This document shows positions 1 to 64,000 of a DNA stretch of 64,000 nucleotides, piece by piece. Each line of letters begins with the position of its first letter. Position 1 is the stretch's first letter. Below the pieces are notes generated by a model. It made no database searches. It saw only the letters and a program-made list of their open reading frames with translations, and was not told where the DNA came from. The DNA is from Promethearchaeota archaeon (GTDB lineage: Archaea > Asgardarchaeota > Thorarchaeia > Thorarchaeales > Thorarchaeaceae), in NCBI GenBank assembly GCA_014728035.1, contig WJMJ01000078.1, positions 96,001 to 160,000 on the forward strand. Reading direction: 5' to 3'. Both the position numbers and the translations under genes were made by a program.

Positions 1-1
1 C

Positions 2-928
2 TGGAAGTTTTATTTCCATGGTGCTGATGTGATTTTTCTAGTCTGTGATTCTTCTTTGCGAAACGTAATTGTAAGCAAAGACATTATGAAACTCATTCGT
101 AGAGATGCACCAAAAGTGCCACTATTTGTCATTGCCAATAAACAAGACAAACCAAATGCAATGCGTCCTGAAGTCATACAGAAAATCCTTGGCGTACCAA
201 CATATCCAATGGTAGCAGTGGACAAGAGTCGTCGTGATGAGATGCTCCGAATTCTGATGAATGCCGCTGCACAATATGTAGGAGTTACTCTTCCGGACCT
301 TCCAGCAACTGAGATTCTCAGATTTACTGACGAATTGTCAGAAGAGATTGCTCAGCTCGAAGGAATAGACGACTTACATGAAGAAGAAACCTCAGATGAA
401 GAGGAATTGGAAGATGAAGATGAATATGAAATAGTTGAGGTTCTCGTTGATGAAGATGGACATATTATAGATGAAGAAGATATGGACGATGGCGAATACG
501 AGATTGTTGAAGAATATATTGAGGAAACTGATGGAGAATATGTGGCCGAAGCAGATGAAGAAACTAAAAAGGATCCGCTCAAAACAATATCTGAAGCACT
601 AGAAGCTGATGAGGATTTTGAATCAGAGATTGAAATGGTTTCTGAAGAAGAAATTGAAGAGAGTCTTAAGGCACTAAAGAGTGACGAGGTCGGGGACATC
701 TCCACTGAACAACATCCTAGTGAAACCATATCCACAGGTACTATCAGAGAGTTAGAGCAAATTCTTGGAGTAATGGAACCTGTACGTTTGACAGAAAATG
801 AATCACCAGATGATGAAGTAGAAAGACCACTTTCCATAACAAAACAGACAATTTCCGACTTGGAACAAATTCTTGGAAAAATGGAACCGGTCAATCTGCA
901 TAATGAAGATGACGAAGATTCAGAGTAG
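2..928 (+). CDS. Arf-like small GTPase with long acidic C-terminal tail (5' truncated by window edge)
   Basis: Frame is open from base 2: WKFYFHGADVIFLVCDS (Arf switch II/beta4-like), G4 ANKQD, then about 200 aa of D/E-rich tail. Confidence 0.8.
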   Translation, partial: WKFYFHGADVIFLVCDSSLRNVIVSKDIMKLIRRDAPKVPLFVIANKQDKPNAMRPEVIQKILGVPTYPMVAVDKSRRDEMLRILMNAAAQYVGVTLPDLPATEILRFTDELSEEIAQLEGIDDLHEEETSDEEELEDEDEYEIVEVLVDEDGHIIDEEDMDDGEYEIVEEYIEETDGEYVAEADEETKKDPLKTISEALEADEDFESEIEMVSEEEIEESLKALKSDEVGDISTEQHPSETISTGTIRELEQILGVMEPVRLTENESPDDEVERPLSITKQTISDLEQILGKMEPVNLHNEDDEDSE

Positions 929-994
929 TTTGTAATCTGCCTCACTCGGAAGCTTGATTTGCTATAAGCAATTTTCATTTCCTGTGGTTATCTC

Positions 995-1354
995 GTGAAA
1001 ATAGAAGATGTCGAACCTGACAAAAGCGTACCTGAACTGATTGTCCGAGTTATTTCAGTAGCTCCTCCGCGAATCATCACAACACGTGGTGGAAGGAAAA
1101 CACAGTTAACTGAGGTATTAGTAGCTGATGAAACAAAAAGAGTTGTGCTTTCCCTTTGGGGTTTTGGAAAGGCGTCTGACTTATCTGCTGGAAAAATAAT
1201 AAAAATTACCAATGGATGGGCGAAAGAATGGAAAGGTAAACTTCAACTTTCTCTTGGACGTTCTGGAAAATTCGAAGAGGTAGATGACGATGAAACTCTT
1301 CCGAGTTTAAACGAACTAATGTCTATTCCCAGTAAAGTTTCTTCAGAGGAATAA
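995..1354 (+). CDS. Single-OB-fold ssDNA-binding protein (SSB/RPA-like)
   Basis: VADETKRVVLSLWG...IKITNGWAKEWKGKLQLSLGRSG matches the crenarchaeal SSB OB-fold pattern. Confidence 0.85.
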   Translation: MKIEDVEPDKSVPELIVRVISVAPPRIITTRGGRKTQLTEVLVADETKRVVLSLWGFGKASDLSAGKIIKITNGWAKEWKGKLQLSLGRSGKFEEVDDDETLPSLNELMSIPSKVSSEE

Positions 1355-1382
1355 CCACAATTCCAAGGAGGTTGTTTGATCG

Positions 1383-1871
1383 GTGCAGATTTATCTCTCT
1401 GGCCCAATCATTCACAAACATCTTAGACGTGATGAGTTCTACAAAAAAGTTACAGAAAGTCTTGAAATGCAAGGACATGGTGTCTTCACACCACAATTCA
1501 TGCCTCCAACAGATGCAAGAGCAATCTATGAGCGAGACTTTCAATGGGTCATGGAAAGTGATTTGATTCTTGCCGAGGTCTCAAAACCGTCTTTGGGAGT
1601 GGGTATGGAACTCATGCTTGCAGTTCTTGAGAAAAAACCAGTACTTGCCTTTTATGAAGGGAATATCAAAATGCTTTCAAAAATGGTTCGAGGTGCAGAT
1701 GGTATCACTGTAATTGAGTATTCTAATACTGATGAAGTAATTGAATTCATTACGCAACATGATTTTGAATCAATGGTCTTAAAGAAATGTTCAAAGTGCC
1801 AATCATGGATACTAGAAAAAAGAGATAACTCGTTCCTTTGTATTCTCTGTGACACAGAAGTACCGGTGTGA
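1383..1871 (+). CDS. Nucleoside 2-deoxyribosyltransferase family (DNPH1/Rcl-like) with C-terminal zinc ribbon
   Basis: IYLSGPI, IYERD, AEVSKPSLGVGME, LSKMVRGA; C-terminal CSKC...CILC. Confidence 0.8.
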   Translation: MQIYLSGPIIHKHLRRDEFYKKVTESLEMQGHGVFTPQFMPPTDARAIYERDFQWVMESDLILAEVSKPSLGVGMELMLAVLEKKPVLAFYEGNIKMLSKMVRGADGITVIEYSNTDEVIEFITQHDFESMVLKKCSKCQSWILEKRDNSFLCILCDTEVPV

Positions 1872-2819
1872 TTGATGGCTGAATCATATCTCCCAGAGGA
1901 TATCAATAGGTTTCAAATTATACTACTTCTAATTCTATCTGTTTCGATGGTTTCTAGTGCCAGTATTCTAATCCGGTTCAGCACGTCTAACCCATTGGTT
2001 ATCGTATTTTGGCGCACATTATTTGGGGGTGTTCTTATGGCAAGTGCGGGTTTGGCGCGAAATGACTTTAGAAAGAGTTATCCCATAGTCAGAAAAAGAT
2101 GGAAATGGCTGTTAGTAATTGGAGTGATTCTATCACTTCATTTTTCATTTTGGTTCACATCTCTGTTTCTAACAACAGTTGCTGCAAGTGTGGTGCTTGT
2201 AAATACATCACCTATTTTTACTGCCATACTCTCCACATTGGTTCTAAAAGAAGCACTAGGGACACGGTCATGGATTGGCGTAATAACTGCTGTAATTGGA
2301 TCAATTATCTTAGCTTTTACGGATCTAAATATAATAGGGATTGACGCATTATTTGGAGATATTCTAGCCTTGTTAGCGGGATTATTTCTTGCGTTATATT
2401 TCATTGGTGGCCGGAAATATGCCAAGGGATTACCAATCACTGTTTATACCTCAATAATATATTTCACAGCCGCCCTTGTGACCCTTGCAATATGTGTTTT
2501 TAATGGAGTAAATGTGCTAGTATTGGAATTTTCAGAATATCTGATATTCATCGCATTGGCAATATTCCCAACAGCATTAGGCCATTCAGTAAACAATTAT
2601 TTGCTTACATTAGTTCCAGCATATGTTGTATCATCCGCGGTACTTGGGGAACCAATCGGAGCTACTATTCTCGCCGCGGTTTTCCTTGGGGAAATACCTT
2701 CAACTGTAACGTTCATCGGATTTGGAATTATTCTGTTAGGTATTGCCCTGGTTCTGGTGGACATAGCCGCCAGAACACGAGGAAACAAATCATCCCTTGA
2801 TAACACCGATAGGTCTTAG
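1872..2819 (+). CDS. EamA/DMT family transporter
   Basis: About 10 TM segments, SPIFTAILS...LKE, LGEPIGATILA; start may be ATG 1875. Confidence 0.85.
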   Translation: MMAESYLPEDINRFQIILLLILSVSMVSSASILIRFSTSNPLVIVFWRTLFGGVLMASAGLARNDFRKSYPIVRKRWKWLLVIGVILSLHFSFWFTSLFLTTVAASVVLVNTSPIFTAILSTLVLKEALGTRSWIGVITAVIGSIILAFTDLNIIGIDALFGDILALLAGLFLALYFIGGRKYAKGLPITVYTSIIYFTAALVTLAICVFNGVNVLVLEFSEYLIFIALAIFPTALGHSVNNYLLTLVPAYVVSSAVLGEPIGATILAAVFLGEIPSTVTFIGFGIILLGIALVLVDIAARTRGNKSSLDNTDRS

Positions 2820-4241
2820 TCGAACTGCAGTCGTTGCAATACCAAGGGCATCAGAAACTTTTACAACTTCATCAACATCCTTGTAAGCTCCTGGGGCTTC
2901 TTCAGCAATCACAACAGCTTTTGTGGATTTGACGATAATGCCATCACTTGCAAGGTCTTTTTGAACATCTTTGCCATAGAATTGTTTCTTAGCTCTTGTC
3001 CTACTCATGAGTCGTCCTGCTCCATGTGCTGTTGAACCAAATGTTAATTCCATACCTCTTGGGTTTCCAACCAATATGTAGGAGGCAGTACCCATTGTGC
3101 CAGGAATTAAAACGGGTTGTCCTATTTTCTTGTAAGCTGAAGGAGTTTCAGGATGTCCAGCTGGAAATGCACGGGTTGCACCTTTTCGATGGACAACTAC
3201 CTTGGTCTTTTTCCCTTCAATATCGTGTTCTTCGACCTTGCCCATATTGTGAGCAACATCATAAATCAGCTTCATATCGAGGTCTTCAGGAGATGAACCC
3301 ATAACTTTGGAAATTGCTTCTCTTGTCCAGTGCATCATAGTCTGTCTATTTGCCCAAGCATAATTAGCAGCTGCACTCATCGCAGCAAGGTAATCTTGTC
3401 CTTCTGAGGATGTGGTTGGAGCACTACATAACTCTCGTTCTGGAACCTGTATGTTATACTTTCTCATGGCTTTAGTCATAATCTTGATATAATCACTACA
3501 GACTTGGTGGCCTAGACCTCTTGAGCCACTATGAATCATAACAGTGACCTGACCCTCTCGTGTGATACCCATAGCTTTTGCTGCTGCTTCATCGTAAATC
3601 TTATCGACCAGTTGAAGCTCTAGAAAATGATTGCCCGACCCAAGGGTGCCTACCTGACTCATACCTCGTTTCTTTGCATGCTCAGATATTTTCGATGCGT
3701 CTGCAATCTCTAAGTTTCCTCGCCCTTCTGTATGATCAAGGTCTTCATCCCAACCATAACCATTTTCCACAGCCCATTTCGCCCCATTATTCAGAACATC
3801 TTCCACACCACGAAATCCTTGGAGACTGATTTTCCCAGAACGTCCGACACCTGTGGGTACATCGTTAAAGAGTCGATCGATTAATTCTCGTATTTTTGGC
3901 CGTACATCGGATTCGTCCATATTTGTTCGCAAAACACGAACTCCACAATTTATGTCATAGCCAACTCCACCAGGAGATATCACACCCGTTTCGTAATCAA
4001 GAGCTGCTACTCCACCAATTGGAAATCCATATCCTTGATGACCATCAGGTAGAACAATGCTGTGGGAATAGATGCCTGGAAGACATGCAACATTGGTTCC
4101 CTGTGTAAAGGTCTTATCTTGCTTCATTTTGCTAACTAGTGCGGCTGAAGCATGAACATGAACAGGTACATTCATGCATTTTTTAGTTCCTTTTGGAATC
4201 TCATAGATGTTTTCAGCTATCTTTTTGATTTCCACTATCAA
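2790..4241 (-). CDS. rtcB: RNA-splicing ligase RtcB
   Basis: PDGHQGYGFPIGG, GYDINCG, GSGNHFLE, HSGSRG, HRKGAT, STAHGAGR, EAPGAYK. Confidence 0.97.
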   Translation of the reverse strand: MIVEIKKIAENIYEIPKGTKKCMNVPVHVHASAALVSKMKQDKTFTQGTNVACLPGIYSHSIVLPDGHQGYGFPIGGVAALDYETGVISPGGVGYDINCGVRVLRTNMDESDVRPKIRELIDRLFNDVPTGVGRSGKISLQGFRGVEDVLNNGAKWAVENGYGWDEDLDHTEGRGNLEIADASKISEHAKKRGMSQVGTLGSGNHFLELQLVDKIYDEAAAKAMGITREGQVTVMIHSGSRGLGHQVCSDYIKIMTKAMRKYNIQVPERELCSAPTTSSEGQDYLAAMSAAANYAWANRQTMMHWTREAISKVMGSSPEDLDMKLIYDVAHNMGKVEEHDIEGKKTKVVVHRKGATRAFPAGHPETPSAYKKIGQPVLIPGTMGTASYILVGNPRGMELTFGSTAHGAGRLMSRTRAKKQFYGKDVQKDLASDGIIVKSTKAVVIAEEAPGAYKDVDEVVKVSDALGIATTAVRLRPIGVIKG

Positions 4242-4385
4242 TCAATCCTCTATCTGAAAGATACATCTCGCCACTTCTGCTATAAGGCTTGTGACAGGAC
4301 TACTAAAACTGAGGACTTATTTTGAATATTGAACCACAATCTACTGGGACAATCGTCCACAGTAAATAGGAGGTAGAATGACCTA

Positions 4386-5420
4386 GTGCCTAAACCTCGG
4401 CTAACAACAATGGTAACTTCGCACGGATGAAGCTGTAAGGTCAAACAGGATGATCTAACAAGATTACTTCAACAAGCTGGATTGCTTCCAGAAGATAAGA
4501 CCTGTTCGGATCAAGTTGGAGATGATGCAGTCGCTCAGATCTTGAGTGATAATATTGCGGTAGTAGAGAATGTAGATGTCTTCACACCGATTCACGACGA
4601 CCCATATATCCAAGGTGAAATCGTTGCATGCAATGCCTCCAATGATGTATTCGCTATGGGTGTAACCACATTGGTTTCTCTTCAAGCCTTTCTAGCTTAT
4701 CCAAAGAGTATGGATGAAGAGGTGATTGTAGATGTGCTTCGTGGAATGAATGACTTCATGGAACGCCTGAATTCCAAAGTAACTGGTGGACAGACTATAA
4801 AGAATCCATGTCCAGTTTTTGGCGGTGTATGTTTAGGTGTTATACATCCAAAGGACATCATCTATTCAAAAGGAGCCCGTCATGGAGATATCATCCTCCT
4901 AACAAAACCTCTTGGAATTCAACCCGCAATGAGGTCATATCGTGACCTTCAAGATGAGAAGAGAACTAATCTTCTTGCGGAATTCGACGAAGAGGAGTTA
5001 TGCAAAATGCAGGAAACTGCTGTAAAAATTATGACTCAAAGCAATCTCGAAGTTGCTCGGGTTATGAGAAGCATTGGTGTTCATGCTGCGACAGATGTCA
5101 CTGGATTCGGTGTTTTGGGCCATGCCCAAAATGTCGCAACTCTCAGCGAAGTCCAAATAGAAATCGAAAGTTTGCCTGTTATCAAAGGAACCTTGGAACT
5201 CGCAGAATTCTTTGGACACAAACTTGCAGCAGGATTAGGTGCAGAAACAGCGGGAGGAATGCTGGTATTCTTACATCCTGAAAAAGTCGATGCATTTCGA
5301 TACGAGTTGCGTGAGTTTGGATTACCTTGTTGGCCTATTGGACACGTAACAAAAGATTCCGATGCACCTTCAGCTTCGTTGGCTGAAGGTATAGAGTTCA
5401 TAGAGACCGATTTCCCGTGA
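4386..5420 (+). CDS. selD: Selenophosphate synthetase, selenocysteine-containing (in-frame TGA 4428-4430)
   Basis: GTG 4386 gives MPKPRLTTMVTSHG-U-SCK (catalytic U-x-C-K motif), in frame with ORF 4482: GDDA, NVDVFTP, NDVFAMG, GGQT, LTKPLG, TDVTGFG, ETAGG; SD AGGAGGT at 4368-4374. Confidence 0.95.
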
Positions 5421-5423
5421 ACA

Positions 5424-5449
5424 TCACTTGAAACCTAAAGGGGAAGTGA
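5424..5449 (+). promoter_or_regulatory. Candidate SECIS element in selD 3' UTR
   Basis: TCACTT-GAAA-CCT-AAA-GGG-G-AAGTGA: stem, GAA-containing internal loop, 3-bp upper stem; lies immediately 3' of a Sec-containing gene. Confidence 0.7.
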
Positions 5450-5491
5450 GTGAGGATAGCCGAAGCAATCGGACGGTCTCACTATTTTTTT
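5449..5491 (+). terminator. Hairpin plus T7 tract (terminator or second SECIS-like hairpin)
   Basis: AGTGAGG/TCTCACT and CCGA/TCGG stems followed by TTTTTTT. Confidence 0.5.
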
Positions 5492-5509
5492 CAATAGAAA
5501 ACACTGATA

Positions 5510-5674
5510 TCATTCTAAAAGATGATTGAGGCGATCAAAGATTTCTGTAATACCCTCTAGACTCTCCAAATCAATCTCGGGGTCCATAAACTTTCGTATT
5601 TCGATAAGCTCGTCGACGTTCTCTTCATGAAACAGCCAGAATTCTTGTTGGATTTGCTCTTTTGCTTTTGACAT
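5510..5674 (-). CDS. Small acidic hypothetical protein (54 aa, below ORF-track cutoff)
   Basis: Hand translation MSKAKEQIQQEFWLFHEENVDELIEIRKFMDPEIDLESLEGITEIFDRLNHLLE*; fills an otherwise empty gap. Confidence 0.6.
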   Translation of the reverse strand: MSKAKEQIQQEFWLFHEENVDELIEIRKFMDPEIDLESLEGITEIFDRLNHLLE

Positions 5675-5710
5675 GACAAGTTCACTTCGTTTATATTATC
5701 TATCTAATAA

Positions 5711-5764
5711 TTCGTTATTTGTCGATATAACTTCTTTGGAGAATGTTGGTTCGTTATTTGTCGA
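5711..5764. repeat. Perfect 15-bp direct repeat TTCGTTATTTGTCGA x2, putative operator
   Basis: Copies at 5711-5725 and 5750-5764 in a divergent promoter region. Confidence 0.7.
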
Positions 5765-5866
5765 ATTTTTACCGTTTTGGGTCTGCTTACCTTAGGTTTA
5801 ATACGATAAACATTAAATCACCATATCGTATAGAGAAATCAATACCTTCAGTGTAGGTGAAAGAAC

Positions 5867-6568
5867 ATGAAGATAGTCGTCACTGGGCCATACGAAGCTG
5901 GAAAGAGCAAAATGATTCACACCATAACAGACGGTGCGTGTATCAATATTGAACGAAGAGGAACTACTATTGCAATGGATCACGGTCTTGCTAACGTAGA
6001 TGGCATGAGTGTCTTTATGTTTGGTACTCCTGGACTTTTGCGGTTTCGTACAATGCGAAAAATACTAAGCTCGGGTGCAGATGGTATCATTTTTGTAGTA
6101 GACTCCGTGGACCCAGAGGCTGATGCTCGTGCACGTCTCTTTTTCCGTGAGATTGCCTTTTTCCTTCCAGGTGTTCCTTGTATTGTTGCTGCAAACAAGC
6201 AAGATGCTGAAGGTGCAAGACATGTCGATGAACTCCGAAAACGGATGAGTTTTCTAGCGGGTGTGCCTGTAATACCCTGTTCTGCAGAAACAGGTGAAAA
6301 TGTTGATCGTCTGTTACGAACATTGCTCTATCTAACAATGATGCAATGGAGTTCTGTATTTTCGAAATTTGCAGAATATAGTGGAAATGAACAAGGGCTT
6401 AGTAAGCTTATGGATGACCTTAGTCTGCCCAGAGACCAAGCTGTAGGTTATCTAAGACGTTTTGAACTTAGAAAATTGCTAGAAGTTGCCGTTGGAGATG
6501 AGAGCTTTCATGTCAAAAAGGAAATTCATCCCATATTGGAGAACCCAGTTCTTATTATGCGCCGCTAA
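5867..6568 (+). CDS. Small GTPase (MglA/CvnD-like) with C-terminal wHTH-like extension
   Basis: GPYEAGKS, TTIAMDHG, FGTPGL, ANKQD, CSAETG; about 75 aa helical C-terminal extension. Confidence 0.85.
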   Translation: MKIVVTGPYEAGKSKMIHTITDGACINIERRGTTIAMDHGLANVDGMSVFMFGTPGLLRFRTMRKILSSGADGIIFVVDSVDPEADARARLFFREIAFFLPGVPCIVAANKQDAEGARHVDELRKRMSFLAGVPVIPCSAETGENVDRLLRTLLYLTMMQWSSVFSKFAEYSGNEQGLSKLMDDLSLPRDQAVGYLRRFELRKLLEVAVGDESFHVKKEIHPILENPVLIMRR

Positions 6569-6636
6569 TGTGCAGTCAGAAGGATTCAAAAGTAATATCG
6601 CAGCGCGTACAATTCAGAGTATGAGAGGTTATCCTC

Positions 6637-7491
6637 ATGAGTGATAATGAAATCGATTTAGACCCAACGGAACTTATGGAACAAGGTGAGGCTGCTTTTG
6701 AAGCCGGAGAGAAAGATATCGCCGCTAAAATCTTCAATACAGCCGGAAATGTCTATATGTCACTCGCTGAATTTGAGGGTGCCTTAGAATGTTTCGAGCG
6801 TTCTGTTGAGATTTTCAAGGAACTAGATGATGAAACGGGTATTAGCGACACCCTCTACAATCTTGGAGTAGCTCAAATAAATTTGGAACAATGGGATGAA
6901 GCTATTCTAACTTGTGAAAAAACCATGGAGAAGTTTGAAGCAGTAGATAATGAAGAAGGGACTGCAGATGCAATGTACGCTCTAGCTCTCGCTTATCACG
7001 GAAAAGGAAAAACCGACACTGCTATGGACTATTTCAAAAAAGCTCAACGTGCATACAAGAAACTTGGTAATGAACAGGGTGTTGTAAGTATCATTATGGA
7101 TATTGGGAATGTTGAAGCTGAACAAGAGAATTGGGCACAAGCCACTAAAACATTCAAAAAAGCACTCAAAATATATCAAGAACTTGATGATAAAGCTGGA
7201 ACAGCAGATGCGCTTTCACTTCTGGGAGATATTGCGGAAATTCAGGGAAAACAAAAGCAAGCTGCTGAATATTTCACCGAAGCTTCTGAGTGCTATCTTG
7301 AAGCAGAAATATACGATATTGCAAGAGAGGTATTCGAAAGAGCTGAACAGAAGCTTTGGGATATACCAAAGGCAACCAGACGTAGATTACGCAAGGTATT
7401 GGATAAAATATACGACAGGCTTCCAGAAGAGGAAGATGATGACGACGACGATGACGAAGATTTTGACGAAGATCTGCTAGAATTTCAGTAA
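6637..7491 (+). CDS. TPR-repeat protein with acidic tail
   Basis: About 40-aa repeats (LYNLGVAQ, MYALALAY, IMDIGNVE, LSLLGDIA); poly-Asp C-terminus. Confidence 0.85.
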   Translation: MSDNEIDLDPTELMEQGEAAFEAGEKDIAAKIFNTAGNVYMSLAEFEGALECFERSVEIFKELDDETGISDTLYNLGVAQINLEQWDEAILTCEKTMEKFEAVDNEEGTADAMYALALAYHGKGKTDTAMDYFKKAQRAYKKLGNEQGVVSIIMDIGNVEAEQENWAQATKTFKKALKIYQELDDKAGTADALSLLGDIAEIQGKQKQAAEYFTEASECYLEAEIYDIAREVFERAEQKLWDIPKATRRRLRKVLDKIYDRLPEEEDDDDDDDEDFDEDLLEFQ

Positions 7492-7688
7492 AAGTAGTCT
7501 TTCATGGTGGGAGAGGGGAGAGCTTTTCACTACTTGGGCTACACATTTTCAAAATAGGTTTTGCATCTACTAATTACTTCCATATACAATAGGATAAAAT
7601 GGATTAATGCGAAATCACTCATGATATTCAACCTCAATCCAGCAAAACCATATTTAGAAGGATGAACATCAAGTCAGTGGAGTGAATA

Positions 7689-10600
7689 TTGTTGTCTGAA
7701 TGGACGCCAAAACTCAAAACTATTCTTTTAATTTCATTACTATTGCTGCCTACATTGGTTTCTATATTGCCATCAGAAGGGGTTTTTCTAGAAAATATAG
7801 ATGGAAGGAATAACTTTCAGGGAGCAAATTCACCTGAAAATGCAATACCTCTTAGAAAAGCGACATTTGTTAATCCAGATCCGGAATCTTTAATGGACGA
7901 GTTTGCTTATATCGCAGCTATCCCAACAGCAGTATTTACACATTCAAACCAACAATACATCTCTCCCTTGATTTATTCAACGCTTGTGGATAGCGATAAA
8001 TGGATGACTGAAGACTGGGCAGAGTATCTAAATATAGATGGAGGAGCTACTCAGGCAACAGTCATTGGTGACTATTCTGAATCAGAAATTCTTGCTATCC
8101 AGAAGCAAATTGGAACTCCTATTTTTCCAAGAATAACAGGATCCACCTCTGCTGAAATTGCTGCACTGTTAGCAGTTAACGATTGGCGGAGCTCATCTAC
8201 CGCAGTATTCGCAGTTGTTGAAGATACATTTGAAGAGATTGAAATCACAGAAGGTTCCGCTACATATGAGTTTTCAAATAACCCTACAACAACAACAACG
8301 CATGACGTTTCTATATCCTCTAATGACCCTGTAGAGATGACTTTTACACCAAGCTCTTCAGCAGGTTGGTTAGAAGGTTCTTTTGATTGGACATCAAGCA
8401 ATGCATATTTCACTCATCTGCTTGAAGATGCAAACGGTATGATTATTGATTATTCAACTCAAGAACATATGTATCGGAGTAGATTTAGTACATATGTAAC
8501 GAATCCAGTGCCACTTCACTTTTGGGTGCCTAAAACAGAAGATGGATCTTGGACAATGACATTCAATCCATATTCGGTTACCAGTCCATTAACCGTAACA
8601 GGAGAAATTAAACATCATCCGGGATTTACTCAGACAATCACGGTACCAGATAATGCAAAATGGCTTAATATCACAATGGACTGGAATAACGCAGCTACAG
8701 ATCTGAATATGGCATTATTAGATCCAAATGGGAGAATAGCATCTTGGGCTCCAAGTGGTAGCATTCTCTCTGGACCGAGTGTGGAAAAAGCAGAGATTTC
8801 ATATCCAATGCCAGGTCAATGGACAATTATTGGATCTTGGATGGATGCAAATGAAGAGAACAACGGAGTTAACCTCTCATGGAGCTTGGCCACTATTGAT
8901 CCGGATATCCAAGGACATATGGAGTCAGCAGCAAATGCGGCAGTTGTAGCTTCACTTCTTAATTGTCCATTACTCTATGTAACCGAATCGGATATTCCAG
9001 AGGTCACTCAGTGGGCGATGGATCGTCTTGGAGTTAGTACCAGTATTTTGGTAGATCCAGCTAATGTTCATTCATTGGGCCTTGAAACTGCACTTAGTGC
9101 TGATACTTTCTTGTCAGCATGGAGTTCTTACACGGTGGTAAGTAACCAAATTTCAATGCTATCACAAGAAACGGATGTAGTGGTAAGTATACCACTAGGC
9201 GATGGGAATGAGCTATTTGCCACTGCAGCTTTTTCAGCTGCAGCACACGGTGCACCAATATTCTCTTTGTGCGGTGACGACAACGAGCTCCCTACAAGAG
9301 CGGAAGAAACTTGGGCACCATATCTCATCGGTCCAAATATTGAGATATACATAACAGACCGGTATTCCACAAGGACCGAAAATGGATGGTATGATGATAG
9401 AATTCCCAACATATATTCTATGCGCGAATCTGCAAGTAGTTTTGAAACATTTCTATCAGACAGAGGAGCATATAACGATACGACAAGTCAGTCAGTCATC
9501 ATAGTTGCACCTACTGATATCCTTCATGTTAGTTTTGACCGATCACTTCACAGTCATTTCGTTCCTGGTCGTATTCCAGGCACAACACAAACAACAGCAT
9601 CTGTAATGATAAACAAAGGACTGTTGCACAGATTTCTATTTTCTACAGCTGAGAATGCTGATACAAGCCTTTTGACAATGTATGCATATACAAATGGAGG
9701 AGCTGCACGAGATAATTTCGATGTGAGTAGAGCTCTGTTTCAAATTGAGGAGTCACAAACATTCCTGGAATCAATGGGATTCACAGTAGGGTTACATGTT
9801 GGTGTCGAAGAGGTCAACTCAATGATTGATTCGCAAATTGGTCTATGGTCAATCAGTACCCACGGAACTCTAACATTATATCCAACAGATCCACCCGAAA
9901 GACCAAGTGGACCGGGTATCTTCTCTTTACGAAATGAAGATGCGACATGGGGTTTTGAAGAATCCTTATCCAATAGAGAAGCAAATGGAGATGGTCTAGT
10001 TAATCCAGTTGCATTCCAAAACGAGTATAGTCATCATACTACTCGAAGCACCGAGGATTTAGAACAAGTGATAGAAAATATTGGATCACCAATTGTGTTC
10101 TTGACGGCATGTCTTCTTGGTGGAACACAACTACCTTTGACACTCATGGAACATGGAGCTGTAGCAGTAACAGCAGCACCAAGAACAGTATACTTCAATC
10201 CTGCATGTTATCTGTCAGTACTAATGACCGAAAAACTCGCTGAAGGAAACTCAACCGGTTTTGCGTTATCCGAAGGACTCAGGCATTCTTCAGTAGACTA
10301 TACCGATCCTTTGGGATATGAACCAGTCGATTATGCCAATCAACAGATTCTCTTTGGAGATCCAGAAGTACATCTCTATACAACGGACGATTTTCCCCAT
10401 GTAACATCAATTGATGGATACACAACAAACTTTGGAAATCATCGGCCAGGGAATGGAGTGCCAGCCGTAGCTGCACTTGGTGAAACATCATATCTTCCAG
10501 ATACATTAGAGGTTCTTAATGTTGAATACCTTTACTACCAAGTATCAAACATGAGTGAATTTATCAGACTGCTTCAGCTTTCTCGCGTGACCGTGGTCGA

Positions 10601-11513
10601 GCCTGGAGCTTATGGAACTCTAGAATCAGATTTGAACGCAAACAGTGTTCTTCTGGACTCTTACGTTCGTGGAGGTGGCACCTTTGTTGCTCTAGGTCTC
10701 ACGGATAACACTAGTTGGATTCCTTGGCCGCTCTCATACGATTCAAGTTCATCTAGTTCATCCATTTCAATAGATGATGCTGGACATCCTCTTGTATCGC
10801 TACCCAACGTATTAGGGTCGTCAGTAGATACAATTGGGCATTTCAGTTCCGTTTGGAGTAACCTTTCTGTTATTGCAACCAGTAGCAATCAACCAGTAAT
10901 TATTGGCGGTGTTATTGGAGCAGGAAAACTTGCGTTCACTACAACACATCCAGAAGGAGAAGAGAGAAACAAGACAATAAATAACATTGTAGAATGGTAC
11001 CTAAAACCATCAATCATTGTAGATTCAGTAAGCTTGAGTCAGTACATCATTTGGGAGGGTGATACTGTCACTATCCATGTTTCCCTATCAGATAGAAGTG
11101 GAACTCCAGTTAGCGATGTGGATCTCAGGGCCTGGGTGAATTATACTGCAGTTGATGTGATAGAGATAGGAACAGGTCTCTATGATATTTTCCTTGACCG
11201 GTCCTGGACTAATGGTCGTATAGGAAAACTCGACTTGCAATTGAGAGGTGTGAAAACTGGTTATGATACCTTATCTGTCGTATTCACCGAGTACGTTTTT
11301 ATTAGGCAATTCCCATGGATTCCGATTCTTCTTGTGGGAGGTACTTTTGCAGCCGTGGTTATTGGATATTTCTACATGAGATATCGTAGGGGAGAAGATC
11401 TGATTCCACGAAGAGGAAGTAAAGACAAATACAAAGGCCCAACTCCAGAGGAGAAAAAGAAACAACGGGAAGAAGATGAAAAATTCGACCCCAAGGAATT
11501 CTTTGGTGTATAG
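7689..11513 (+). CDS. Large secreted, C-terminally anchored protein with putative C25 (gingipain-like) cysteine peptidase domain
   Basis: Signal peptide; PPC-like DLNMALLDPNG; THG, TACLLG and ILFGDP motifs; C-terminal TM plus basic tail. Confidence 0.6.
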   Translation: MLSEWTPKLKTILLISLLLLPTLVSILPSEGVFLENIDGRNNFQGANSPENAIPLRKATFVNPDPESLMDEFAYIAAIPTAVFTHSNQQYISPLIYSTLVDSDKWMTEDWAEYLNIDGGATQATVIGDYSESEILAIQKQIGTPIFPRITGSTSAEIAALLAVNDWRSSSTAVFAVVEDTFEEIEITEGSATYEFSNNPTTTTTHDVSISSNDPVEMTFTPSSSAGWLEGSFDWTSSNAYFTHLLEDANGMIIDYSTQEHMYRSRFSTYVTNPVPLHFWVPKTEDGSWTMTFNPYSVTSPLTVTGEIKHHPGFTQTITVPDNAKWLNITMDWNNAATDLNMALLDPNGRIASWAPSGSILSGPSVEKAEISYPMPGQWTIIGSWMDANEENNGVNLSWSLATIDPDIQGHMESAANAAVVASLLNCPLLYVTESDIPEVTQWAMDRLGVSTSILVDPANVHSLGLETALSADTFLSAWSSYTVVSNQISMLSQETDVVVSIPLGDGNELFATAAFSAAAHGAPIFSLCGDDNELPTRAEETWAPYLIGPNIEIYITDRYSTRTENGWYDDRIPNIYSMRESASSFETFLSDRGAYNDTTSQSVIIVAPTDILHVSFDRSLHSHFVPGRIPGTTQTTASVMINKGLLHRFLFSTAENADTSLLTMYAYTNGGAARDNFDVSRALFQIEESQTFLESMGFTVGLHVGVEEVNSMIDSQIGLWSISTHGTLTLYPTDPPERPSGPGIFSLRNEDATWGFEESLSNREANGDGLVNPVAFQNEYSHHTTRSTEDLEQVIENIGSPIVFLTACLLGGTQLPLTLMEHGAVAVTAAPRTVYFNPACYLSVLMTEKLAEGNSTGFALSEGLRHSSVDYTDPLGYEPVDYANQQILFGDPEVHLYTTDDFPHVTSIDGYTTNFGNHRPGNGVPAVAALGETSYLPDTLEVLNVEYLYYQVSNMSEFIRLLQLSRVTVVEPGAYGTLESDLNANSVLLDSYVRGGGTFVALGLTDNTSWIPWPLSYDSSSSSSSISIDDAGHPLVSLPNVLGSSVDTIGHFSSVWSNLSVIATSSNQPVIIGGVIGAGKLAFTTTHPEGEERNKTINNIVEWYLKPSIIVDSVSLSQYIIWEGDTVTIHVSLSDRSGTPVSDVDLRAWVNYTAVDVIEIGTGLYDIFLDRSWTNGRIGKLDLQLRGVKTGYDTLSVVFTEYVFIRQFPWIPILLVGGTFAAVVIGYFYMRYRRGEDLIPRRGSKDKYKGPTPEEKKKQREEDEKFDPKEFFGV

Positions 11514-11612
11514 AATGCGCAATTGGTGTGCATCTTTCACCTATAATACGGCAACATTTTAATGATAAGTTTAGCGATTTACCATTGTTCTGATTGACCA
11601 GAGGCTTCAATT

Positions 11613-11975
11613 ATGACCAGTCGGGTAGATAAAATCAATAAAATCATCAGGGACTTCGAAACTGTACCAGGAGTGGAGGGAGCTGCTCTGGTGTCATTGG
11701 ATGGCTTGATGATATCCTCCGCACTTCCAGAAAGTGAACAAGAAAGGGTTGCAGCAATTAGTGCAGCTATGCTAACTTTGGGAGATAAAGCAACAGGGGA
11801 ATTGGATCGTGGAAACCTTGAACAGGTATACGTCAAGGGAGATAGAGGATACACACTGCTAACTTCTGTAGGAGAAACTGCACTGTTGCTTGTTCTAGCA
11901 AAGGTTGATGCACAACTAGGTTTGATATTTATGGATATGAAGAGGATGGCTGAAACCTTACTAGATGTTCTCTAA
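11613..11975 (+). CDS. Roadblock/LC7 (MglB-like) protein
   Basis: GVEGAALVSLDGLMISS, VAAISAAML, LEQVYVKGDRG, QLGLIF. Confidence 0.92.
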   Translation: MTSRVDKINKIIRDFETVPGVEGAALVSLDGLMISSALPESEQERVAAISAAMLTLGDKATGELDRGNLEQVYVKGDRGYTLLTSVGETALLLVLAKVDAQLGLIFMDMKRMAETLLDVL

Positions 11976-11978
11976 TTA

Positions 11979-13220
11979 TCATTTAGTGAACCATCTTCGG
12001 ACTATCTCATCAATAATTGTCCTAGCAACATCTCTCTTTGATACAAGTTCAGTCTTTACCAAATCATCAGGGCCTACTATAAGAACTTGGTTTGTATCAG
12101 TTCCAAATGCAACACCTTTTCGCATTGCATCATTTGCCACCACTAGATTGCAAATCCCAGCTTCTATTTTCTTTCTTGCTCTTTTTTCTAGTTCTTCATC
12201 AGAAACACCAGATTCGACCTTGAATCCGACAATATACAAATCAGAATTCTGTTTTCGAGCTTCTTCTATTATCTTCTTTGTGGGTTCGAACTCGATTGAT
12301 AAGGATTGCTTACCAGACGACATTTTACTATCTACTTTGGTTTTTGGCACATAGTCTAGCACAGCCGCTGCAGACACGAATACATCTACAGCACGTTTCT
12401 CAAGTTCATGTAATACGGTCTCCATCATTTCATCAGTAGTATCCACATGAAGTACTTCAGCATTCTCAGGAGCTTTTTCAGATGTCGGACCTAAAATAAG
12501 AGTGGCAGTTCCACCCCGAGAGAGAATCTCTCTAGTTATAGCAATCCCCATCTTTCCAGTCGAAGGGTTTGTTATGAATCGTACACGGTCAAGCCAGCCT
12601 CTTGTTGGGCCAGCTGTAATGATAAAATGCTTATTCTTCAAATCTTGTGCCCCAAGAATACTAATCACATATTCAACTATGTTAGAAACCGAGGGGATTT
12701 TTGCCTTGGCTTCTTCCATACGAGGACTAATTACATGGACATCCATTCTTTTCAGTCGTGCAATATTTTCAATCACCGCGGGATGGTCATACATGGATTG
12801 ATGCATTGCAGGAACAACAATTACAGGAATTTTCGCACCGATTCCAGAAGATACAGTAGTCGTTACTGGAGTGTCGTCAATACCATTTGCTATTTTTCCA
12901 ATAGTATTTGCTGTCGATGGTGCTATCAAAATAAGGTCAACGTGCTCGTTATGTTTTCCAGCAAGAGTGACGTGTTCAATTTGTCCTGTAAGTTCTGTAA
13001 CAACAGGATTTCCAGTAGCCCATTCCATCAGGTGGGGATGAATTATTTTCTGTCCCGCTTCACTCATGACTGTATGAACTTCAGCACCGTGACGCATCAA
13101 CGTTCTGGAGAGTGCAACACATTCAACAGCTGCAACACTTCCTGTAATACATAATGCTATTTTTTTCCCTTCAAGTAAAGAACTCAATGTACCTTTGATC
13201 AGTTTCGATGTATGCTGCAT
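11979..13220 (-). CDS. coaBC: Bifunctional phosphopantothenoylcysteine decarboxylase/synthetase
   Basis: ITGSVAA, APSTANTIGK, PAMH, TAGPT, VRFITNPSTGKMG, AAAVLDY, VGFK, VVAND. Confidence 0.95.
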   Translation of the reverse strand: MQHTSKLIKGTLSSLLEGKKIALCITGSVAAVECVALSRTLMRHGAEVHTVMSEAGQKIIHPHLMEWATGNPVVTELTGQIEHVTLAGKHNEHVDLILIAPSTANTIGKIANGIDDTPVTTTVSSGIGAKIPVIVVPAMHQSMYDHPAVIENIARLKRMDVHVISPRMEEAKAKIPSVSNIVEYVISILGAQDLKNKHFIITAGPTRGWLDRVRFITNPSTGKMGIAITREILSRGGTATLILGPTSEKAPENAEVLHVDTTDEMMETVLHELEKRAVDVFVSAAAVLDYVPKTKVDSKMSSGKQSLSIEFEPTKKIIEEARKQNSDLYIVGFKVESGVSDEELEKRARKKIEAGICNLVVANDAMRKGVAFGTDTNQVLIVGPDDLVKTELVSKRDVARTIIDEIVRRWFTK

Positions 13221-13531
13221 TTATGTCACTCTCATAATCTTGTTGGAAATTGCTCCTGATAACTTAATCCGATAGCAGTATTATGAACGTTTCAGCTCTT
13301 TTTTCCTATTTAACCTTTGAAATGCATCAAAAAAATCAACATGGTTGTATAATTTGTAAGATAGGTGAGCAAAGAATATATGAGCTATTTCCTCAATGGC
13401 AGATTGTTGATGGTTCTTCTTGTAGGAAGGTACCATTAACAGCACGCTATCAATGGATGCGGGCACGGGAGATACATCTGTGTCAGTAAAGCAGTGAATC
13501 TCATAAAAGAAATTCAGCAGGTGCGGAATAC

Positions 13532-14371
13532 TTGGCGAACTCTTCTCATGATTTGGAAACGATTCTTAGCAGATTCGAACCAGAAAAAAGAGCTCGTTAC
13601 CAAGCTTATGAAAAAGTTGTATCATCTTTTGGCTCACCAACTCAATCCCTTTTTGTGTTAGATAATGATAACGAAGCTGACACATTTCGAAGAGATTTTG
13701 ACGAGTATCTAAAGGTGACTGGAAAAGTCGAGGAAACTCGGAAGGATGCTCCATATTACGTAGTTCGGATAGGATATGATGGAGACATGCTAGATGATAT
13801 GTTTCGCCTTGCAGTGTCCAGCGAATCAGAGCACTTCAATCCTGCAAAACTCGATGCCAGTATGCTATATTCCAAACAATCAATCTTTCAACATCTCTAC
13901 AACAGCATAACTCAGGATAAATTCATCATCTTTCATATCACAGAGTTTCCATTAGCATATTATTTCGAAACTGCTGTGGTTGTGGACGTTGAGGAACTAT
14001 CGGACATTATGGATCCAACTGTTCATGATGCTACAATCGAAAGATATCTGAATGATTTACGCCAACAGGGTTCTGAAGAGCATCGAAAAACTTACAGTTT
14101 CTTTTATCGGATAAGCACTTCACTACTCATGGAACTATCTAATGTCTTTCTTGTCGTTCCTACAGCTGGTATGAATCGTCATATGGTAGTAACAAGTTGG
14201 AGAACACAGACTCTGCTACTCGGTTTCAGTCCTTTAACATGGTCTTCTGGAAGTTTTCGTGTATATGATCTCAGTGGGAGGGACATCGATGCGAGATGGG
14301 CATATCCTGCCCCACCTGCAGAATACCCATCTGAGAAGCAGTATGTCAGTCTGGTGCCACTCAGAAAATAA
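13532..14371 (+). CDS. Hypothetical protein embedded in CoA biosynthesis cluster
   Basis: 279-aa ORF with GGTG SD-like sequence upstream; no recognised motif. Confidence 0.7.
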   Translation: MANSSHDLETILSRFEPEKRARYQAYEKVVSSFGSPTQSLFVLDNDNEADTFRRDFDEYLKVTGKVEETRKDAPYYVVRIGYDGDMLDDMFRLAVSSESEHFNPAKLDASMLYSKQSIFQHLYNSITQDKFIIFHITEFPLAYYFETAVVVDVEELSDIMDPTVHDATIERYLNDLRQQGSEEHRKTYSFFYRISTSLLMELSNVFLVVPTAGMNRHMVVTSWRTQTLLLGFSPLTWSSGSFRVYDLSGRDIDARWAYPAPPAEYPSEKQYVSLVPLRK

Positions 14372-14427
14372 TCACACATATTCTTCAATATCTTCATGTT
14401 GCGAACTAATCTGAAGACTTACTATTT

Positions 14428-14456
14428 TAATGGTAATATACCATTACATACCATTA
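14428..14456. promoter_or_regulatory. Palindromic putative operator upstream of PoK-PPS-panE
   Basis: TAATGGTA-ATA-TACCATTA perfect inverted repeat plus a third half-site TACCATTA 10 bp later. Confidence 0.55.
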
Positions 14457-14519
14457 AATTGTATTTCACCCAAGGATTACTATATTAATGCCTCCGGATA
14501 GGAAGAAATAGACAACACC

Positions 14520-15437
14520 TTGAAACTCCAAAGAAGACATGCAAAAGCGTTCGTACCTGGACACATAACTGGTTTGTTCAGGATTCACGATAATTTCGCG
14601 GATCCTCTTCAACGGGGTTCAACTGGTGCGGGGTTCTCAGTTAAACTAGGAACTATCACAAGTATAGAGGTGATTGAGAGCCCAGCATCCATGATAGTAG
14701 TAGACTATAATGATATTCAGATAGAAGGTCCTGTTACTAGGACGGTGACACAAAATATGCTTGATGATATTGGTGAATCTTACAAAATTCATGTGAAACA
14801 CCAATCAGGCCTTCCTATCGGTGTTGGTTTTGGTGCCTCAGGAGCTGGAGCACTTGGCACTGCGTTTGCACTCGGTTCTATCTTCTCTGATAAATATGAT
14901 AATCAAACACTCGCTCAAATCGCACATCTTGCTGAAGTTGAAAATCATAGTGGACTTGGAGATGTTATAGCACAAACAGTTGGAGGTTTTGAACTTCGAA
15001 CTCATCCCGGCGCTCCGGGTATTGGAAAAATTGTAAACATACCAACAAGTTCTGATTTTAGTGTAGTATTAGCAGGTGGAACTGGTCTTGATACCAGTAA
15101 AATATTGACTAATTCAGACCAAAGGGACAAGATAAATCGCGTTGGAGAAAACCTAGTAAAGAAAATAATAGACTCACCAAAATTGGATACGTTTATCCAG
15201 TGTTCACAAGAGTTTGCATTCTCCACAGATTTGGCAAACAAAAGAATACGACAAGCGCTTCAGCATCTTGAAGAATCAGGATTTGAAAAGTCCGGAATGG
15301 TTATGCTTGGAAATTCGGTATTCTGTTTTTGTACGAAGAAGCAAACTGATGAGGTTAGTAAAATTCTGAGTCGTCATTGGAATGCAAATGAGATATTCGT
15401 AACGGGTATAGATCAGATTGGTGGGAGAGTGCTATAA
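14520..15437 (+). CDS. Pantoate kinase (GHMP family)
   Basis: AFVPGHITG, GSTGAG, GFGASGAG, SGLGDV, MVMLGNSVF; adjacent to PPS. Confidence 0.92.
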   Translation: MKLQRRHAKAFVPGHITGLFRIHDNFADPLQRGSTGAGFSVKLGTITSIEVIESPASMIVVDYNDIQIEGPVTRTVTQNMLDDIGESYKIHVKHQSGLPIGVGFGASGAGALGTAFALGSIFSDKYDNQTLAQIAHLAEVENHSGLGDVIAQTVGGFELRTHPGAPGIGKIVNIPTSSDFSVVLAGGTGLDTSKILTNSDQRDKINRVGENLVKKIIDSPKLDTFIQCSQEFAFSTDLANKRIRQALQHLEESGFEKSGMVMLGNSVFCFCTKKQTDEVSKILSRHWNANEIFVTGIDQIGGRVL

Positions 15438-16255
15438 TGGGCCTTATAGAAATTCCAGACGACCATCCACGAAAAGTGTCCCTTGAAACACGGGAAACTA
15501 TTATAGAAGGACACCAAAAACACATTGTTGCAACTGCGGGGCTTCTCGCTCATGGACGTGGAGAAGCTTTTGATTATCTAATTGGAGAAAGAACAACGCA
15601 GCAAGCGAAAGAAGCGATTCAAGCAGCAGTTGCTGAGATTTTACTCGCAGACCATCCGGTAATAAGCGTTAATGGAAATGTATGCTCGCTTGTTCCGAGG
15701 GAGCTTGTTCAATTTTCGGAGTTGACTAAAGCCCCTCTTGAGATTAACCTGTTTTATTATAGAAAGGAACGAGAGGATGCAATACTGAAAGCGCTTCTTG
15801 ATGCAGGTGCAAAGGAAATCCTTGGTACTCATGACAGACCATCCGAAACAATTCCAGAACTAAGCAGTAATCGCAGAAAAGTAGATTCTGACGGAATTGC
15901 AATAGCTGATGTTGTTATTGTCCCATTGGAAGATGGAGATAGAACTGAGGCACTACGAGCAGTCGGAAAACGAGTGATAACAGTCGATTTGAATCCTATG
16001 AGTCGAACATCGGTATTTTCCAATGTGACGATTGTTGATAACATCATCAGAGCAATGCCACTCATGGTTGAAACTGCAAAACGATTTCGTAGCCTAAGTG
16101 AAGCTCAACTTATCGAAATTGTTGACAAATTCGATAATGGGAGAAATTTGGATGCTTCTCTCCAGATTATGATTGAACATCTACAGACTGAAGCTAAAGC
16201 AGCTTTACAAAGAAAGCCAAGAACAGTTAAGGAATTGAAGGAGGCAGACCAATGA
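15437..16255 (+). CDS. 4-phosphopantoate--beta-alanine ligase (phosphopantothenate synthetase)
   Basis: HPR..SL, AHGRGEAFDYLIGE, ISVNGN, VPLEDGDR, DLNPMSRT. Confidence 0.95.
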   Translation: MGLIEIPDDHPRKVSLETRETIIEGHQKHIVATAGLLAHGRGEAFDYLIGERTTQQAKEAIQAAVAEILLADHPVISVNGNVCSLVPRELVQFSELTKAPLEINLFYYRKEREDAILKALLDAGAKEILGTHDRPSETIPELSSNRRKVDSDGIAIADVVIVPLEDGDRTEALRAVGKRVITVDLNPMSRTSVFSNVTIVDNIIRAMPLMVETAKRFRSLSEAQLIEIVDKFDNGRNLDASLQIMIEHLQTEAKAALQRKPRTVKELKEADQ

Positions 16256-17238
16256 AGATTGTAGTGATGGGTTCAGGAGCTATAGGAAGTTTGTACGGGG
16301 GAATTCTATCGCAAAATAGGAATAACGAAGTTACTCTTGTGGGAAGGAAAGCACATATCGATGCAATCTCATCTCAGGGATTAACACTCACTGGTGTGAT
16401 GGGAAATCATGTTGTATATCCAGAAACCACCACCGACCCAAAAACGATTCGTGAAGCAGATTTGGTTCTTATTACAACAAAAACATACGATACACTTACT
16501 GCGGCAAAACGTATACGTCATTTAGTCGACCAAGGTGCCCATGTAATGGTCCTCCAAAACGGTATTGGTACTGAAAAAGAATTGGCAGAATATCTGGATA
16601 CAGAACGAATAATTCGTGCTACTTCATGTATGGGAGCATTAAGAACTGGACCTGGAAAAATTCAAGTCACTGGTACTGGAATCACTGAAATCGGTTCACA
16701 TTTTCCTTCAACCTATCAGATAATATATCAAATTGCTGAAATGCTTCAATCGGTTGGATTTGAAGTCAAGATATCTAAGAATATTGAAGGTGTGGTCTGG
16801 ACAAAAACACTGGTTAATTGTGGAATTAATCCTGTTGGAGCTCTTACTGGATTAACAAATGGAGAAGTATACGACAATCAAAATCTTAGAGGTCTAATTG
16901 TTCAGCTGGTTGAAGAGGCGGTTCTCGTTGTGAAAGCTCTTAATATTCAACTAACAACGGATGATCCCGTACGTTATGCACTTGGTACCGCAAAAGCAAC
17001 AAGCAGCAATATCAATTCAATGCTGCAAGATATCCGTGCTGGTAAGACTACTGAAATTGATTCAATCACTGGTAAAATCATCGAGTTTGCCAAAGAGCTT
17101 GGAATACCTACGCCAGCAAGTGAAACAGTCTATGCTCTTGTAAAAGCATTAGAAGCCAAATGCCTTGCAGACTCGAAATACTGTGAAGATTCGATACTTG
17201 ATGCTGACAAACTCATGGAAGCAATATCTATACCTTAA
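16252..17238 (+). CDS. panE: Ketopantoate reductase
   Basis: GSGAIG, TKTYD, LQNG, WTKTLVNCGINP, SMLQD, TEIDSITG. Confidence 0.93.
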   Translation: MKIVVMGSGAIGSLYGGILSQNRNNEVTLVGRKAHIDAISSQGLTLTGVMGNHVVYPETTTDPKTIREADLVLITTKTYDTLTAAKRIRHLVDQGAHVMVLQNGIGTEKELAEYLDTERIIRATSCMGALRTGPGKIQVTGTGITEIGSHFPSTYQIIYQIAEMLQSVGFEVKISKNIEGVVWTKTLVNCGINPVGALTGLTNGEVYDNQNLRGLIVQLVEEAVLVVKALNIQLTTDDPVRYALGTAKATSSNINSMLQDIRAGKTTEIDSITGKIIEFAKELGIPTPASETVYALVKALEAKCLADSKYCEDSILDADKLMEAISIP

Positions 17239-17908
17239 ACCAAGACTTCGCCATTTGATATGAGGCAATTGCGGATTTCTTCCCATTATGTTTTAATGGA
17301 TTCATATGACCAGGTAGTGCAATATCAAAATCCAAAGAGGTAATTCTCTCAAGCGATTTTACCAGTGTTTTCCCATCACCTCCCGGAAAATCAACACGGC
17401 CAAAGCTACCACCAGGAAACATTGTGTCACCAGTAAATAGGATTGGAGTATCTTGTACTTTGAGACAAATCGAACCAGTTGAATGCCCAGGAGTGTGGTA
17501 CACTCTAAGTTTAATCGTTCCCAAGTCTAATATTGACCCCTCTTCCAGTATGCCCTTTATGGTGATGGGTGGGAAATCATGTCCAAAATTCTGAGACAAA
17601 GTACCACTAGTATCTCCATTGTTTATTCTATCAGCTTCTGCTTTATGAAGATGAATTGTGACCTCTGATTCGTCTAATATTGGTAAAACCCCTCCAATAT
17701 GATCGATATGTGAATGAGTAAGAACGATATCAGTAATATCCTTCAGTTCGATACCAACAGCATTCAAATCTCGTTTCAATCTGCCGTGATTCATACCAGT
17801 TCCTGCATCGATTAGTACAATATGATCTTCATGTTTGATTAGCCCAATATTGGAGTCAAAGGTGTTAGATGTTCTAAAATAGATGTTCTCAGTGATACTG
17901 TCAAACAA
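17228..17908 (-). CDS. Metallo-beta-lactamase fold hydrolase (glyoxalase II-like)
   Basis: THSHIDHIGG, HTPGHS, FTGD, PGH. Confidence 0.9.
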   Translation of the reverse strand: MFDSITENIYFRTSNTFDSNIGLIKHEDHIVLIDAGTGMNHGRLKRDLNAVGIELKDITDIVLTHSHIDHIGGVLPILDESEVTIHLHKAEADRINNGDTSGTLSQNFGHDFPPITIKGILEEGSILDLGTIKLRVYHTPGHSTGSICLKVQDTPILFTGDTMFPGGSFGRVDFPGGDGKTLVKSLERITSLDFDIALPGHMNPLKHNGKKSAIASYQMAKSWFKV

Positions 17909-17910
17909 TA

Positions 17911-19047
17911 TTAATCGCCTCCCGTTTCCAGTTTTTCTATCAATCGGTCTATATCGTCAAAAGAGTTGTAAAAGTGTGGAGAAACTCTAAGTCTTCCATT
18001 TCGAACAGAACAATGAATACCATCCTTATGTAAATCCTTTTGCAAATCATCTGCACCATGTGGTGCACAAGAAACGATTGCAGATCGATTCTTTTCTGGA
18101 AAATCATAGAATGGAATGGATTCTTCTTCTAATCTCTTACGTAGATAGTCAGCGATAGAAATTGCTGCGTGTTCACGAGTTTCACCGGGTATGCTCAATA
18201 AAACTCTGAGTGACTCGTGGAAGCCAACATAGGCAGCCATAGCTGGAGACCCAACAATGAATCTTGTTGCATCTGGCATTAGTTCTCGTTCGTGGTAGTG
18301 AAATTCCCAGAGATTCTTTACACCCCACCATCCAAGGTAGCGTGGTTTAACTTGTTCAAGTATTTCTTCTTTGATATAAACAAATCCAGACCCAATAGGC
18401 CCGATTAACCATTTTGCGGATTGAGCGGCTGCAAAGTCTACATCCGATAAGACCAAGTCAGTATCCACACATCCAGCAGCTTGAATTATATCTGAAACTA
18501 AGAAAGCATTGCTTTCATGAACTATTTTTGCAAGACCAGACAAATCAATCCTATACCCTGAGGCAAATTGAACCTGACTGACTGATACAACTCGGGTATG
18601 TTTGTCAATTTTTTCAGCAAATCTTTCAATTGGAACTGCACCATTAACAGATTTCACAACTCGTAGTTCAACATCATATAGCTTCGAAATGTTTTGCCAT
18701 GGAACGTAATTAGCAGGAAATTCCAAGTCACATATTACAATGTTTGACCCCTCAGGATATGAAATCCCATGTCCAAAGGCATTGATTCCTTCAGAGGTGT
18801 TAGGGACGAAACCGTATTGCTTGTAATGACCACCCAACAAGTTAGCAAGATGCTCGCGAGTGCTTTTGAGTAATGCAAGGGTTTCCTGAAAAGAACCAAT
18901 AGCTCTGATTTTGTTATCGAGGTATTCCTTCATTGCATCAATAGTGCTTTTTGGAGGGATTCCTGTTGACGCATTATTTAGATAGGTCATATCTTTCAAG
19001 GTGGGAAACTGGGAATTGATTAGTTCCTGATTGATTGTTCCAGACAT
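17911..19047 (-). CDS. Class V PLP-dependent aminotransferase-fold enzyme
   Basis: YLNNAS, NTSEG, EFPAN, DIIQ, AKWLIGP, LRVSPHFYN. Confidence 0.88.
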   Translation of the reverse strand: MSGTINQELINSQFPTLKDMTYLNNASTGIPPKSTIDAMKEYLDNKIRAIGSFQETLALLKSTREHLANLLGGHYKQYGFVPNTSEGINAFGHGISYPEGSNIVICDLEFPANYVPWQNISKLYDVELRVVKSVNGAVPIERFAEKIDKHTRVVSVSQVQFASGYRIDLSGLAKIVHESNAFLVSDIIQAAGCVDTDLVLSDVDFAAAQSAKWLIGPIGSGFVYIKEEILEQVKPRYLGWWGVKNLWEFHYHERELMPDATRFIVGSPAMAAYVGFHESLRVLLSIPGETREHAAISIADYLRKRLEEESIPFYDFPEKNRSAIVSCAPHGADDLQKDLHKDGIHCSVRNGRLRVSPHFYNSFDDIDRLIEKLETGGD

Positions 19048-19130
19048 AGGAAGTCTATGTAGCTTGGCTTCTGATAAAGCTCACTAAAGAACGTCCCCAA
19101 AGTTTAAGACTATCAACCGCACTATGTCGG

Positions 19131-19979
19131 TTGGAGAGAGGTTTGTCCCGAATCAAAAGATGGATCTCCCGACTTAGAGGTACCAGTGAAGAAGAGAACG
19201 AGATAGAGTCTACTGAAACCTCCTCGGAAGAACATAGAAAAGCCAAAACAACCGACAGTTCTAAGACAGTCAGTTCTATGAATCTCACACCACCTCCTAA
19301 TGGAACCTTAATCGCATCTGAGAAAGGAATGCTGATAGATCGTGAGGTTACAACTGAACTAGCTCAAAGGGCTCAAATCACTCGCCAACGGGTAGAAGAA
19401 ATTGTTCCGGGAAAAGCAATAAAACGTGATAAACAAGGGCGAGTTCACATTAAAATCGTGTTCTATGGCCCATCACTATCTGGAAAAACAACAGCTCTTA
19501 GATGGCTTTTTGCAAATGTGCGATCTTTATCAAAAGGAAAAATAGTTGAGATTGCGGATGAGCTAGGACGTACTACATTCTTTGATTTTGTGCCAATTGC
19601 AGCAAACGAGAAAATCGTATTTGATGTCTTTACTGTAGCTGGACAGAGACGTCATGCGCAAAGCAGAATCACAGTTCTTCGTGATGTGGATGGACTGATA
19701 TTTATGGCGGATAGTCAACCAGAGCAAATGAATGAAAATTTGGCTTCCATCCAAGAACTACGTATTGCCCTAGGAACAGATAGACTATCCACGATGCCCA
19801 TTGTAGTATCATTGAATAAAAGAGACCTTCCGAACGCTCTACCCATTGACTATATGGTAAGAATGCTTGACTTAGAAGGGTTACCTGTCTTTCCAACTAT
19901 TGCTACAGAAGGAAAGAATTTACTAAGAATGTTTCAACGTGTTTTGCGTGACGCATTGATTTTCAAGATAGGAATATGA
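19131..19979 (+). CDS. MglA-family small GTPase with N-terminal extension
   Basis: KIVFYGPSLSGKTT, GRTTFFDF, TVAGQ, VDGLIFMADSQ, NKRDLP, TIATEG. Confidence 0.9.
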   Translation: MERGLSRIKRWISRLRGTSEEENEIESTETSSEEHRKAKTTDSSKTVSSMNLTPPPNGTLIASEKGMLIDREVTTELAQRAQITRQRVEEIVPGKAIKRDKQGRVHIKIVFYGPSLSGKTTALRWLFANVRSLSKGKIVEIADELGRTTFFDFVPIAANEKIVFDVFTVAGQRRHAQSRITVLRDVDGLIFMADSQPEQMNENLASIQELRIALGTDRLSTMPIVVSLNKRDLPNALPIDYMVRMLDLEGLPVFPTIATEGKNLLRMFQRVLRDALIFKIGI

Positions 19980-19981
19980 AA

Positions 19982-20722
19982 TTACTCGTCCTTTTCAAGC
20001 AACGGCAATTTCCCTCGTTCAAGTTGTCCAACTAATTCCATCAATTCTTCAATGGCTTCTTCAATGATAATCCGACCCTTATCTGCACTTGCATCCAATG
20101 GATTCCCATAAATCGCATTTGGTAACAAATCTTCACGATATCTAGCAGAAACAATACGGTATTTGGTTTCCACACGACCTGCAACCATCTTCGCTTCATC
20201 AACTAAATCAGGTCTGACAAAAAGCATCTCAGAAGTTTCATCCTCAGCTGCATGACCTTCTGGAGTTGTGAGTACGACTTTTCTAGCTGTTTTGGCAAAG
20301 TCTATCCACCAGTTTACGATTATTACAGCATGTTCGCCTTCCGCGGTTGCTCTCTTTGCAGCTTGTTGCAGCAATGCAGCATTAGGACCGTGTCCATTCA
20401 AAGCAATGATGAAGCGAAATCCGTGATTGAAAACCGACTTCATCACATCATGATAGAGATGAACTAAGGTCTCGGGGGAAACTGATACTGTACCTGCAAA
20501 GGGGTCAAACGACCAGCTATCACCGTAAGGAATTGGAGGAAGCACTAATGCATTGGTTTCTTTTGCTATCTTTTCAGCTAGATAGTCTGGGAGAATTGTA
20601 TCGGTTCCAAGAGGAAGATGTTTTCCATGAGCTTCCAAAGCACCAGTAATTAATACCACAACTTCAGTTCTATTGGATGCATCAATAAAGTCAGGATGAG
20701 TCAGTTCTGTCCAGAGTGGCAT
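19982..20722 (-). CDS. Creatininase family protein
   Basis: EAHGKHLPLGTD, NGHG, HAAEDETS. Confidence 0.9.
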   Translation of the reverse strand: MPLWTELTHPDFIDASNRTEVVVLITGALEAHGKHLPLGTDTILPDYLAEKIAKETNALVLPPIPYGDSWSFDPFAGTVSVSPETLVHLYHDVMKSVFNHGFRFIIALNGHGPNAALLQQAAKRATAEGEHAVIIVNWWIDFAKTARKVVLTTPEGHAAEDETSEMLFVRPDLVDEAKMVAGRVETKYRIVSARYREDLLPNAIYGNPLDASADKGRIIIEEAIEELMELVGQLERGKLPLLEKDE

Positions 20723-20892
20723 ATCAATCTCAACTCTGTGGGGTTAGAAGTATTATATTAAATATTACATCTGACTCGAAAATTAGGATAACTTACCGAA
20801 AAGGTAATTAAACAAATATGTCGTCCAGCTAAATAACGCAAATAACATAGTCTATTTCGTATTATTTGCACTTTATACTTTATCAAATATGT

Positions 20893-21002
20893 AGCCCCGT
20901 GGTGTAGCGGTCCATCATGAGGGGTTCTGGAACCGCTGAGCTTCCAGTGCTCTTCGATAGGATCTCCCCTTGACCCAGGTTCGAGTCCTGGCGGGGCTAC
21001 CA
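20893..21002 (+). tRNA. tRNA-Gln(CTG) with 34-nt intron (20931-20964) at position 37/38; encoded CCA
   Basis: AGCCCCG/CGGGGCT acceptor stem (A1-U72), AGGGG/CCCCT anticodon stem, CTG at 20927-20929, T-arm CCAGG-TTCGAGT-CCTGG; BHB-like TTCT/AGGA helix with GG|A and TC|T bulges. Confidence 0.93.
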
Positions 21003-21286
21003 TTTTTCATCAATCTTTAGACTAAGATGAAATTCTCAATGAGCAGGAACTGCTTTCCAAAAATAGACGTTATCGTTTTTTTATACTCAATACAGGGTTT
21101 TTTATAGAAAACCTATAGATTTATAGGGAAGCCTTTCTACAACGTCATGGAGAAAAAAAACCGCATTATAGAAGTATATTTCTCTTTACGCTTGAATCTG
21201 TCCTTTCCCTCCCGGCGGCCAGACATAGCATAATATAATGCGGAATCTCCACATAATTTTCAAAATTTTACAAAAACAAGCATAAG

Positions 21287-21310
21287 TCTTGGGAATAAAA
21301 ATCCCCAAGA
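21287..21310 (-). terminator. Hairpin downstream of roadblock gene
   Basis: TCTTGGG...CCCAAGA followed by T-rich sequence on the minus strand. Confidence 0.45.
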
Positions 21311-21326
21311 CATTGAATTATTGAAT

Positions 21327-21689
21327 CTATAGAAGGTTCTCGATTTCCTTCTGGGCCCTGTCAACTTCAAATTCAATGAGACCGACTTTAGCATCTGGTG
21401 GTGCAGTTGCAATAAGAATAGTCTTGCCAATGTGTCGTACAATGACTAAGCTGTCTTCCCCATCAATTTCAATCGATTCCATATCTCCCGAATTCAGAAC
21501 TTTTCCAACTCGTGTTCCAATTGAAAGCATTGCTGCACCCATAGCAGCTACGGCTCGTTCATCAACATCAGAGTGCAATGATGCACAAATCAGTTGTCCC
21601 TTGTCAGTAACAAGAGCAGATCCGTTTACATCAGAACCTTGTTCTAAACCTCGTAGGATATCTGTTAAATCTTGTATCTTTTGGCTCAT
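21327..21689 (-). CDS. Roadblock/LC7 (MglB-like) protein
   Basis: VNGSALVTDKGQLI, VAAMGAAML, IEIDGEDS, KVGLI. Confidence 0.9.
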   Translation of the reverse strand: MSQKIQDLTDILRGLEQGSDVNGSALVTDKGQLICASLHSDVDERAVAAMGAAMLSIGTRVGKVLNSGDMESIEIDGEDSLVIVRHIGKTILIATAPPDAKVGLIEFEVDRAQKEIENLL

Positions 21690-21886
21690 TTTAATCCCCT
21701 TGCATTACTAGGACCTCTTCATATATTGAGAGGTTCACTGATTTGGATAACACTCATACTCTTTTAATCTAATTTCGAATGTCCTCAAGACAAGGGTGTC
21801 GATATTTTACATCGAGCATTAATTTACAGTCTTTACAACAACCTTCTTATCGGACAAACTATCTATTTTAATTGGAAGAATGAGAT

Positions 21887-22666
21887 ATGGAAACCGTTGA
21901 GAAAGGCTGGGATGAGTTCTGGGCCGAATTATTTAGAGTCAAACATCGCTCCACTATTCCAGGAATTCAACAATACGATAATCTTGTAGTGGATTTCTGT
22001 ATTGAAACGTTAAAGCTTCAAGAAGGCGATGAGATTCTGGATATCGCTTGTGGTGCTGGAGATCATAGTATCAAATTTGCCCAAAAAGGATTACAAGTTA
22101 CTGGATTTGACATTTCACAAACACTGATTGCCGTAGCAGACAAAAAAGCAAGTGATGCGGGAGTAGAAGTAAATCTCTTTCGTGGAGACATGAGAGAAAT
22201 TAATTTTGTTAAGCGCTTTAGCGGAGCAGTGATACTGAGCCACAGTTTTGGTTTCTTTAACCACGAGGAAAATCTTAGAGTTCTGGAGGGATCTTTCAAT
22301 GCGTTAATTGATGGTGGTCGTCTCCTGCTTGATTTAATGAATCCATATAATCTACCAAAATTCCAGAAAACCTGGTCAAAGATTGAAAACGGGTACCTTC
22401 TTAGCGAACCACATTCACTAGATGCTCCCTCTGGAGTGCTCAAGGGAAGACCTGCTTTATTCGTTGACAGCGAAAAGGCCCGTATTATTCTGATGGATCA
22501 AGATGCAATGTCCAACAACGATATCCGAATGTATACCGCTCTGGAAATTCGAGCCATGTTGGAAGATGTTGGGTTCAAACGAATCGAATTGTTTGGTCAG
22601 AATAAACTTCCAAAGATGCCCTATTCTGCAAATTGCGAACGAATGGTTGTTATTGCTGAGAAATAA
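21887..22666 (+). CDS. Class I SAM-dependent methyltransferase
   Basis: ILDIACGAG, VTGFDIS, GDMR, SFGFF, GGRLLLD. Confidence 0.9.
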   Translation: METVEKGWDEFWAELFRVKHRSTIPGIQQYDNLVVDFCIETLKLQEGDEILDIACGAGDHSIKFAQKGLQVTGFDISQTLIAVADKKASDAGVEVNLFRGDMREINFVKRFSGAVILSHSFGFFNHEENLRVLEGSFNALIDGGRLLLDLMNPYNLPKFQKTWSKIENGYLLSEPHSLDAPSGVLKGRPALFVDSEKARIILMDQDAMSNNDIRMYTALEIRAMLEDVGFKRIELFGQNKLPKMPYSANCERMVVIAEK

Positions 22667-22681
22667 TATCAATTTGCCATA

Positions 22682-23353
22682 TCATTCAAGATGGGGCGGT
22701 AATTGAAGAGTTGTCTCAGGCCCTTGATAAACAGCAGCAATATGCATAATCGTATGACTTAGTATTGCTCCGAGTGGATTGAGACTTATGAGATAGGCTA
22801 TTGTGATAAGACTGTTTCCAATTAAAACGAATGCCATGCTCTTGTTGCGAAACTCTTGATATCCAATATGATACAAAAGAGTCGCGAATATGCTTGCAGC
22901 GAAACTAGTTACTAATGCAATAACTGTTCCCCACCATAAACTAGTAAATCCTACCATTTCGAAGCTTTTCCATATGATAACAACTGGAACAACATTCAGT
23001 ACTAGAGAGTCAATAATTCCATAGATTACACCGAACCAGAGAAGTTGTCCTATTAGTTTACTTCCAGTATTGGTTTGAGATTTTGGTTGATTTCGAACAG
23101 TTTTTACAAGAAATCCTCCAACAATTACTCCCACAACTATACCATATATCCAATTTTCAATAATCAAATTTAGAAAACTGATATTGTTTAGTGAGAAGAA
23201 GAAATATAGAAATACTGACATAATTAGGACATAAGGAATAAGAAAGTACTTTCTTTCAAGCTCTAGCTTGTTTGAAAATATGGCAGAAATGAATAGTCCT
23301 AGCAATCCTGTCAGTAGAATCCAAACTAATGAACCAATGAACACTTCAATCAT
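22682..23353 (-). CDS. Integral membrane protein (possible CPBP/Abi-like)
   Basis: About 7 TM; YHIGY..F and SHTIMH histidine motifs. Confidence 0.65.
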   Translation of the reverse strand: MIEVFIGSLVWILLTGLLGLFISAIFSNKLELERKYFLIPYVLIMSVFLYFFFSLNNISFLNLIIENWIYGIVVGVIVGGFLVKTVRNQPKSQTNTGSKLIGQLLWFGVIYGIIDSLVLNVVPVVIIWKSFEMVGFTSLWWGTVIALVTSFAASIFATLLYHIGYQEFRNKSMAFVLIGNSLITIAYLISLNPLGAILSHTIMHIAAVYQGPETTLQLPPHLE

Positions 23354-23487
23354 GATTATTGAAACCTGTTCTTATGCAATCTAAAGATGATTTTTCTGAC
23401 TAATAGACTTGAAGTTGTCGCAACACGTTTCTTGTCATTATATCCTATGACGATAATCTTTTAAGATTCCATTAGGGCTGTCGCGCA

Positions 23488-23561
23488 AGCCACTGGTATA
23501 GAAAACAGTGACCTCAGCTAGTTCTTTTCGGAACTATACGATTTCAAGTTGGGGTCAGGCT
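23488..23561 (+). promoter_or_regulatory. Structured 5' leader of EF-2 paralog
   Basis: Stems CACTG/CAGTG, TGACCTCAGCT/AGTTGGGGTCA (2 G-U) and TAGTTC/GAACTA, between TATA-like TTTTAAGA (23459) and the start codon. Confidence 0.55.
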
Positions 23562-23577
23562 ATCATGATAAATATGG

Positions 23578-25800
23578 GTGAACAAAGTGGTAAAGATTAA
23601 AGATCCCGACGCGATCAAACGACTAATCAAATCTGATGATTATTCCCACAAGAGAATTGTATCAATTAGTGCACATATCGACCATGGAAAGACTACAACA
23701 TCGGACTATCTCATGCGTCGAGCAGGTCTTATGAGTGACGCTGCAGCTGGACAAGCTCTAATGACTGATAGTGATGAGGAAGAACAAGAGAGAGGTATAA
23801 CTATCTTTACTAGTGTCGTTCTTCTCAACTTCGAAGTTGATGACCAAGAATATCTGGTGCAACTATCAGACACTCCTGGACACCTTTCCTTCACTGGAGA
23901 AGTATCACGTGCATTGCGTGCTAGCGATGGAGCAGTTATCCTAGTAGATGCACTTGAAGGTGTAATGACTCAGACAGAAACGAATATCCGGCTAGCTGTA
24001 GGTGGAGAAGCTTGCAAACCAGTCCTATTCATCAACAAGGTTGACCGATTAATTAACGAATTGAAATTACCTCCTAAGAAGGTCTACGAACGAATTGACA
24101 TTATTATTGCCAAGGTAAACGAATTAATCAAAAAGGTAGCACCTGCTGAATTCGGTCCAGATTGGCGTGTCAGTTTCCAAGAAGGTACTGTTGCTATTGG
24201 AAGTGCAAAGACTGGCTGGGCTTTTACGATGAAAACTCTTGAAAAGAGAGGTATCAAACCACTTGTTGTCTTTGAGAAATATGATGAGGGTGATGAACGT
24301 TGGCTCCGTGAAAACCTGCCATTGGATGAAGCTCTCCTAGAAATGATTGTATACCATCTACCAAATCCAAAAGATGCACAGAAATACAAGATTCCAAGAA
24401 TCTGGACTGGAGACCTAGACAGCCCTGAAGGAAAAGCATTGCTATCCTGTGATAGAGATGGTCCTCTATTGGGAATGATTACAAAAATCTTTGTGGACCC
24501 AAAGAGTAAACGTCCTACTTTGATCGGTAGAGTATTTTCTGGAACGTTACGTTCAGGTCAAGAAATTCGATTAGTCGGAATGAAACAAAACGCTCGTGTA
24601 CGCCGACTTGGTGTTCAAGAGATAACAGATATTCTAGACATGGAAGAAATACCTGCAGGAAATCTGTTCTCGATTTTCGGATTCATGTGTCCATCAGGAG
24701 AATCGTTCACAGACCCCGACTCCGAAATGCAAGGATTTGAACAGATTGAGTATGTTAGCGAACCTGTCGTGAGTAGAAGCATTAAGCCAGTTGACCCACA
24801 GGATATTGCCAAGCTTGGTGAAGTGGTTTCAAAATGGATTATGGCAGATCCTACAGCACGATTTGTCCATGACAAGGAGTCTGGTGAATATCGACTTGAT
24901 GGAATCGATCCACTTCAGATTGAGATTCTTACAAAACGTGTACACGAACAGGTGAAGATTCATGTTTCTGAGCCGATTATTGTATACCGTGAGAAAATTC
25001 ATGAACGTGGTGACGAATTCCACACAAAGTCACCTAATGGTCACAACCGTCTACGACTATACATAGAACCACTTGATGAGAAAACTGTTGAGCTGATAAA
25101 GAAGAATAAGATCAAGGCTGAACAGAACGCTCGCGAACGTGCAAGAATACTTCGTGACGAAGCAGGCTGGGATGCAAAAGAAGCAAGAAAGATTCTTGAT
25201 ATCTATGAATCATGTATGCTTGTTGATGCTATGAGTGGAGTGCAGAGATTTGATAGAATCTACTCGTATCTCGAAACTACTTTCAGAGAGTTTGTTGATG
25301 AAGGACCACTCGCTCACGAACCAATTATGGGTGTAAAGGTCGTCTTGACTGATGCAACTGTTCACAGTGATCCTGCTCACACAGGATATAATGAAGTTGC
25401 TACCATGACTAGCGCTGGTCTCAATCTATCATTCTTAACAGCAAAACCACAGCTTTACGAACCAGTTCTCAATGCTGATATCAAGACCCCTACTGATACT
25501 CAAGGTCAGGTCATCAAAGTACTAACGGGTCATCGTGGCCAGATTGTAACCATTGAAGGCGAGGAGGATTCTGTAACCGTGAAAGGTACTCTTCCAACCG
25601 CTGAAACAATTGGTATTGCTGATGAGTTCCGAAGTGCAACAGCTGGAAGAAGCTTCTTTGGATACGAATTCCGTGGCTTTGAACCACTGCCCTCAAACAT
25701 GCAAGAACCCAAAGTGCTTGAAATTAGAGCACGGAAAGGTATGCCTGAGGAACTACCCAACCTTGGTTCTTGGAGCCGATGGGTATACAAACGAACCTAA
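23578..25800 (+). CDS. Elongation factor 2 paralog (aEF-2p-like translational GTPase); likely start GTG 23587
   Basis: AHIDHGKTT, ERGITI, DTPGH, NKVD, KSPNGHNR; divergent HSDPAHTG and GIDPLQIE motifs; SD GGTGA at 23577-23581. Confidence 0.88.
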   Translation: MNKVVKIKDPDAIKRLIKSDDYSHKRIVSISAHIDHGKTTTSDYLMRRAGLMSDAAAGQALMTDSDEEEQERGITIFTSVVLLNFEVDDQEYLVQLSDTPGHLSFTGEVSRALRASDGAVILVDALEGVMTQTETNIRLAVGGEACKPVLFINKVDRLINELKLPPKKVYERIDIIIAKVNELIKKVAPAEFGPDWRVSFQEGTVAIGSAKTGWAFTMKTLEKRGIKPLVVFEKYDEGDERWLRENLPLDEALLEMIVYHLPNPKDAQKYKIPRIWTGDLDSPEGKALLSCDRDGPLLGMITKIFVDPKSKRPTLIGRVFSGTLRSGQEIRLVGMKQNARVRRLGVQEITDILDMEEIPAGNLFSIFGFMCPSGESFTDPDSEMQGFEQIEYVSEPVVSRSIKPVDPQDIAKLGEVVSKWIMADPTARFVHDKESGEYRLDGIDPLQIEILTKRVHEQVKIHVSEPIIVYREKIHERGDEFHTKSPNGHNRLRLYIEPLDEKTVELIKKNKIKAEQNARERARILRDEAGWDAKEARKILDIYESCMLVDAMSGVQRFDRIYSYLETTFREFVDEGPLAHEPIMGVKVVLTDATVHSDPAHTGYNEVATMTSAGLNLSFLTAKPQLYEPVLNADIKTPTDTQGQVIKVLTGHRGQIVTIEGEEDSVTVKGTLPTAETIGIADEFRSATAGRSFFGYEFRGFEPLPSNMQEPKVLEIRARKGMPEELPNLGSWSRWVYKRT

Positions 25801-25811
25801 AATGAATCAAT

Positions 25812-25836
25812 AAGTGACGGAATCCCGTCACTTTTT
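25812..25836 (+). terminator. Hairpin plus T tract after EF-2 paralog
   Basis: AAGTGACGG-AATC-CCGTCACTT followed by T-rich sequence. Confidence 0.65.
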
Positions 25837-25894
25837 CATTTCTTTTTCTCAAAGCAGTTATTTGCTAGTCTGATGTTATTTGTTATGAAATATT

Positions 25895-27217
25895 ATGCCA
25901 ATTGATGTCAAGACAGAATTGGAAACTCTCGTAGCCTTTGATACCACTAATGATTCCACCATTGGGAAGAAAGCAGATCCGGATTGTGCACGGTACATAA
26001 ATCAAAGACTATCCGAGTTTGGTTGCGAAACTGAATTATTGGAGTCAAAAGGATATCATACCGCATTTGGAATCAATGGGGATAGTGGACCGAAAATTCT
26101 CTTTTTAGCTCACTTTGATGTTGTACCTCCTGGAGAAGGCTGGAATAGCGATCCTTTCAAGCTTCATGTTGAGGAAGATAAGGCATATGGGAGGGGTACA
26201 TGTGATAACAAGGGAAATATTGTTTCCATGATATTATTGGCGGAAACACTACAAAAATCGCCTATTCCTGCGAGAGTTATGTTGGCAGCATCTGGTGATG
26301 AAGAAATTGGAGGGGCAAATGGGGCTGGATATCTGAAAGAATATTTGAAAAAGCACGATTTATTCCCGGATTATATTGTGATTGCAGATGGAATAAATCA
26401 AGTCATAATTCACCGGAGGAGGAATATTCTTCCAACCTACATCAAAGCACAATCCAAGCCTCTCAAAATTAAGGGCACTCCAGAAACTATCCGATTTAAA
26501 ACCGATATCTTTGGTAGCGAATCTCGCCACTCTGCTTATCAACGGCTGGGTGTTGACAGGCACGCTATGCTAGCTGCATCAAAATACCTTGACCTCAAGG
26601 GTTACACGAAGGTATGTGCAATCCGAGGGGGATTTGTGAAATCCAATGTTATTCCGGATTGGGTTGAACTTGATGTAGTTCATCCTGAGGAAAGCGGTGA
26701 ATTGATTGAGTATGACGCAAATCTCACTGGTCTAATTCACTCCTTATTGGCTATTACAGCAGCTCCTTATCACACCGAGCATTCTGATCTAGGTACTATT
26801 GTATCTCCAAATCTTGCAAGTCTAAAAGATGACACTTGGTCATTCTATCTTGACATCCGTGCAATGACCAATGATGGTGATGCTGTTCAAACTGCTTTTG
26901 AACGAGCTCTTGAAGGGAAGGTAGATGATGCATCTGTAAAGGTGCATACTGGAATCGGATTTGTTGACTCTCGTCCTGATTCTAAATTGATTCAGGCTGC
27001 AGAATGGGCTCTACAAAAAGAAAATATTCGATACAAACTCATAGAAGGATATGGTGCTTCAGACTCTCGCTATTTTGCTGGTCATGGCTCTGACCTTTTT
27101 GACTTTGGCCCACGAGGTGAAAACCTCCATGGACCAAATGAATGGGTATCTCTGAAGTCTCTCAGTGAAGATGCCAGATTCTTTTACACCCTTGTTGAAA
27201 GACTTAGCAGAGACTAA
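25895..27217 (+). CDS. M20 family metallopeptidase (ArgE/DapE-like)
   Basis: AHFDVVP, GRGTCDNKG, DEEIGG, GASDSRY, HGPNE. Confidence 0.9.
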   Translation: MPIDVKTELETLVAFDTTNDSTIGKKADPDCARYINQRLSEFGCETELLESKGYHTAFGINGDSGPKILFLAHFDVVPPGEGWNSDPFKLHVEEDKAYGRGTCDNKGNIVSMILLAETLQKSPIPARVMLAASGDEEIGGANGAGYLKEYLKKHDLFPDYIVIADGINQVIIHRRRNILPTYIKAQSKPLKIKGTPETIRFKTDIFGSESRHSAYQRLGVDRHAMLAASKYLDLKGYTKVCAIRGGFVKSNVIPDWVELDVVHPEESGELIEYDANLTGLIHSLLAITAAPYHTEHSDLGTIVSPNLASLKDDTWSFYLDIRAMTNDGDAVQTAFERALEGKVDDASVKVHTGIGFVDSRPDSKLIQAAEWALQKENIRYKLIEGYGASDSRYFAGHGSDLFDFGPRGENLHGPNEWVSLKSLSEDARFFYTLVERLSRD

Positions 27218-27230
27218 ACGGTAATACTAT

Positions 27231-30200
27231 CTATTTGGGAGTCATGCCGACCTTTATCTTCAGGTCGTCTATCTCCCACTCTTTAGCGTATTCGAAACTT
27301 TTCCATTTTGGTCTAGCTTTAGGTCCAACAAGTTTCAAACTATCAGCTCTGGTTTCATTAGCCAGATAATCTTCAAACATCTTTGCAAGTTCAAGAGATT
27401 CCATATCAGAGAATCGTACCGTTAGGTCTATCTCTTGCTCAACATTGAGATCCTGCTCTTTTCGCATTACCTGAATTCTTCGTGTTACATCTCTAATTAG
27501 GCCTTCAGCCTCGAGTTCTTTTGTACGGGAAACATCTACATACACTTTTCCAATCTTGCTCTCAGCTTGACTGAGATGGTCTGGAAGGGTTTCTTCGAAC
27601 TCAACATCTCCTGGAACTATCTCCAGTTTCTCTTTTCCGACTTTAACGAAAGCTTTTCCTGATTCAAGATCTTCTCGTAGTTTCTTGCCATCTGCTTTTT
27701 GTAGAGCTCCTACTAACGCCTTCATTTTGTCTTTGTATCGTGGACCTAATGTTTTGAAGTTCGGTTTTACCGTCAATTGAGTGAATTCAGCCATAACATC
27801 AGTCCGTTTCACCTCAAATTCACGAGTATTCAAATCATTCAGTAATAGATCAGTGAGACTCTCCGCACGTTTTGCTATCTCTTCGGAATCAGCAATGAAT
27901 ACAACTTTCGCTACAGGATGTCTGAGTTTGACGCCTCTCTTATTTCTTGCATGACTTGAAGCTGACCTAAGTTCTTCAAGAACCTCGAAAGTATCTTCAA
28001 TTTCTACGTCCAGAACATTCTTGTCCACTTCTGGCATATCTGTAAGGTTTATTGATTCTGGAAGCTCTTCTGAATACTTTGTCAGAAAGTCTTGATGGAG
28101 CTTTTCAGCTAAGAAAGGTGTAAAGATATTCATACATCTGAGAACTGTTTGGAGTACATAATACAGAACATCATAGGCCATCACTTTCTTTGGATTCTCG
28201 CTATCGAGCCATACACGTTTTTTGACAAGAGGTAGGTAGATTCTGCTAAGGTCTTCAGTTATGAATTCAAGTAGAACTCTGCCTGCGTGATGCCAGAGAT
28301 ACTTGTCCATATAATCATGGAATGCGGTTAGAACGCTCTGAACTCGTGATACTAACCACCTATCTTCTAGGTCTGCACCATCAAGGGCCTTTTTCATTCG
28401 CCTCTCATCAAATGTAAACTTGTCAAGCTCCATATACGTATCAGCAAAAAGCACTACATTCCATAGAATGTCCAACTTCTTTCGAGTAAGTGCAATCTCT
28501 CGCTTTACGTAATTCATCCTAGACCACGATGCAGACTTGGTAACTACGTGAATTCTGTAAGGGTCAGCACCAATCTCTTTAAACGCATCCTCCGCCCAAA
28601 CAACATTTCCACGCGATTTGCTCATTTTCCCTCCATCTTCATCAAGTACATGTTCCTGGCTCACACATGCTTGGTATGCGACAGAGCCATGCATGACAAC
28701 GGATGTGTATAATAGGCTGTAAAACCAGCCACGAGATTGGTCAACAGCTTCAGTGATGAAATCGTATGGAAAGACCTCTTCAAACAGTGTTGGGTCTTTA
28801 AGATAATGGACACTAGCTGTATGAGCCATTCCCGAATCTAACCAACAGTCAGTTACAAAAGGTTCTCTATGCATTTTTCCTCCACATGTACTGCATTTCA
28901 AAACCACCTCATCCACCCATGGGCGATGTAGCTCAAACTCATCCGGAAACTCTATTGCTTTTTCTTTTAGCTCATCTCGTGACCCGATAACGGTTTCTTC
29001 CTGACAGTCATCGCAAACCCAAACTGGTAATGGAGAGCCCCAGATCCGAGACCTCGATATACACCAATCATCAGCATTAGCAACCCAGTCTCCAAATCTT
29101 CCACTGCCGGCCCAATCCGGAGTCCAGTCTACTCTCTTGTTTTGTTTTACTAATTTTTCTCGCACACCTTCCATCTTCAAGAACCATTGAGTCTTATCTG
29201 CAAGATATATGAGAGGAGTATCACAACGCCAACAATGAGGATATTCGTGGTCAAGAGTTTCTTGATGCAATAGAAGTCCCTTCTCTTTCAATAGCTCGGG
29301 AACATCCTTGTTTGTATCGAATACATATTTTCCTTCAAATATAGGTACTTCATCAGTAAACCTACCCTTGTTTGTTACAGGTGCTAGAACTGGCACTTCA
29401 AATTCCTTTCCAACTTCAAAGTCGTCAGGACCAAATCCTGGTGCTGTATGAACAAGTCCGGTACCATCTTCAACAGTAACATGAGTTCCAGTTACTACTG
29501 CGTGCATATACATTTCGTCGTGTTCTTGATGAAATGGTACTTCCTCCTTGAATGGATGCTCATATTTCCATCCTAGCATCTTCTTTCCTTTGAGCTTTTC
29601 AACTACTTTGTAGTTTTCCACATTTGCTTTTTCCATGACCGTTTTCACAAGATCTTCTACTAACCACCAATATTCACCTTCAACCTCAACTTTGACATAG
29701 GTCATATCTGGATGAACCGAAACCATCTCATTGGAGATTAGTGTGAATGGAGTAGTAGTCCAGATGACCAAATACTCGTTGTCTTTTTCTTTACGTCTAA
29801 ACTTAACATAGATTGATGGGTCTCTCTTAGTCATGTAGCCTTGAGATACTTCATGTCCAGAAAGTGCTGTAACACATCTTGGACAAATCGGATTGACTCG
29901 ATAACCTCTACCAAGCAAGCCTTTTTCACTTGCCAATTTCAAGAAATACCAAACATGTTCAATGTAGTCGTCACGTCGAGTTTGGTAAGCAGTATCAAAG
30001 TCAAGCCAGAGACCTAATCGAACTGAGTCGTTTACCCATCGCTCAAGATAGAAGTCTACTAGATCTTTGCATTTCTCCACAAATTGATCCATTCCCATCT
30101 CTGATTCAATCTCGCCCTTTTCTGCAAGACCTTCTTTTTTCTCAACTTCTAGCTCAACTGGAAGTCCTTGCATATCCCAGCCACCTCGACGCCAGACATT

Positions 30201-30428
30201 GTATCCTTTCATGGTCATGTATCGGATTTGAACATCTTTCATAGCACGACCTCTTGCATGGCCAACATGCATGAAGCCGTTTGTTGTCGGTGGGCCTTCT
30301 AGAAAGTTCCAACGTGGACCGGACTCTCTAGACTCAACTGTCTTCCTAAATGTTTCATTTTTCTCCCAGTATTTGAGTATCTCTTCTTCAAGGGTTATTG
30401 GGTCATAGCGCTTTGCTAGGGGGCTCAT
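27231..30428 (-). CDS. ileS: Isoleucine--tRNA ligase (archaeal/eukaryotic type)
   Basis: EGPP, HVGH, GWDMQGLPVE, WTTTP, GTGLVH, DWCISR, DQSRGWFY, KMSKS. Confidence 0.96.
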   Translation of the reverse strand: MSPLAKRYDPITLEEEILKYWEKNETFRKTVESRESGPRWNFLEGPPTTNGFMHVGHARGRAMKDVQIRYMTMKGYNVWRRGGWDMQGLPVELEVEKKEGLAEKGEIESEMGMDQFVEKCKDLVDFYLERWVNDSVRLGLWLDFDTAYQTRRDDYIEHVWYFLKLASEKGLLGRGYRVNPICPRCVTALSGHEVSQGYMTKRDPSIYVKFRRKEKDNEYLVIWTTTPFTLISNEMVSVHPDMTYVKVEVEGEYWWLVEDLVKTVMEKANVENYKVVEKLKGKKMLGWKYEHPFKEEVPFHQEHDEMYMHAVVTGTHVTVEDGTGLVHTAPGFGPDDFEVGKEFEVPVLAPVTNKGRFTDEVPIFEGKYVFDTNKDVPELLKEKGLLLHQETLDHEYPHCWRCDTPLIYLADKTQWFLKMEGVREKLVKQNKRVDWTPDWAGSGRFGDWVANADDWCISRSRIWGSPLPVWVCDDCQEETVIGSRDELKEKAIEFPDEFELHRPWVDEVVLKCSTCGGKMHREPFVTDCWLDSGMAHTASVHYLKDPTLFEEVFPYDFITEAVDQSRGWFYSLLYTSVVMHGSVAYQACVSQEHVLDEDGGKMSKSRGNVVWAEDAFKEIGADPYRIHVVTKSASWSRMNYVKREIALTRKKLDILWNVVLFADTYMELDKFTFDERRMKKALDGADLEDRWLVSRVQSVLTAFHDYMDKYLWHHAGRVLLEFITEDLSRIYLPLVKKRVWLDSENPKKVMAYDVLYYVLQTVLRCMNIFTPFLAEKLHQDFLTKYSEELPESINLTDMPEVDKNVLDVEIEDTFEVLEELRSASSHARNKRGVKLRHPVAKVVFIADSEEIAKRAESLTDLLLNDLNTREFEVKRTDVMAEFTQLTVKPNFKTLGPRYKDKMKALVGALQKADGKKLREDLESGKAFVKVGKEKLEIVPGDVEFEETLPDHLSQAESKIGKVYVDVSRTKELEAEGLIRDVTRRIQVMRKEQDLNVEQEIDLTVRFSDMESLELAKMFEDYLANETRADSLKLVGPKARPKWKSFEYAKEWEIDDLKIKVGMTPK

Positions 30429-30701
30429 TATGGACTCCTCTTGTATTGATTGAGATTTGATTTGGAATCAATTCGAGCCCCGTTATAATTAGTTCGTAAT
30501 GGTGTAAACTCAAGATGGACTGAGATTTCAAAGAAGCCAATGCTGTTTAATTTGGCAATCCATCCTATTCACCTATAAGGGCTCTTTGTTGGAAATCCAA
30601 GATAGCTGTTAAAAATCTTAGGCTAACGACTATTGACCATTATCTGCATCTGGTCAAAACTTAATTGTATCAAGACAGAGGTTCATGTAGGATGACACAT
30701 T

Positions 30702-31373
30702 ATGAGCGGGTTTGAAGAAAAACCACTTGATAAACTGACAGATATAATCTATGGTGTACGTGCTCAGAACCTATTAGCTGTCTGGTCTGCTATCCGGAAA
30801 AAGATGGATGAAGAAGGAGCTGAAGCCGTAAAAGATGCCTTTACAACCTCTAAGAAGCGGTTTATAGAAGGACCCTTTGAAGAGCATCTTGAAGTTAGAT
30901 GGGGTATGGATCTATGTCCTCATTGCAATGATTCTAACAAAGAAACCAATGGAATTGCATATCCGCAACCTAATGGCGATGGTCTGGAATTCAATCAATG
31001 TTTGAATTGTCGTATTGGATTACTGTATACGATTCGTTCTGCTAAGGCAACATTAGACACCTATGCGATAGGATTAGGAGAAGCAGGGCAATTCAATGGC
31101 ATGACCATCTTCTGGGACGCCATTGTTCCTGATGAGATGGATGATTTACTTCCTCTATATGAAGTACATGAGGCTGGAAAATGGATTGGTACAATTTCCT
31201 TTAACGACCAGATGGAACCCTCCTTTCTTCCCTTTGAAGAAATGAAAGATGGTGTTCCGCGAGGAGCAAAAGCGCCCTGGACTACCGACATTCCAGAGGC
31301 TTTACAAGCAGCTATTGATGACTTCAAAGATGCAGCCAAGGATCAAATTGAGGTATCTCTGGCTATTAGGTAG
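30702..31373 (+). CDS. Hypothetical protein with CxxC...CxxC zinc-binding pair
   Basis: CPHC and CLNC in a 223-aa ORF. Confidence 0.7.
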   Translation: MSGFEEKPLDKLTDIIYGVRAQNLLAVWSAIRKKMDEEGAEAVKDAFTTSKKRFIEGPFEEHLEVRWGMDLCPHCNDSNKETNGIAYPQPNGDGLEFNQCLNCRIGLLYTIRSAKATLDTYAIGLGEAGQFNGMTIFWDAIVPDEMDDLLPLYEVHEAGKWIGTISFNDQMEPSFLPFEEMKDGVPRGAKAPWTTDIPEALQAAIDDFKDAAKDQIEVSLAIR

Positions 31374-31390
31374 AAGTCAGTCTATGGTGA

Positions 31391-31708
31391 GTGCTTGTGG
31401 GAAAAGAAAAACTGGTTCGGGATAAGATACCTACCATTATTCAAGAAAAGGGATTGAATCCGAGGGTTCGCACAGCATCTCCCGATGAATTAGACAAGCT
31501 CCTCCGAGATAAGATTCTGGAAGAATCTCTAGAACTCCATGAGTCTGGTGACACACTTGAGATCGCTGATATACTTGAGGCCATCTATGCTCTATTGGAA
31601 CATAGAGAGATATCCAAGCAGCAAATCGAAATCATGCGAAAAAGAAAACATGATGAACGAGGTGGTTTTTCTGCCCATCTCGTTCTGGATCTTGAAGGTC
31701 TGGAATGA
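31391..31708 (+). CDS. MazG-like NTP pyrophosphohydrolase
   Basis: KLVRDKIP, KILEE, EIADILE, ERGGF. Confidence 0.85.
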   Translation: MLVGKEKLVRDKIPTIIQEKGLNPRVRTASPDELDKLLRDKILEESLELHESGDTLEIADILEAIYALLEHREISKQQIEIMRKRKHDERGGFSAHLVLDLEGLE

Positions 31709-31714
31709 CCGATA

Positions 31715-32074
31715 TTATATTGCAACAATAGTATTCCGAAGACTTGAATCTATTCGGTCTGTGTCCTCTAGTAGCTCTATCAATGCATCGATTGCATTAA
31801 TATCTAGATCCCTTCGTTCAGCCCCGTACTTTTCAGGAATTCCTTGAGTTGTTACTGCTGGGTATGTTCCATGAATTGTATCACCATTGTCTAGGAATAG
31901 AACCTCGTTTTCCTTTTCATCACGGATGCTTTTTACCAAGCCCGCAATTCTAGCATACCCTCCAGCTTCTCTGATTACAATTTCTTCACCATTCCAGAAA
32001 TATTCATTGTGCGGTTCAAGGTAGGCATGACTGTCATTTATTTGAAGCAATGTTAAATCTCTACTATCGAACAT
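31715..32074 (-). pseudogene. 5'-nucleotidase/SoxB-like metallophosphoesterase with large in-frame internal deletion
   Basis: QINDSH, GGYARIA, DNGDTIHGT present; GNHE and later motifs absent; only 119 aa. Confidence 0.7.
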
Positions 32075-32127
32075 AGATTGACACTCATTACTAAACTATA
32101 GTAAATATGATTAATATATCTGATTGT

Positions 32128-32913
32128 CTAGAACTCTGGGATAGCTGTTAAGATAAGAATCAAAGCATTCAAGGCCAAACCAGTCAGTACGATCCACTTG
32201 AATTTTGTTTCATCTATTCGATTATAGAGAAAGATGCCGACTGCTGAACCAATGAAGAGTGCCGGCATGACAACTATTGCCTCCAATATCAAATCAACCG
32301 TAATCGCGCCGACAAAGGACAATGAAGCTAATCTATAGGTCATCAGCGTTCCAAAGAATGCTGTAAAGACGGCTTTCGTATGGCTCCCTTCCCATTCTTC
32401 GGTTGCTAATAGATATGTTCCATACAATATCATTGGAGGTCCAGGGATTGCCACCGAACCACCTAGGACACCAGCAAAGAAACCAGCCAATATACCTGTT
32501 TTCCAACCTAACTTAAGTGAAGATTCTCTCATCCAGCTTTTTCCTACATCTGTCATACGCATCATGATTATGAGTATGACTCCGATGACTAGGGTTATTC
32601 CAATTACAATCCTCAGAGCTGTTTCATCAAGTCCTTGAAAGAGAAAGATTCCAGTAGGGAGTCCTAATATTAAACCACTAACGGGAATGAGCCAATCTTT
32701 CCAATCGAAGTCTTCACGAACACTCCACCATACTCTGAAGTTTAGTACTATTGCAATGAAAGTAAAAATGATAGATCCTGTAGCTGGGTCTCGAAAGAGT
32801 GGAAGAAGCCCCATTGCAACCTGTGCAGCTCCAAAACCCGCTATACCATGAACAAATGCGGATAGAAAAATCACAATCGCAGTAAGGGCTGTAGTGAATA
32901 AATCAAGTTGCAT
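32128..32913 (-). CDS. TauE/SafE sulfite exporter family membrane protein
   Basis: GIAGFG, GFFAGVLGG...PGPP, about 8 TM. Confidence 0.85.
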   Translation of the reverse strand: MQLDLFTTALTAIVIFLSAFVHGIAGFGAAQVAMGLLPLFRDPATGSIIFTFIAIVLNFRVWWSVREDFDWKDWLIPVSGLILGLPTGIFLFQGLDETALRIVIGITLVIGVILIIMMRMTDVGKSWMRESSLKLGWKTGILAGFFAGVLGGSVAIPGPPMILYGTYLLATEEWEGSHTKAVFTAFFGTLMTYRLASLSFVGAITVDLILEAIVVMPALFIGSAVGIFLYNRIDETKFKWIVLTGLALNALILILTAIPEF

Positions 32914-33092
32914 AATGAATCATATCGTACCGCGTATAATAATCATTGGCACCTCGATTTTGTCGAAACCTTTGGTACTAGCTTTCATACTCTGAAACTT
33001 CGGATAAAGGTTATATTCTCTTTTTGATGACCAAGGTCTAGAATACCACCCTGATTAGTGGTGGTACTATCGCCCTACGGAGCGCGATTACA

Positions 33093-34745
33093 ATGGAAAG
33101 CGAAAAAGTAGACCCAGTCCCAGCAGAACCTATCAAACACACTGATGGTGATAAGGACATATCTCGCTATCATGTTGAAAAACATGAGATGAGGGAATTA
33201 CCTTATGACACCCAATCCATTTGTCCTGAATGTCTGTTGACTGACAATAAAGTACATGTTATAGACGCCACTCTATATGAGGAAGATGGCAAAGTCATGT
33301 ACAAGAAAACTTGCGAAACACATGGAGATTTCAAAGACATTTACTGGGGCGACGTTGATATGTTCAACAAGGCCCAGTCTTGGTGGTACAAGACCGTTGG
33401 ACTTGATAATCCAAGAACCGATACTGTCAAAGGATGTCCAGAAGACTGTGGTCAGTGTCCTGAACACAAATCACACACTGCACTTGCATTGCTCGATGTA
33501 ACCAATCGTTGTAACCTGAGATGTCCTATCTGTTTTGCACATGCCGCTGAATCTGGAACCGTATATGAACCAACTCCAGAAGAAGTATTCGAGATGCTCA
33601 AGAATTTACGAAGTAACCTTCCAGTTCCTGCTCCTGCTATTCAATTTGCAGGCGGAGAACCAACCGTTAGTAAGCATTTACCACAGTACATCAAGTGGGC
33701 AAAAGAGCTTGGTTTCAGACACACCCAGATTGCAAGTAACGCCATTAGAATTGGAAAGAGCCTTGATTATACAAAAGAACTCAGAGAAGCCGGCCTTTCA
33801 ACCATATATATGCAGTTTGATGGAGTAACTCCTGAACCCTATATCGAAGCTCGTGGCAGTAACCTCCTTCCTGTAAAGCAACAAGCAATTGAGAATTGTC
33901 GTGAAGCAGGTCTTGATTCACTAGTTCTTGTTCCTACTGTAGTTCGTGGTGTCAATCATGATCAATTGGGAGATATTGTAGAATTTGCTGTTGAAAACTC
34001 CGATGTCATCCGTTGCGTTAATTTCCAACCAGTTAGTATCACTGGCCGTATCGACTATGAACAACGTCAAGAGATGAGAATCACTATTCCAGACTGTATA
34101 AAACTCATTGAAGAACAGACTGGCGGTAAGATTCCTGCATCTGAGTGGTATCCAGTTCCTGCTATGATGCCTGTTGGTCGTGCACTAGGTCTGATGAAAG
34201 GTACTCCTCAACTCGAACTTAGCTCACACTTCGCTTGTGGAATGTCCACTTTCCTTTACATCAATGATGATGGCTCTTATGAACCCATCACCAATATTAT
34301 TGATGTTGACAAATTCATTGAACTCCTTGAAGATATCGCAAACCTATATGCTGATGGTAAACGTGCAGCCAGCAAACGTGCAAAGGCTAAATTGGCTGCT
34401 GGTGTCCGGCATATCAAGAGAAAGGGCCTCATCAAGGACCTCATTGGCGCATTTCTCGACCGCGGTGACTACGATTCTCTGTCCAAATTTATGGAACGAG
34501 TCATAATGGTAGGCATGATGCATTTCCAAGACGCATATAATTTTGATCTTGAGCGAGTCCAACACTGCGACATCAATTATTCACTTCCCGACGGCAGAAT
34601 CATTCCGTTCTGTACTATGAATACTATTCATCGTGCCAGAGCAGAAGAGCAGTTCAGCATTCCAATAGAAGAATGGAGAGAACGTCGGAAACCAGACAAG
34701 GTCGAAGAGGAATCTATAAGCAAACCTTTTGTTGCTGAGGATTAG
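33093..34745 (+). CDS. tes: Tetraether lipid synthase (GDGT-MAS, MJ0619-type radical SAM)
   Basis: SICPEC...KTCETHG, GCPEDCGQCPEH, CNLRCPICF, GGEPT, NFQPVS, HFACG, FQDAYNFD, C...GRIIPFC. Confidence 0.88.
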   Translation: MESEKVDPVPAEPIKHTDGDKDISRYHVEKHEMRELPYDTQSICPECLLTDNKVHVIDATLYEEDGKVMYKKTCETHGDFKDIYWGDVDMFNKAQSWWYKTVGLDNPRTDTVKGCPEDCGQCPEHKSHTALALLDVTNRCNLRCPICFAHAAESGTVYEPTPEEVFEMLKNLRSNLPVPAPAIQFAGGEPTVSKHLPQYIKWAKELGFRHTQIASNAIRIGKSLDYTKELREAGLSTIYMQFDGVTPEPYIEARGSNLLPVKQQAIENCREAGLDSLVLVPTVVRGVNHDQLGDIVEFAVENSDVIRCVNFQPVSITGRIDYEQRQEMRITIPDCIKLIEEQTGGKIPASEWYPVPAMMPVGRALGLMKGTPQLELSSHFACGMSTFLYINDDGSYEPITNIIDVDKFIELLEDIANLYADGKRAASKRAKAKLAAGVRHIKRKGLIKDLIGAFLDRGDYDSLSKFMERVIMVGMMHFQDAYNFDLERVQHCDINYSLPDGRIIPFCTMNTIHRARAEEQFSIPIEEWRERRKPDKVEEESISKPFVAED

Positions 34746-34751
34746 TTGTTT

Positions 34752-34784
34752 TGAGGATGCCTTGCATCCTCTCTTCTTCTTTCT
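34752..34784 (+). terminator. Hairpin plus pyrimidine tract after tes
   Basis: GAGGATGC-CTT-GCATCCTC then TCTTCTTTTC. Confidence 0.6.
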
Positions 34785-35085
34785 TATCAAGAGGTACTTG
34801 ATACTTCCCAAGTATCTACTTTCAACCACCAGCTACCTCGCTTTTTTTCCATTAATGACCGAAATAATTAAAAGAATTAAATCCAAGTAACATACAGTCA
34901 CATCGTGACTAAATTGAGCGGTATCCTATAAATAAATGCATAAGCAAGGCGGGTTCATGGCTAGTTTTTCGTTACATGCCCTCAATTACGAAACTCCCCC
35001 CTCCTACCACGATTTCCATGAGCCTGCCACCTTCTTCTCCAGCCTCTTTTTGATGAAATGAGACCTTAATAGGAAGAATGAGTGT

Positions 35086-36018
35086 GTGTTCAGGTTGGTA
35101 AAAATGAGAGGTCAAAGAGAGCTGAGAGTCATGCACTTGGATGCATTCACCGATACACCATTTGGCGGTAATCCAGCAACGGTCGTATTGGATGCAGAAC
35201 ATATCTCAAAGGAAACACTGCAGAAGATAGCAAGAGAATTAAATGTACGAGAAACGGTGTTTGTGTCACGGTCGCGTAGTGCAGATTTCAAGTTCCGTTA
35301 TATGACACCAACAAGAGAATTGGGATTTTCAGGTCACCCAACTATTGCTGGCTTTCGTGCATTGATTGAAGAGGGATTGGTTGAGGTTGTGCAGGATATA
35401 AATCAGTTTACTTTAGAAACATCAAATGGAATCTTAGATATTGAAATAGTACGAAATGATACAACTGGCAATCACGAAATTCAGATATATCATCAGGCCC
35501 CAGTTTTTTTGCAGACATATGATCCAAAAGATTACGCTGAAGCTTTAGGTCTCACATTAGCTGATTTCTCATCCATAAATCCAATTCAGACTGTGAGTAC
35601 GGGAACACCCCATCTAATGATTCCTGTATCCACTCAACGAGCATTGGAAAATATTCGACCGGATTGGATAAAATTGCAGGAACTTGGTGAAGACGCAGAT
35701 TATGTTTCGCTTCAGGTTTTTACTGATGAGGTACGAGATGTTACATCTGATTTTCAAGCCCGTCATTTTGCCCCGCAACTAGGAGTTGATGAGGATCCTG
35801 TAAGTGGGTCTGGTGCTGGTGCTATGGCGGGATATATTCTTAGATATGGTTTGATGGATATATCAGTGCCAGTGACAAGTATTGTTGTTGAGCAAGGCCA
35901 CTATGTTGGTAGACCTGGAAGAGTTTTCGTAGAGGTAACAGGAGAACAGAACAAGATATCTCAGATCCGAGTTGGGGGAACAGCTGTAATCATCTTTCAA
36001 GGCAAACTCTTTGTTTAA
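35086..36018 (+). CDS. PhzF family isomerase/epimerase
   Basis: DAFTDTPFGGNPA, ETVFV, FSGHPTI, EDPVSGSG, EQG...RPG. Confidence 0.92.
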   Translation: MFRLVKMRGQRELRVMHLDAFTDTPFGGNPATVVLDAEHISKETLQKIARELNVRETVFVSRSRSADFKFRYMTPTRELGFSGHPTIAGFRALIEEGLVEVVQDINQFTLETSNGILDIEIVRNDTTGNHEIQIYHQAPVFLQTYDPKDYAEALGLTLADFSSINPIQTVSTGTPHLMIPVSTQRALENIRPDWIKLQELGEDADYVSLQVFTDEVRDVTSDFQARHFAPQLGVDEDPVSGSGAGAMAGYILRYGLMDISVPVTSIVVEQGHYVGRPGRVFVEVTGEQNKISQIRVGGTAVIIFQGKLFV

Positions 36019-36076
36019 ACTGCTTTAGCGAATAACTTTATCTCGCAACGGACTGCATGAAAAGCAGTGACATCTC

Positions 36077-37462
36077 ATGTTAGAAAAGATGGGACAAGTT
36101 ATAGAAGAATTTTCAAAACAGTCTGTATTTGCAGATATCCGTCATGAGGTTCTTACAAGATCCAGAATGTTTGTTCAAAATGGGCGTCTAAGAGGATTCA
36201 CTCAACCCTCCTCTACCGGCACAGTTGCACGAGTTCTTATTGGTGAGTGTTGGGGGCAGGCATCTATGACACGGGAAGTGACAAAAGAGCGCCTTAAGGA
36301 ATTACTAGAGACTGCCATGAAAATGGCAAAGGTTGGATCAAAACATACCCGAAAAGAAATTGACCTTTCTAGTGTTAAGCCAATTGAAGAAACAGTCTGG
36401 CAGAGGGTCAAGGAAGATCCACTCTCAGTAAGCTCTGAGGAAAAATTAGAACTTGTAATGGAATTGGATGAAGCTCAAAAAGTCGATGACAAAGTTGTCA
36501 ATACTAACAGTGTGTACCAAGACAGTAAAAGAGTATATCATCTAGTTAATACAGCAGGATCACGTCTTGCATGGGATGAGATACGGACATCAGTAGTAGT
36601 CCAACCTGTTGTTAGGGATGAATCACAAGTCCATTATGATTATGATGTGAAATCCGGCTCAGCTGGATACGAAGTTATTCGGGAAATTGATCCAGTGGAA
36701 TTTGGTGGGACCTGTGCACATTCAGCTCTAAAACTACTATCTGCAGAAAAGCCACCATCGGGCAAGATGAAGGTCATAATGGATGGAGATGTTTCAGGAT
36801 TAATAGCTCACGAAGTGTGTGGACATGCAAGTGAAGCTGATGAAGTTGTAAAAGAGCGTTCATTCCTCACTGGAATGGTTGGTAAGAAGATTGCTACAGA
36901 TATGGTAACAATGATTGATGATGGCACTCTAGAAGGACCACAAGGAAGGATACCTTTTGACTGTGAAGGCACACCTTCATCACGTACAACCATAATTGAG
37001 AATGGTGTGTTTTCAGGGTATATGCACACATTGGAATCAGCAATCCTTATGGGTGTGAATCCTACTGGAAATGGACGCGCTCAGGATTACAATAGACGAA
37101 TCTTTGCAAGAATGACAAATACCTTCTTTGACAAAGGAGACTGGAAGAACGAAGAGATTATTGAAGATACAAAGGATGGACTCTATGTAATTCGAGCAAC
37201 ATCAGGGATGGAAGATGTAGTTGGTGGAGGTGTTCAAGCAAGTGCATTGAAAGGCTACATAATCAAAAATGGAGAGTTGACCCAACTAGTTCGAAGTATG
37301 TCTTTAGCTGGCAAAGTATTGGATATTCTACAAAGTGTTGATGCTGTTGGTGATATCTTAGAATTCTCAGGTGGAACCTGTGGAAAAGGTGAAGAAGACT
37401 GGGTTTCAGTATCCAGCGGAGGTCCGCATATGCGTGCTGAAATAATCGTTGGAGGTGGTTAA
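36077..37462 (+). CDS. tldD: TldD metalloprotease
   Basis: HEVCGH, RMTNT, CGKG, GGPH. Confidence 0.92.
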   Translation: MLEKMGQVIEEFSKQSVFADIRHEVLTRSRMFVQNGRLRGFTQPSSTGTVARVLIGECWGQASMTREVTKERLKELLETAMKMAKVGSKHTRKEIDLSSVKPIEETVWQRVKEDPLSVSSEEKLELVMELDEAQKVDDKVVNTNSVYQDSKRVYHLVNTAGSRLAWDEIRTSVVVQPVVRDESQVHYDYDVKSGSAGYEVIREIDPVEFGGTCAHSALKLLSAEKPPSGKMKVIMDGDVSGLIAHEVCGHASEADEVVKERSFLTGMVGKKIATDMVTMIDDGTLEGPQGRIPFDCEGTPSSRTTIIENGVFSGYMHTLESAILMGVNPTGNGRAQDYNRRIFARMTNTFFDKGDWKNEEIIEDTKDGLYVIRATSGMEDVVGGGVQASALKGYIIKNGELTQLVRSMSLAGKVLDILQSVDAVGDILEFSGGTCGKGEEDWVSVSSGGPHMRAEIIVGGG

Positions 37463-37464
37463 GA

Positions 37465-38826
37465 ATGGACCTTTATGAAATTGCAAGTGGTGTAGTCAAA
37501 AAAGCAGAGGAAGCACAAGCCAGTCAAGCTGAAGCTTTTACAGTCAGGGCAAAGACAGTAAGTATCTATATCGATGATAGCATTCCTAAGGTGTTGGATA
37601 ATAAAGTTGAGTCTGGTGTAGGTCTCAAATTTATCATTGATAAAAAATTAGGATTTACTTGCTCAACATTAGTTTCTGAATCCATCGACTCGCTTGTTGA
37701 AAGGGCTAAATCCATGGCTAAGATTAGCACGGAAGATGAAAAATTCACTTCACTTCCAACTCCCAAGAAAGTATCTGGTAAGCGAGACAAGTTCAGCGAC
37801 AAACCAACAGCTAAGGCAGATGTTGATACTCTTGTCGAGAAATCAATGCAACTTGTGGATGCAGCGGTTTCAGATTTTGTAAGTGTGCCTAATGGTGTTC
37901 TCAGAGCAAGTGTACTGGAAACCTCAGTCTGTAATTCACTGGGTGTGTCCGAAGGATCTGAATCAACTTTGGTATTCGGATTCTTTACTGCAAAATCTCA
38001 AGATGGAAACAAAGTCGGAGAGGGAGTTCAACGATGTTGGTCTAGAAGTCTCTTTGACATAGATTTTGAGATGATTGGCAAGAAGCTCAATTCTCAAGCG
38101 ATGGATGTTCTGAAGTCAGAGCCTTTAGATACAAAATTACAGGATATTGTTGCGGTTCTAGCACCTAGCGAAGCTTCAGAGATGATCTATAGTCTTATTG
38201 GCACGGCAGCATCAGCAAATCAAGTAAATGCAGGTTCAAGTCCTTGGAAAGATCGGATTGGTGATATAGTCGCACATGATAGTTTCAACATTACCGATAA
38301 CGGATTGTCAGAAAGAGGTCTGATGAGTGGCAGCATAGATGATGAAGGAATGCCTAGACAAAAAACGCATCTCATTTCAAAAGGAGTGCTAAAGTCATAT
38401 TTCTATGACTCGTATAACGCATACCAGCTTGACATGGAGCCAACTGGCAACCTTACAAGACACAATGCACGTGATGCACATGGCGCATTTCGTTTTTCAG
38501 GTTCATGCAGTGTGAGCAATCTTGAGATCCGTGGAAGTTCAAAATCTGTTGAAGACTTGATATCTGAAATTGACAAGGGTATTTTCATTGAGCACTTTGC
38601 TTGGCCACAAGTCAATCCAATGACAGGAAGTTTCTCCAATGAGATCCGAAATGCTCAACTCATTGAAAATGGTGAGCGCACAAAGAAAGTGAAGCATGCG
38701 CTGTTTATTGGAAATTTATACGAATGTCTGAAAAAAGAGATACTTACAGCAAACGATATTCAGGTTCAGAATCGATGCGTACTTCCTACAATTGGCTTTC
38801 TTGGCACAGAAGTTATTGGACAATAG
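37465..38826 (+). CDS. pmbA: TldE/PmbA protein
   Basis: DDEGMP, SYFYD, TGN, VNPMTGSFS; directly follows tldD. Confidence 0.88.
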   Translation: MDLYEIASGVVKKAEEAQASQAEAFTVRAKTVSIYIDDSIPKVLDNKVESGVGLKFIIDKKLGFTCSTLVSESIDSLVERAKSMAKISTEDEKFTSLPTPKKVSGKRDKFSDKPTAKADVDTLVEKSMQLVDAAVSDFVSVPNGVLRASVLETSVCNSLGVSEGSESTLVFGFFTAKSQDGNKVGEGVQRCWSRSLFDIDFEMIGKKLNSQAMDVLKSEPLDTKLQDIVAVLAPSEASEMIYSLIGTAASANQVNAGSSPWKDRIGDIVAHDSFNITDNGLSERGLMSGSIDDEGMPRQKTHLISKGVLKSYFYDSYNAYQLDMEPTGNLTRHNARDAHGAFRFSGSCSVSNLEIRGSSKSVEDLISEIDKGIFIEHFAWPQVNPMTGSFSNEIRNAQLIENGERTKKVKHALFIGNLYECLKKEILTANDIQVQNRCVLPTIGFLGTEVIGQ

Positions 38827-38832
38827 AAAATC

Positions 38833-38870
38833 AATGATGTGTAAAATCTACACATCATTCTATTATTTTT
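38833..38870 (+). terminator. 11-bp hairpin after tldDE
   Basis: AATGATGTGTA-AAATC-TACACATCATT then T-rich sequence. Confidence 0.6.
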
Positions 38871-38973
38871 GAAACACATTCGTTATTTCATGAAATTGAT
38901 TTCGACAAATTCACAAACTCTAAAAAGGAGCTGGAATCTTTCGATTTGTTAACATCTAGCAGAGGGAGCTCCT

Positions 38974-40056
38974 GTGACAGATTTTGAAGATGTTTGGACA
39001 AGAGAAGCAAAATTCGTCAATATGGCATTGAATGAATTTTTGGATATGAAAATTGAGCAGGTAAGGAAATTAAGTAAAATACATGTTCAATACTATGAAA
39101 ATGTAAAAGAATACATAATGCGAGGTGGAAAACGGCTTCGTCCGGTACTAGTAGCTACTGGGTACAAGGCAATCCAAAAACGTTTAACAGAGAAACATCT
39201 GTACAGAGCAGCTTGCTCTGTTGAAATTCTCCACAATGGATCACTTCTTCATGATGATTTAATTGACCATGACGAAACAAGACGTGGCGGACCTACAGTG
39301 CATGCACTATATCGAGAGTGGCACAAAAAAGAGATTGACGATGACGAAAAACGTGCTGCAGACTTTGGTATGACCATGGCCATTCTTGGAGGCGATTCGC
39401 TGATCAATCTTGGTGCACAGGCGATAAGTGAATCACACATGGATCCGAAAATAACTGTGAAATGTCTGAAGTTATATGAAGATGCGTTTCAGGACCTTGT
39501 TGACGGAGTTTTACTTGAAATGATGATGGTTTATGAGGAGAATCCCACTCCTGAAACCTATCTTGAAATGATTCGCATGAAGACTGCAGTCCTATTTGAA
39601 AAATCCTTATTGATAGGTGCAGCAATTGCTGAAGCTTCTGATTCACAACTCTCTTCACTTAGTGAGTTTGGGATAAAAGTTGGTCAAGCATTCCAGATTC
39701 AGGATGACATATTGGGTACATTTGGTGATGAAGAAGTTACAGGGAAGCCAGCAGACGGCGATATTAGAGAGGGCAAAAAGACCATGCTTGTGCTTGAAGC
39801 ATATCGTAGAAGTTCTGTCGAACAAAAAGCAGTACTCGACAAACTGCTGGGTAACCCAGATATGTCCGATAAAGATGTCGATAAAGTTCGTACGGTATTC
39901 AAGGAATCTGGAGCTTTGGAAGCAGCAAAAGAAAAAATGGATTCACTTCTAGAACAAGGTCAGAAAGCTCTCGATAAAGCAAACCCACCTCTCCGTCCAA
40001 AGTCTAAGGACTTCTTATTGACACTGTCTAACTTTCTAGTCCAACGAACATATTGA
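38974..40056 (+). CDS. Polyprenyl diphosphate synthase (probable GGPP synthase)
   Basis: GGKRLRP, LLHDDLIDHDETRRG, KTA, FQIQDD, TGK...DIREGKKT. Confidence 0.92.
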   Translation: MTDFEDVWTREAKFVNMALNEFLDMKIEQVRKLSKIHVQYYENVKEYIMRGGKRLRPVLVATGYKAIQKRLTEKHLYRAACSVEILHNGSLLHDDLIDHDETRRGGPTVHALYREWHKKEIDDDEKRAADFGMTMAILGGDSLINLGAQAISESHMDPKITVKCLKLYEDAFQDLVDGVLLEMMMVYEENPTPETYLEMIRMKTAVLFEKSLLIGAAIAEASDSQLSSLSEFGIKVGQAFQIQDDILGTFGDEEVTGKPADGDIREGKKTMLVLEAYRRSSVEQKAVLDKLLGNPDMSDKDVDKVRTVFKESGALEAAKEKMDSLLEQGQKALDKANPPLRPKSKDFLLTLSNFLVQRTY

Positions 40057-40070
40057 GATGTTTTCGTTTC

Positions 40071-40106
40071 AAGCGAAGTTGAAATAGAAATGATTCGACT
40101 TCGCTT
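40071..40106. terminator. 13-bp hairpin between convergent genes
   Basis: AAGCGAAGTTGAA / TTCGACTTCGCTT. Confidence 0.55.
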
Positions 40107-40209
40107 CACATATCAACTAGAGTTCGTTCTACCTATTATTATTGAATGTAGTTTGAAAAAATCTGTTTGTTGATATATACATCAGGTTCAGTAAATGGAA
40201 TACCAACAC

Positions 40210-40839
40210 TCAAAGACTACATTCTAAATACCTGAGTGCGGGTAAGAGAATATCAGTCCCTTTTGCCTTAAGAAGAGCTTTGAAACTTTTATACAGTGTT
40301 GGTAGCATGTTTTCAACATACTGATAGAATGACTCTTCAGACCTGCTGAGGGCTCTACGCATATTCTGGACGTGCTCCGAAGCAAGAGCTTTAAGTTGAG
40401 CGTTTCTTGCACCTTCCTGTCGAAGTTTTGCTTCAATTGTTCTAAGCATATCTTCTGCGAGCGTCTTTGATTCCGTTACTACTTTTTCTTTTGATGCTTG
40501 TATTTGTCGATATGAATCAATACTTCTACTCGTTTCTATTCTCTTACCTTCAGATTCATCAAAGATTTGATCTTCGACAACTAGTTTCCGCCAAGATCTC
40601 TTCCCTTGAAAGTCCAAAGGGCTAATATATCCTTTAGAATGCATCTTTCTTAGAAATGCCCTGAATATTTCAGGAGTAATAACCGAATGTGCACCTGCTA
40701 CTATGAGAAATTTGTGAAATAATACTGGTTCAAATTCGATAACGGAGTATCCAAAAGAACGAATTATAGCTCTTTCTATTTCTTGCTCGCTTCTGTCCAT
40801 GACATCGGTCAATACTGCAGGACCCCTAGGCAGTGGCAC
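40210..40839 (-). CDS. Hypothetical protein (possible N-terminal wHTH)
   Basis: 209-aa ORF; LRKMHSKGYI is wHTH-like. Confidence 0.65.
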   Translation of the reverse strand: MPLPRGPAVLTDVMDRSEQEIERAIIRSFGYSVIEFEPVLFHKFLIVAGAHSVITPEIFRAFLRKMHSKGYISPLDFQGKRSWRKLVVEDQIFDESEGKRIETSRSIDSYRQIQASKEKVVTESKTLAEDMLRTIEAKLRQEGARNAQLKALASEHVQNMRRALSRSEESFYQYVENMLPTLYKSFKALLKAKGTDILLPALRYLECSL

Positions 40840-40945
40840 TAAATAGTAGGAAGAATTTGCATATGAATCTACGCAGAATGCTCGAAAATATCATAATATA
40901 ATATATAATATTATAACACAGCTCCAAAATATTAGTTGGTTTTGA

Positions 40946-42814
40946 TTAGCGAGTTTTAATGAATAGGAGGGCAACAGTAATTCCAGCTACAGCAATTATA
41001 CCAAGCAAAATAAATATGAACTCGATAGGCATCGAAGCTGACCAATTGAAAACATATTCTCCTCTAATTGCTTTGTTATTCTCTACATCGAAAGATATTA
41101 CCCTAATATTGACTTCTGCTCCTGGGTTGGGCATGGTAACAGTATATTGATTGTTATCTAGTGTCATAAGATAAGAATATGTTCGACCATTTAGGTCGTA
41201 TTCTAGGCTTGCATTAAGCACTCCACTAGGGTCGGAAATAGTCACTGAAAAAGTTGCAGACCCTTCGGAAATAGGTTCTGTCGCTGTTGTTGTTAGCATT
41301 CCAATTCTGGGACCAACTTCATCTACGAGTTGAACATTCCGTAATATACGATTACATTTTCCCCAATCCAGAATGTTCTCCAGAAAAACGATATTATCAA
41401 ATTCTGCACTTTTCTCATAGTCGAAATTGCTAAAGAAAGTAGTACCTGTGACGATAAGTCGAAGATTTCCAATCTCTTCAATAGCAGCTAGAATAATCTG
41501 ATTGCCAAATTTACCATCTTGTACATCGTCATAGACGACTGAAATCTCAGGTGAGTTTTGATCAGTTTGATAAGCAGTTTTATCAGCATAAATTATGGGC
41601 ATAGGCGCTGAGTCGTTGATAAAATATAGACTAGATGGCGAAAAGAATGTTAAAGATTCAACATTTTCTGTAAGCCCATTACTATCTTCACTCTGCAGAA
41701 TATTGGTTAAGTCATTATAGAATGGTTGGTAGGTTCCATCCATGTATACATTGTCATCATTAACTCGAATATCAGAACCAAGCGCTTCCAATACACTATT
41801 TGTCCTTGCTATATCAACATAGGTAGAATAGTCACCACGTCCAGTAATAATGAGTGTGTTGTTTCCAGATTGTGCCCATGTTGAAATAGCAGATAATTCA
41901 GATGATGAATATGCCTCCAAAGCACATGTAATAATAAGTAAATCAACTCCAATCAAATCCATTGCAGAGATAGCGGATGTCTGCTTTCTCAATTCAAATC
42001 CATTTCTGAATAATGTTAGATTTAGTGTCGAAAGCTGGTCTTGACCTGCAACATCAATATAGTCATTATTATGAGCATAATCAACAAGTGCAACATGAGT
42101 GATTTCAGTTGAGATATCAGGAGGCTCAAAATCTTGGATTATAGTATAGAATAAGGAAACACATCCATTGATTGCCATGGATAAGCAATCTTCAGTGATG
42201 GATTTTATGGAGGGATTTGTCATTATAGCGGTTGATTCTTCAGATGGGTATGCAGAAACAATTTCATCATAGTATTGATGAGAATATGTTGCACAATCTA
42301 CTACTAGTTGTGAAATATTCTGAATTTCCACCTCGCTTGTTTCTTCAAGGATAAAATCATCAAGATGATTGTTGATATCAGTTTCATAACCACTATGTCC
42401 ATCCCAATAATCCCCCGTATGGACTGGAATGCAGGGATCACTAAAATAGTGAGTCATTACGCCCAATGCAACAAATCCATCAACCCAGTTATCCATAGAA
42501 AAATTCGCAACAGTGTAATCAAAATATGTCTTAGCCGCATCAGGGGCGGTATACTCACCTGTTTCAGGATAATATAGATGATTATCCCAGTCCTGCCATG
42601 CAACATCTGGCAATACACAACCACTGAGCAGTTCTGGGGCATAAAACTCGAAAACATTTCTCCATGTACTGTTAGAGATATCATTCAAAGATTCGGAAAG
42701 GATGAATCTATGAGTATCATGTCCCCAAGCCGCAGCAGGAGTTGGTCCAAGTACGCCAACTCCAATAAACAGGGGCACTGTAAGTAGGATGATGATAATG
42801 GAGGAACGTTTCAT
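40946..42814 (-). CDS. Membrane-anchored Zn-dependent phospholipase C / P1-nuclease fold protein with DUF4350-like domain
   Basis: Signal peptide ending AAA-WGHDTH, LPD, HYFSD...PVH, HSGYE; VDYAHNN domain; C-terminal TM. Confidence 0.8.
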   Translation of the reverse strand: MKRSSIIIILLTVPLFIGVGVLGPTPAAAWGHDTHRFILSESLNDISNSTWRNVFEFYAPELLSGCVLPDVAWQDWDNHLYYPETGEYTAPDAAKTYFDYTVANFSMDNWVDGFVALGVMTHYFSDPCIPVHTGDYWDGHSGYETDINNHLDDFILEETSEVEIQNISQLVVDCATYSHQYYDEIVSAYPSEESTAIMTNPSIKSITEDCLSMAINGCVSLFYTIIQDFEPPDISTEITHVALVDYAHNNDYIDVAGQDQLSTLNLTLFRNGFELRKQTSAISAMDLIGVDLLIITCALEAYSSSELSAISTWAQSGNNTLIITGRGDYSTYVDIARTNSVLEALGSDIRVNDDNVYMDGTYQPFYNDLTNILQSEDSNGLTENVESLTFFSPSSLYFINDSAPMPIIYADKTAYQTDQNSPEISVVYDDVQDGKFGNQIILAAIEEIGNLRLIVTGTTFFSNFDYEKSAEFDNIVFLENILDWGKCNRILRNVQLVDEVGPRIGMLTTTATEPISEGSATFSVTISDPSGVLNASLEYDLNGRTYSYLMTLDNNQYTVTMPNPGAEVNIRVISFDVENNKAIRGEYVFNWSASMPIEFIFILLGIIAVAGITVALLFIKTR

Positions 42815-42866
42815 GTGGTTTCTTATACAGCCAGACAATTAAATAATTTGTTAAAAAGAAGAGATG

Positions 42867-42886
42867 AGGTGCAGAAAACTGCACCT
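42867..42886. terminator. Hairpin between PHP and PLC genes
   Basis: AGGTGCAG-AAAA-CTGCACCT flanked by T tracts. Confidence 0.55.
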
Positions 42887-42894
42887 TTTTCATA

Positions 42895-45297
42895 TTACTT
42901 TTTCATGTGTTTGAGATAAATCACTACAACAACTACTACTGCAACAGCACCTATTCCTACGACAATTAGTAATATAGGAGGTACCGGCAATCCTTGCTGT
43001 ACAGTGTAAGTTGTAGTTAGTGTGTATATTCTGCCCATATAATCCGTTATATCCACAGATATCTCAAGTTGAGCACCAGTAATCAGTCCATCAATTTGGC
43101 CCACAAGATAGTCAGGATTGATTTTAAGATTAACAGATTGTTCAATGCCTCCTCCATCAGTGTACCTTAGAACAGCTTGACGAATCAAATTATAGTCTCT
43201 TCTGCTAGCAGGTACTGAAATAGCGACAGATGTTCCAAACAAATCCACACTTTCTGAGAATTCGATAGCATCAACATATCCCCCTAATCTGAGAAGGACT
43301 GGAGTGAGGTTACCAAAGTCAGTAAAATTATAGATACTAACTACTAATTCAGTATATCCATTTCCGGTTATCTCCGCTGTGCGGGTTACATCGGAACTTG
43401 ATGAAACAGGAATAGTAGTTTCAATAGGGTCTGATGTTATGGTCATATGGCTTTTTCTCAAAACAGAGGTTTCAAGAGAAAGGCTGGAATCCAAGTTGTT
43501 TGTAAACGAAAGAACTAGGTCAAAAGTGGCATCCTCTTCAAACACAAAACTGGATGGTTCTGTGACCTCAAGATTAACTCCCAACGCATCAGAAGATTGT
43601 GCAGTCATACTGAATTGAAGAGAGCGTGAGATACTCATCATGGAATAAGCTTGTTCTGCCCAAGAGAGATATAATCGAGCTAGTCCTAGAGACGCACCAT
43701 TCGATTCCTCTTGTTCGATTGTGCTAGTGGCAGATTCAATACTGGATTCTGCTTCTTCCTCAAGTGCTAACCATCTATCAACCCATACTTTCTTCCCGTA
43801 AATCATCGAATTGATTTTATCAATTATTACAACACGACTGTTTACTACAGCATCAACAATGTCAGCGTCACTTAGAGTACCGTTAGGGCCTGAAGGGGTT
43901 TCAACAAATATGGCATTCATAATTTGGTCCATATCCCATCTGCTATGAAAGTCTGCTGCACCCATGAAAGGCTTAGTAAAGCCATCCTCTCCAGCACCAT
44001 AGAAGAAGCCAGAATTGTCAACTTCTATGAAATCATATCCATAAGTATCATAATCCTCATAGACGACCGCATAAGTTGCTGCAATTGTTGGATGACATAG
44101 ACCAATAATGGCACTTTGACTATGAGCACCATTTACCATTTGTTGTTGACTTGCTGTATACACATTTTCAGTCAATGGAAAAGCAGCAGAATGAATTCCT
44201 CGTGATAGCTCTGCACCCAGAACCACTTTTATGTCAAGACCATTTTCCTGGGCAATCTCTCTAATTTCCTCAGCACCTGTGATACCATCTGTTTCAGTTG
44301 GACTATCATAGGAGTGATCAGTTGGTATAATGAAATCAATAGAATAAATCATTGCCGAGTAGAGTACATCAGCGGGTGCATGTTGACCATCACTATGTGT
44401 AGTATGTTCATGATAAATTCCAGTGAACAATTCATACGACTCGACCTCTGCTGGCGACAAGTCGGGACCACTACCAGCGTAGATAACGTTTCTTTCGGGA
44501 ATAGTGGCTGCTCGTTCAGGATTATTACTGAGCCAATCGATAACATTTACTGAAAACTGATGGTGATCATAGTGCGACTCTAACAGATTTGTTTTCTCAT
44601 AATACATTAGAAATGGGGCAAGTGAACCTACAGCAACAATTCGGCCAGAGCCAGATGTTGAAACTGCAACAATAGAGTCACCTTCATCTTGAATGATAGA
44701 AGTAGCAGAACCAGATACAGAAAGTGTACAACCTGCATGTTGACCCGAGTTAGAATGAATCGATGTCATATTATGAGTAACATGATGATCTTCCAAATCA
44801 GTTGCAGTTCCAGTCCATTTATCTAGTTGGAATAAAATTCCATATTGCTCAGAAATAGGATTGAGATTTTGAGGAGAATATTGCCAAGAGCTACTCTCTT
44901 CCTCAATTCCCACTAATAGCAATCCCCCACCATTGTCTACAAAATCATGAACCGCCGTTACTTCATTCGTATCCAATGCAATTTGTGGAAAGAATAAAAC
45001 AAGTACATCATAAGTTGCAAGAAGAGATGAATCAATTGTTTTATTGAAATTCGTATCGGAACTGTATCCATTTGTTTCCAATAGTGAGCTAAACAAAGAT
45101 GCATTTGCAGGAGTCCATAACGCGCTCCCAGCGTCGGTGTGTGACTCGTCGATTAAAATAGTCGTGCTAACAAAGGTTTGAGATGGTGTTGTTACATCCT
45201 TATAGGACGGATTGAGATTTTGAGAGGGATAAGCTAATGGAGCCAAAATCAGAAAAGAGAAAAAAAATCCAGCTAGGAGTATCTTTTTTGAAATCAT
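42895..45297 (-). CDS. Membrane-anchored DUF4350-like plus PHP phosphoesterase domain protein
   Basis: Signal peptide; IDESH...FVDNGGGLLLVG; HEHTTHSDG, TDH, GAE, CHP, AADFH; C-terminal TM plus KK. Confidence 0.8.
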   Translation of the reverse strand: MISKKILLAGFFFSFLILAPLAYPSQNLNPSYKDVTTPSQTFVSTTILIDESHTDAGSALWTPANASLFSSLLETNGYSSDTNFNKTIDSSLLATYDVLVLFFPQIALDTNEVTAVHDFVDNGGGLLLVGIEEESSSWQYSPQNLNPISEQYGILFQLDKWTGTATDLEDHHVTHNMTSIHSNSGQHAGCTLSVSGSATSIIQDEGDSIVAVSTSGSGRIVAVGSLAPFLMYYEKTNLLESHYDHHQFSVNVIDWLSNNPERAATIPERNVIYAGSGPDLSPAEVESYELFTGIYHEHTTHSDGQHAPADVLYSAMIYSIDFIIPTDHSYDSPTETDGITGAEEIREIAQENGLDIKVVLGAELSRGIHSAAFPLTENVYTASQQQMVNGAHSQSAIIGLCHPTIAATYAVVYEDYDTYGYDFIEVDNSGFFYGAGEDGFTKPFMGAADFHSRWDMDQIMNAIFVETPSGPNGTLSDADIVDAVVNSRVVIIDKINSMIYGKKVWVDRWLALEEEAESSIESATSTIEQEESNGASLGLARLYLSWAEQAYSMMSISRSLQFSMTAQSSDALGVNLEVTEPSSFVFEEDATFDLVLSFTNNLDSSLSLETSVLRKSHMTITSDPIETTIPVSSSSDVTRTAEITGNGYTELVVSIYNFTDFGNLTPVLLRLGGYVDAIEFSESVDLFGTSVAISVPASRRDYNLIRQAVLRYTDGGGIEQSVNLKINPDYLVGQIDGLITGAQLEISVDITDYMGRIYTLTTTYTVQQGLPVPPILLIVVGIGAVAVVVVVVIYLKHMKK

Positions 45298-45386
45298 AAT
45301 TCACAACCTTCTGTAACTAATAGACGGAGAACTATCTCATAAACAGTTGGTTTTGTGAGAAAAAAAAGGGGAAATGAAGAAGTATA

Positions 45387-46427
45387 CTACTTCTTCATAA
45401 TAAATCCAATCATTATTACAATAACCACTACAGCACCAATAATACCAATAATAGGTATCAAATTAAGTGGTGGTACAGGTTCGTATGTTGGAGCTAATTG
45501 CATTCCCCAATCAATGGCCTGTCTAACCAATTTGAATCCATTTAGAGTGACATTGTAGTACTCGCTATTGAACATTGGCTGATAATCGCCATATGGAGAT
45601 GCTCCAGAAACAGCGATGATACCTGCTTGATGAGATCCAGCCATGACTTCAACAGTCATTGCTACAAAGTCACCTGTTGTGTCAACAGTGTGAGCTACTG
45701 GAGGGACATCATCAGGATTAACAATCTTAGCATTTTCGCTGTATTGAGATACTATGTAGACATTTGGTATACTTGTAGTTCGAAGATCAACTGGGCCAGC
45801 CCCTTCTGCGCCACCTGTTGCACCATAGAGACAAGTTGGACCATGAAAGAGTGTAGCATTTACATCAGCAGTAATATTTTCTACAAACTCTGCGTCACTG
45901 TAACCTGTTGCAACTGGACGGTAAGGTGCCTCACAGTTTGAAACTGGATCCTCAACTGAGCATTGTTCTGGATATACATGTGATCCGACAGCAGTCAGAA
46001 TCTTTGACATATTGGCATTTATGTATGCACCAGAAAAGTCAGAATCAGCACCAATCCAAAGGAATTTGTTACCAGGATTGAACCAATCAGAGATTGCTTG
46101 AACCTCTGCATCGGAAAATGTATATTCATCACCATAGATGGATCCAATAATCAATCCTTCAGCACTTGCAAGTATCGTGTCATTGATTCCTCCAAAAGCC
46201 CAAATAACTTCATAGCCTTTAGCTTCAAGCCAGAATTGCAATTCTGCATCTTGACCTGTAAAAATAAAGTCACTGTACTGCCCATGGCTCATATCAAAGA
46301 CAATAGTCCCTGAAGTGGATTGGGCCTGTACATGGGTTGGAGTGAAACCAATTAACACATATGGAGCAAATAATGCCATGATAACAAGTATCGAGGCAAA
46401 TTTGCGTGAATTGTTTCCTACTCTCAT
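45387..46427 (-). CDS. Membrane-anchored stand-alone DUF4350/GIFT-like protein
   Basis: Signal peptide; FDMSHGQ, ISDWF...LWIGADSDF, LFHGP, SGASPYGDYQP; C-terminal TM plus KK. Confidence 0.7.
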   Translation of the reverse strand: MRVGNNSRKFASILVIMALFAPYVLIGFTPTHVQAQSTSGTIVFDMSHGQYSDFIFTGQDAELQFWLEAKGYEVIWAFGGINDTILASAEGLIIGSIYGDEYTFSDAEVQAISDWFNPGNKFLWIGADSDFSGAYINANMSKILTAVGSHVYPEQCSVEDPVSNCEAPYRPVATGYSDAEFVENITADVNATLFHGPTCLYGATGGAEGAGPVDLRTTSIPNVYIVSQYSENAKIVNPDDVPPVAHTVDTTGDFVAMTVEVMAGSHQAGIIAVSGASPYGDYQPMFNSEYYNVTLNGFKLVRQAIDWGMQLAPTYEPVPPLNLIPIIGIIGAVVVIVIMIGFIMKK

Positions 46428-46700
46428 TGTTTCTTTCTCCTCGTTAGTCCTCCGGACATCGAGAGGGATATCTAAACAAAATCCATCCAAGTATTTAGAC
46501 CTTTGGGATAGATTATGTAACGAGTACCTAACGATGATACTAATACAATTATAGTTCCTTATAACACCATCATATAATTCGGAAATGTATCAAGTGCAAG
46601 ACTTGACTTTCCAAAGTATTAATATTTAGTACTGTTTATTTTTTGACCTAGTTAATCTTGATTTGGTTTCACCAATGGAATCTGGTGTGATCTAACAAGA

Positions 46701-48137
46701 GTGGTGAAAAAAATGGCGTCAGAGTTCGAATCTGGACGAGATATGACAAAGATTTTTGCAGCTGTTGCAGTTATTGCAGTGATTGGCATTGCGGGAATTG
46801 CTATTGTGATGTTTTCTACACCTAATCAGGTAGATTACAGCACCTTGACAATTTTGACGCGTCATGACACTGCGATTCATCAAGCATATGAAACTGCATT
46901 TCTTGCTTCTGAACAGGCGCAAGAAGCTGGCATTGAAGACATTGTATGGAAAACACAACAAGCACAATTTTGGGATACAGTCATAGATGCTGGAGGCATA
47001 GATGTTCTTTGGGGAGGCGGACCCACTATATTCGATCAACAGGTCCGTAATGACAATCTGGAGCCCCTTACAAGCGAGAACGTATCGACAATAGTAGAAA
47101 GAATTCCTGATGAGATTGCAGGAGCAAGCATGAAAAGAACCAATGATAATGGAGACGTGGTATGGGTTGCTGCAGCTATATCTTCTTTTGGTTTTACTGT
47201 AAATCATAACTTCCTTGATACATATGGTCTACCGACACCAAACAACTGGACTCATCTAGCTCAACCAATTTGGGGTTCAATTCTACCAACTGCAACCATC
47301 GCGATGGGTAATGCACCTAAAACCACCTCTAATACACGAATCTATGAGATTATAACTCAAGGAATGGGATGGGATGCAGGTTGGCAGACCATGGCTCGAA
47401 TGGTAGGTAGTTCAAACCTCTATCAGGGTTCAGTTGAAACACAAGCTGCCGCAGAAAGTGGAGAAGTAGGGGTTTCAATGTCAATTGACTTTTATGGATA
47501 TTCCACACAAAAACAGAACCCATATTGTGAATATATTCTTCCTGAGAATGAGACCATTGTGAATGGAGACCCAATTGCAATTGTAAAAGACACTCCAAAG
47601 ATGGCACAAGCTGAAGCATTTCTAGACTATGTTCTATCTCCAGAAGGTCAGGCAATCTGGTTCTCTGAAGGGATAAACAGAATGCCAGTCCTAGAGGAGG
47701 CATTTCTAACTGAAACAGGACAAGAAAACACAGACCTCTACAGTCTATTTAATCAAACCTTAGAGAATCAAGGCATTGATTTCAATGACTCTCTATCACT
47801 TGAAATTAATTCAGCATTCACTGCTTATTTTGAAGCTGTCTTTAATGATCCCCATGACGACCTTGTAGATGTTTGGCAAGCTATAGTGGAAGCATACGAT
47901 AACTCTCAGCTTAATGAGAGTATGTTCGAGTATTTTTCCAATAAGATTGGTGACCCAGTCACTATCGAATACGAAGGAGAGAACCGAAAAGTCACCATTG
48001 AGTTCTGTAAAGAGATCAATGACGATATGGCAAGTAGTCCATCATTCTATTCAAGCATGCAAAATCTATGGACAAATGCAGCAGTGTCCCAGTATGATGC
48101 TATACTGACAGAGCTGAATAACTTCCTAACATCATAA
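46701..48137 (+). CDS. ABC transporter substrate-binding protein (FbpA/AfuA-like)
   Basis: N-terminal TM anchor; LTRHD, DVLWGGG, IDFYG, NGDPIA, LSPEGQ, NRMP. Confidence 0.85.
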   Translation: MVKKMASEFESGRDMTKIFAAVAVIAVIGIAGIAIVMFSTPNQVDYSTLTILTRHDTAIHQAYETAFLASEQAQEAGIEDIVWKTQQAQFWDTVIDAGGIDVLWGGGPTIFDQQVRNDNLEPLTSENVSTIVERIPDEIAGASMKRTNDNGDVVWVAAAISSFGFTVNHNFLDTYGLPTPNNWTHLAQPIWGSILPTATIAMGNAPKTTSNTRIYEIITQGMGWDAGWQTMARMVGSSNLYQGSVETQAAAESGEVGVSMSIDFYGYSTQKQNPYCEYILPENETIVNGDPIAIVKDTPKMAQAEAFLDYVLSPEGQAIWFSEGINRMPVLEEAFLTETGQENTDLYSLFNQTLENQGIDFNDSLSLEINSAFTAYFEAVFNDPHDDLVDVWQAIVEAYDNSQLNESMFEYFSNKIGDPVTIEYEGENRKVTIEFCKEINDDMASSPSFYSSMQNLWTNAAVSQYDAILTELNNFLTS

Positions 48138-48152
48138 AAGAACTAATAGGAT

Positions 48153-50171
48153 GTGAACGATGTGGATCAAGTTTCCGAACAAAAACAACTTGCCAATGAG
48201 GAGTTTGAGGAAGTTCCCAATCCACTCGTTGGCATCCTTCTTTCTATTTTTGGAGCTTTTATTGGATTCTTCAAATCCATCGGTCGTGCAATCAAAGGAG
48301 CGGGACGATGGATATTCAACTTCTTCAAAGGAATTATTGCGTTTATTAAAAACCCACTTGAGAGATTAGAGGCAGTTTATGACAAATTACGTCGTGAAAT
48401 CGACTATCTCGTAGGAATTCAACTTGTTATAGTGGTTACCGTTTTTGGATTGTTTCTGGTAGCACCTCTTCTAAGTGTGGTATGGAGTTCATTTTTCAAT
48501 GAATATGGATTCACATTGGAATATTTTGAAAATATCTTTTCAAGTAGATCATTTATTCCTTCCTTTCCTTTGGATTTCGATTTTCTTTATTTTAATGAGA
48601 GTACACAAACATTGGAAATATCTGGCATTGATATGGGAGCAATTCTAAACTCAATATTTGTTGGAATTGCAACAACTATAATATCCGTCTTGTTGGGAAC
48701 ATTCTTCGCATTCCTAGTAGCCAGATATGAATTCCCCGGAAAATCCATTCTTCGTACGTTACTTCTCTTTCCTATGCTTTCTACACCATTTATTGGTGCA
48801 ATTGGAATCAAATATTTCATGGCTGGAGATGGTTATCTCAATCAATTAGCTGGTGCATTCTTTGGCATTTTTGGCCTTGGCTGGACAAAAATTGAATTCA
48901 GTGGACTTGCCGCCATCATTGTTGTTCAAGGCCTATCATTATTCTCATTAGTTTACCTGAATGCTTATTCATCCTTCATGAGTATAGATCCATCCTTGGA
49001 AGAACAAGCTGAAAATCTAGGCGCAACCGGATTTCAGCTATTTCGTTCAGTAACGTTGCCTCTTGCAGTCCCTGGAATACAAGCGGGTGCAATTCTTACA
49101 TTTATTCTAAGCATTGAAGATTTAGGGACACCCATTGTTTTCGCCGAACAAAACCAAGTTCGCAATTTGCTCGCCTTTCAAGTATTTGACAATATTACTG
49201 CAGAAAGTGGAACAATCAGTCCTATTGGTCCTGCAATAGGTGTTATGCTTCTAGTTCTTTCAATGGCTGGATTCTTGGCAATACGAAAGTATGCCTCTTT
49301 GAGAAGCTATACAGCAGGAAGCAAGGGAGGACAATGGAACCCCAGAACCAGAACCATTAGTCCACAAGCAACAATTCTTCTTTATATTATTGTCATTCCT
49401 TTACTATTCTTTGCCCTCATTCCACAGATCAGTGTCATTTGGCTTTCACTAGCTCAATATCGGGGTGAACTCTTTCCACCCATGAGTCTTAATCACTACA
49501 TGGTACTCGGTGATGTAGATATCCAAGGTGCAATTACACGAACTTTGGGTTACGCAGGTATTGCTACGCTATTCTGTGTTATCCTAGGAGTGTTTGCAGC
49601 TTATATAATATCGCGAAAAGATATCCCTGGAAAAACTGCTCTAGACATGTTAGTAACATCACCCATTGCTTTACCAGGAATAGTTATAGCTGCTGGATAT
49701 TTCAATCTCTATTATACAACTCCTATATTTCCAGCCGACTGGCCGATGTTTCTCATAATCATGTCATTTACCGTTAGGAAATTTCCATTTACCGTAAGGG
49801 CTGCGTTTGCAGGACTTCAACAGACCCCAGTAGCTTTGGAGGAGGCGTCTTTGAACATGGGGGCAAGTAAAAATGCAACCTTTGCTCGGATAGTCGTACC
49901 ACTAATTGGGGTGAGTGTGCTAGCAGGTGGACTGCTTTCGTTCATCTATTCGGTTAGTGAGGTTAGTACAGCATTAATACTGGGTGGTGCAAATTACGGT
50001 CAAGCACCGTTTACATATTGGATTAAGGAAGTCTATGAGGGTTTGCCTCCAGATTATGGAGCAGGTCCTGCAGCCGCTCTGGGAGTTATAATGATGCTTA
50101 TGCAAATGGCTGTGATAACTATAACAAATGCAATACTGAAGACACGGGCTTCAGCGATGACAGGAATCTAG
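48153..50171 (+). CDS. ABC permease (FbpB/AfuB-like, two fused TM modules)
   Basis: Two EAA loops: LEEQAENLGA and LEEASLNMGA. Confidence 0.9.
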   Translation: MNDVDQVSEQKQLANEEFEEVPNPLVGILLSIFGAFIGFFKSIGRAIKGAGRWIFNFFKGIIAFIKNPLERLEAVYDKLRREIDYLVGIQLVIVVTVFGLFLVAPLLSVVWSSFFNEYGFTLEYFENIFSSRSFIPSFPLDFDFLYFNESTQTLEISGIDMGAILNSIFVGIATTIISVLLGTFFAFLVARYEFPGKSILRTLLLFPMLSTPFIGAIGIKYFMAGDGYLNQLAGAFFGIFGLGWTKIEFSGLAAIIVVQGLSLFSLVYLNAYSSFMSIDPSLEEQAENLGATGFQLFRSVTLPLAVPGIQAGAILTFILSIEDLGTPIVFAEQNQVRNLLAFQVFDNITAESGTISPIGPAIGVMLLVLSMAGFLAIRKYASLRSYTAGSKGGQWNPRTRTISPQATILLYIIVIPLLFFALIPQISVIWLSLAQYRGELFPPMSLNHYMVLGDVDIQGAITRTLGYAGIATLFCVILGVFAAYIISRKDIPGKTALDMLVTSPIALPGIVIAAGYFNLYYTTPIFPADWPMFLIIMSFTVRKFPFTVRAAFAGLQQTPVALEEASLNMGASKNATFARIVVPLIGVSVLAGGLLSFIYSVSEVSTALILGGANYGQAPFTYWIKEVYEGLPPDYGAGPAAALGVIMMLMQMAVITITNAILKTRASAMTGI

Positions 50172-50174
50172 GAA

Positions 50175-51320
50175 GTGAAAAACATGGTAACAATACACAT
50201 AGAAAAGGTCCGTAAAACATTTGGTGAAGTCGTTGCTACAGATGACGTGAACATGGACCTTCAAGATGGAAAACTATCCACTCTTCTCGGCCCTTCAGGA
50301 TGCGGGAAGACTACACTATTACGACTCATTGCTGGTTTTTATGAACCGGATTATGGGCGCATTTACTTTGACGACCTTGATGTAACAGATATTCCACCAA
50401 ATAAGCGGAATACAGGAATGTGTTTCCAGAACTATGCTCTTTGGCCTCATATGACTGTGTTTGATAACATTGCATATGGACTAAAAATGAAACGTGTTGA
50501 TGGAATGAAATACACTCAGGCTGCAATTAAACGAAGAGTCAAGGATGCATTGGAGCTGGTAAGAATGCAGGGACTTGGCGATCGAACACCTCATCAGCTA
50601 AGTGGAGGTCAACAGCAAAGAGTTGCTCTTGCTAGAGCTCTTGTAATCGAACCAGATGTATTATTGCTTGATGAGCCACTATCAAATCTGGACGCGAAAC
50701 TGAGAAATGAAATGAGAGAAGAAATACTCAGAATTCAAGGTGAATTAGGAATAACTACAGTATACGTTACACACGATCAAGTCGAGGCCTTGAGTATTTC
50801 AGATATGGTTGCAGTAATGGAAAAAGGATATATCCAACAATATGGGCCACCTAGAGAGATTTATGCTAAGCCACAGACACTTTTCGTAGCCGATTTCATT
50901 GGAAAATGTACTTTCTTCGACGGAATAATTCATTCAATTGGCCAAGACTACCTCACCGTTGAATTAACTGACGGGCAGAAAGTTAGCGGTAGAACGCCCA
51001 TTGAAGGATACCCATTTGAAGAAGGCGAATCTGTACGATGTGCTGTACGTCCTGAGGATTTGTTCTTAGAATCAACAGATCCAAAAAACAACGAAATCTC
51101 TGGAGATGTCTTCCAAGTTGTTTACATTGGTAGTAATGTTGAAGTATTCTTCCATGTTGGAGAAACCTCTGCAGTAGCCTTGTTATCACCAGATGTGAAA
51201 GTAAGTGAGGGAGAAAAAATTGAACTCTATGCACCTCGTTCTGATGTGATGATTCTCCCATTGGGTGGTGTTGACGCTCTACGAAAAATACCTGGGCATC
51301 CGTTGTATTCACAAGATTAG
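50175..51320 (+). CDS. ABC ATPase (FbpC/PotA-like with TOBE)
   Basis: GPSGCGKT, FQNYALWPH, LSGGQQQR, LLLDEP, VTHDQ. Confidence 0.95.
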   Translation: MKNMVTIHIEKVRKTFGEVVATDDVNMDLQDGKLSTLLGPSGCGKTTLLRLIAGFYEPDYGRIYFDDLDVTDIPPNKRNTGMCFQNYALWPHMTVFDNIAYGLKMKRVDGMKYTQAAIKRRVKDALELVRMQGLGDRTPHQLSGGQQQRVALARALVIEPDVLLLDEPLSNLDAKLRNEMREEILRIQGELGITTVYVTHDQVEALSISDMVAVMEKGYIQQYGPPREIYAKPQTLFVADFIGKCTFFDGIIHSIGQDYLTVELTDGQKVSGRTPIEGYPFEEGESVRCAVRPEDLFLESTDPKNNEISGDVFQVVYIGSNVEVFFHVGETSAVALLSPDVKVSEGEKIELYAPRSDVMILPLGGVDALRKIPGHPLYSQD

Positions 51321-53347
51321 TCTTTTGAATGTCTGGTTGTGACTGCAACTCCACGATTCATAGCCAGCATTTCAGGACCACTTAGCAATGCCCTCCCAGT
51401 TCCGAGAAGTCTCTTTGCACTGTCCGCTATGAGAACCTCTTCACCTGGGCGTAGATTGGGACTTGCAAATCGTACGAACTTGGCAAGTGCAGATTTTCCT
51501 TTGATGATATATTCTGAAACCTCATCATCAATTGTCACCAGATAATCATCAGAAATGCCGATATCTTGTAGAACCAATCCACCTGCATAGGTAGGTGCTA
51601 AAGTTCCAGTTGTTGGAACAATAGTGAATAGAATATCATCTTCATTCTTCACATGACGCATCTTCCCTGTGCCTTTTGAAATAGAGATTTCCCATTTTTT
51701 AATGACATCAAAATTAACACGAAGATTCCATTGATGCGCCATTATTGCACGAAGTTTTCTTAACATCCAATGCTTTTCTGTCGTTGCTTGAATGTCTAAC
51801 TCTTCAATAACTTCGGAAACAGTTTGTGTGTGAACAATAGCAGATTGCGTATTGATTAATTCATGTACCTTGTTCATTGGATCATTCCGGGATAGCCAAA
51901 TAATCTTCTCAGCAGATATTAAATCCAAGACTTCCTGAAGTTTTTGCCCCACAGAGATAATCGACTCAGTATCTAAATACTCTGGATAGATACACTGTTG
52001 TGCGGGATAGACATGCTCCAACTCCCAGGGAATAACACCCATGGGCGTTACAAACAAGATGAGCATTTCCTCTGCTTCTGTTTTTCTGACTTCTTGTATT
52101 GGAAGAGGTGCAGTTTCATAAAAGGGCCTTCCACCTATATCAGGAAACAACAACATTTGTCTGGTATGTGAATAGGGATATCGATTCTTGACTCTTGAAT
52201 GGAAACGATAAGCTACTGGATGTCTTGCGTTCTCGATTCCAGTATAAAGTATTGAGGTGCTATTCGCTACAGGATATTCCTTCTCAATTTGTTCTACATA
52301 GTGAAGCATAGTCTGTAATGCATTGAATAGATTTGGATGACTTCTTGCCCTAGCTGCAACAAGCTCAAAGAGTTTACCATCTACAATAGCTTGTCGTACC
52401 CGTTTCATTTCACCGATAGTAACATACAGGTTATGACGCATCAAATGGAGTACGCGTTCATCTCTTTTCATCTGATTCATATCATCAGCTGTGAATGAAT
52501 TACAAACTACACACTCACAAGGCAATTCTCGCAGATTACCAAGATGTAAGGTACCAGTAGGAGTTACATAACGATCCGATTCGGCAAATTTGGCGTATAA
52601 AGCAGAATCAAAGAAATCACATCCAAGAAAAGCAGCTTGTGCAAGCAGCATTGGATGGCCACAACCGAAGAGATGAACTGGTCTATTGAATGGAAGATGT
52701 CTTTTTGATGCTAAGGTAATACGAACAATGTCCGAATATCGATAGCTCTCCATAAGAGGGACTACACCTCCAATAGGATGAACATCGAAATCCATAGTAG
52801 CCATCATTTTGGCAGAATGTTCTCGTAAATCAGGAAAGATACCACCTTGTATAGTACCTGCAAGAAGCATATCCTCTTTTCTGCCTACAGAAATCTTTGC
52901 GCGTTCTAATGATTTTTTCACGTCATGTTCTACCTGTTGTCTTCCAACATTTGGTTCTGAAAAGGCGTCAAGTATAGTTCCAATATCTGAACCAATTGAT
53001 TTTTGGAAGTCAACAATTTCCAGTGGGTCAATCTCTTCCTCAGGAAGATTGTGAAAATACATTTGAAACGTCCCAGAATCAGTCATAATAGGGCCGTCAA
53101 AATTAATGAGTCCATGAACACCCTCAGAGAGTGCTTTCTCTCGGAACTTGTCCTTAGATTTGATGATGTAAGAATTTGTTATCACCATTTGAAAGCCGAA
53201 TTCCTCTCTCAATTGGGCAGGTGTAATAGATGATTTGGCTGGATGAATAACTGGCATAAGCAGAGGAGTATGTACCTTGCCATGTTTTGTTGTATAGATG
53301 CCCAACCGTGCCATTCCATCTTTTGCACGAATTTCGAATAGACTCAT
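51317..53347 (-). CDS. tgtA: Archaeosine tRNA-guanine(15) transglycosylase
   Basis: TPLLMPV, TDSGTFQ, GGVVPLME, HLFGCGHP, FDSA, CECVVC...HN, C-terminal PUA domain. Confidence 0.93.
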   Translation of the reverse strand: MSLFEIRAKDGMARLGIYTTKHGKVHTPLLMPVIHPAKSSITPAQLREEFGFQMVITNSYIIKSKDKFREKALSEGVHGLINFDGPIMTDSGTFQMYFHNLPEEEIDPLEIVDFQKSIGSDIGTILDAFSEPNVGRQQVEHDVKKSLERAKISVGRKEDMLLAGTIQGGIFPDLREHSAKMMATMDFDVHPIGGVVPLMESYRYSDIVRITLASKRHLPFNRPVHLFGCGHPMLLAQAAFLGCDFFDSALYAKFAESDRYVTPTGTLHLGNLRELPCECVVCNSFTADDMNQMKRDERVLHLMRHNLYVTIGEMKRVRQAIVDGKLFELVAARARSHPNLFNALQTMLHYVEQIEKEYPVANSTSILYTGIENARHPVAYRFHSRVKNRYPYSHTRQMLLFPDIGGRPFYETAPLPIQEVRKTEAEEMLILFVTPMGVIPWELEHVYPAQQCIYPEYLDTESIISVGQKLQEVLDLISAEKIIWLSRNDPMNKVHELINTQSAIVHTQTVSEVIEELDIQATTEKHWMLRKLRAIMAHQWNLRVNFDVIKKWEISISKGTGKMRHVKNEDDILFTIVPTTGTLAPTYAGGLVLQDIGISDDYLVTIDDEVSEYIIKGKSALAKFVRFASPNLRPGEEVLIADSAKRLLGTGRALLSGPEMLAMNRGVAVTTRHSKD

Positions 53348-53446
53348 CGCTAATCCCATCGAATTGTTCAGGCAAGCCTCAAAGAACCTTTTGCTATAGT
53401 CTATGTTCAATCCAAACTGTTTAAGAAAGAAGATTTTGACTCAATA

Positions 53447-54733
53447 TTGATGTATAATCCAACTGCACTACTAGTCCAACGTCGAAAATATGACGAACCA
53501 GATTTACTTGATGAATTCGAGGCTATTGCTAAAACAGCAGGTTATTCTGTGATAGGTGCTTTCGATGTGGTATCTCCACCATCCGCAAGATTTGGTATCG
53601 GTAGTGGTAAGGTAGAAGAGATTGCCACGTGGATTGAAATAAACCAACCAGAATTTGTTCTTTTTACACCAATGCTTTCTTCAAGTCAAATATACCGCTT
53701 GATGGAAGCTTGGGATACAGAGGTTAGAGACCGCAATCAAATAATTTTAGAAATATTTGACCGTCATGCTCAGACTCAGCAAGCTAAATTACAGATAGAA
53801 CAAGCTCGACTAAGTTATGAACTGCCATTTGAACGCCATCAAATTCGCAAGAGATTACAGAAAGAACACACTGGAGATCGACCAGTTGCAGAACAAATCG
53901 GAGCTGGTGAAGATCTACTGAATATGCGAATAAAAGAGATTAGAAGGCGAATTGCAAAGATTCAGAAAAAATTAGAAAAAATCGCACAAGTTCAAGAGAT
54001 CAAAAAACAAAAACGAGTGAATAAGGGATTTCTTGAGATTACCTTAGCTGGTTATACTAATGCTGGAAAGAGTACACTGCATAAAGCATTGACTGGTTCT
54101 ACAGTAGAGATTGCCGATAAACTATTTACTACACTATCAACAAAGACAGCTGAAATTGATATCCCAGGTAGACAGGTGGTGCTTTCAGATTCAGTTGGGT
54201 TCATCAGCAATCTTCCATCATCACTCCTAGATGCATTTCATACAACATTGATGGAGATAGGAGATGCTGATGTTATTGTACTAGTTCTTGATGCATCCGA
54301 TTCAGTACAAGAAATGATTAGAAAGGCTAATGCCTCTCGAGACACCTTCAAAGAGATTGGCATCAATGGTATTCCACTGATTGTAGCTCTCAATAAGATT
54401 GACTTGATTGACAAAGAGGATATCGCTAATAAAATAGATATTCTCTCTCCAGAATATAGTCAAATCATACCAATTTCAGCAAAAGAGGAGATTGATCTTG
54501 ATGTGCTTGTGCAGGCAATTGAAGCGGAACTACCTCCACTTTCTTTGTACGAGATCAAACTAGATTATGGGGATGATAGTATGTCTCTTATCTCTTGGTT
54601 ACATGAAGTAGGTGATGTTGAAATCGAAGAATACCAAACTGGAACAATACATGTTGAAGCTTATCTTCCCATTGATATTGCTCGAAAATTAGCCAAGACT
54701 CTTCCTCAGGGAACTTTCTCGCTACTAGAGTAG
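53447..54733 (+). CDS. hflX: GTPase HflX
   Basis: ILEIF..HA...AKLQIE, GYTNAGKST, LFTTL, DSVGFI, NKID. Confidence 0.95.
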   Translation: MMYNPTALLVQRRKYDEPDLLDEFEAIAKTAGYSVIGAFDVVSPPSARFGIGSGKVEEIATWIEINQPEFVLFTPMLSSSQIYRLMEAWDTEVRDRNQIILEIFDRHAQTQQAKLQIEQARLSYELPFERHQIRKRLQKEHTGDRPVAEQIGAGEDLLNMRIKEIRRRIAKIQKKLEKIAQVQEIKKQKRVNKGFLEITLAGYTNAGKSTLHKALTGSTVEIADKLFTTLSTKTAEIDIPGRQVVLSDSVGFISNLPSSLLDAFHTTLMEIGDADVIVLVLDASDSVQEMIRKANASRDTFKEIGINGIPLIVALNKIDLIDKEDIANKIDILSPEYSQIIPISAKEEIDLDVLVQAIEAELPPLSLYEIKLDYGDDSMSLISWLHEVGDVEIEEYQTGTIHVEAYLPIDIARKLAKTLPQGTFSLLE

Positions 54734-54791
54734 GATGTAATCGTCACTTGATAAAACCTATTACCTGTCTTTCACAACTTAGCCTGATTTT

Positions 54792-55460
54792 GTGGTGTGT
54801 CTAATGATAGTTATGGAACTCAAATCCAAAGAAGAGATTCTAAAGATGCTAGTAGACCATCAGAAAGTTGTGCTTTTTGGAGATACTGGTTGTGCTCAAA
54901 TGTGCGATGTTGGGGGTTGGTTACAGCTAGAGGACATGGAAGATTTTCTTAAAGAACATGGAAAGGAAATTCTCGCCAAAATCCTTGTCGAAGGTGGAAT
55001 ATGTGACCATAGAGCACTAAAGGAAGAAATTGAGAGCTATCAGGAAGTAATTAATCAGGCGGATGCAATTTTAGTGCAAGCTTGTGGTGTTGCTACCCAG
55101 ACACTCACTGCATTACTTCCATCACTTCAGTCATTTCCAGCTGCAGACTCCAAATTTCTTGGAGATATGCCAAAAAGATTTCATCATAATGAGAAATGTT
55201 CCCTCTGCGGAGATTGCATCCTACATCTTACAGGAGGAATATGTCCATTGACACGCTGTTCAAAGGGTATTATGAATGGACCATGTGGTGGTTCAATGGA
55301 TGGGAAATGTGAACGAGATGCAGATACAGATTGTGCATGGCAGCTGATTTATGACCGTTTGAAGGAGCTAGACAAATTGGAAAATATCCAAAAGATCTGG
55401 AAATTACGAGATTGGAGTCTAGCAAAGGGGCCCCATGTACTCCAACATGAACAAGATTAG
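54792..55460 (+). CDS. MetV-like Fe-S/zinc protein (MTHFR C-terminal domain family)
   Basis: GCAQMC, ACG, CSLCGDC, CPLTRCSK, NGPCGG, CE, CAW. Confidence 0.88.
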   Translation: MVCLMIVMELKSKEEILKMLVDHQKVVLFGDTGCAQMCDVGGWLQLEDMEDFLKEHGKEILAKILVEGGICDHRALKEEIESYQEVINQADAILVQACGVATQTLTALLPSLQSFPAADSKFLGDMPKRFHHNEKCSLCGDCILHLTGGICPLTRCSKGIMNGPCGGSMDGKCERDADTDCAWQLIYDRLKELDKLENIQKIWKLRDWSLAKGPHVLQHEQD

Positions 55461-55563
55461 AATTGGACTGGTCTCAGAATCAATACTGAAGGTAATATTC
55501 TGAGAAGGTAATATCCTATACTGACTCTGTAAAATAGAATTTGCATCAAAAAGTAAAAAGAGA

Positions 55564-55586
55564 GGATAGGGCACAAGGCCCTATTC
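55564..55586 (-). terminator. Hairpin after MFS gene
   Basis: ATAGGGC-ACAAG-GCCCTAT followed by T tracts on the minus strand. Confidence 0.55.
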
Positions 55587-55588
55587 AG

Positions 55589-56986
55589 TTAGACAATTTC
55601 TCCAGGAACAATATCATCCTCAAGATAGACTTTTGCTTCACCTTTCACTGGTTGTCGAACTTTCATAAGTAACAATACAGCTACAACAAAGAACAGAAGC
55701 ACCGCGAGAATCGCAGTGAGATGTGCATCCACAACTAAAGAGGGAAGCTGCAGAGGATTAACAAGAAGCAATACACTAGCATAGACAAATGGGCCAAGGA
55801 TAGCTGCAAATTTGCCAGTCAGAGCGTAGAAGCCAAACATCTCTGTTTTCTTTTCTTCTGGAATGAATTGACCATACATACTTCGAGCTGTGCTTTGTGA
55901 TGAGCCCATCCCAACTCCAGCGATAAGACCCACAATCCACCATACAATTTGACCGAAGGGTGTGAGGAAGTATGCTATTAGAAGTGCACCAATCCATATG
56001 AAGAGTGTACTGATCAATGTATTCTTTGTACCAATCCTATCTGCTATCCAGCCAAAGATAAAAGCGCCAGGAATTGCTGCAAGTTGTGTTACTGCAAAGA
56101 AGATGAGAATCATAGTGGTACTAAAGCCATAAACAACCTGTCCGAAGATGGCCGCATAATATATCACAGTGGTGATGGCATCACTGAATAAGAAGTATGC
56201 AACTAAATACAGAGGTAGACCTTCATAGTTTCGAATTTGTTTAATAGTGTTCTTTACACGACGGAATCCCACAGTAATGAGACTTACATTCTCTTCGCCA
56301 GGCAATTTTTTCGCAGGACGGTTTTTCAACATGATGAAGCTTGGTATTGAGAAAACAAGGAAGAATATTGCGCTCAAGAAGAATGCAAGAGTGTAAGGCA
56401 AGTTCATTGCAAATACAACAAGTGCAATGACAATAGTTGCCATTGCCCCTACATATCCAGCAGCAAATCCATATCCTCCAATTCTGCCGATATTATCTTC
56501 TGTGGAAATCTCTGGTAACCATGCATTGTAAAATGGGAGTGCGCCCTGAAATCCAACGTTTGCAATGATGAAGATGATCCAAGCCCATAGCCATAAATCA
56601 ACACCGAGAAATGGTAGGAATGAAAAAGGACCTTCTTCAGAAGGCAAAATATCCGGAAGGAACAACATTGATGCTGTGAAAGCGACGCACACCGCAGTAT
56701 AGAATGCCATAAATTTCTTTTTCGAACCACCAAAGTCAGCAATTGCACCAAGAATTGGGGAACTTAGTGCAATAATTATCATTGTGATGCTACCTGCATA
56801 TCCCCACATCGCATCACCGAGGGTTTCATTTCCAACCAGCAATCGGAAATACAAGGGGAAAAGAGCAGTGACTATGAGGACTGTAAAGCTAGTATTAGCC
56901 AAGTCATAGAGGTACCATCCTATCTGCTCCTTTTTATCGGTAGGAACCTTTTGTGTTTCAGTTTCAGACAAATCAATATCCTCCAT
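55589..56986 (-). CDS. MFS transporter (UMF1/ATG22-like)
   Basis: GWYLYDLANTSF, PILGAIAD, FYNAWLP, QSTARS, FGFYAL.GK; probable start 56986. Confidence 0.88.
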   Translation of the reverse strand: MEDIDLSETETQKVPTDKKEQIGWYLYDLANTSFTVLIVTALFPLYFRLLVGNETLGDAMWGYAGSITMIIIALSSPILGAIADFGGSKKKFMAFYTAVCVAFTASMLFLPDILPSEEGPFSFLPFLGVDLWLWAWIIFIIANVGFQGALPFYNAWLPEISTEDNIGRIGGYGFAAGYVGAMATIVIALVVFAMNLPYTLAFFLSAIFFLVFSIPSFIMLKNRPAKKLPGEENVSLITVGFRRVKNTIKQIRNYEGLPLYLVAYFLFSDAITTVIYYAAIFGQVVYGFSTTMILIFFAVTQLAAIPGAFIFGWIADRIGTKNTLISTLFIWIGALLIAYFLTPFGQIVWWIVGLIAGVGMGSSQSTARSMYGQFIPEEKKTEMFGFYALTGKFAAILGPFVYASVLLLVNPLQLPSLVVDAHLTAILAVLLFFVVAVLLLMKVRQPVKGEAKVYLEDDIVPGEIV

Positions 56987-57154
56987 TATTAGAAGAACTA
57001 TATCTTGGAGCTGCATACTGATATATATCAATGGTGAAAATGTTTCATTTGCAAAAAAGGCATGGGCTAGTTTTTCTTTGTCCACATATAGAATATGCAA
57101 AGAGGAAAAGAATATACTTTCATGAGATGTATGAGTACAGAAGAATTAGAATAA

Positions 57155-57229
57155 TGGGGCCCGAGGCGGGAATCGAACCCGCAGCTAGAGATCCACAGTC
57201 TCCAAGGTTACCGCTACCCCACTCGGGCC
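57155..57229 (-). tRNA. tRNA-His(GTG) with encoded G-1 and CCA
   Basis: Reverse complement G-GCCCGAG...GGAGA-CT-GTG-GA-TCTCT...GCGGG-TTCGATT-CCCGC-CTCGGGC-C-CCA. Confidence 0.95.
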
Positions 57230-57390
57230 ATAGATTAATGAGTTAGGAAAGCAGCTATGAAAATTGTACTGCTTGGTGAAAGGAGTCGAGCAGTTTGGAC
57301 TTATTAGATTATCTATGTAGAGAGGAAAAATCTACTTGAAGAGAGTCCCTTATTTAGAAGTAAATATAACACAGGCAAGAGGAAAAAGAA

Positions 57391-57948
57391 GTGAAGAATC
57401 CATTTACTACAATCGATAAGTGGTCAACGTGGCGAAATTTGGTCCTGATGATTGTTATTAGTGCAGTAAGTGTAATAATGATGGGTTTTCTTACTCAGAC
57501 ATTGGTCTATGATGTCTATGGTGAAGCATCTATGCCAGATACACAATTCACCTATACGTACGATGAAATTCTTGAGGCTTTCAACATACTAGGAGCTCAA
57601 GGACTTCAAATCTGGTCACAAGTACATCTTCTGGATACAATTTTCCCAATCGGATATTCTTTTGCTTTAGTATTTGGTCTGGGGTTAGGACTTCGTGCAA
57701 CATATCCAGAGAAAGAAACACTTAGAGTATTGACACTGTTTCCATTGATTGCAGCTTTATTTGATTATTTAGAAAACGCATTGATAGCATCGCAGATTGG
57801 AGTATATCCAAATCTATCTATAGAAGTCATTGCAATATCTAGTGTAGTAACAAGCATAAAGTGGATCCTGCTCTATTCTACCTTTGCAGTTGTATTCATC
57901 TTGATGATTATTTGGATTATCCAGAAAATTGCGATTCAACTGAAATAA
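57391..57948 (+). CDS. Membrane protein (4 TM)
   Basis: LDTIFP..Y, FDYLEN, TSIKW pattern. Confidence 0.75.
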   Translation: MKNPFTTIDKWSTWRNLVLMIVISAVSVIMMGFLTQTLVYDVYGEASMPDTQFTYTYDEILEAFNILGAQGLQIWSQVHLLDTIFPIGYSFALVFGLGLGLRATYPEKETLRVLTLFPLIAALFDYLENALIASQIGVYPNLSIEVIAISSVVTSIKWILLYSTFAVVFILMIIWIIQKIAIQLK

Positions 57949-57986
57949 AAAACGATATCAGAATTTTTACATAAAGAAATGACAAG

Positions 57987-58475
57987 GTGTTACTCATGAC
58001 ATATAGAATACTGGAATTCAACATTGCAATAATTGGACCAAAAGGAGCTGGAAAGACAAAGCTGTTTCCAGAAATTAAAGATGAAATGCAAGCAGAGAAG
58101 ATAGTTATCTTGTCGGAAGTCGAAGCGAATATTCATCTTGTACTTCACAAAATTCACACACCACTTAATGAAGAAAAAATGAATTTTTCAAAATTCGATG
58201 GCATGATTGGAGTCTATGATGCAACATCAGCAGGAACCTATAAGGAACTCAAACAAGCTCTACTTTCCATTAAGGAAGATATGGTGGAAAAACCGCTATT
58301 TGTTGTTGGTAATAAGTTGAATCCTGGAGAGCCATGTGCAACTGAGAATACAGTGAATACTGATATTGGCTACAATAAGCTAATCTATTGTATGTCTGAA
58401 TATGACACAAGAAAAGAGTTTGAAATTCGCCTCAGATGGTTTGCAGCAGACTTGGCAAAACGAATGAAAGAATAG
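57987..58475 (+). CDS. Degenerate Ras-like small GTPase
   Basis: IAIIGPKGAGKT, DGMIGVYDAT, VVGNKL; no DxxG. Confidence 0.7.
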   Translation: MLLMTYRILEFNIAIIGPKGAGKTKLFPEIKDEMQAEKIVILSEVEANIHLVLHKIHTPLNEEKMNFSKFDGMIGVYDATSAGTYKELKQALLSIKEDMVEKPLFVVGNKLNPGEPCATENTVNTDIGYNKLIYCMSEYDTRKEFEIRLRWFAADLAKRMKE

Positions 58476-58560
58476 ATGAAATGCTACAATATGTTTCAAT
58501 CCACAATGATTATACATACCTACTAAAAAACAACAGTACTCCCGAAAATGAGGGATAAGA

Positions 58561-59739
58561 ATGTTAAATGAGCAAGGACTAAGTGAGGAGCAGGTTCTTT
58601 CCAGACTGAACAGCCTTCTAGAAAACGATGCGACATATAGAAGTGGACATCCTGTTGCCTCGATGTCAACCATTCCTCACTCGATTGGTTCAGAAGTGTT
58701 CTACAAGACTATGGAAAAAAATGCAGGACGTCTTCATACATTCAAAGGGTCTGCGCAAGTTGAATGTGAAGTCATTGCTATGATTGGGGAACTACTGAAT
58801 TTAGAAAATCCAGTTGGTTCAACCACCTCAGGAGGTACTGAATCAAATATCTTAGCAATGCTCTGTGCGCGAGAATCAAATAAAAAAATACAGGAACCAG
58901 AGATAATTGCGCCTCGAACAGTTCACTCCTCTGTCGATAAAGCAGCGTGGCTGCTTGGAATTAAGCTGGTAAAAACACCGATAGATAAGGAATTCAAAGC
59001 TAAACCAAAAGCAATACAGAAAAAAATTAACGAGAACACTATCGGTATTTTCACAACAGCTGGTACAACATACCTTGGACAAATAGACCCGATTGATAAG
59101 ATTGGAAAAATCGCACAAGATAATAGATTACACCTTCACGTTGATGCGGCTTTTGGAGGTTTTGTAATACCATTTCTTAGGGATTTAGGTATTAGTCACC
59201 ATCAATTTGCATTTGAAGTAGAGGGAGTGACAAGTGTTAGTTCAGATCCACATAAAATGGGACTTGCCCCAATCCCAGCTGGTAGTCTTATTTTTCGTTC
59301 GAAAAAATTTTTGAAAAAGATAACCAAGAAGATACCATATCTTCAGGGTGCAAGTGCTACACAATCGACAATTCTGGGCACACGCCCAGCAGGAGCTATC
59401 CTCGCAACTTGGGCAGTTATGAAACGACTTGGAAAGGAAGGGTATAGGCAAATGGTTCTACAGTGTATTGAAAACACACAAATTGCGCTCAATAGACTTG
59501 AGGATAATCCACTATTGAAACCAGCTATTAAACCAGTAATGAATATCATTGGGATAAAAAGTAATGAATTACCACTAGAATACATAGTGGAAAATATGGA
59601 GAAAAGAGGTTGGCGAATGGCAACTTCGCCCAAACCACATACTATGAGACTGGTATTAATGCCTCATGTGACTGTGGGAGCATTGAATGCATTTTTCAAT
59701 GATCTAGATCAGGTGTCAACAACAATTCCAGCTGACTAA
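58561..59739 (+). CDS. mfnA: Tyrosine/aspartate decarboxylase MfnA
   Basis: SGGTESN, HSSVDKA, AGTT..GQID, HVDAAFGG, DPHK, GTR. Confidence 0.92.
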   Translation: MLNEQGLSEEQVLSRLNSLLENDATYRSGHPVASMSTIPHSIGSEVFYKTMEKNAGRLHTFKGSAQVECEVIAMIGELLNLENPVGSTTSGGTESNILAMLCARESNKKIQEPEIIAPRTVHSSVDKAAWLLGIKLVKTPIDKEFKAKPKAIQKKINENTIGIFTTAGTTYLGQIDPIDKIGKIAQDNRLHLHVDAAFGGFVIPFLRDLGISHHQFAFEVEGVTSVSSDPHKMGLAPIPAGSLIFRSKKFLKKITKKIPYLQGASATQSTILGTRPAGAILATWAVMKRLGKEGYRQMVLQCIENTQIALNRLEDNPLLKPAIKPVMNIIGIKSNELPLEYIVENMEKRGWRMATSPKPHTMRLVLMPHVTVGALNAFFNDLDQVSTTIPAD

Positions 59740-60092
59740 GAGGAGGCACTTAGGTTTGAACGAAGGTCTTCTATTTCTTCTTCTAGATCAGATACTTTTT
59801 CAACCAAATCGAGCATCGTTTCTAACATGACAGAAATAAGCCTTCCAAAGTTCACAGCATAGCCATCCTCACGGTCTATCAATTCAGCTTCTTCAAGTCT
59901 TCTTGCTGCGTTAGTAACAGACTGCTTGGATAGTTTCCTCTCACCTACCAGTTTATTCACCATTTTACGAACATCTTTTGGAGCAATTGGCTCCCCCTTC
60001 AGAGGTTCTAACAAGCTGTATAGTACATGAATTCCGGCACTCATTCGAGGGTTCTTTAGCTTTGCAAATGCAAGCTCCAATTCATCTTTCAT
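59736..60092 (-). CDS. wHTH protein with C-terminal coiled coil
   Basis: LSKQSVTNAARRLEEAELI; heptad-repeat tail; probable ATG 60092. Confidence 0.65.
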   Translation of the reverse strand: MKDELELAFAKLKNPRMSAGIHVLYSLLEPLKGEPIAPKDVRKMVNKLVGERKLSKQSVTNAARRLEEAELIDREDGYAVNFGRLISVMLETMLDLVEKVSDLEEEIEDLRSNLSASS

Positions 60093-60320
60093 ATCTGTGG
60101 CATCCTTCCTCCAGACTTTGTGACAATAGACATTTGGTATATGAAAAACCTTCGTATCCACAAAGAATGAGTGGATACACAGTTTTGCAATTGACTCAGA
60201 CTAGATTGACACTGTACAAGAATAGCTTCTGCAAACTGTGATAAGAAAGCCAGTGTTACTCGAAGAACAATCATTCAATAAAGATGAAAAGCACTTGTAG
60301 TTCTCAGATATTGAGTATCA

Positions 60321-61010
60321 ATGCCAATTCATGACCTAAAACGAATCGTATTTGTCCCTGTTATTCATACCGATACCGAAAGTATCGAAAGAGCCAGACA
60401 GACTGTCAGAGATGTCAAACCTGATGTAGTAGCTGTAGAATTGGATAAAGAAAGGTATAACCAATTGATGAACCAAGACCTAGAAGAACATGACATGCCT
60501 ACTGAAATGTTTGGAGACCCTACACAAAATATGATGAATCAGATAGCTTTACTACTGAGAAGCTTTGGTCAGCAGACAGGAGCTGGTGTAGGTCAAGAGA
60601 TGCTCGCAGCTATTGAGGAAGGACGCTCAATTGGTTCTAAGATTGCCCTTGTGGATAGACCAATCCAAGAAACGATTTATGCTGTTTCACAGGTTCCTTT
60701 GGATGAGATATACAAAATCACTTACTCTGTTCCAGATGCTAATGAGGACCTCCAAAACATGGGAGCTCAAGGGTTTCTATCTATGCTAAAAGATAAAGAA
60801 ACTGTAGATGAGTTGCTCATAGAATTCAGAAAAGAACTTCCAAAGCTGGCAGAAGCTCTTATAGATCAAAGAGATGAATACGTAGCTACTGCACTTCATA
60901 CAATTCTCAATGATGTAGAGGGGAAAATAGTGGCAGTGCTTGGAGCAGGCCATATTGAAGGCGTGAAGCGAGCACTGCGTAAAAAACTCAGTTCTGATGC
61001 CGCAGCTTAG
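60321..61010 (+). CDS. TraB/PrgY/GumN family protein
   Basis: PDVVAVELD, EMLAA, VDRPI, RDEY, VLGAGHIEG. Confidence 0.9.
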   Translation: MPIHDLKRIVFVPVIHTDTESIERARQTVRDVKPDVVAVELDKERYNQLMNQDLEEHDMPTEMFGDPTQNMMNQIALLLRSFGQQTGAGVGQEMLAAIEEGRSIGSKIALVDRPIQETIYAVSQVPLDEIYKITYSVPDANEDLQNMGAQGFLSMLKDKETVDELLIEFRKELPKLAEALIDQRDEYVATALHTILNDVEGKIVAVLGAGHIEGVKRALRKKLSSDAAA

Positions 61011-61657
61011 AGACCCAGAGCTTCTAACAGCTTATCAATGCCTTCGCCCGTTTTTGAACTGACACTAAAGACTGGAATAGTCGCATCAACTTCACGAACA
61101 TCTTCAATTAATGAGGCAATATCAAACCCAATTGCTTCAGCAAGGTCTACCTTATTGATAACAACCATATCACTTCGCTTTATTGTCAATGGATGTTTCT
61201 TCACCATATATGGACCCTCAGTTACGCTGACTACAACTATCTTTTTATCAACACCCAAACTGTAACCAGCTGGACAGATTAGGTTTCCAACGTTTTCAAT
61301 AAACACTACTTGATATTTTGTAAGGTCTACTTCATCAAGTGCAACACGAATCATTCGTGCATCCAAATGGCAAGCTGTACCAGTATTGATTTGAACCGTA
61401 TCAACACCATGAGATGCAACACGATCAGCATCAATAGTCGTAGCAAGGTCTCCAGCAAACATCAAAATCTTGTATTTCTGTGATATTTTCTCACAGAGAG
61501 CCTCAATCAACTGCGTTTTGCCAGTTCCAACAGATCCCATTATATCAATTGCAATAATTCCATGTTTTTTGAATAAAGCAGCATTGAATGAAGCGGCATC
61601 TTCATTCGCTCCAAACAAATCTTTTCGGATATCAATGGATAAGGTCTTATCTGTCAT
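61007..61657 (-). CDS. hypB: Nickel-insertion GTPase HypB
   Basis: GSVGTGKT, TGTACHLDA, ENVGNLICP, SVTEG, NKVD. Confidence 0.93.
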   Translation of the reverse strand: MTDKTLSIDIRKDLFGANEDAASFNAALFKKHGIIAIDIMGSVGTGKTQLIEALCEKISQKYKILMFAGDLATTIDADRVASHGVDTVQINTGTACHLDARMIRVALDEVDLTKYQVVFIENVGNLICPAGYSLGVDKKIVVVSVTEGPYMVKKHPLTIKRSDMVVINKVDLAEAIGFDIASLIEDVREVDATIPVFSVSSKTGEGIDKLLEALGL

Positions 61658-62222
61658 CTTCTGATGCCTCAAGTAGTAGTTCTGATTCCTGCATATTAGG
61701 ATAGAGATAGTGGCCTAAGATGGGACGAATTATTTTTCGTTCTAGTACAACTGCAATAACTGCCCAGAAAAGTGCCTGTATCATGTCCATTAGAGCATAA
61801 AGGAAGGTAGTTTCAAAAGGAACTCCAACACCAGCAAACAGGGTCATGCTTGGTATAAATCCGCCAATAAGTCCACCACCTAAAATTGCAAGTAGGGCAT
61901 ATTTCAATCCATCTCGATTCTTTGTTATGTGAACGGCATAACCAGTTCCAAATCCGAGAGCCATATTACCAATAAGCGGAAGAAGAGGAATCTCTCCTCC
62001 AGCTATAGCTCCGCCTATTCCCACAATTGCTCCAACGAGAAGTCCTCCAGGAATTCCTCCGACAACGCCACCAAGTTCAGAAAAGAGAAAACCAGGTGTC
62101 AGCTCTAGAAGACCAGGAATTATTGGAATTCTAATAAATAATCTAACTACAATACCAAGGGCACCTAGAAATGCCAAAGTGACAATTCCAGATGTATTCT
62201 TTTCTAAAGGATATATACTCAT
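61647..62222 (-). CDS. ECF-type S-component-like membrane protein
   Basis: About 6 TM, Gly-rich, LAFLGAL...IPI N-terminal pattern. Confidence 0.6.
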   Translation of the reverse strand: MSIYPLEKNTSGIVTLAFLGALGIVVRLFIRIPIIPGLLELTPGFLFSELGGVVGGIPGGLLVGAIVGIGGAIAGGEIPLLPLIGNMALGFGTGYAVHITKNRDGLKYALLAILGGGLIGGFIPSMTLFAGVGVPFETTFLYALMDMIQALFWAVIAVVLERKIIRPILGHYLYPNMQESELLLEASEDDR

Positions 62223-62232
62223 TTTGTTTTCC

Positions 62233-62622
62233 TCAAGCAGTCGAGTATTCTTGTGACTGCTCCGGCCAGTTATTCAACAAGAAGTCTCTGGTCTTCTCGT
62301 AGAATTCTTTCAGTTTTCTAAGAATCTCGTCTCGAACCTCTTCGCTTGAGATTGCATGATACACATAGTATCTACCACCACGATCAAAGAATTTTGCTTC
62401 CCTCTTGACAAGATTCTTCTTTTTCAATCTTACAATGAATCGTTGTACTGTGCTACGATCCTTGCCAATAAGGTCTGCAATAGCTTCAACAGTTTTAGGA
62501 CCAGATAACAGAGCAAAGTATGCATCTAATTCTGTACTTTTCAAATCATATGCACAACATAACAAATCAGAGGGCCTCTCGAATCGTTTCTCAAAAAGTC
62601 CCGATAGAGGGTCACGAGTCAT
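62233..62622 (-). CDS. TrmB-like HTH transcriptional regulator
   Basis: LLCCAYDL, TVEAIADLIGKDRSTVQR, GGRYYVY. Confidence 0.85.
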   Translation of the reverse strand: MTRDPLSGLFEKRFERPSDLLCCAYDLKSTELDAYFALLSGPKTVEAIADLIGKDRSTVQRFIVRLKKKNLVKREAKFFDRGGRYYVYHAISSEEVRDEILRKLKEFYEKTRDFLLNNWPEQSQEYSTA

Positions 62623-62734
62623 AGTTCATCACAGATATTTTCGCCCCATACAAATTAAGGATTGTGCAAGTGACATGCACATTCCATAACATAATACAGC
62701 CCTTCAAAAGCCAAGAATGCATTCAATGAAATAG

Positions 62735-63196
62735 GTGCTACAAATGAACTTCGATGCATTTAGAGATGGACATGGTACAACCCCTTGGGAAAATCCAGAA
62801 CGTGGAGGTAGGCATCTTCAGTCCATTAATATCGCACCACTAAAAGGCGTTCTAGAGTCAGACCCGGTGAGATCAAAATTGCTGCGACTCCTAATAGATG
62901 ATGGAGGATGGGTCACCACTACAGACCTTCTAAAAGCTGGTAGACAGGTGAGGTCAATCATGGGAGCAGTTACAGTCGGAACCATATTAACTGGTCTGAA
63001 CGAACTAGTATCGTCACGACTTATTCTTAGTAGAACTTCTATGAATTCAGGGATAGACTGGGCAGAATGGAGAATCAATCCGGACTGGTTAGAACCAACT
63101 AGAAAATTAGTTCAAATGTTGAGTAGACCAAGAATACATACATCTGAGGCGGTCATTCACGAGAAAATACAACGCCGCTTATCAGATATGGAGTAA
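62735..63196 (+). CDS. Hypothetical protein (possible wHTH)
   Basis: VRSKLLRLL...TTTDL...WRINP. Confidence 0.6.
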   Translation: MLQMNFDAFRDGHGTTPWENPERGGRHLQSINIAPLKGVLESDPVRSKLLRLLIDDGGWVTTTDLLKAGRQVRSIMGAVTVGTILTGLNELVSSRLILSRTSMNSGIDWAEWRINPDWLEPTRKLVQMLSRPRIHTSEAVIHEKIQRRLSDME

Positions 63197-63277
63197 AAAT
63201 ATACTCAGTTATGAGTAATGTACTTGCATTGAGTAACATTCATAAGGAGCTTGATAACCACTATATCATGTTCTTGA

Positions 63278-63934
63278 ATGACAGTCTGGAGAAAAATTGG
63301 AATGAATGAAACAGTTCAGAAAATTGAAACGGACAATGACTCTGAAGACCAGATGGAATGGTTCGACAGCGTAAAACCAGGTATCGACAGCAAGAAAGTA
63401 GCAATTGCGGGGGTTTTTGCAGCGCTATCAATTGCATTTTCATTCATTGCTGAATATCTTCCACGACATCCTGGATGGGGAATCGCATATTTTGATCCGG
63501 TATCAATAATCTGGATTGTTTCATTTTTAATAGGAGGATTTTGGATTGGTTCGACTACAGCTATCGCTGGTACCCTAGGGCTCTTCATATTTGATCCAAC
63601 AGGTATTGGCCCAGTTTTCAAGTTTGCAGCAACCTATCCAATGATTCTTGTTCCATATCTTGGACTACTCGTTATAAAACAAGCAGATGACGGTTCTAAT
63701 CTCTCGCATTTAGGGAAGCTATCGGTTTTGATGTTCTTTGGATTGCTACTTAGACTGGCATTTATGATTCCAATGAACCTTCAAATTGTACCCTTATTTG
63801 TACCAGACCTAACTCCAGAGTATATTATTATTACAGTTATACTGCTTAACATTCTCCAGAGTGTTTGGGATACAATATTCCCATACCTAATAGTACACAA
63901 AACGGGTGTATTTGAGAATTACAGAATGTGGTGA
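63278..63934 (+). CDS. ECF transporter S-component
   Basis: SKKVAIAGVFAALS (AxxxA), FDPVSI, about 6 TM; true start probably downstream of 63278. Confidence 0.75.
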   Translation: MTVWRKIGMNETVQKIETDNDSEDQMEWFDSVKPGIDSKKVAIAGVFAALSIAFSFIAEYLPRHPGWGIAYFDPVSIIWIVSFLIGGFWIGSTTAIAGTLGLFIFDPTGIGPVFKFAATYPMILVPYLGLLVIKQADDGSNLSHLGKLSVLMFFGLLLRLAFMIPMNLQIVPLFVPDLTPEYIIITVILLNILQSVWDTIFPYLIVHKTGVFENYRMW

Positions 63935-64000
63935 AATCTAAGCCCTACTAACTGGTCGCGTGGTTTAGGAGGGACCTTTTCATCACAAACCGTTGTAGCC

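Follow-up and report, generated by a model that had tools for sequence, protein, structure and literature searches.

The AfuABC and P5PA importers of Actinobacillus and Citrobacter take up sugar phosphates and PLP, respectively (PMC4546632, PMC8427247), from operons with neither a GIFT partner nor surface phosphoesterases. In mycoplasmas, the membrane-tethered phosphodiesterases Mhp379, MAG_5040, and Mpn133 are encoded with an ABC importer and are proposed to feed it (review PMC9740415). The bacterial Ugp/GlpQ-UgpQ and GpdQ glycerophosphodiester systems likewise pair a phosphodiesterase with an ABC importer for a phosphomonoester or diester. On the GIFT side, the euryarchaeal arCOG01314/DUF4350 proteins TON_1832 and PAB1295 have a signal peptide, an extracellular GldG-like flavodoxin-fold domain, and a single C-terminal transmembrane (TM) segment (PMC5898192). 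Makarova et al. (2015, PMC5898192) predicted that these proteins assemble into homo- or heteromeric complexes. GldG of GldAFG (Flavobacterium gliding; Pfam ABC_transp_aux) is another GIFT-type extracytoplasmic protein tied genetically to an ABC transporter. Finally, eukaryotic OST48 has a signal peptide, a lumenal GIFT domain, and a C-terminal TM segment with a short basic tail; WBP1 homologs have been reported in Heimdallarchaeia only (Eme et al. 2023, PMC10307638).

In this study, we analyzed a window of 64,000 nucleotides from a Thorarchaeales genome (contig WJMJ01000078.1), in which a locus shares features with these systems. Its features are as follows.

P0001, 40946..42838, minus strand: secreted, C-terminally anchored fusion of a Zn-PLC-like enzyme and a GIFT domain; probable start ATG 42814; PLC-like domain ~42119-42727, GIFT domain ~41354-42121, Ig-like domain and TM segment ~40949-41326.
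P0002, 42895..45297, minus strand: secreted, C-terminally anchored fusion of a GIFT domain (~44503-45180) and a PHP phosphoesterase domain (~43813-44430), followed by beta-rich domains and a TM segment (~42898-43620).
P0003, 45387..46427, minus strand: stand-alone membrane-anchored GIFT-type protein, 346 aa.
Divergent intergenic region, 46428..46712, unstranded: two conserved BRE/TATA-like blocks.
P0004, 46701..48137, plus strand: N-terminally anchored substrate-binding protein (SBP) of the AfuA/P5PA/FbpA group, possibly starting at ATG 46713.
P0005, 48153..50171, plus strand: ABC importer permease with two fused domains.
P0006, 50175..51320, plus strand: ABC ATPase with a C-terminal TOBE_2 domain.

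The mycoplasma operons differ from this locus in having an SNase-type enzyme and a different transporter family, in lacking a GIFT protein, and in being bacterial and host-associated. The Ugp/GlpQ-UgpQ and GpdQ systems use the SBP family UgpB and soluble periplasmic or cytoplasmic enzymes, without a GIFT component. While arCOG01314 proteins are encoded with a MoxR-type AAA+ ATPase and vWA proteins, in what is predicted to be a complex for secretion or remodeling of membranes (PMC5898192), the partners here are an SBP-dependent importer and phosphoesterases. GldAFG belongs to the ABC-2 type and has no SBP; genes resembling those of GldF or GldA are absent from the locus, and the Pfam match to ABC_transp_aux is far under the cut-off. 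P0003 shares the overall layout of OST48 but has neither its genomic context nor its middle domain. We found no published description of a GIFT-importer-phosphoesterase module in the literature searched, so that the original prediction, which knew of no characterized system with this architecture, was fair in that respect.

That prediction described three tandem minus-strand anchored proteins, namely a Zn-PLC/P1 fusion, a PHP fusion, and a stand-alone copy, divergent from an SBP-permease-ATPase operon. Coordinates and domain searches bear this out: the three genes at 40946-46427 encode secreted, C-terminally anchored proteins, and the operon, in the order SBP, fused permease, and ATPase, diverges from them over a 285-bp AT-rich spacer. 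The BRE/TATA-like blocks in the spacer, one directed to the GIFT genes (46491-46507) and one to the ABC operon (46611-46627), are its only invariant parts when nine Thorarchaeota spacers are aligned, and the alignment showed no common operator-like element. The long reading frame of P0003 (45387-46490, minus strand) has a TTG start, which falls in the promoter given the block at 46491-46507, and the real start is therefore ATG 46427. P0001, P0002, and P0003 each have a hydrophobic N-terminal segment and a C-terminal TM segment with a basic tail, and contain 0.75-1.7 N-glycosylation sequons per 100 aa, compared with 0-0.44 in five cytosolic neighbors. The signal and anchor segments and the sequon enrichment indicate that the three proteins are located on the cell surface.

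The motifs VDYAH, IDESH, and FDMSH (hhDxxH) and E..AI..W/F..G..L.I.G, from which a shared domain had been proposed, occur in the three proteins, and the profile comparisons place them in aligned columns; the histidine of hhDxxH is not conserved in Thermoproteota. BLASTP between the proteins gave E values of 2e-8 (P0001-P0003), 0.002 (P0002-P0003), and 0.09 (P0001-P0002). In hhalign, the P0003 family matched the P0001 family with 98.8% probability (E 1.4e-16, 245 columns) and the P0002 family with 97.6% (E 2.6e-12). The match reported in the direct P0001-P0002 profile comparison is the C-terminal Ig-like domain and TM segment common to both, and the homology of their GIFT domains is thus transitive, via P0003. 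Pfam matches were all sub-threshold: OST48_N (E 5e-6), IFT52_GIFT, and DUF4350 in P0001 (residues 267-492), and DUF4350, ABC_transp_aux, GIFT, and ThuA in P0002 (residues 64-229). The DUF4350 model reached E 0.01 or better in just 6 of 52 family members. By these comparisons, one homologous GIFT/DUF4350-type domain is common to P0001, P0002, and P0003, as originally proposed. GIFT proteins are encoded by separate genes in other lineages, and the enzyme fusions here suggest a Rosetta-stone type link.

Both fused enzymes appear catalytically intact. Residues 42-170 of P0001 match Zn_dep_PLPC above the Pfam cut-off (E 5.9e-9, 36.5 bits; cut-off 26.8), and all nine Zn-ligand positions (W38, H43, D78, H87, H130, D134, H140, H148, and E152) are invariant or near-invariant among 32 relatives, suggesting an intact tri-zinc site. 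The AF2 model of this domain (pLDDT 92) has Bacillus cereus PC-PLC as its top match (E 8.5e-7, TM 0.72). PC-PLC and alpha-toxin N-domains match far better than S1/P1 nucleases (E 0.05-0.5). In P0002, residues 295-491 give a PHP-type match to NCBIfam CehA/McbA (E 4.5e-10, under cut-off), in which the motifs HxH (H296/H298), D327-H328, E363, H402, and DxH (D449/H451) are invariant among seven orthologs. Against PDB profiles, this domain weakly matches the PolX PHP domain, 3e38, and RNase AM.

P0004 matches SBP_bac_6 (Pfam, E 8e-17), and its top NCBIfam match, PhnS2, is far under the cut-off. Its family profile against the PDB matched P5PA (2.6e-13), 8x1a (3e-11), AfuA (1e-9), and FbpA/HitA (~5e-9), in line with the AfuA/FbpA-type assignment made initially. 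The SBP is nearest to the organophosphate binders P5PA and AfuA; the alignments behind the ligand assignment are weak (E 1e-7 to 1e-13) and involve SBPs of ~20-25% identity, aligned over just ~180 residues, and P0004 differs from them in being archaeal, N-terminally anchored, and extended by ~140 aa at the C-terminus. The hydroxyl-rich phosphate-binding loop at a helix N-terminus is retained: S147-G148-T149 of P5PA (PMC8427247) aligns with T209-S210-N211, of which T209 and S210 are invariant. The P5PA ring contacts Y103 and H203 (PMC8427247) correspond to the conserved W155 and Y265. P0005 contains two BPD_transp_1 domains in the fused architecture of FbpB, AfuB, ThiP, and PhnU2, and its residues 161-661 align with PhnU2 (E 2e-37) and more weakly with ThiP. 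P0006 has ABC_tran (E 1e-37) and TOBE_2 (E 2e-7) domains and PotA/PhnT2/UgpC-like NCBIfam matches, every one under the equivalog cut-off.

The SBP group of P0004 includes true ferric-iron binders. Import of ferric iron or of some other solute that is not a phosphoester, with the neighboring genes there for purely regulatory or historical reasons, is very unlikely. Ferric-binding proteins are among the PDB matches, H55 and Y265 might coordinate a metal, and broad synteny in Thorarchaeota would fit such a reading, but one of the two iron-binding tyrosines of FbpA (Tyr195) aligns with a near-invariant Phe in the P0004 family, and the conserved linkage and recurring phosphoesterases described below also count against it. 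Salvage of phosphorylated cofactors (PLP, thiamine phosphates, and NAD- or FAD-derived nucleotides), with ecto-pyrophosphatases or phosphodiesterases making the transported form from dinucleotide or pyrophosphate cofactors, is unlikely. Although the closest solved SBP binds PLP and the permease is weakly ThiP-like, the replaced ring ligands imply a different specificity, it is not obvious what a PLC-like enzyme would do in cofactor processing, and no cofactor-related genes were seen in the sampled neighborhoods.

The stand-alone GIFT protein and the importer have a near-identical phyletic pattern in 301 Asgard genomes. P0003 versus P0004 matches number 57 versus 69 of 76 genomes in family f1, 24 versus 25 of 28 in f5, 15 versus 15 of 19 in f12, 9 versus 9 of 11 in f14, 3 versus 3 in f26, 2 versus 2 in f29, and 0 versus 0 of 68 in f9; the SBP is mostly single-copy. 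The SBP gene lies within 8 kb of the stand-alone GIFT gene in 83 of 111 surveyed loci and within 500 bp in 54. The entire Thorarchaeota neighborhood is syntenic (arcTGT, HflX, polyprenyl synthase, and TldD/PmbA), and adjacency within this group alone is therefore little proof. However, among 20 loci of distant families chosen solely by a P0003 match, where the Thorarchaeota background genes are lost, 14 contain the SBP and permease genes within ~7 kb. In about 16 loci of Thermoproteota, at 26-35% overall P0003 identity to Asgard, the GIFT gene leads a one-strand GIFT-SBP-permease-ATPase operon. This linkage outlasts full background-gene turnover and orientation changes and extends over two phyla, and comparative evidence indicates that the locus represents a gene module whose members have stayed linked in Asgard and Thermoproteota archaea. 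Exceptions are GIFT paralogs remote from any importer (loci L021, L023, L025, L026, L030, and L031) and one locus with GIFT and phosphoesterase genes but no ABC genes (L078). The original prediction treated the three surface proteins as one set. This holds for the stand-alone GIFT protein, which is the importer's constant partner, whereas the two fused enzymes are accessories confined to certain lineages: both are missing from Thorarchaeota loci L002, L007, L008, L037, and L066 and are thus dispensable.

Five unrelated phosphoesterase folds alternate in the cluster by lineage: Zn-PLC/P1, PHP, metallophosphoesterase, NPP/alkaline-phosphatase type, and EEP. Hermodarchaeota have Metallophos, Heimdallarchaeaceae a Sulfatase/Phosphodiest-type enzyme, and families f22 and f14 Exo_endo_phos, while in Geothermarchaeum a single operon includes two upstream Metallophos genes and a downstream S1-P1/Zn_PLPC gene. 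The archaeal Metallophos proteins are nearest to the phosphodiesterases Icc, Rv0805, and GpdQ. Such non-orthologous replacement reinforces the phosphoester theme of the original prediction, for which the support from comparative genomics is stronger than anticipated. The substrate class is ambiguous: the P0001 fold is that of PLC, but relatives in other lineages score equally for S1/P1 nuclease, and weak similarity to nucleases is seen in the PHP and EEP parts.

A nucleic-acid or nucleotide scavenger, in which surface nucleases and phosphodiesterases yield NMPs or dNMPs for import, is a reading we regard as rather doubtful, albeit with several points in its favor. Tri-zinc relatives in Thermoproteota and f22 match S1-P1_nuclease as well as Zn_PLPC, the EEP proteins weakly resemble exonuclease III, the Metallophos proteins are similar to cyclic-nucleotide phosphodiesterases, and the PHP part of P0002 weakly matches the PolX PHP domain and RNase AM. 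Furthermore, aromatic residues occupy the SBP ring-binding positions, a kinase/NDT-like gene adjoins the cluster in five f22 loci, a RuBisCO-like gene lies within one Nitrososphaerota cluster, and the mycoplasma nuclease-ABC operons offer a proposed precedent (PMC9740415). In contrast, the P0001 model is far closer to PC-PLC and alpha-toxin than to nucleases, nucleotide-metabolism neighbors are confined to one genus or a single locus, and AMP phosphorylase and R15P isomerase were not found in the RuBisCO locus.

P0003 itself has no Pfam match. Its AF2 model (pLDDT 89.9) has human OST48 (E 4.5e-10), the IFT52 GIFT domain, and yeast Wbp1 as best Foldseek matches in the PDB (E 4.5e-10 to 1e-7, TM ~0.5). 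P0003 is thus related by predicted fold to eukaryotic OST48/IFT52, in agreement with the GIFT/DUF4350-like character first suggested; its family profile does not detect either protein by sequence. Because the PDB contains neither a GldG nor a DUF4350 structure, the top rank of OST48 may be an artefact of sampling. This weakens the case for OST48-like turnover of surface glycans or polyprenyl phosphates, in which the phosphoesterases process lipid- or phosphodiester-linked glycans and the importer recovers sugar phosphates. The structural ranking, the OST48_N match of P0001, the proposal that GIFT domains bind sugars or LLOs (PMC7226087), the binding of sugar phosphates by AfuA (PMC8427247), and a PF01901 'O-antigen polymerase-like' membrane protein gene after the ATPase gene in two Thermoproteota loci are consistent with this idea, which is nevertheless quite unlikely, as the P0003 profile finds no OST48/IFT52 sequence match and the sampled clusters showed neither AglB/STT3 nor glycosyltransferase genes.

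Across Asgard and Thermoproteota, residues W115, K121, D128, S129, L144, Y169, R170, and P197 of P0003 are invariant. The protein has a polar pocket (D128, S129, D130, Y169, R170, and H195) that is likewise invariant but is lost in the fused copies, in which hhalign places R/G/D and F (P0001 family) or D/N/S (P0002 family) at the equivalent positions. Therefore, P0003 is probably more than a scaffold, and the originally suggested pure assembly role of the shared domain is too simple. The stand-alone protein might be an enzyme or the importer's specific ligand receptor, for example trimming or presenting the phosphoester, with the fused GIFT domains as degenerate structural copies; we consider this a tentative possibility. 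The cluster of K121, D128, S129, D130, D160, Y169, R170, and H195, invariant at the identities given above, lies in the model immediately behind beta-strand 122-126 and at the ends of other strands, where we infer that a glutamine-amidotransferase-like fold has its active site, and the Foldseek matches include class I GATase-like folds, hydrolases among them. On the other hand, many Thorarchaeota have the GIFT protein as two fused copies in tandem, which suits an oligomerizing scaffold equally, and we know of no catalysis by the GIFT domains of OST48, IFT52, or GH42.

On balance, we lean toward the view that the locus encodes a system that cleaves organic phosphate esters outside the cell and takes up the products. 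The anchored enzymes would cleave phosphodiester-containing material at the cell surface. Because of the PLC-like fold, the substrate in this Thorarchaeota genome would most likely be phospholipid headgroups; in other lineages, nucleic acids or cyclic nucleotides may also be cut. The released phosphomonoester would be captured by the anchored SBP and imported by the fused permease and the ATPase. The stand-alone GIFT protein would act as a fourth, extracytoplasmic subunit of the importer, which may either dock the enzymes beside the transporter via their GIFT domains or bind or trim an intermediate in its conserved polar pocket.

All close relatives of the proteins encoded in the window are labelled Thorarchaeota, which places the DNA in a genome of this Asgard group. 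The locus comprises six genes at 40946-51320 of the window, of which three lie on the minus strand and three on the plus strand. These genes and their closely associated features are as follows.

40210-40839, minus strand: 209-aa cytosolic protein directly downstream of P0001
P0001, minus strand, 630 codons, likely true start ATG 42814: anchored surface protein with PLC-like and GIFT domains
P0002, minus strand, 800 codons: anchored surface protein with GIFT and PHP-like domains
P0003, minus strand, 346 aa from ATG 46427: anchored stand-alone GIFT protein
46491-46507: conserved BRE/TATA block, overlapped by a longer TTG reading of P0003
P0004, plus strand: SBP_bac_6 substrate-binding protein (SBP) with an N-terminal anchor
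P0005, plus strand: fused permease with a double BPD_transp_1 domain
P0006, plus strand: ABC ATPase with a TOBE_2 domain

The gene set, the domain shared by the three minus-strand proteins and the facing importer, as described in the original prediction, were confirmed by gene calls, hhalign and Pfam matches. P0001, P0002 and P0003 all have a hydrophobic segment at the N-terminus and, at the C-terminus, a TM helix followed by a basic tail, and their N-x-S/T sequons are 3-5 times denser than those of cytosolic neighbours. The two diverging gene sets are separated by a 285-bp AT-rich spacer. A common operator was sought in this spacer among nine Thorarchaeota, and nothing was conserved beyond two BRE/TATA-like blocks. 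The 209-aa protein lacks a Pfam or NCBIfam match, a TM segment and sequons. Its position is kept in nearly all Thorarchaeota loci, including those without P0001 and P0002, and it may be a regulator or an unrelated protein.

BLASTP linked P0001 to P0003 with an E value of 2e-8, P0002 to P0003 with 0.002, and P0001 to P0002 with 0.09. In hhalign, a 52-sequence P0003 alignment matched the P0001 orthologues at 98.8% (E 1.4e-16, 245 columns) and the P0002 orthologues at 97.6% (E 2.6e-12). The motifs quoted in the original prediction are present in all three proteins within the aligned columns, and its claim of one homologous domain holds. Judged from these alignments, the GIFT domains of P0001 and P0002 are homologous only by transitivity via P0003; these two proteins additionally have a C-terminal Ig-like domain and anchor in common. 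Assignment of the shared domain to the GIFT/DUF4350/ThuA clan by Pfam is weak. P0001 and P0002 matched several GIFT-clan models with E values of 5e-6 to 1e-3, none of which reached its gathering score, P0003 matched none of DUF4350, IFT52_GIFT, OST48_N and ABC_transp_aux, and only 6 of the 52 P0003 relatives reached the DUF4350 model at E<0.01.

The AF2 model of P0003 (pLDDT 89.9) has the flavodoxin-like α/β GIFT fold. Foldseek ranked human OST48 (6s7t_G, E 4.5e-10), the IFT52 GIFT domain (5fms, E 6e-9) and yeast Wbp1 (7oci_G, E 9e-8) first, in agreement with the GIFT-like character originally proposed, followed by ThuA-like and GATase1 (glutamine-amidotransferase-like) proteins. A structure search of the Atlas retrieved DUF4350/GIFT clusters. 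Because the P0003 family profile matched no chain among the PDB sequences, including OST48 and Wbp1, the resemblance to OST48, IFT52 and Wbp1 is at the fold level only. Orthology to OST48/Wbp1 was rejected by sequence: only the GIFT domain of P0001 gives an OST48_N match, which is sub-threshold, and there is no AglB at the locus. WBP1/OST48 homologues have been reported in Heimdallarchaeia only (Eme et al. 2023, PMC10307638). In many Thorarchaeota, a tandem duplication of the stand-alone GIFT gene is fused into a protein of ~630 aa (~620-640 aa), each half being ~50% identical to P0003 (e.g., L003:4726-6618, L005:10028-11926, L007:10031-11944 and L008:9920-11884; L numbers denote related loci in other archaeal genomes, followed by coordinates within the locus).

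The GIFT cluster always adjoins the ABC operon in Thorarchaeota. This adjacency is weak evidence, and synteny alone was rejected as an indication of coupling, because flanking genes with no relation to the cluster (arcTGT, HflX, polyprenyl synthase and TldD/PmbA) show the same degree of conservation in this group. We therefore considered co-distribution by family in 301 Asgard genomes, in which the SBP is nearly always single-copy. P0003 and the SBP, respectively, are present in 57 and 69 of 76, 24 and 25 of 28, 15 and 15 of 19, and 9 and 9 of 11 genomes of four families, and in the remaining families in 3 and 3, 2 and 2, and 0 and 0 (of 68). Among 20 loci from other Asgard families fetched solely by their P0003 relative, 14 have the SBP (36-51% identity) and permease within ~7 kb; the neighbours in these distant loci differ, and include acyl-CoA dehydrogenase, an OPT transporter, PGK and a P-type ATPase. 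Searching with a pattern drawn from the family alignment also revealed the P0003 family in Thermoproteota (Geothermarchaeota, Nitrososphaeria and a Korarchaeia-like MAG), where the order GIFT-SBP-permease-ATPase, on one strand with short gaps, recurs in ~16 loci and looks like one operon. The distant-locus figure (14/20) and the Thermoproteota order survey are the unbiased measures of linkage; loci L107-L126 were picked with the knowledge that GIFT and SBP lie on one contig, and were used only to catalogue accessory genes. Across Asgard archaea and Thermoproteota, the SBP lies within 8 kb of GIFT in 83 of 111 non-duplicate GIFT loci and within 500 bp in 54, and many of the remaining loci are contig ends or extra paralogues. 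The co-distribution, the distant-locus linkage and the operon order in Thermoproteota thus identify the stand-alone GIFT protein as a partner conserved with the importer in two phyla, even as orientation and genomic background change. On three Geothermarchaeota/Nitrososphaeria contigs (L076, L077 and L078:28-4331), GIFT adjoins an S1-P1/PLC-like gene, accompanied in L078 by a Metallophos gene, and there are no ABC genes in the available sequence. A pairing of GIFT with phosphoesterases may therefore exist without the importer.

The importer fits the AfuA/P5PA/FbpA type (cluster D), with all of the expected parts: P0004 matches SBP_bac_6 (61.9 bits; cut-off 24.6), the 672-aa P0005 contains two BPD_transp_1 domains, and P0006 combines ABC_tran with TOBE_2. 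Against the PDB, the SBP family profile ranked P5PA first (2.6e-13), followed by 8x1a, a protein annotated as Fe(III)-binding (3e-11), AfuA (1e-9), and bona fide ferric-binding proteins at ~5e-9 (FbpA) and weaker. The ligand of P5PA is PLP, and those of AfuA are sugar phosphates. Both proteins bind the phosphate through a Ser-Gly-Thr loop at the N-terminal end of a helix, namely S148-G149-T150 in AfuA and S147-G148-T149 in P5PA (PMC8427247). The P5PA loop aligns with T209-S210-N211 of P0004, in a weak alignment that leaves the other phosphate ligands, T37 and S183, outside the aligned stretch. T209 and S210 do not vary among 28 SBPs drawn from both phyla, the P5PA ring contacts Y103 and H203 correspond to the conserved W155 and Y265, and further conserved basic residues are R54, H55, R213 and R327.

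FbpA and HitA bind Fe3+ through His9, Glu57, Tyr195 and Tyr196. The tyrosine pair of HitA aligns with F264-Y265 of P0004 (a weak alignment, E 7e-4, that does not include the Glu57 region), and F264, at the first of the two iron-binding tyrosines of FbpA, is near-invariant in the SBP family. With a Phe at this position, P0004 is unlikely to be an FbpA/HitA-type ferric binder. Taken together, the P5PA/AfuA ranking and the phosphate-loop, ring-contact, basic and Phe positions favour a ligand that is anionic, probably phosphorylated, and contains a ring or an amine group.

The importer components carry additional domains in some lineages. The homologous importer of Heimdallarchaeaceae has a permease with an N-terminal extension of ~450 aa with LVIVD repeats (β-propeller) and no adjoining ATPase gene (L013:14306-17542 and L020:1228-4119, both minus strand). 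The SBP of L015:11908-14034 (plus strand; 680-820-aa frames in Asgard family f22) has a C-terminal extension of two Big_7 Ig-like domains, and the EEP enzyme of the same cluster has the same Ig domain type. In two Thermoproteota clusters, the gene after that for the ATPase encodes a PF01901 ("putative O-antigen polymerase") membrane protein (L083:15666-16829 and L092:15606-16691).

The N-terminal domain of P0001 matches PF00882 (Zn_dep_PLPC) with 36.5 bits, above the Pfam cut-off of 26.8. All nine predicted ligands of a tri-zinc site are present; eight of them (W38, D78, H87, H130, D134, H140, H148 and E152) are invariant in 32 Asgard and Thermoproteota sequences, and H43 is nearly so. Trp38 directly follows a likely signal cleavage site (AAA|W), and the W1-H6 spacing resembles that of P1 nuclease. 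The AlphaFold model of this domain (pLDDT 92) matches B. cereus PC-PLC, Listeria PLC and the N-domain of clostridial α-toxin (E ~1e-6, TM 0.65-0.72), and S1/P1 nucleases much more weakly (E 0.05 or worse). The middle domain of P0002 gave no Pfam PHP match at E≤0.1. Its NCBIfam match to CehA/McbA (39.5 bits) is below the cut-off of 80, and there are weak NCBIfam matches to RNase RNM, HisPPase and pAp-phosphatase. Against PDB profiles, the PHP region matched the PolX PHP domain and 3e38 weakly (E 1e-3 to 6e-3). The metal motifs HxH, DH, E, H and DxH are all present, and are invariant in seven orthologues.

These enzyme fusions are not constant, and one or both are missing in some Thorarchaeota. 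One Thorarchaeota MAG has a 141-codon remnant of the PLC-GIFT gene (residues 1-133; L002:11129-11554, plus strand) and no P0002 homologue, which looks like decay of the accessory enzyme genes. Hermodarchaeota clusters contain metallophosphoesterases, often alongside a PLC-GIFT fusion, Heimdallarchaeaceae clusters contain a Sulfatase/Phosphodiest (alkaline-phosphatase superfamily) protein, and two further Asgard families have Exo_endo_phos proteins with Ig and fn3 domains as well as S1/P1-like proteins. In Geothermarchaeum rappei, genes for Metallophos, Metallophos, GIFT, SBP, permease, ATPase and S1-P1/Zn_PLPC proteins follow one another on a single strand. The Metallophos proteins of these clusters are nearest to the Icc/Rv0805/GpdQ phosphodiesterases, and at least one such phosphoesterase is found in 57 of the 111 GIFT loci. 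The repeated recruitment of five unrelated folds with one chemistry to one core is difficult to account for without a common phosphoester task. The domain homology, importer linkage and phosphoester theme of the earlier interpretation are retained, and the P0001- and P0002-type fusions are to be regarded as accessory. In Heimdallarchaeaceae, a conserved ~535-aa transglutaminase-core protein is encoded between the importer and the GIFT gene (L013:11869-13479 and L020:7594-9198), with homologues in L014, L024, L032, L114, L115 and L126. In these clusters, an NPP/alkaline-phosphatase-type gene lies on the other side of the SBP gene.

The most likely substrate is phosphodiester-bearing necromass and, for this Thorarchaeota genome, phospholipid headgroups. 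The modelled fold of the P0001 domain points towards such headgroups, and the best NCBIfam models for the SBP and permease, both sub-threshold, are the 2-aminoethylphosphonate models; this compound is closely analogous to phosphoethanolamine. The substrates of GpdQ-like enzymes are glycerophosphodiesters. Nucleic acids or nucleotides are a less likely alternative, suggested by the following features: the S1-P1 nuclease and Zn_PLPC Pfam models score equally in distant relatives of the tri-zinc domain, the EEP, PHP and Icc-like parts show a weak resemblance to nucleases or to phosphodiesterases of cyclic nucleotides, and a nucleotide-kinase/NDT-like gene lies beside the cluster in one Asgard genus. 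The last encodes a 347-aa AAA_17 P-loop kinase-like protein with a weak match to DUF4406 (nucleoside deoxyribosyltransferase-like), which flanks the cluster in L015:7029-8072 (plus strand) and has 82-87% identical copies in L108, L110, L112 and L113. In a Nitrososphaerota MAG, a RuBisCO large-subunit-like gene (L105:11690-12925, plus strand) lies with GH3 and beta-lactamase-family genes between GIFT and the importer. An archaeal NMP pathway was considered for this locus and dropped, since the candidates for AMP phosphorylase and R15P isomerase are the GH3 and beta-lactamase-family proteins.

Two roles are plausible for the stand-alone GIFT protein, because the fusions and tandem copies point to one and the polar residues kept only in the stand-alone protein point to the other. 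As a docking or hand-over subunit, it would be expected to occur as it does, with GIFT fused to enzymes here and encoded separately from them elsewhere, and as fused double copies in many Thorarchaeota; the same fold serves as an oligomerisation domain in GH42 enzymes (PMC5898192). As a ligand-binding or catalytic subunit, it would use K121, D128, S129, D130, D160, Y169, R170 and H195, which are invariant in stand-alone GIFT proteins of both phyla and absent from the fused copies in P0001 and P0002. These residues of P0003 are located at strand ends, the usual ligand-binding place in GIFT-type folds. We give little credence to a bolder proposal, in which an ABC importer widespread in archaea has the stand-alone GIFT protein as a fourth, extracytoplasmic subunit that has so far escaped notice and captures or processes phosphoester ligands, and the Asgard/TACK family is the prokaryotic stock of the eukaryotic OST48/Wbp1 (and perhaps IFT52) GIFT domains. 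On this view, GIFT domains would ancestrally have handled phosphate-linked (lipid-linked) substrates on the outer face of the membrane, and some of the Asgard "WBP1 homologues" in the literature would be members of the transporter-linked family.

GldG is associated with an ABC-2 system that has no SBP. A GldAFG-type ABC-2 system (GldF permease and GldA ATPase) was rejected here, as the transporter is an SBP-dependent type I importer with BPD_transp_1 domains. Archaeal DUF4350 proteins of the same topology occur in a MoxR/vWA context as part of a putative secretion system (Makarova et al. 2015, PMC5898192). This arCOG01314 secretion/remodelling system was likewise rejected, since no MoxR-type AAA+ ATPase or vWA genes are present around the locus in the window or among 50 neighbours scanned in related loci. 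The principle of a surface hydrolase encoded with its own ABC importer is already familiar from the mycoplasma nuclease-ABC operons (PMC9740415) and from Ugp/GpdQ systems. We found no published description of the GIFT partner, its conservation from Asgard archaea to Thermoproteota, the interchangeable enzymes or the enzyme-GIFT fusions.

The module is real and conserved, and is most likely devoted to phosphoester scavenging and uptake. To our knowledge, what the GIFT domain does in OST48, IFT52 and GldG has not been clear since the domain received its name in 2004; it now has a prokaryotic setting that is tractable and offers a well-defined genetic partner. Asgard proteins that are "OST48-like" at the fold level need not be glycosylation subunits. 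If the proposed function is correct, numerous sediment archaea that have not been cultured, among them the nearest relatives of eukaryotes, possess a dedicated system for harvesting organic phosphate esters from dead biomass. With its plug-in set of surface enzymes, this system would matter for the cycling of phosphorus and carbon in sediments and for how Asgard archaea feed.
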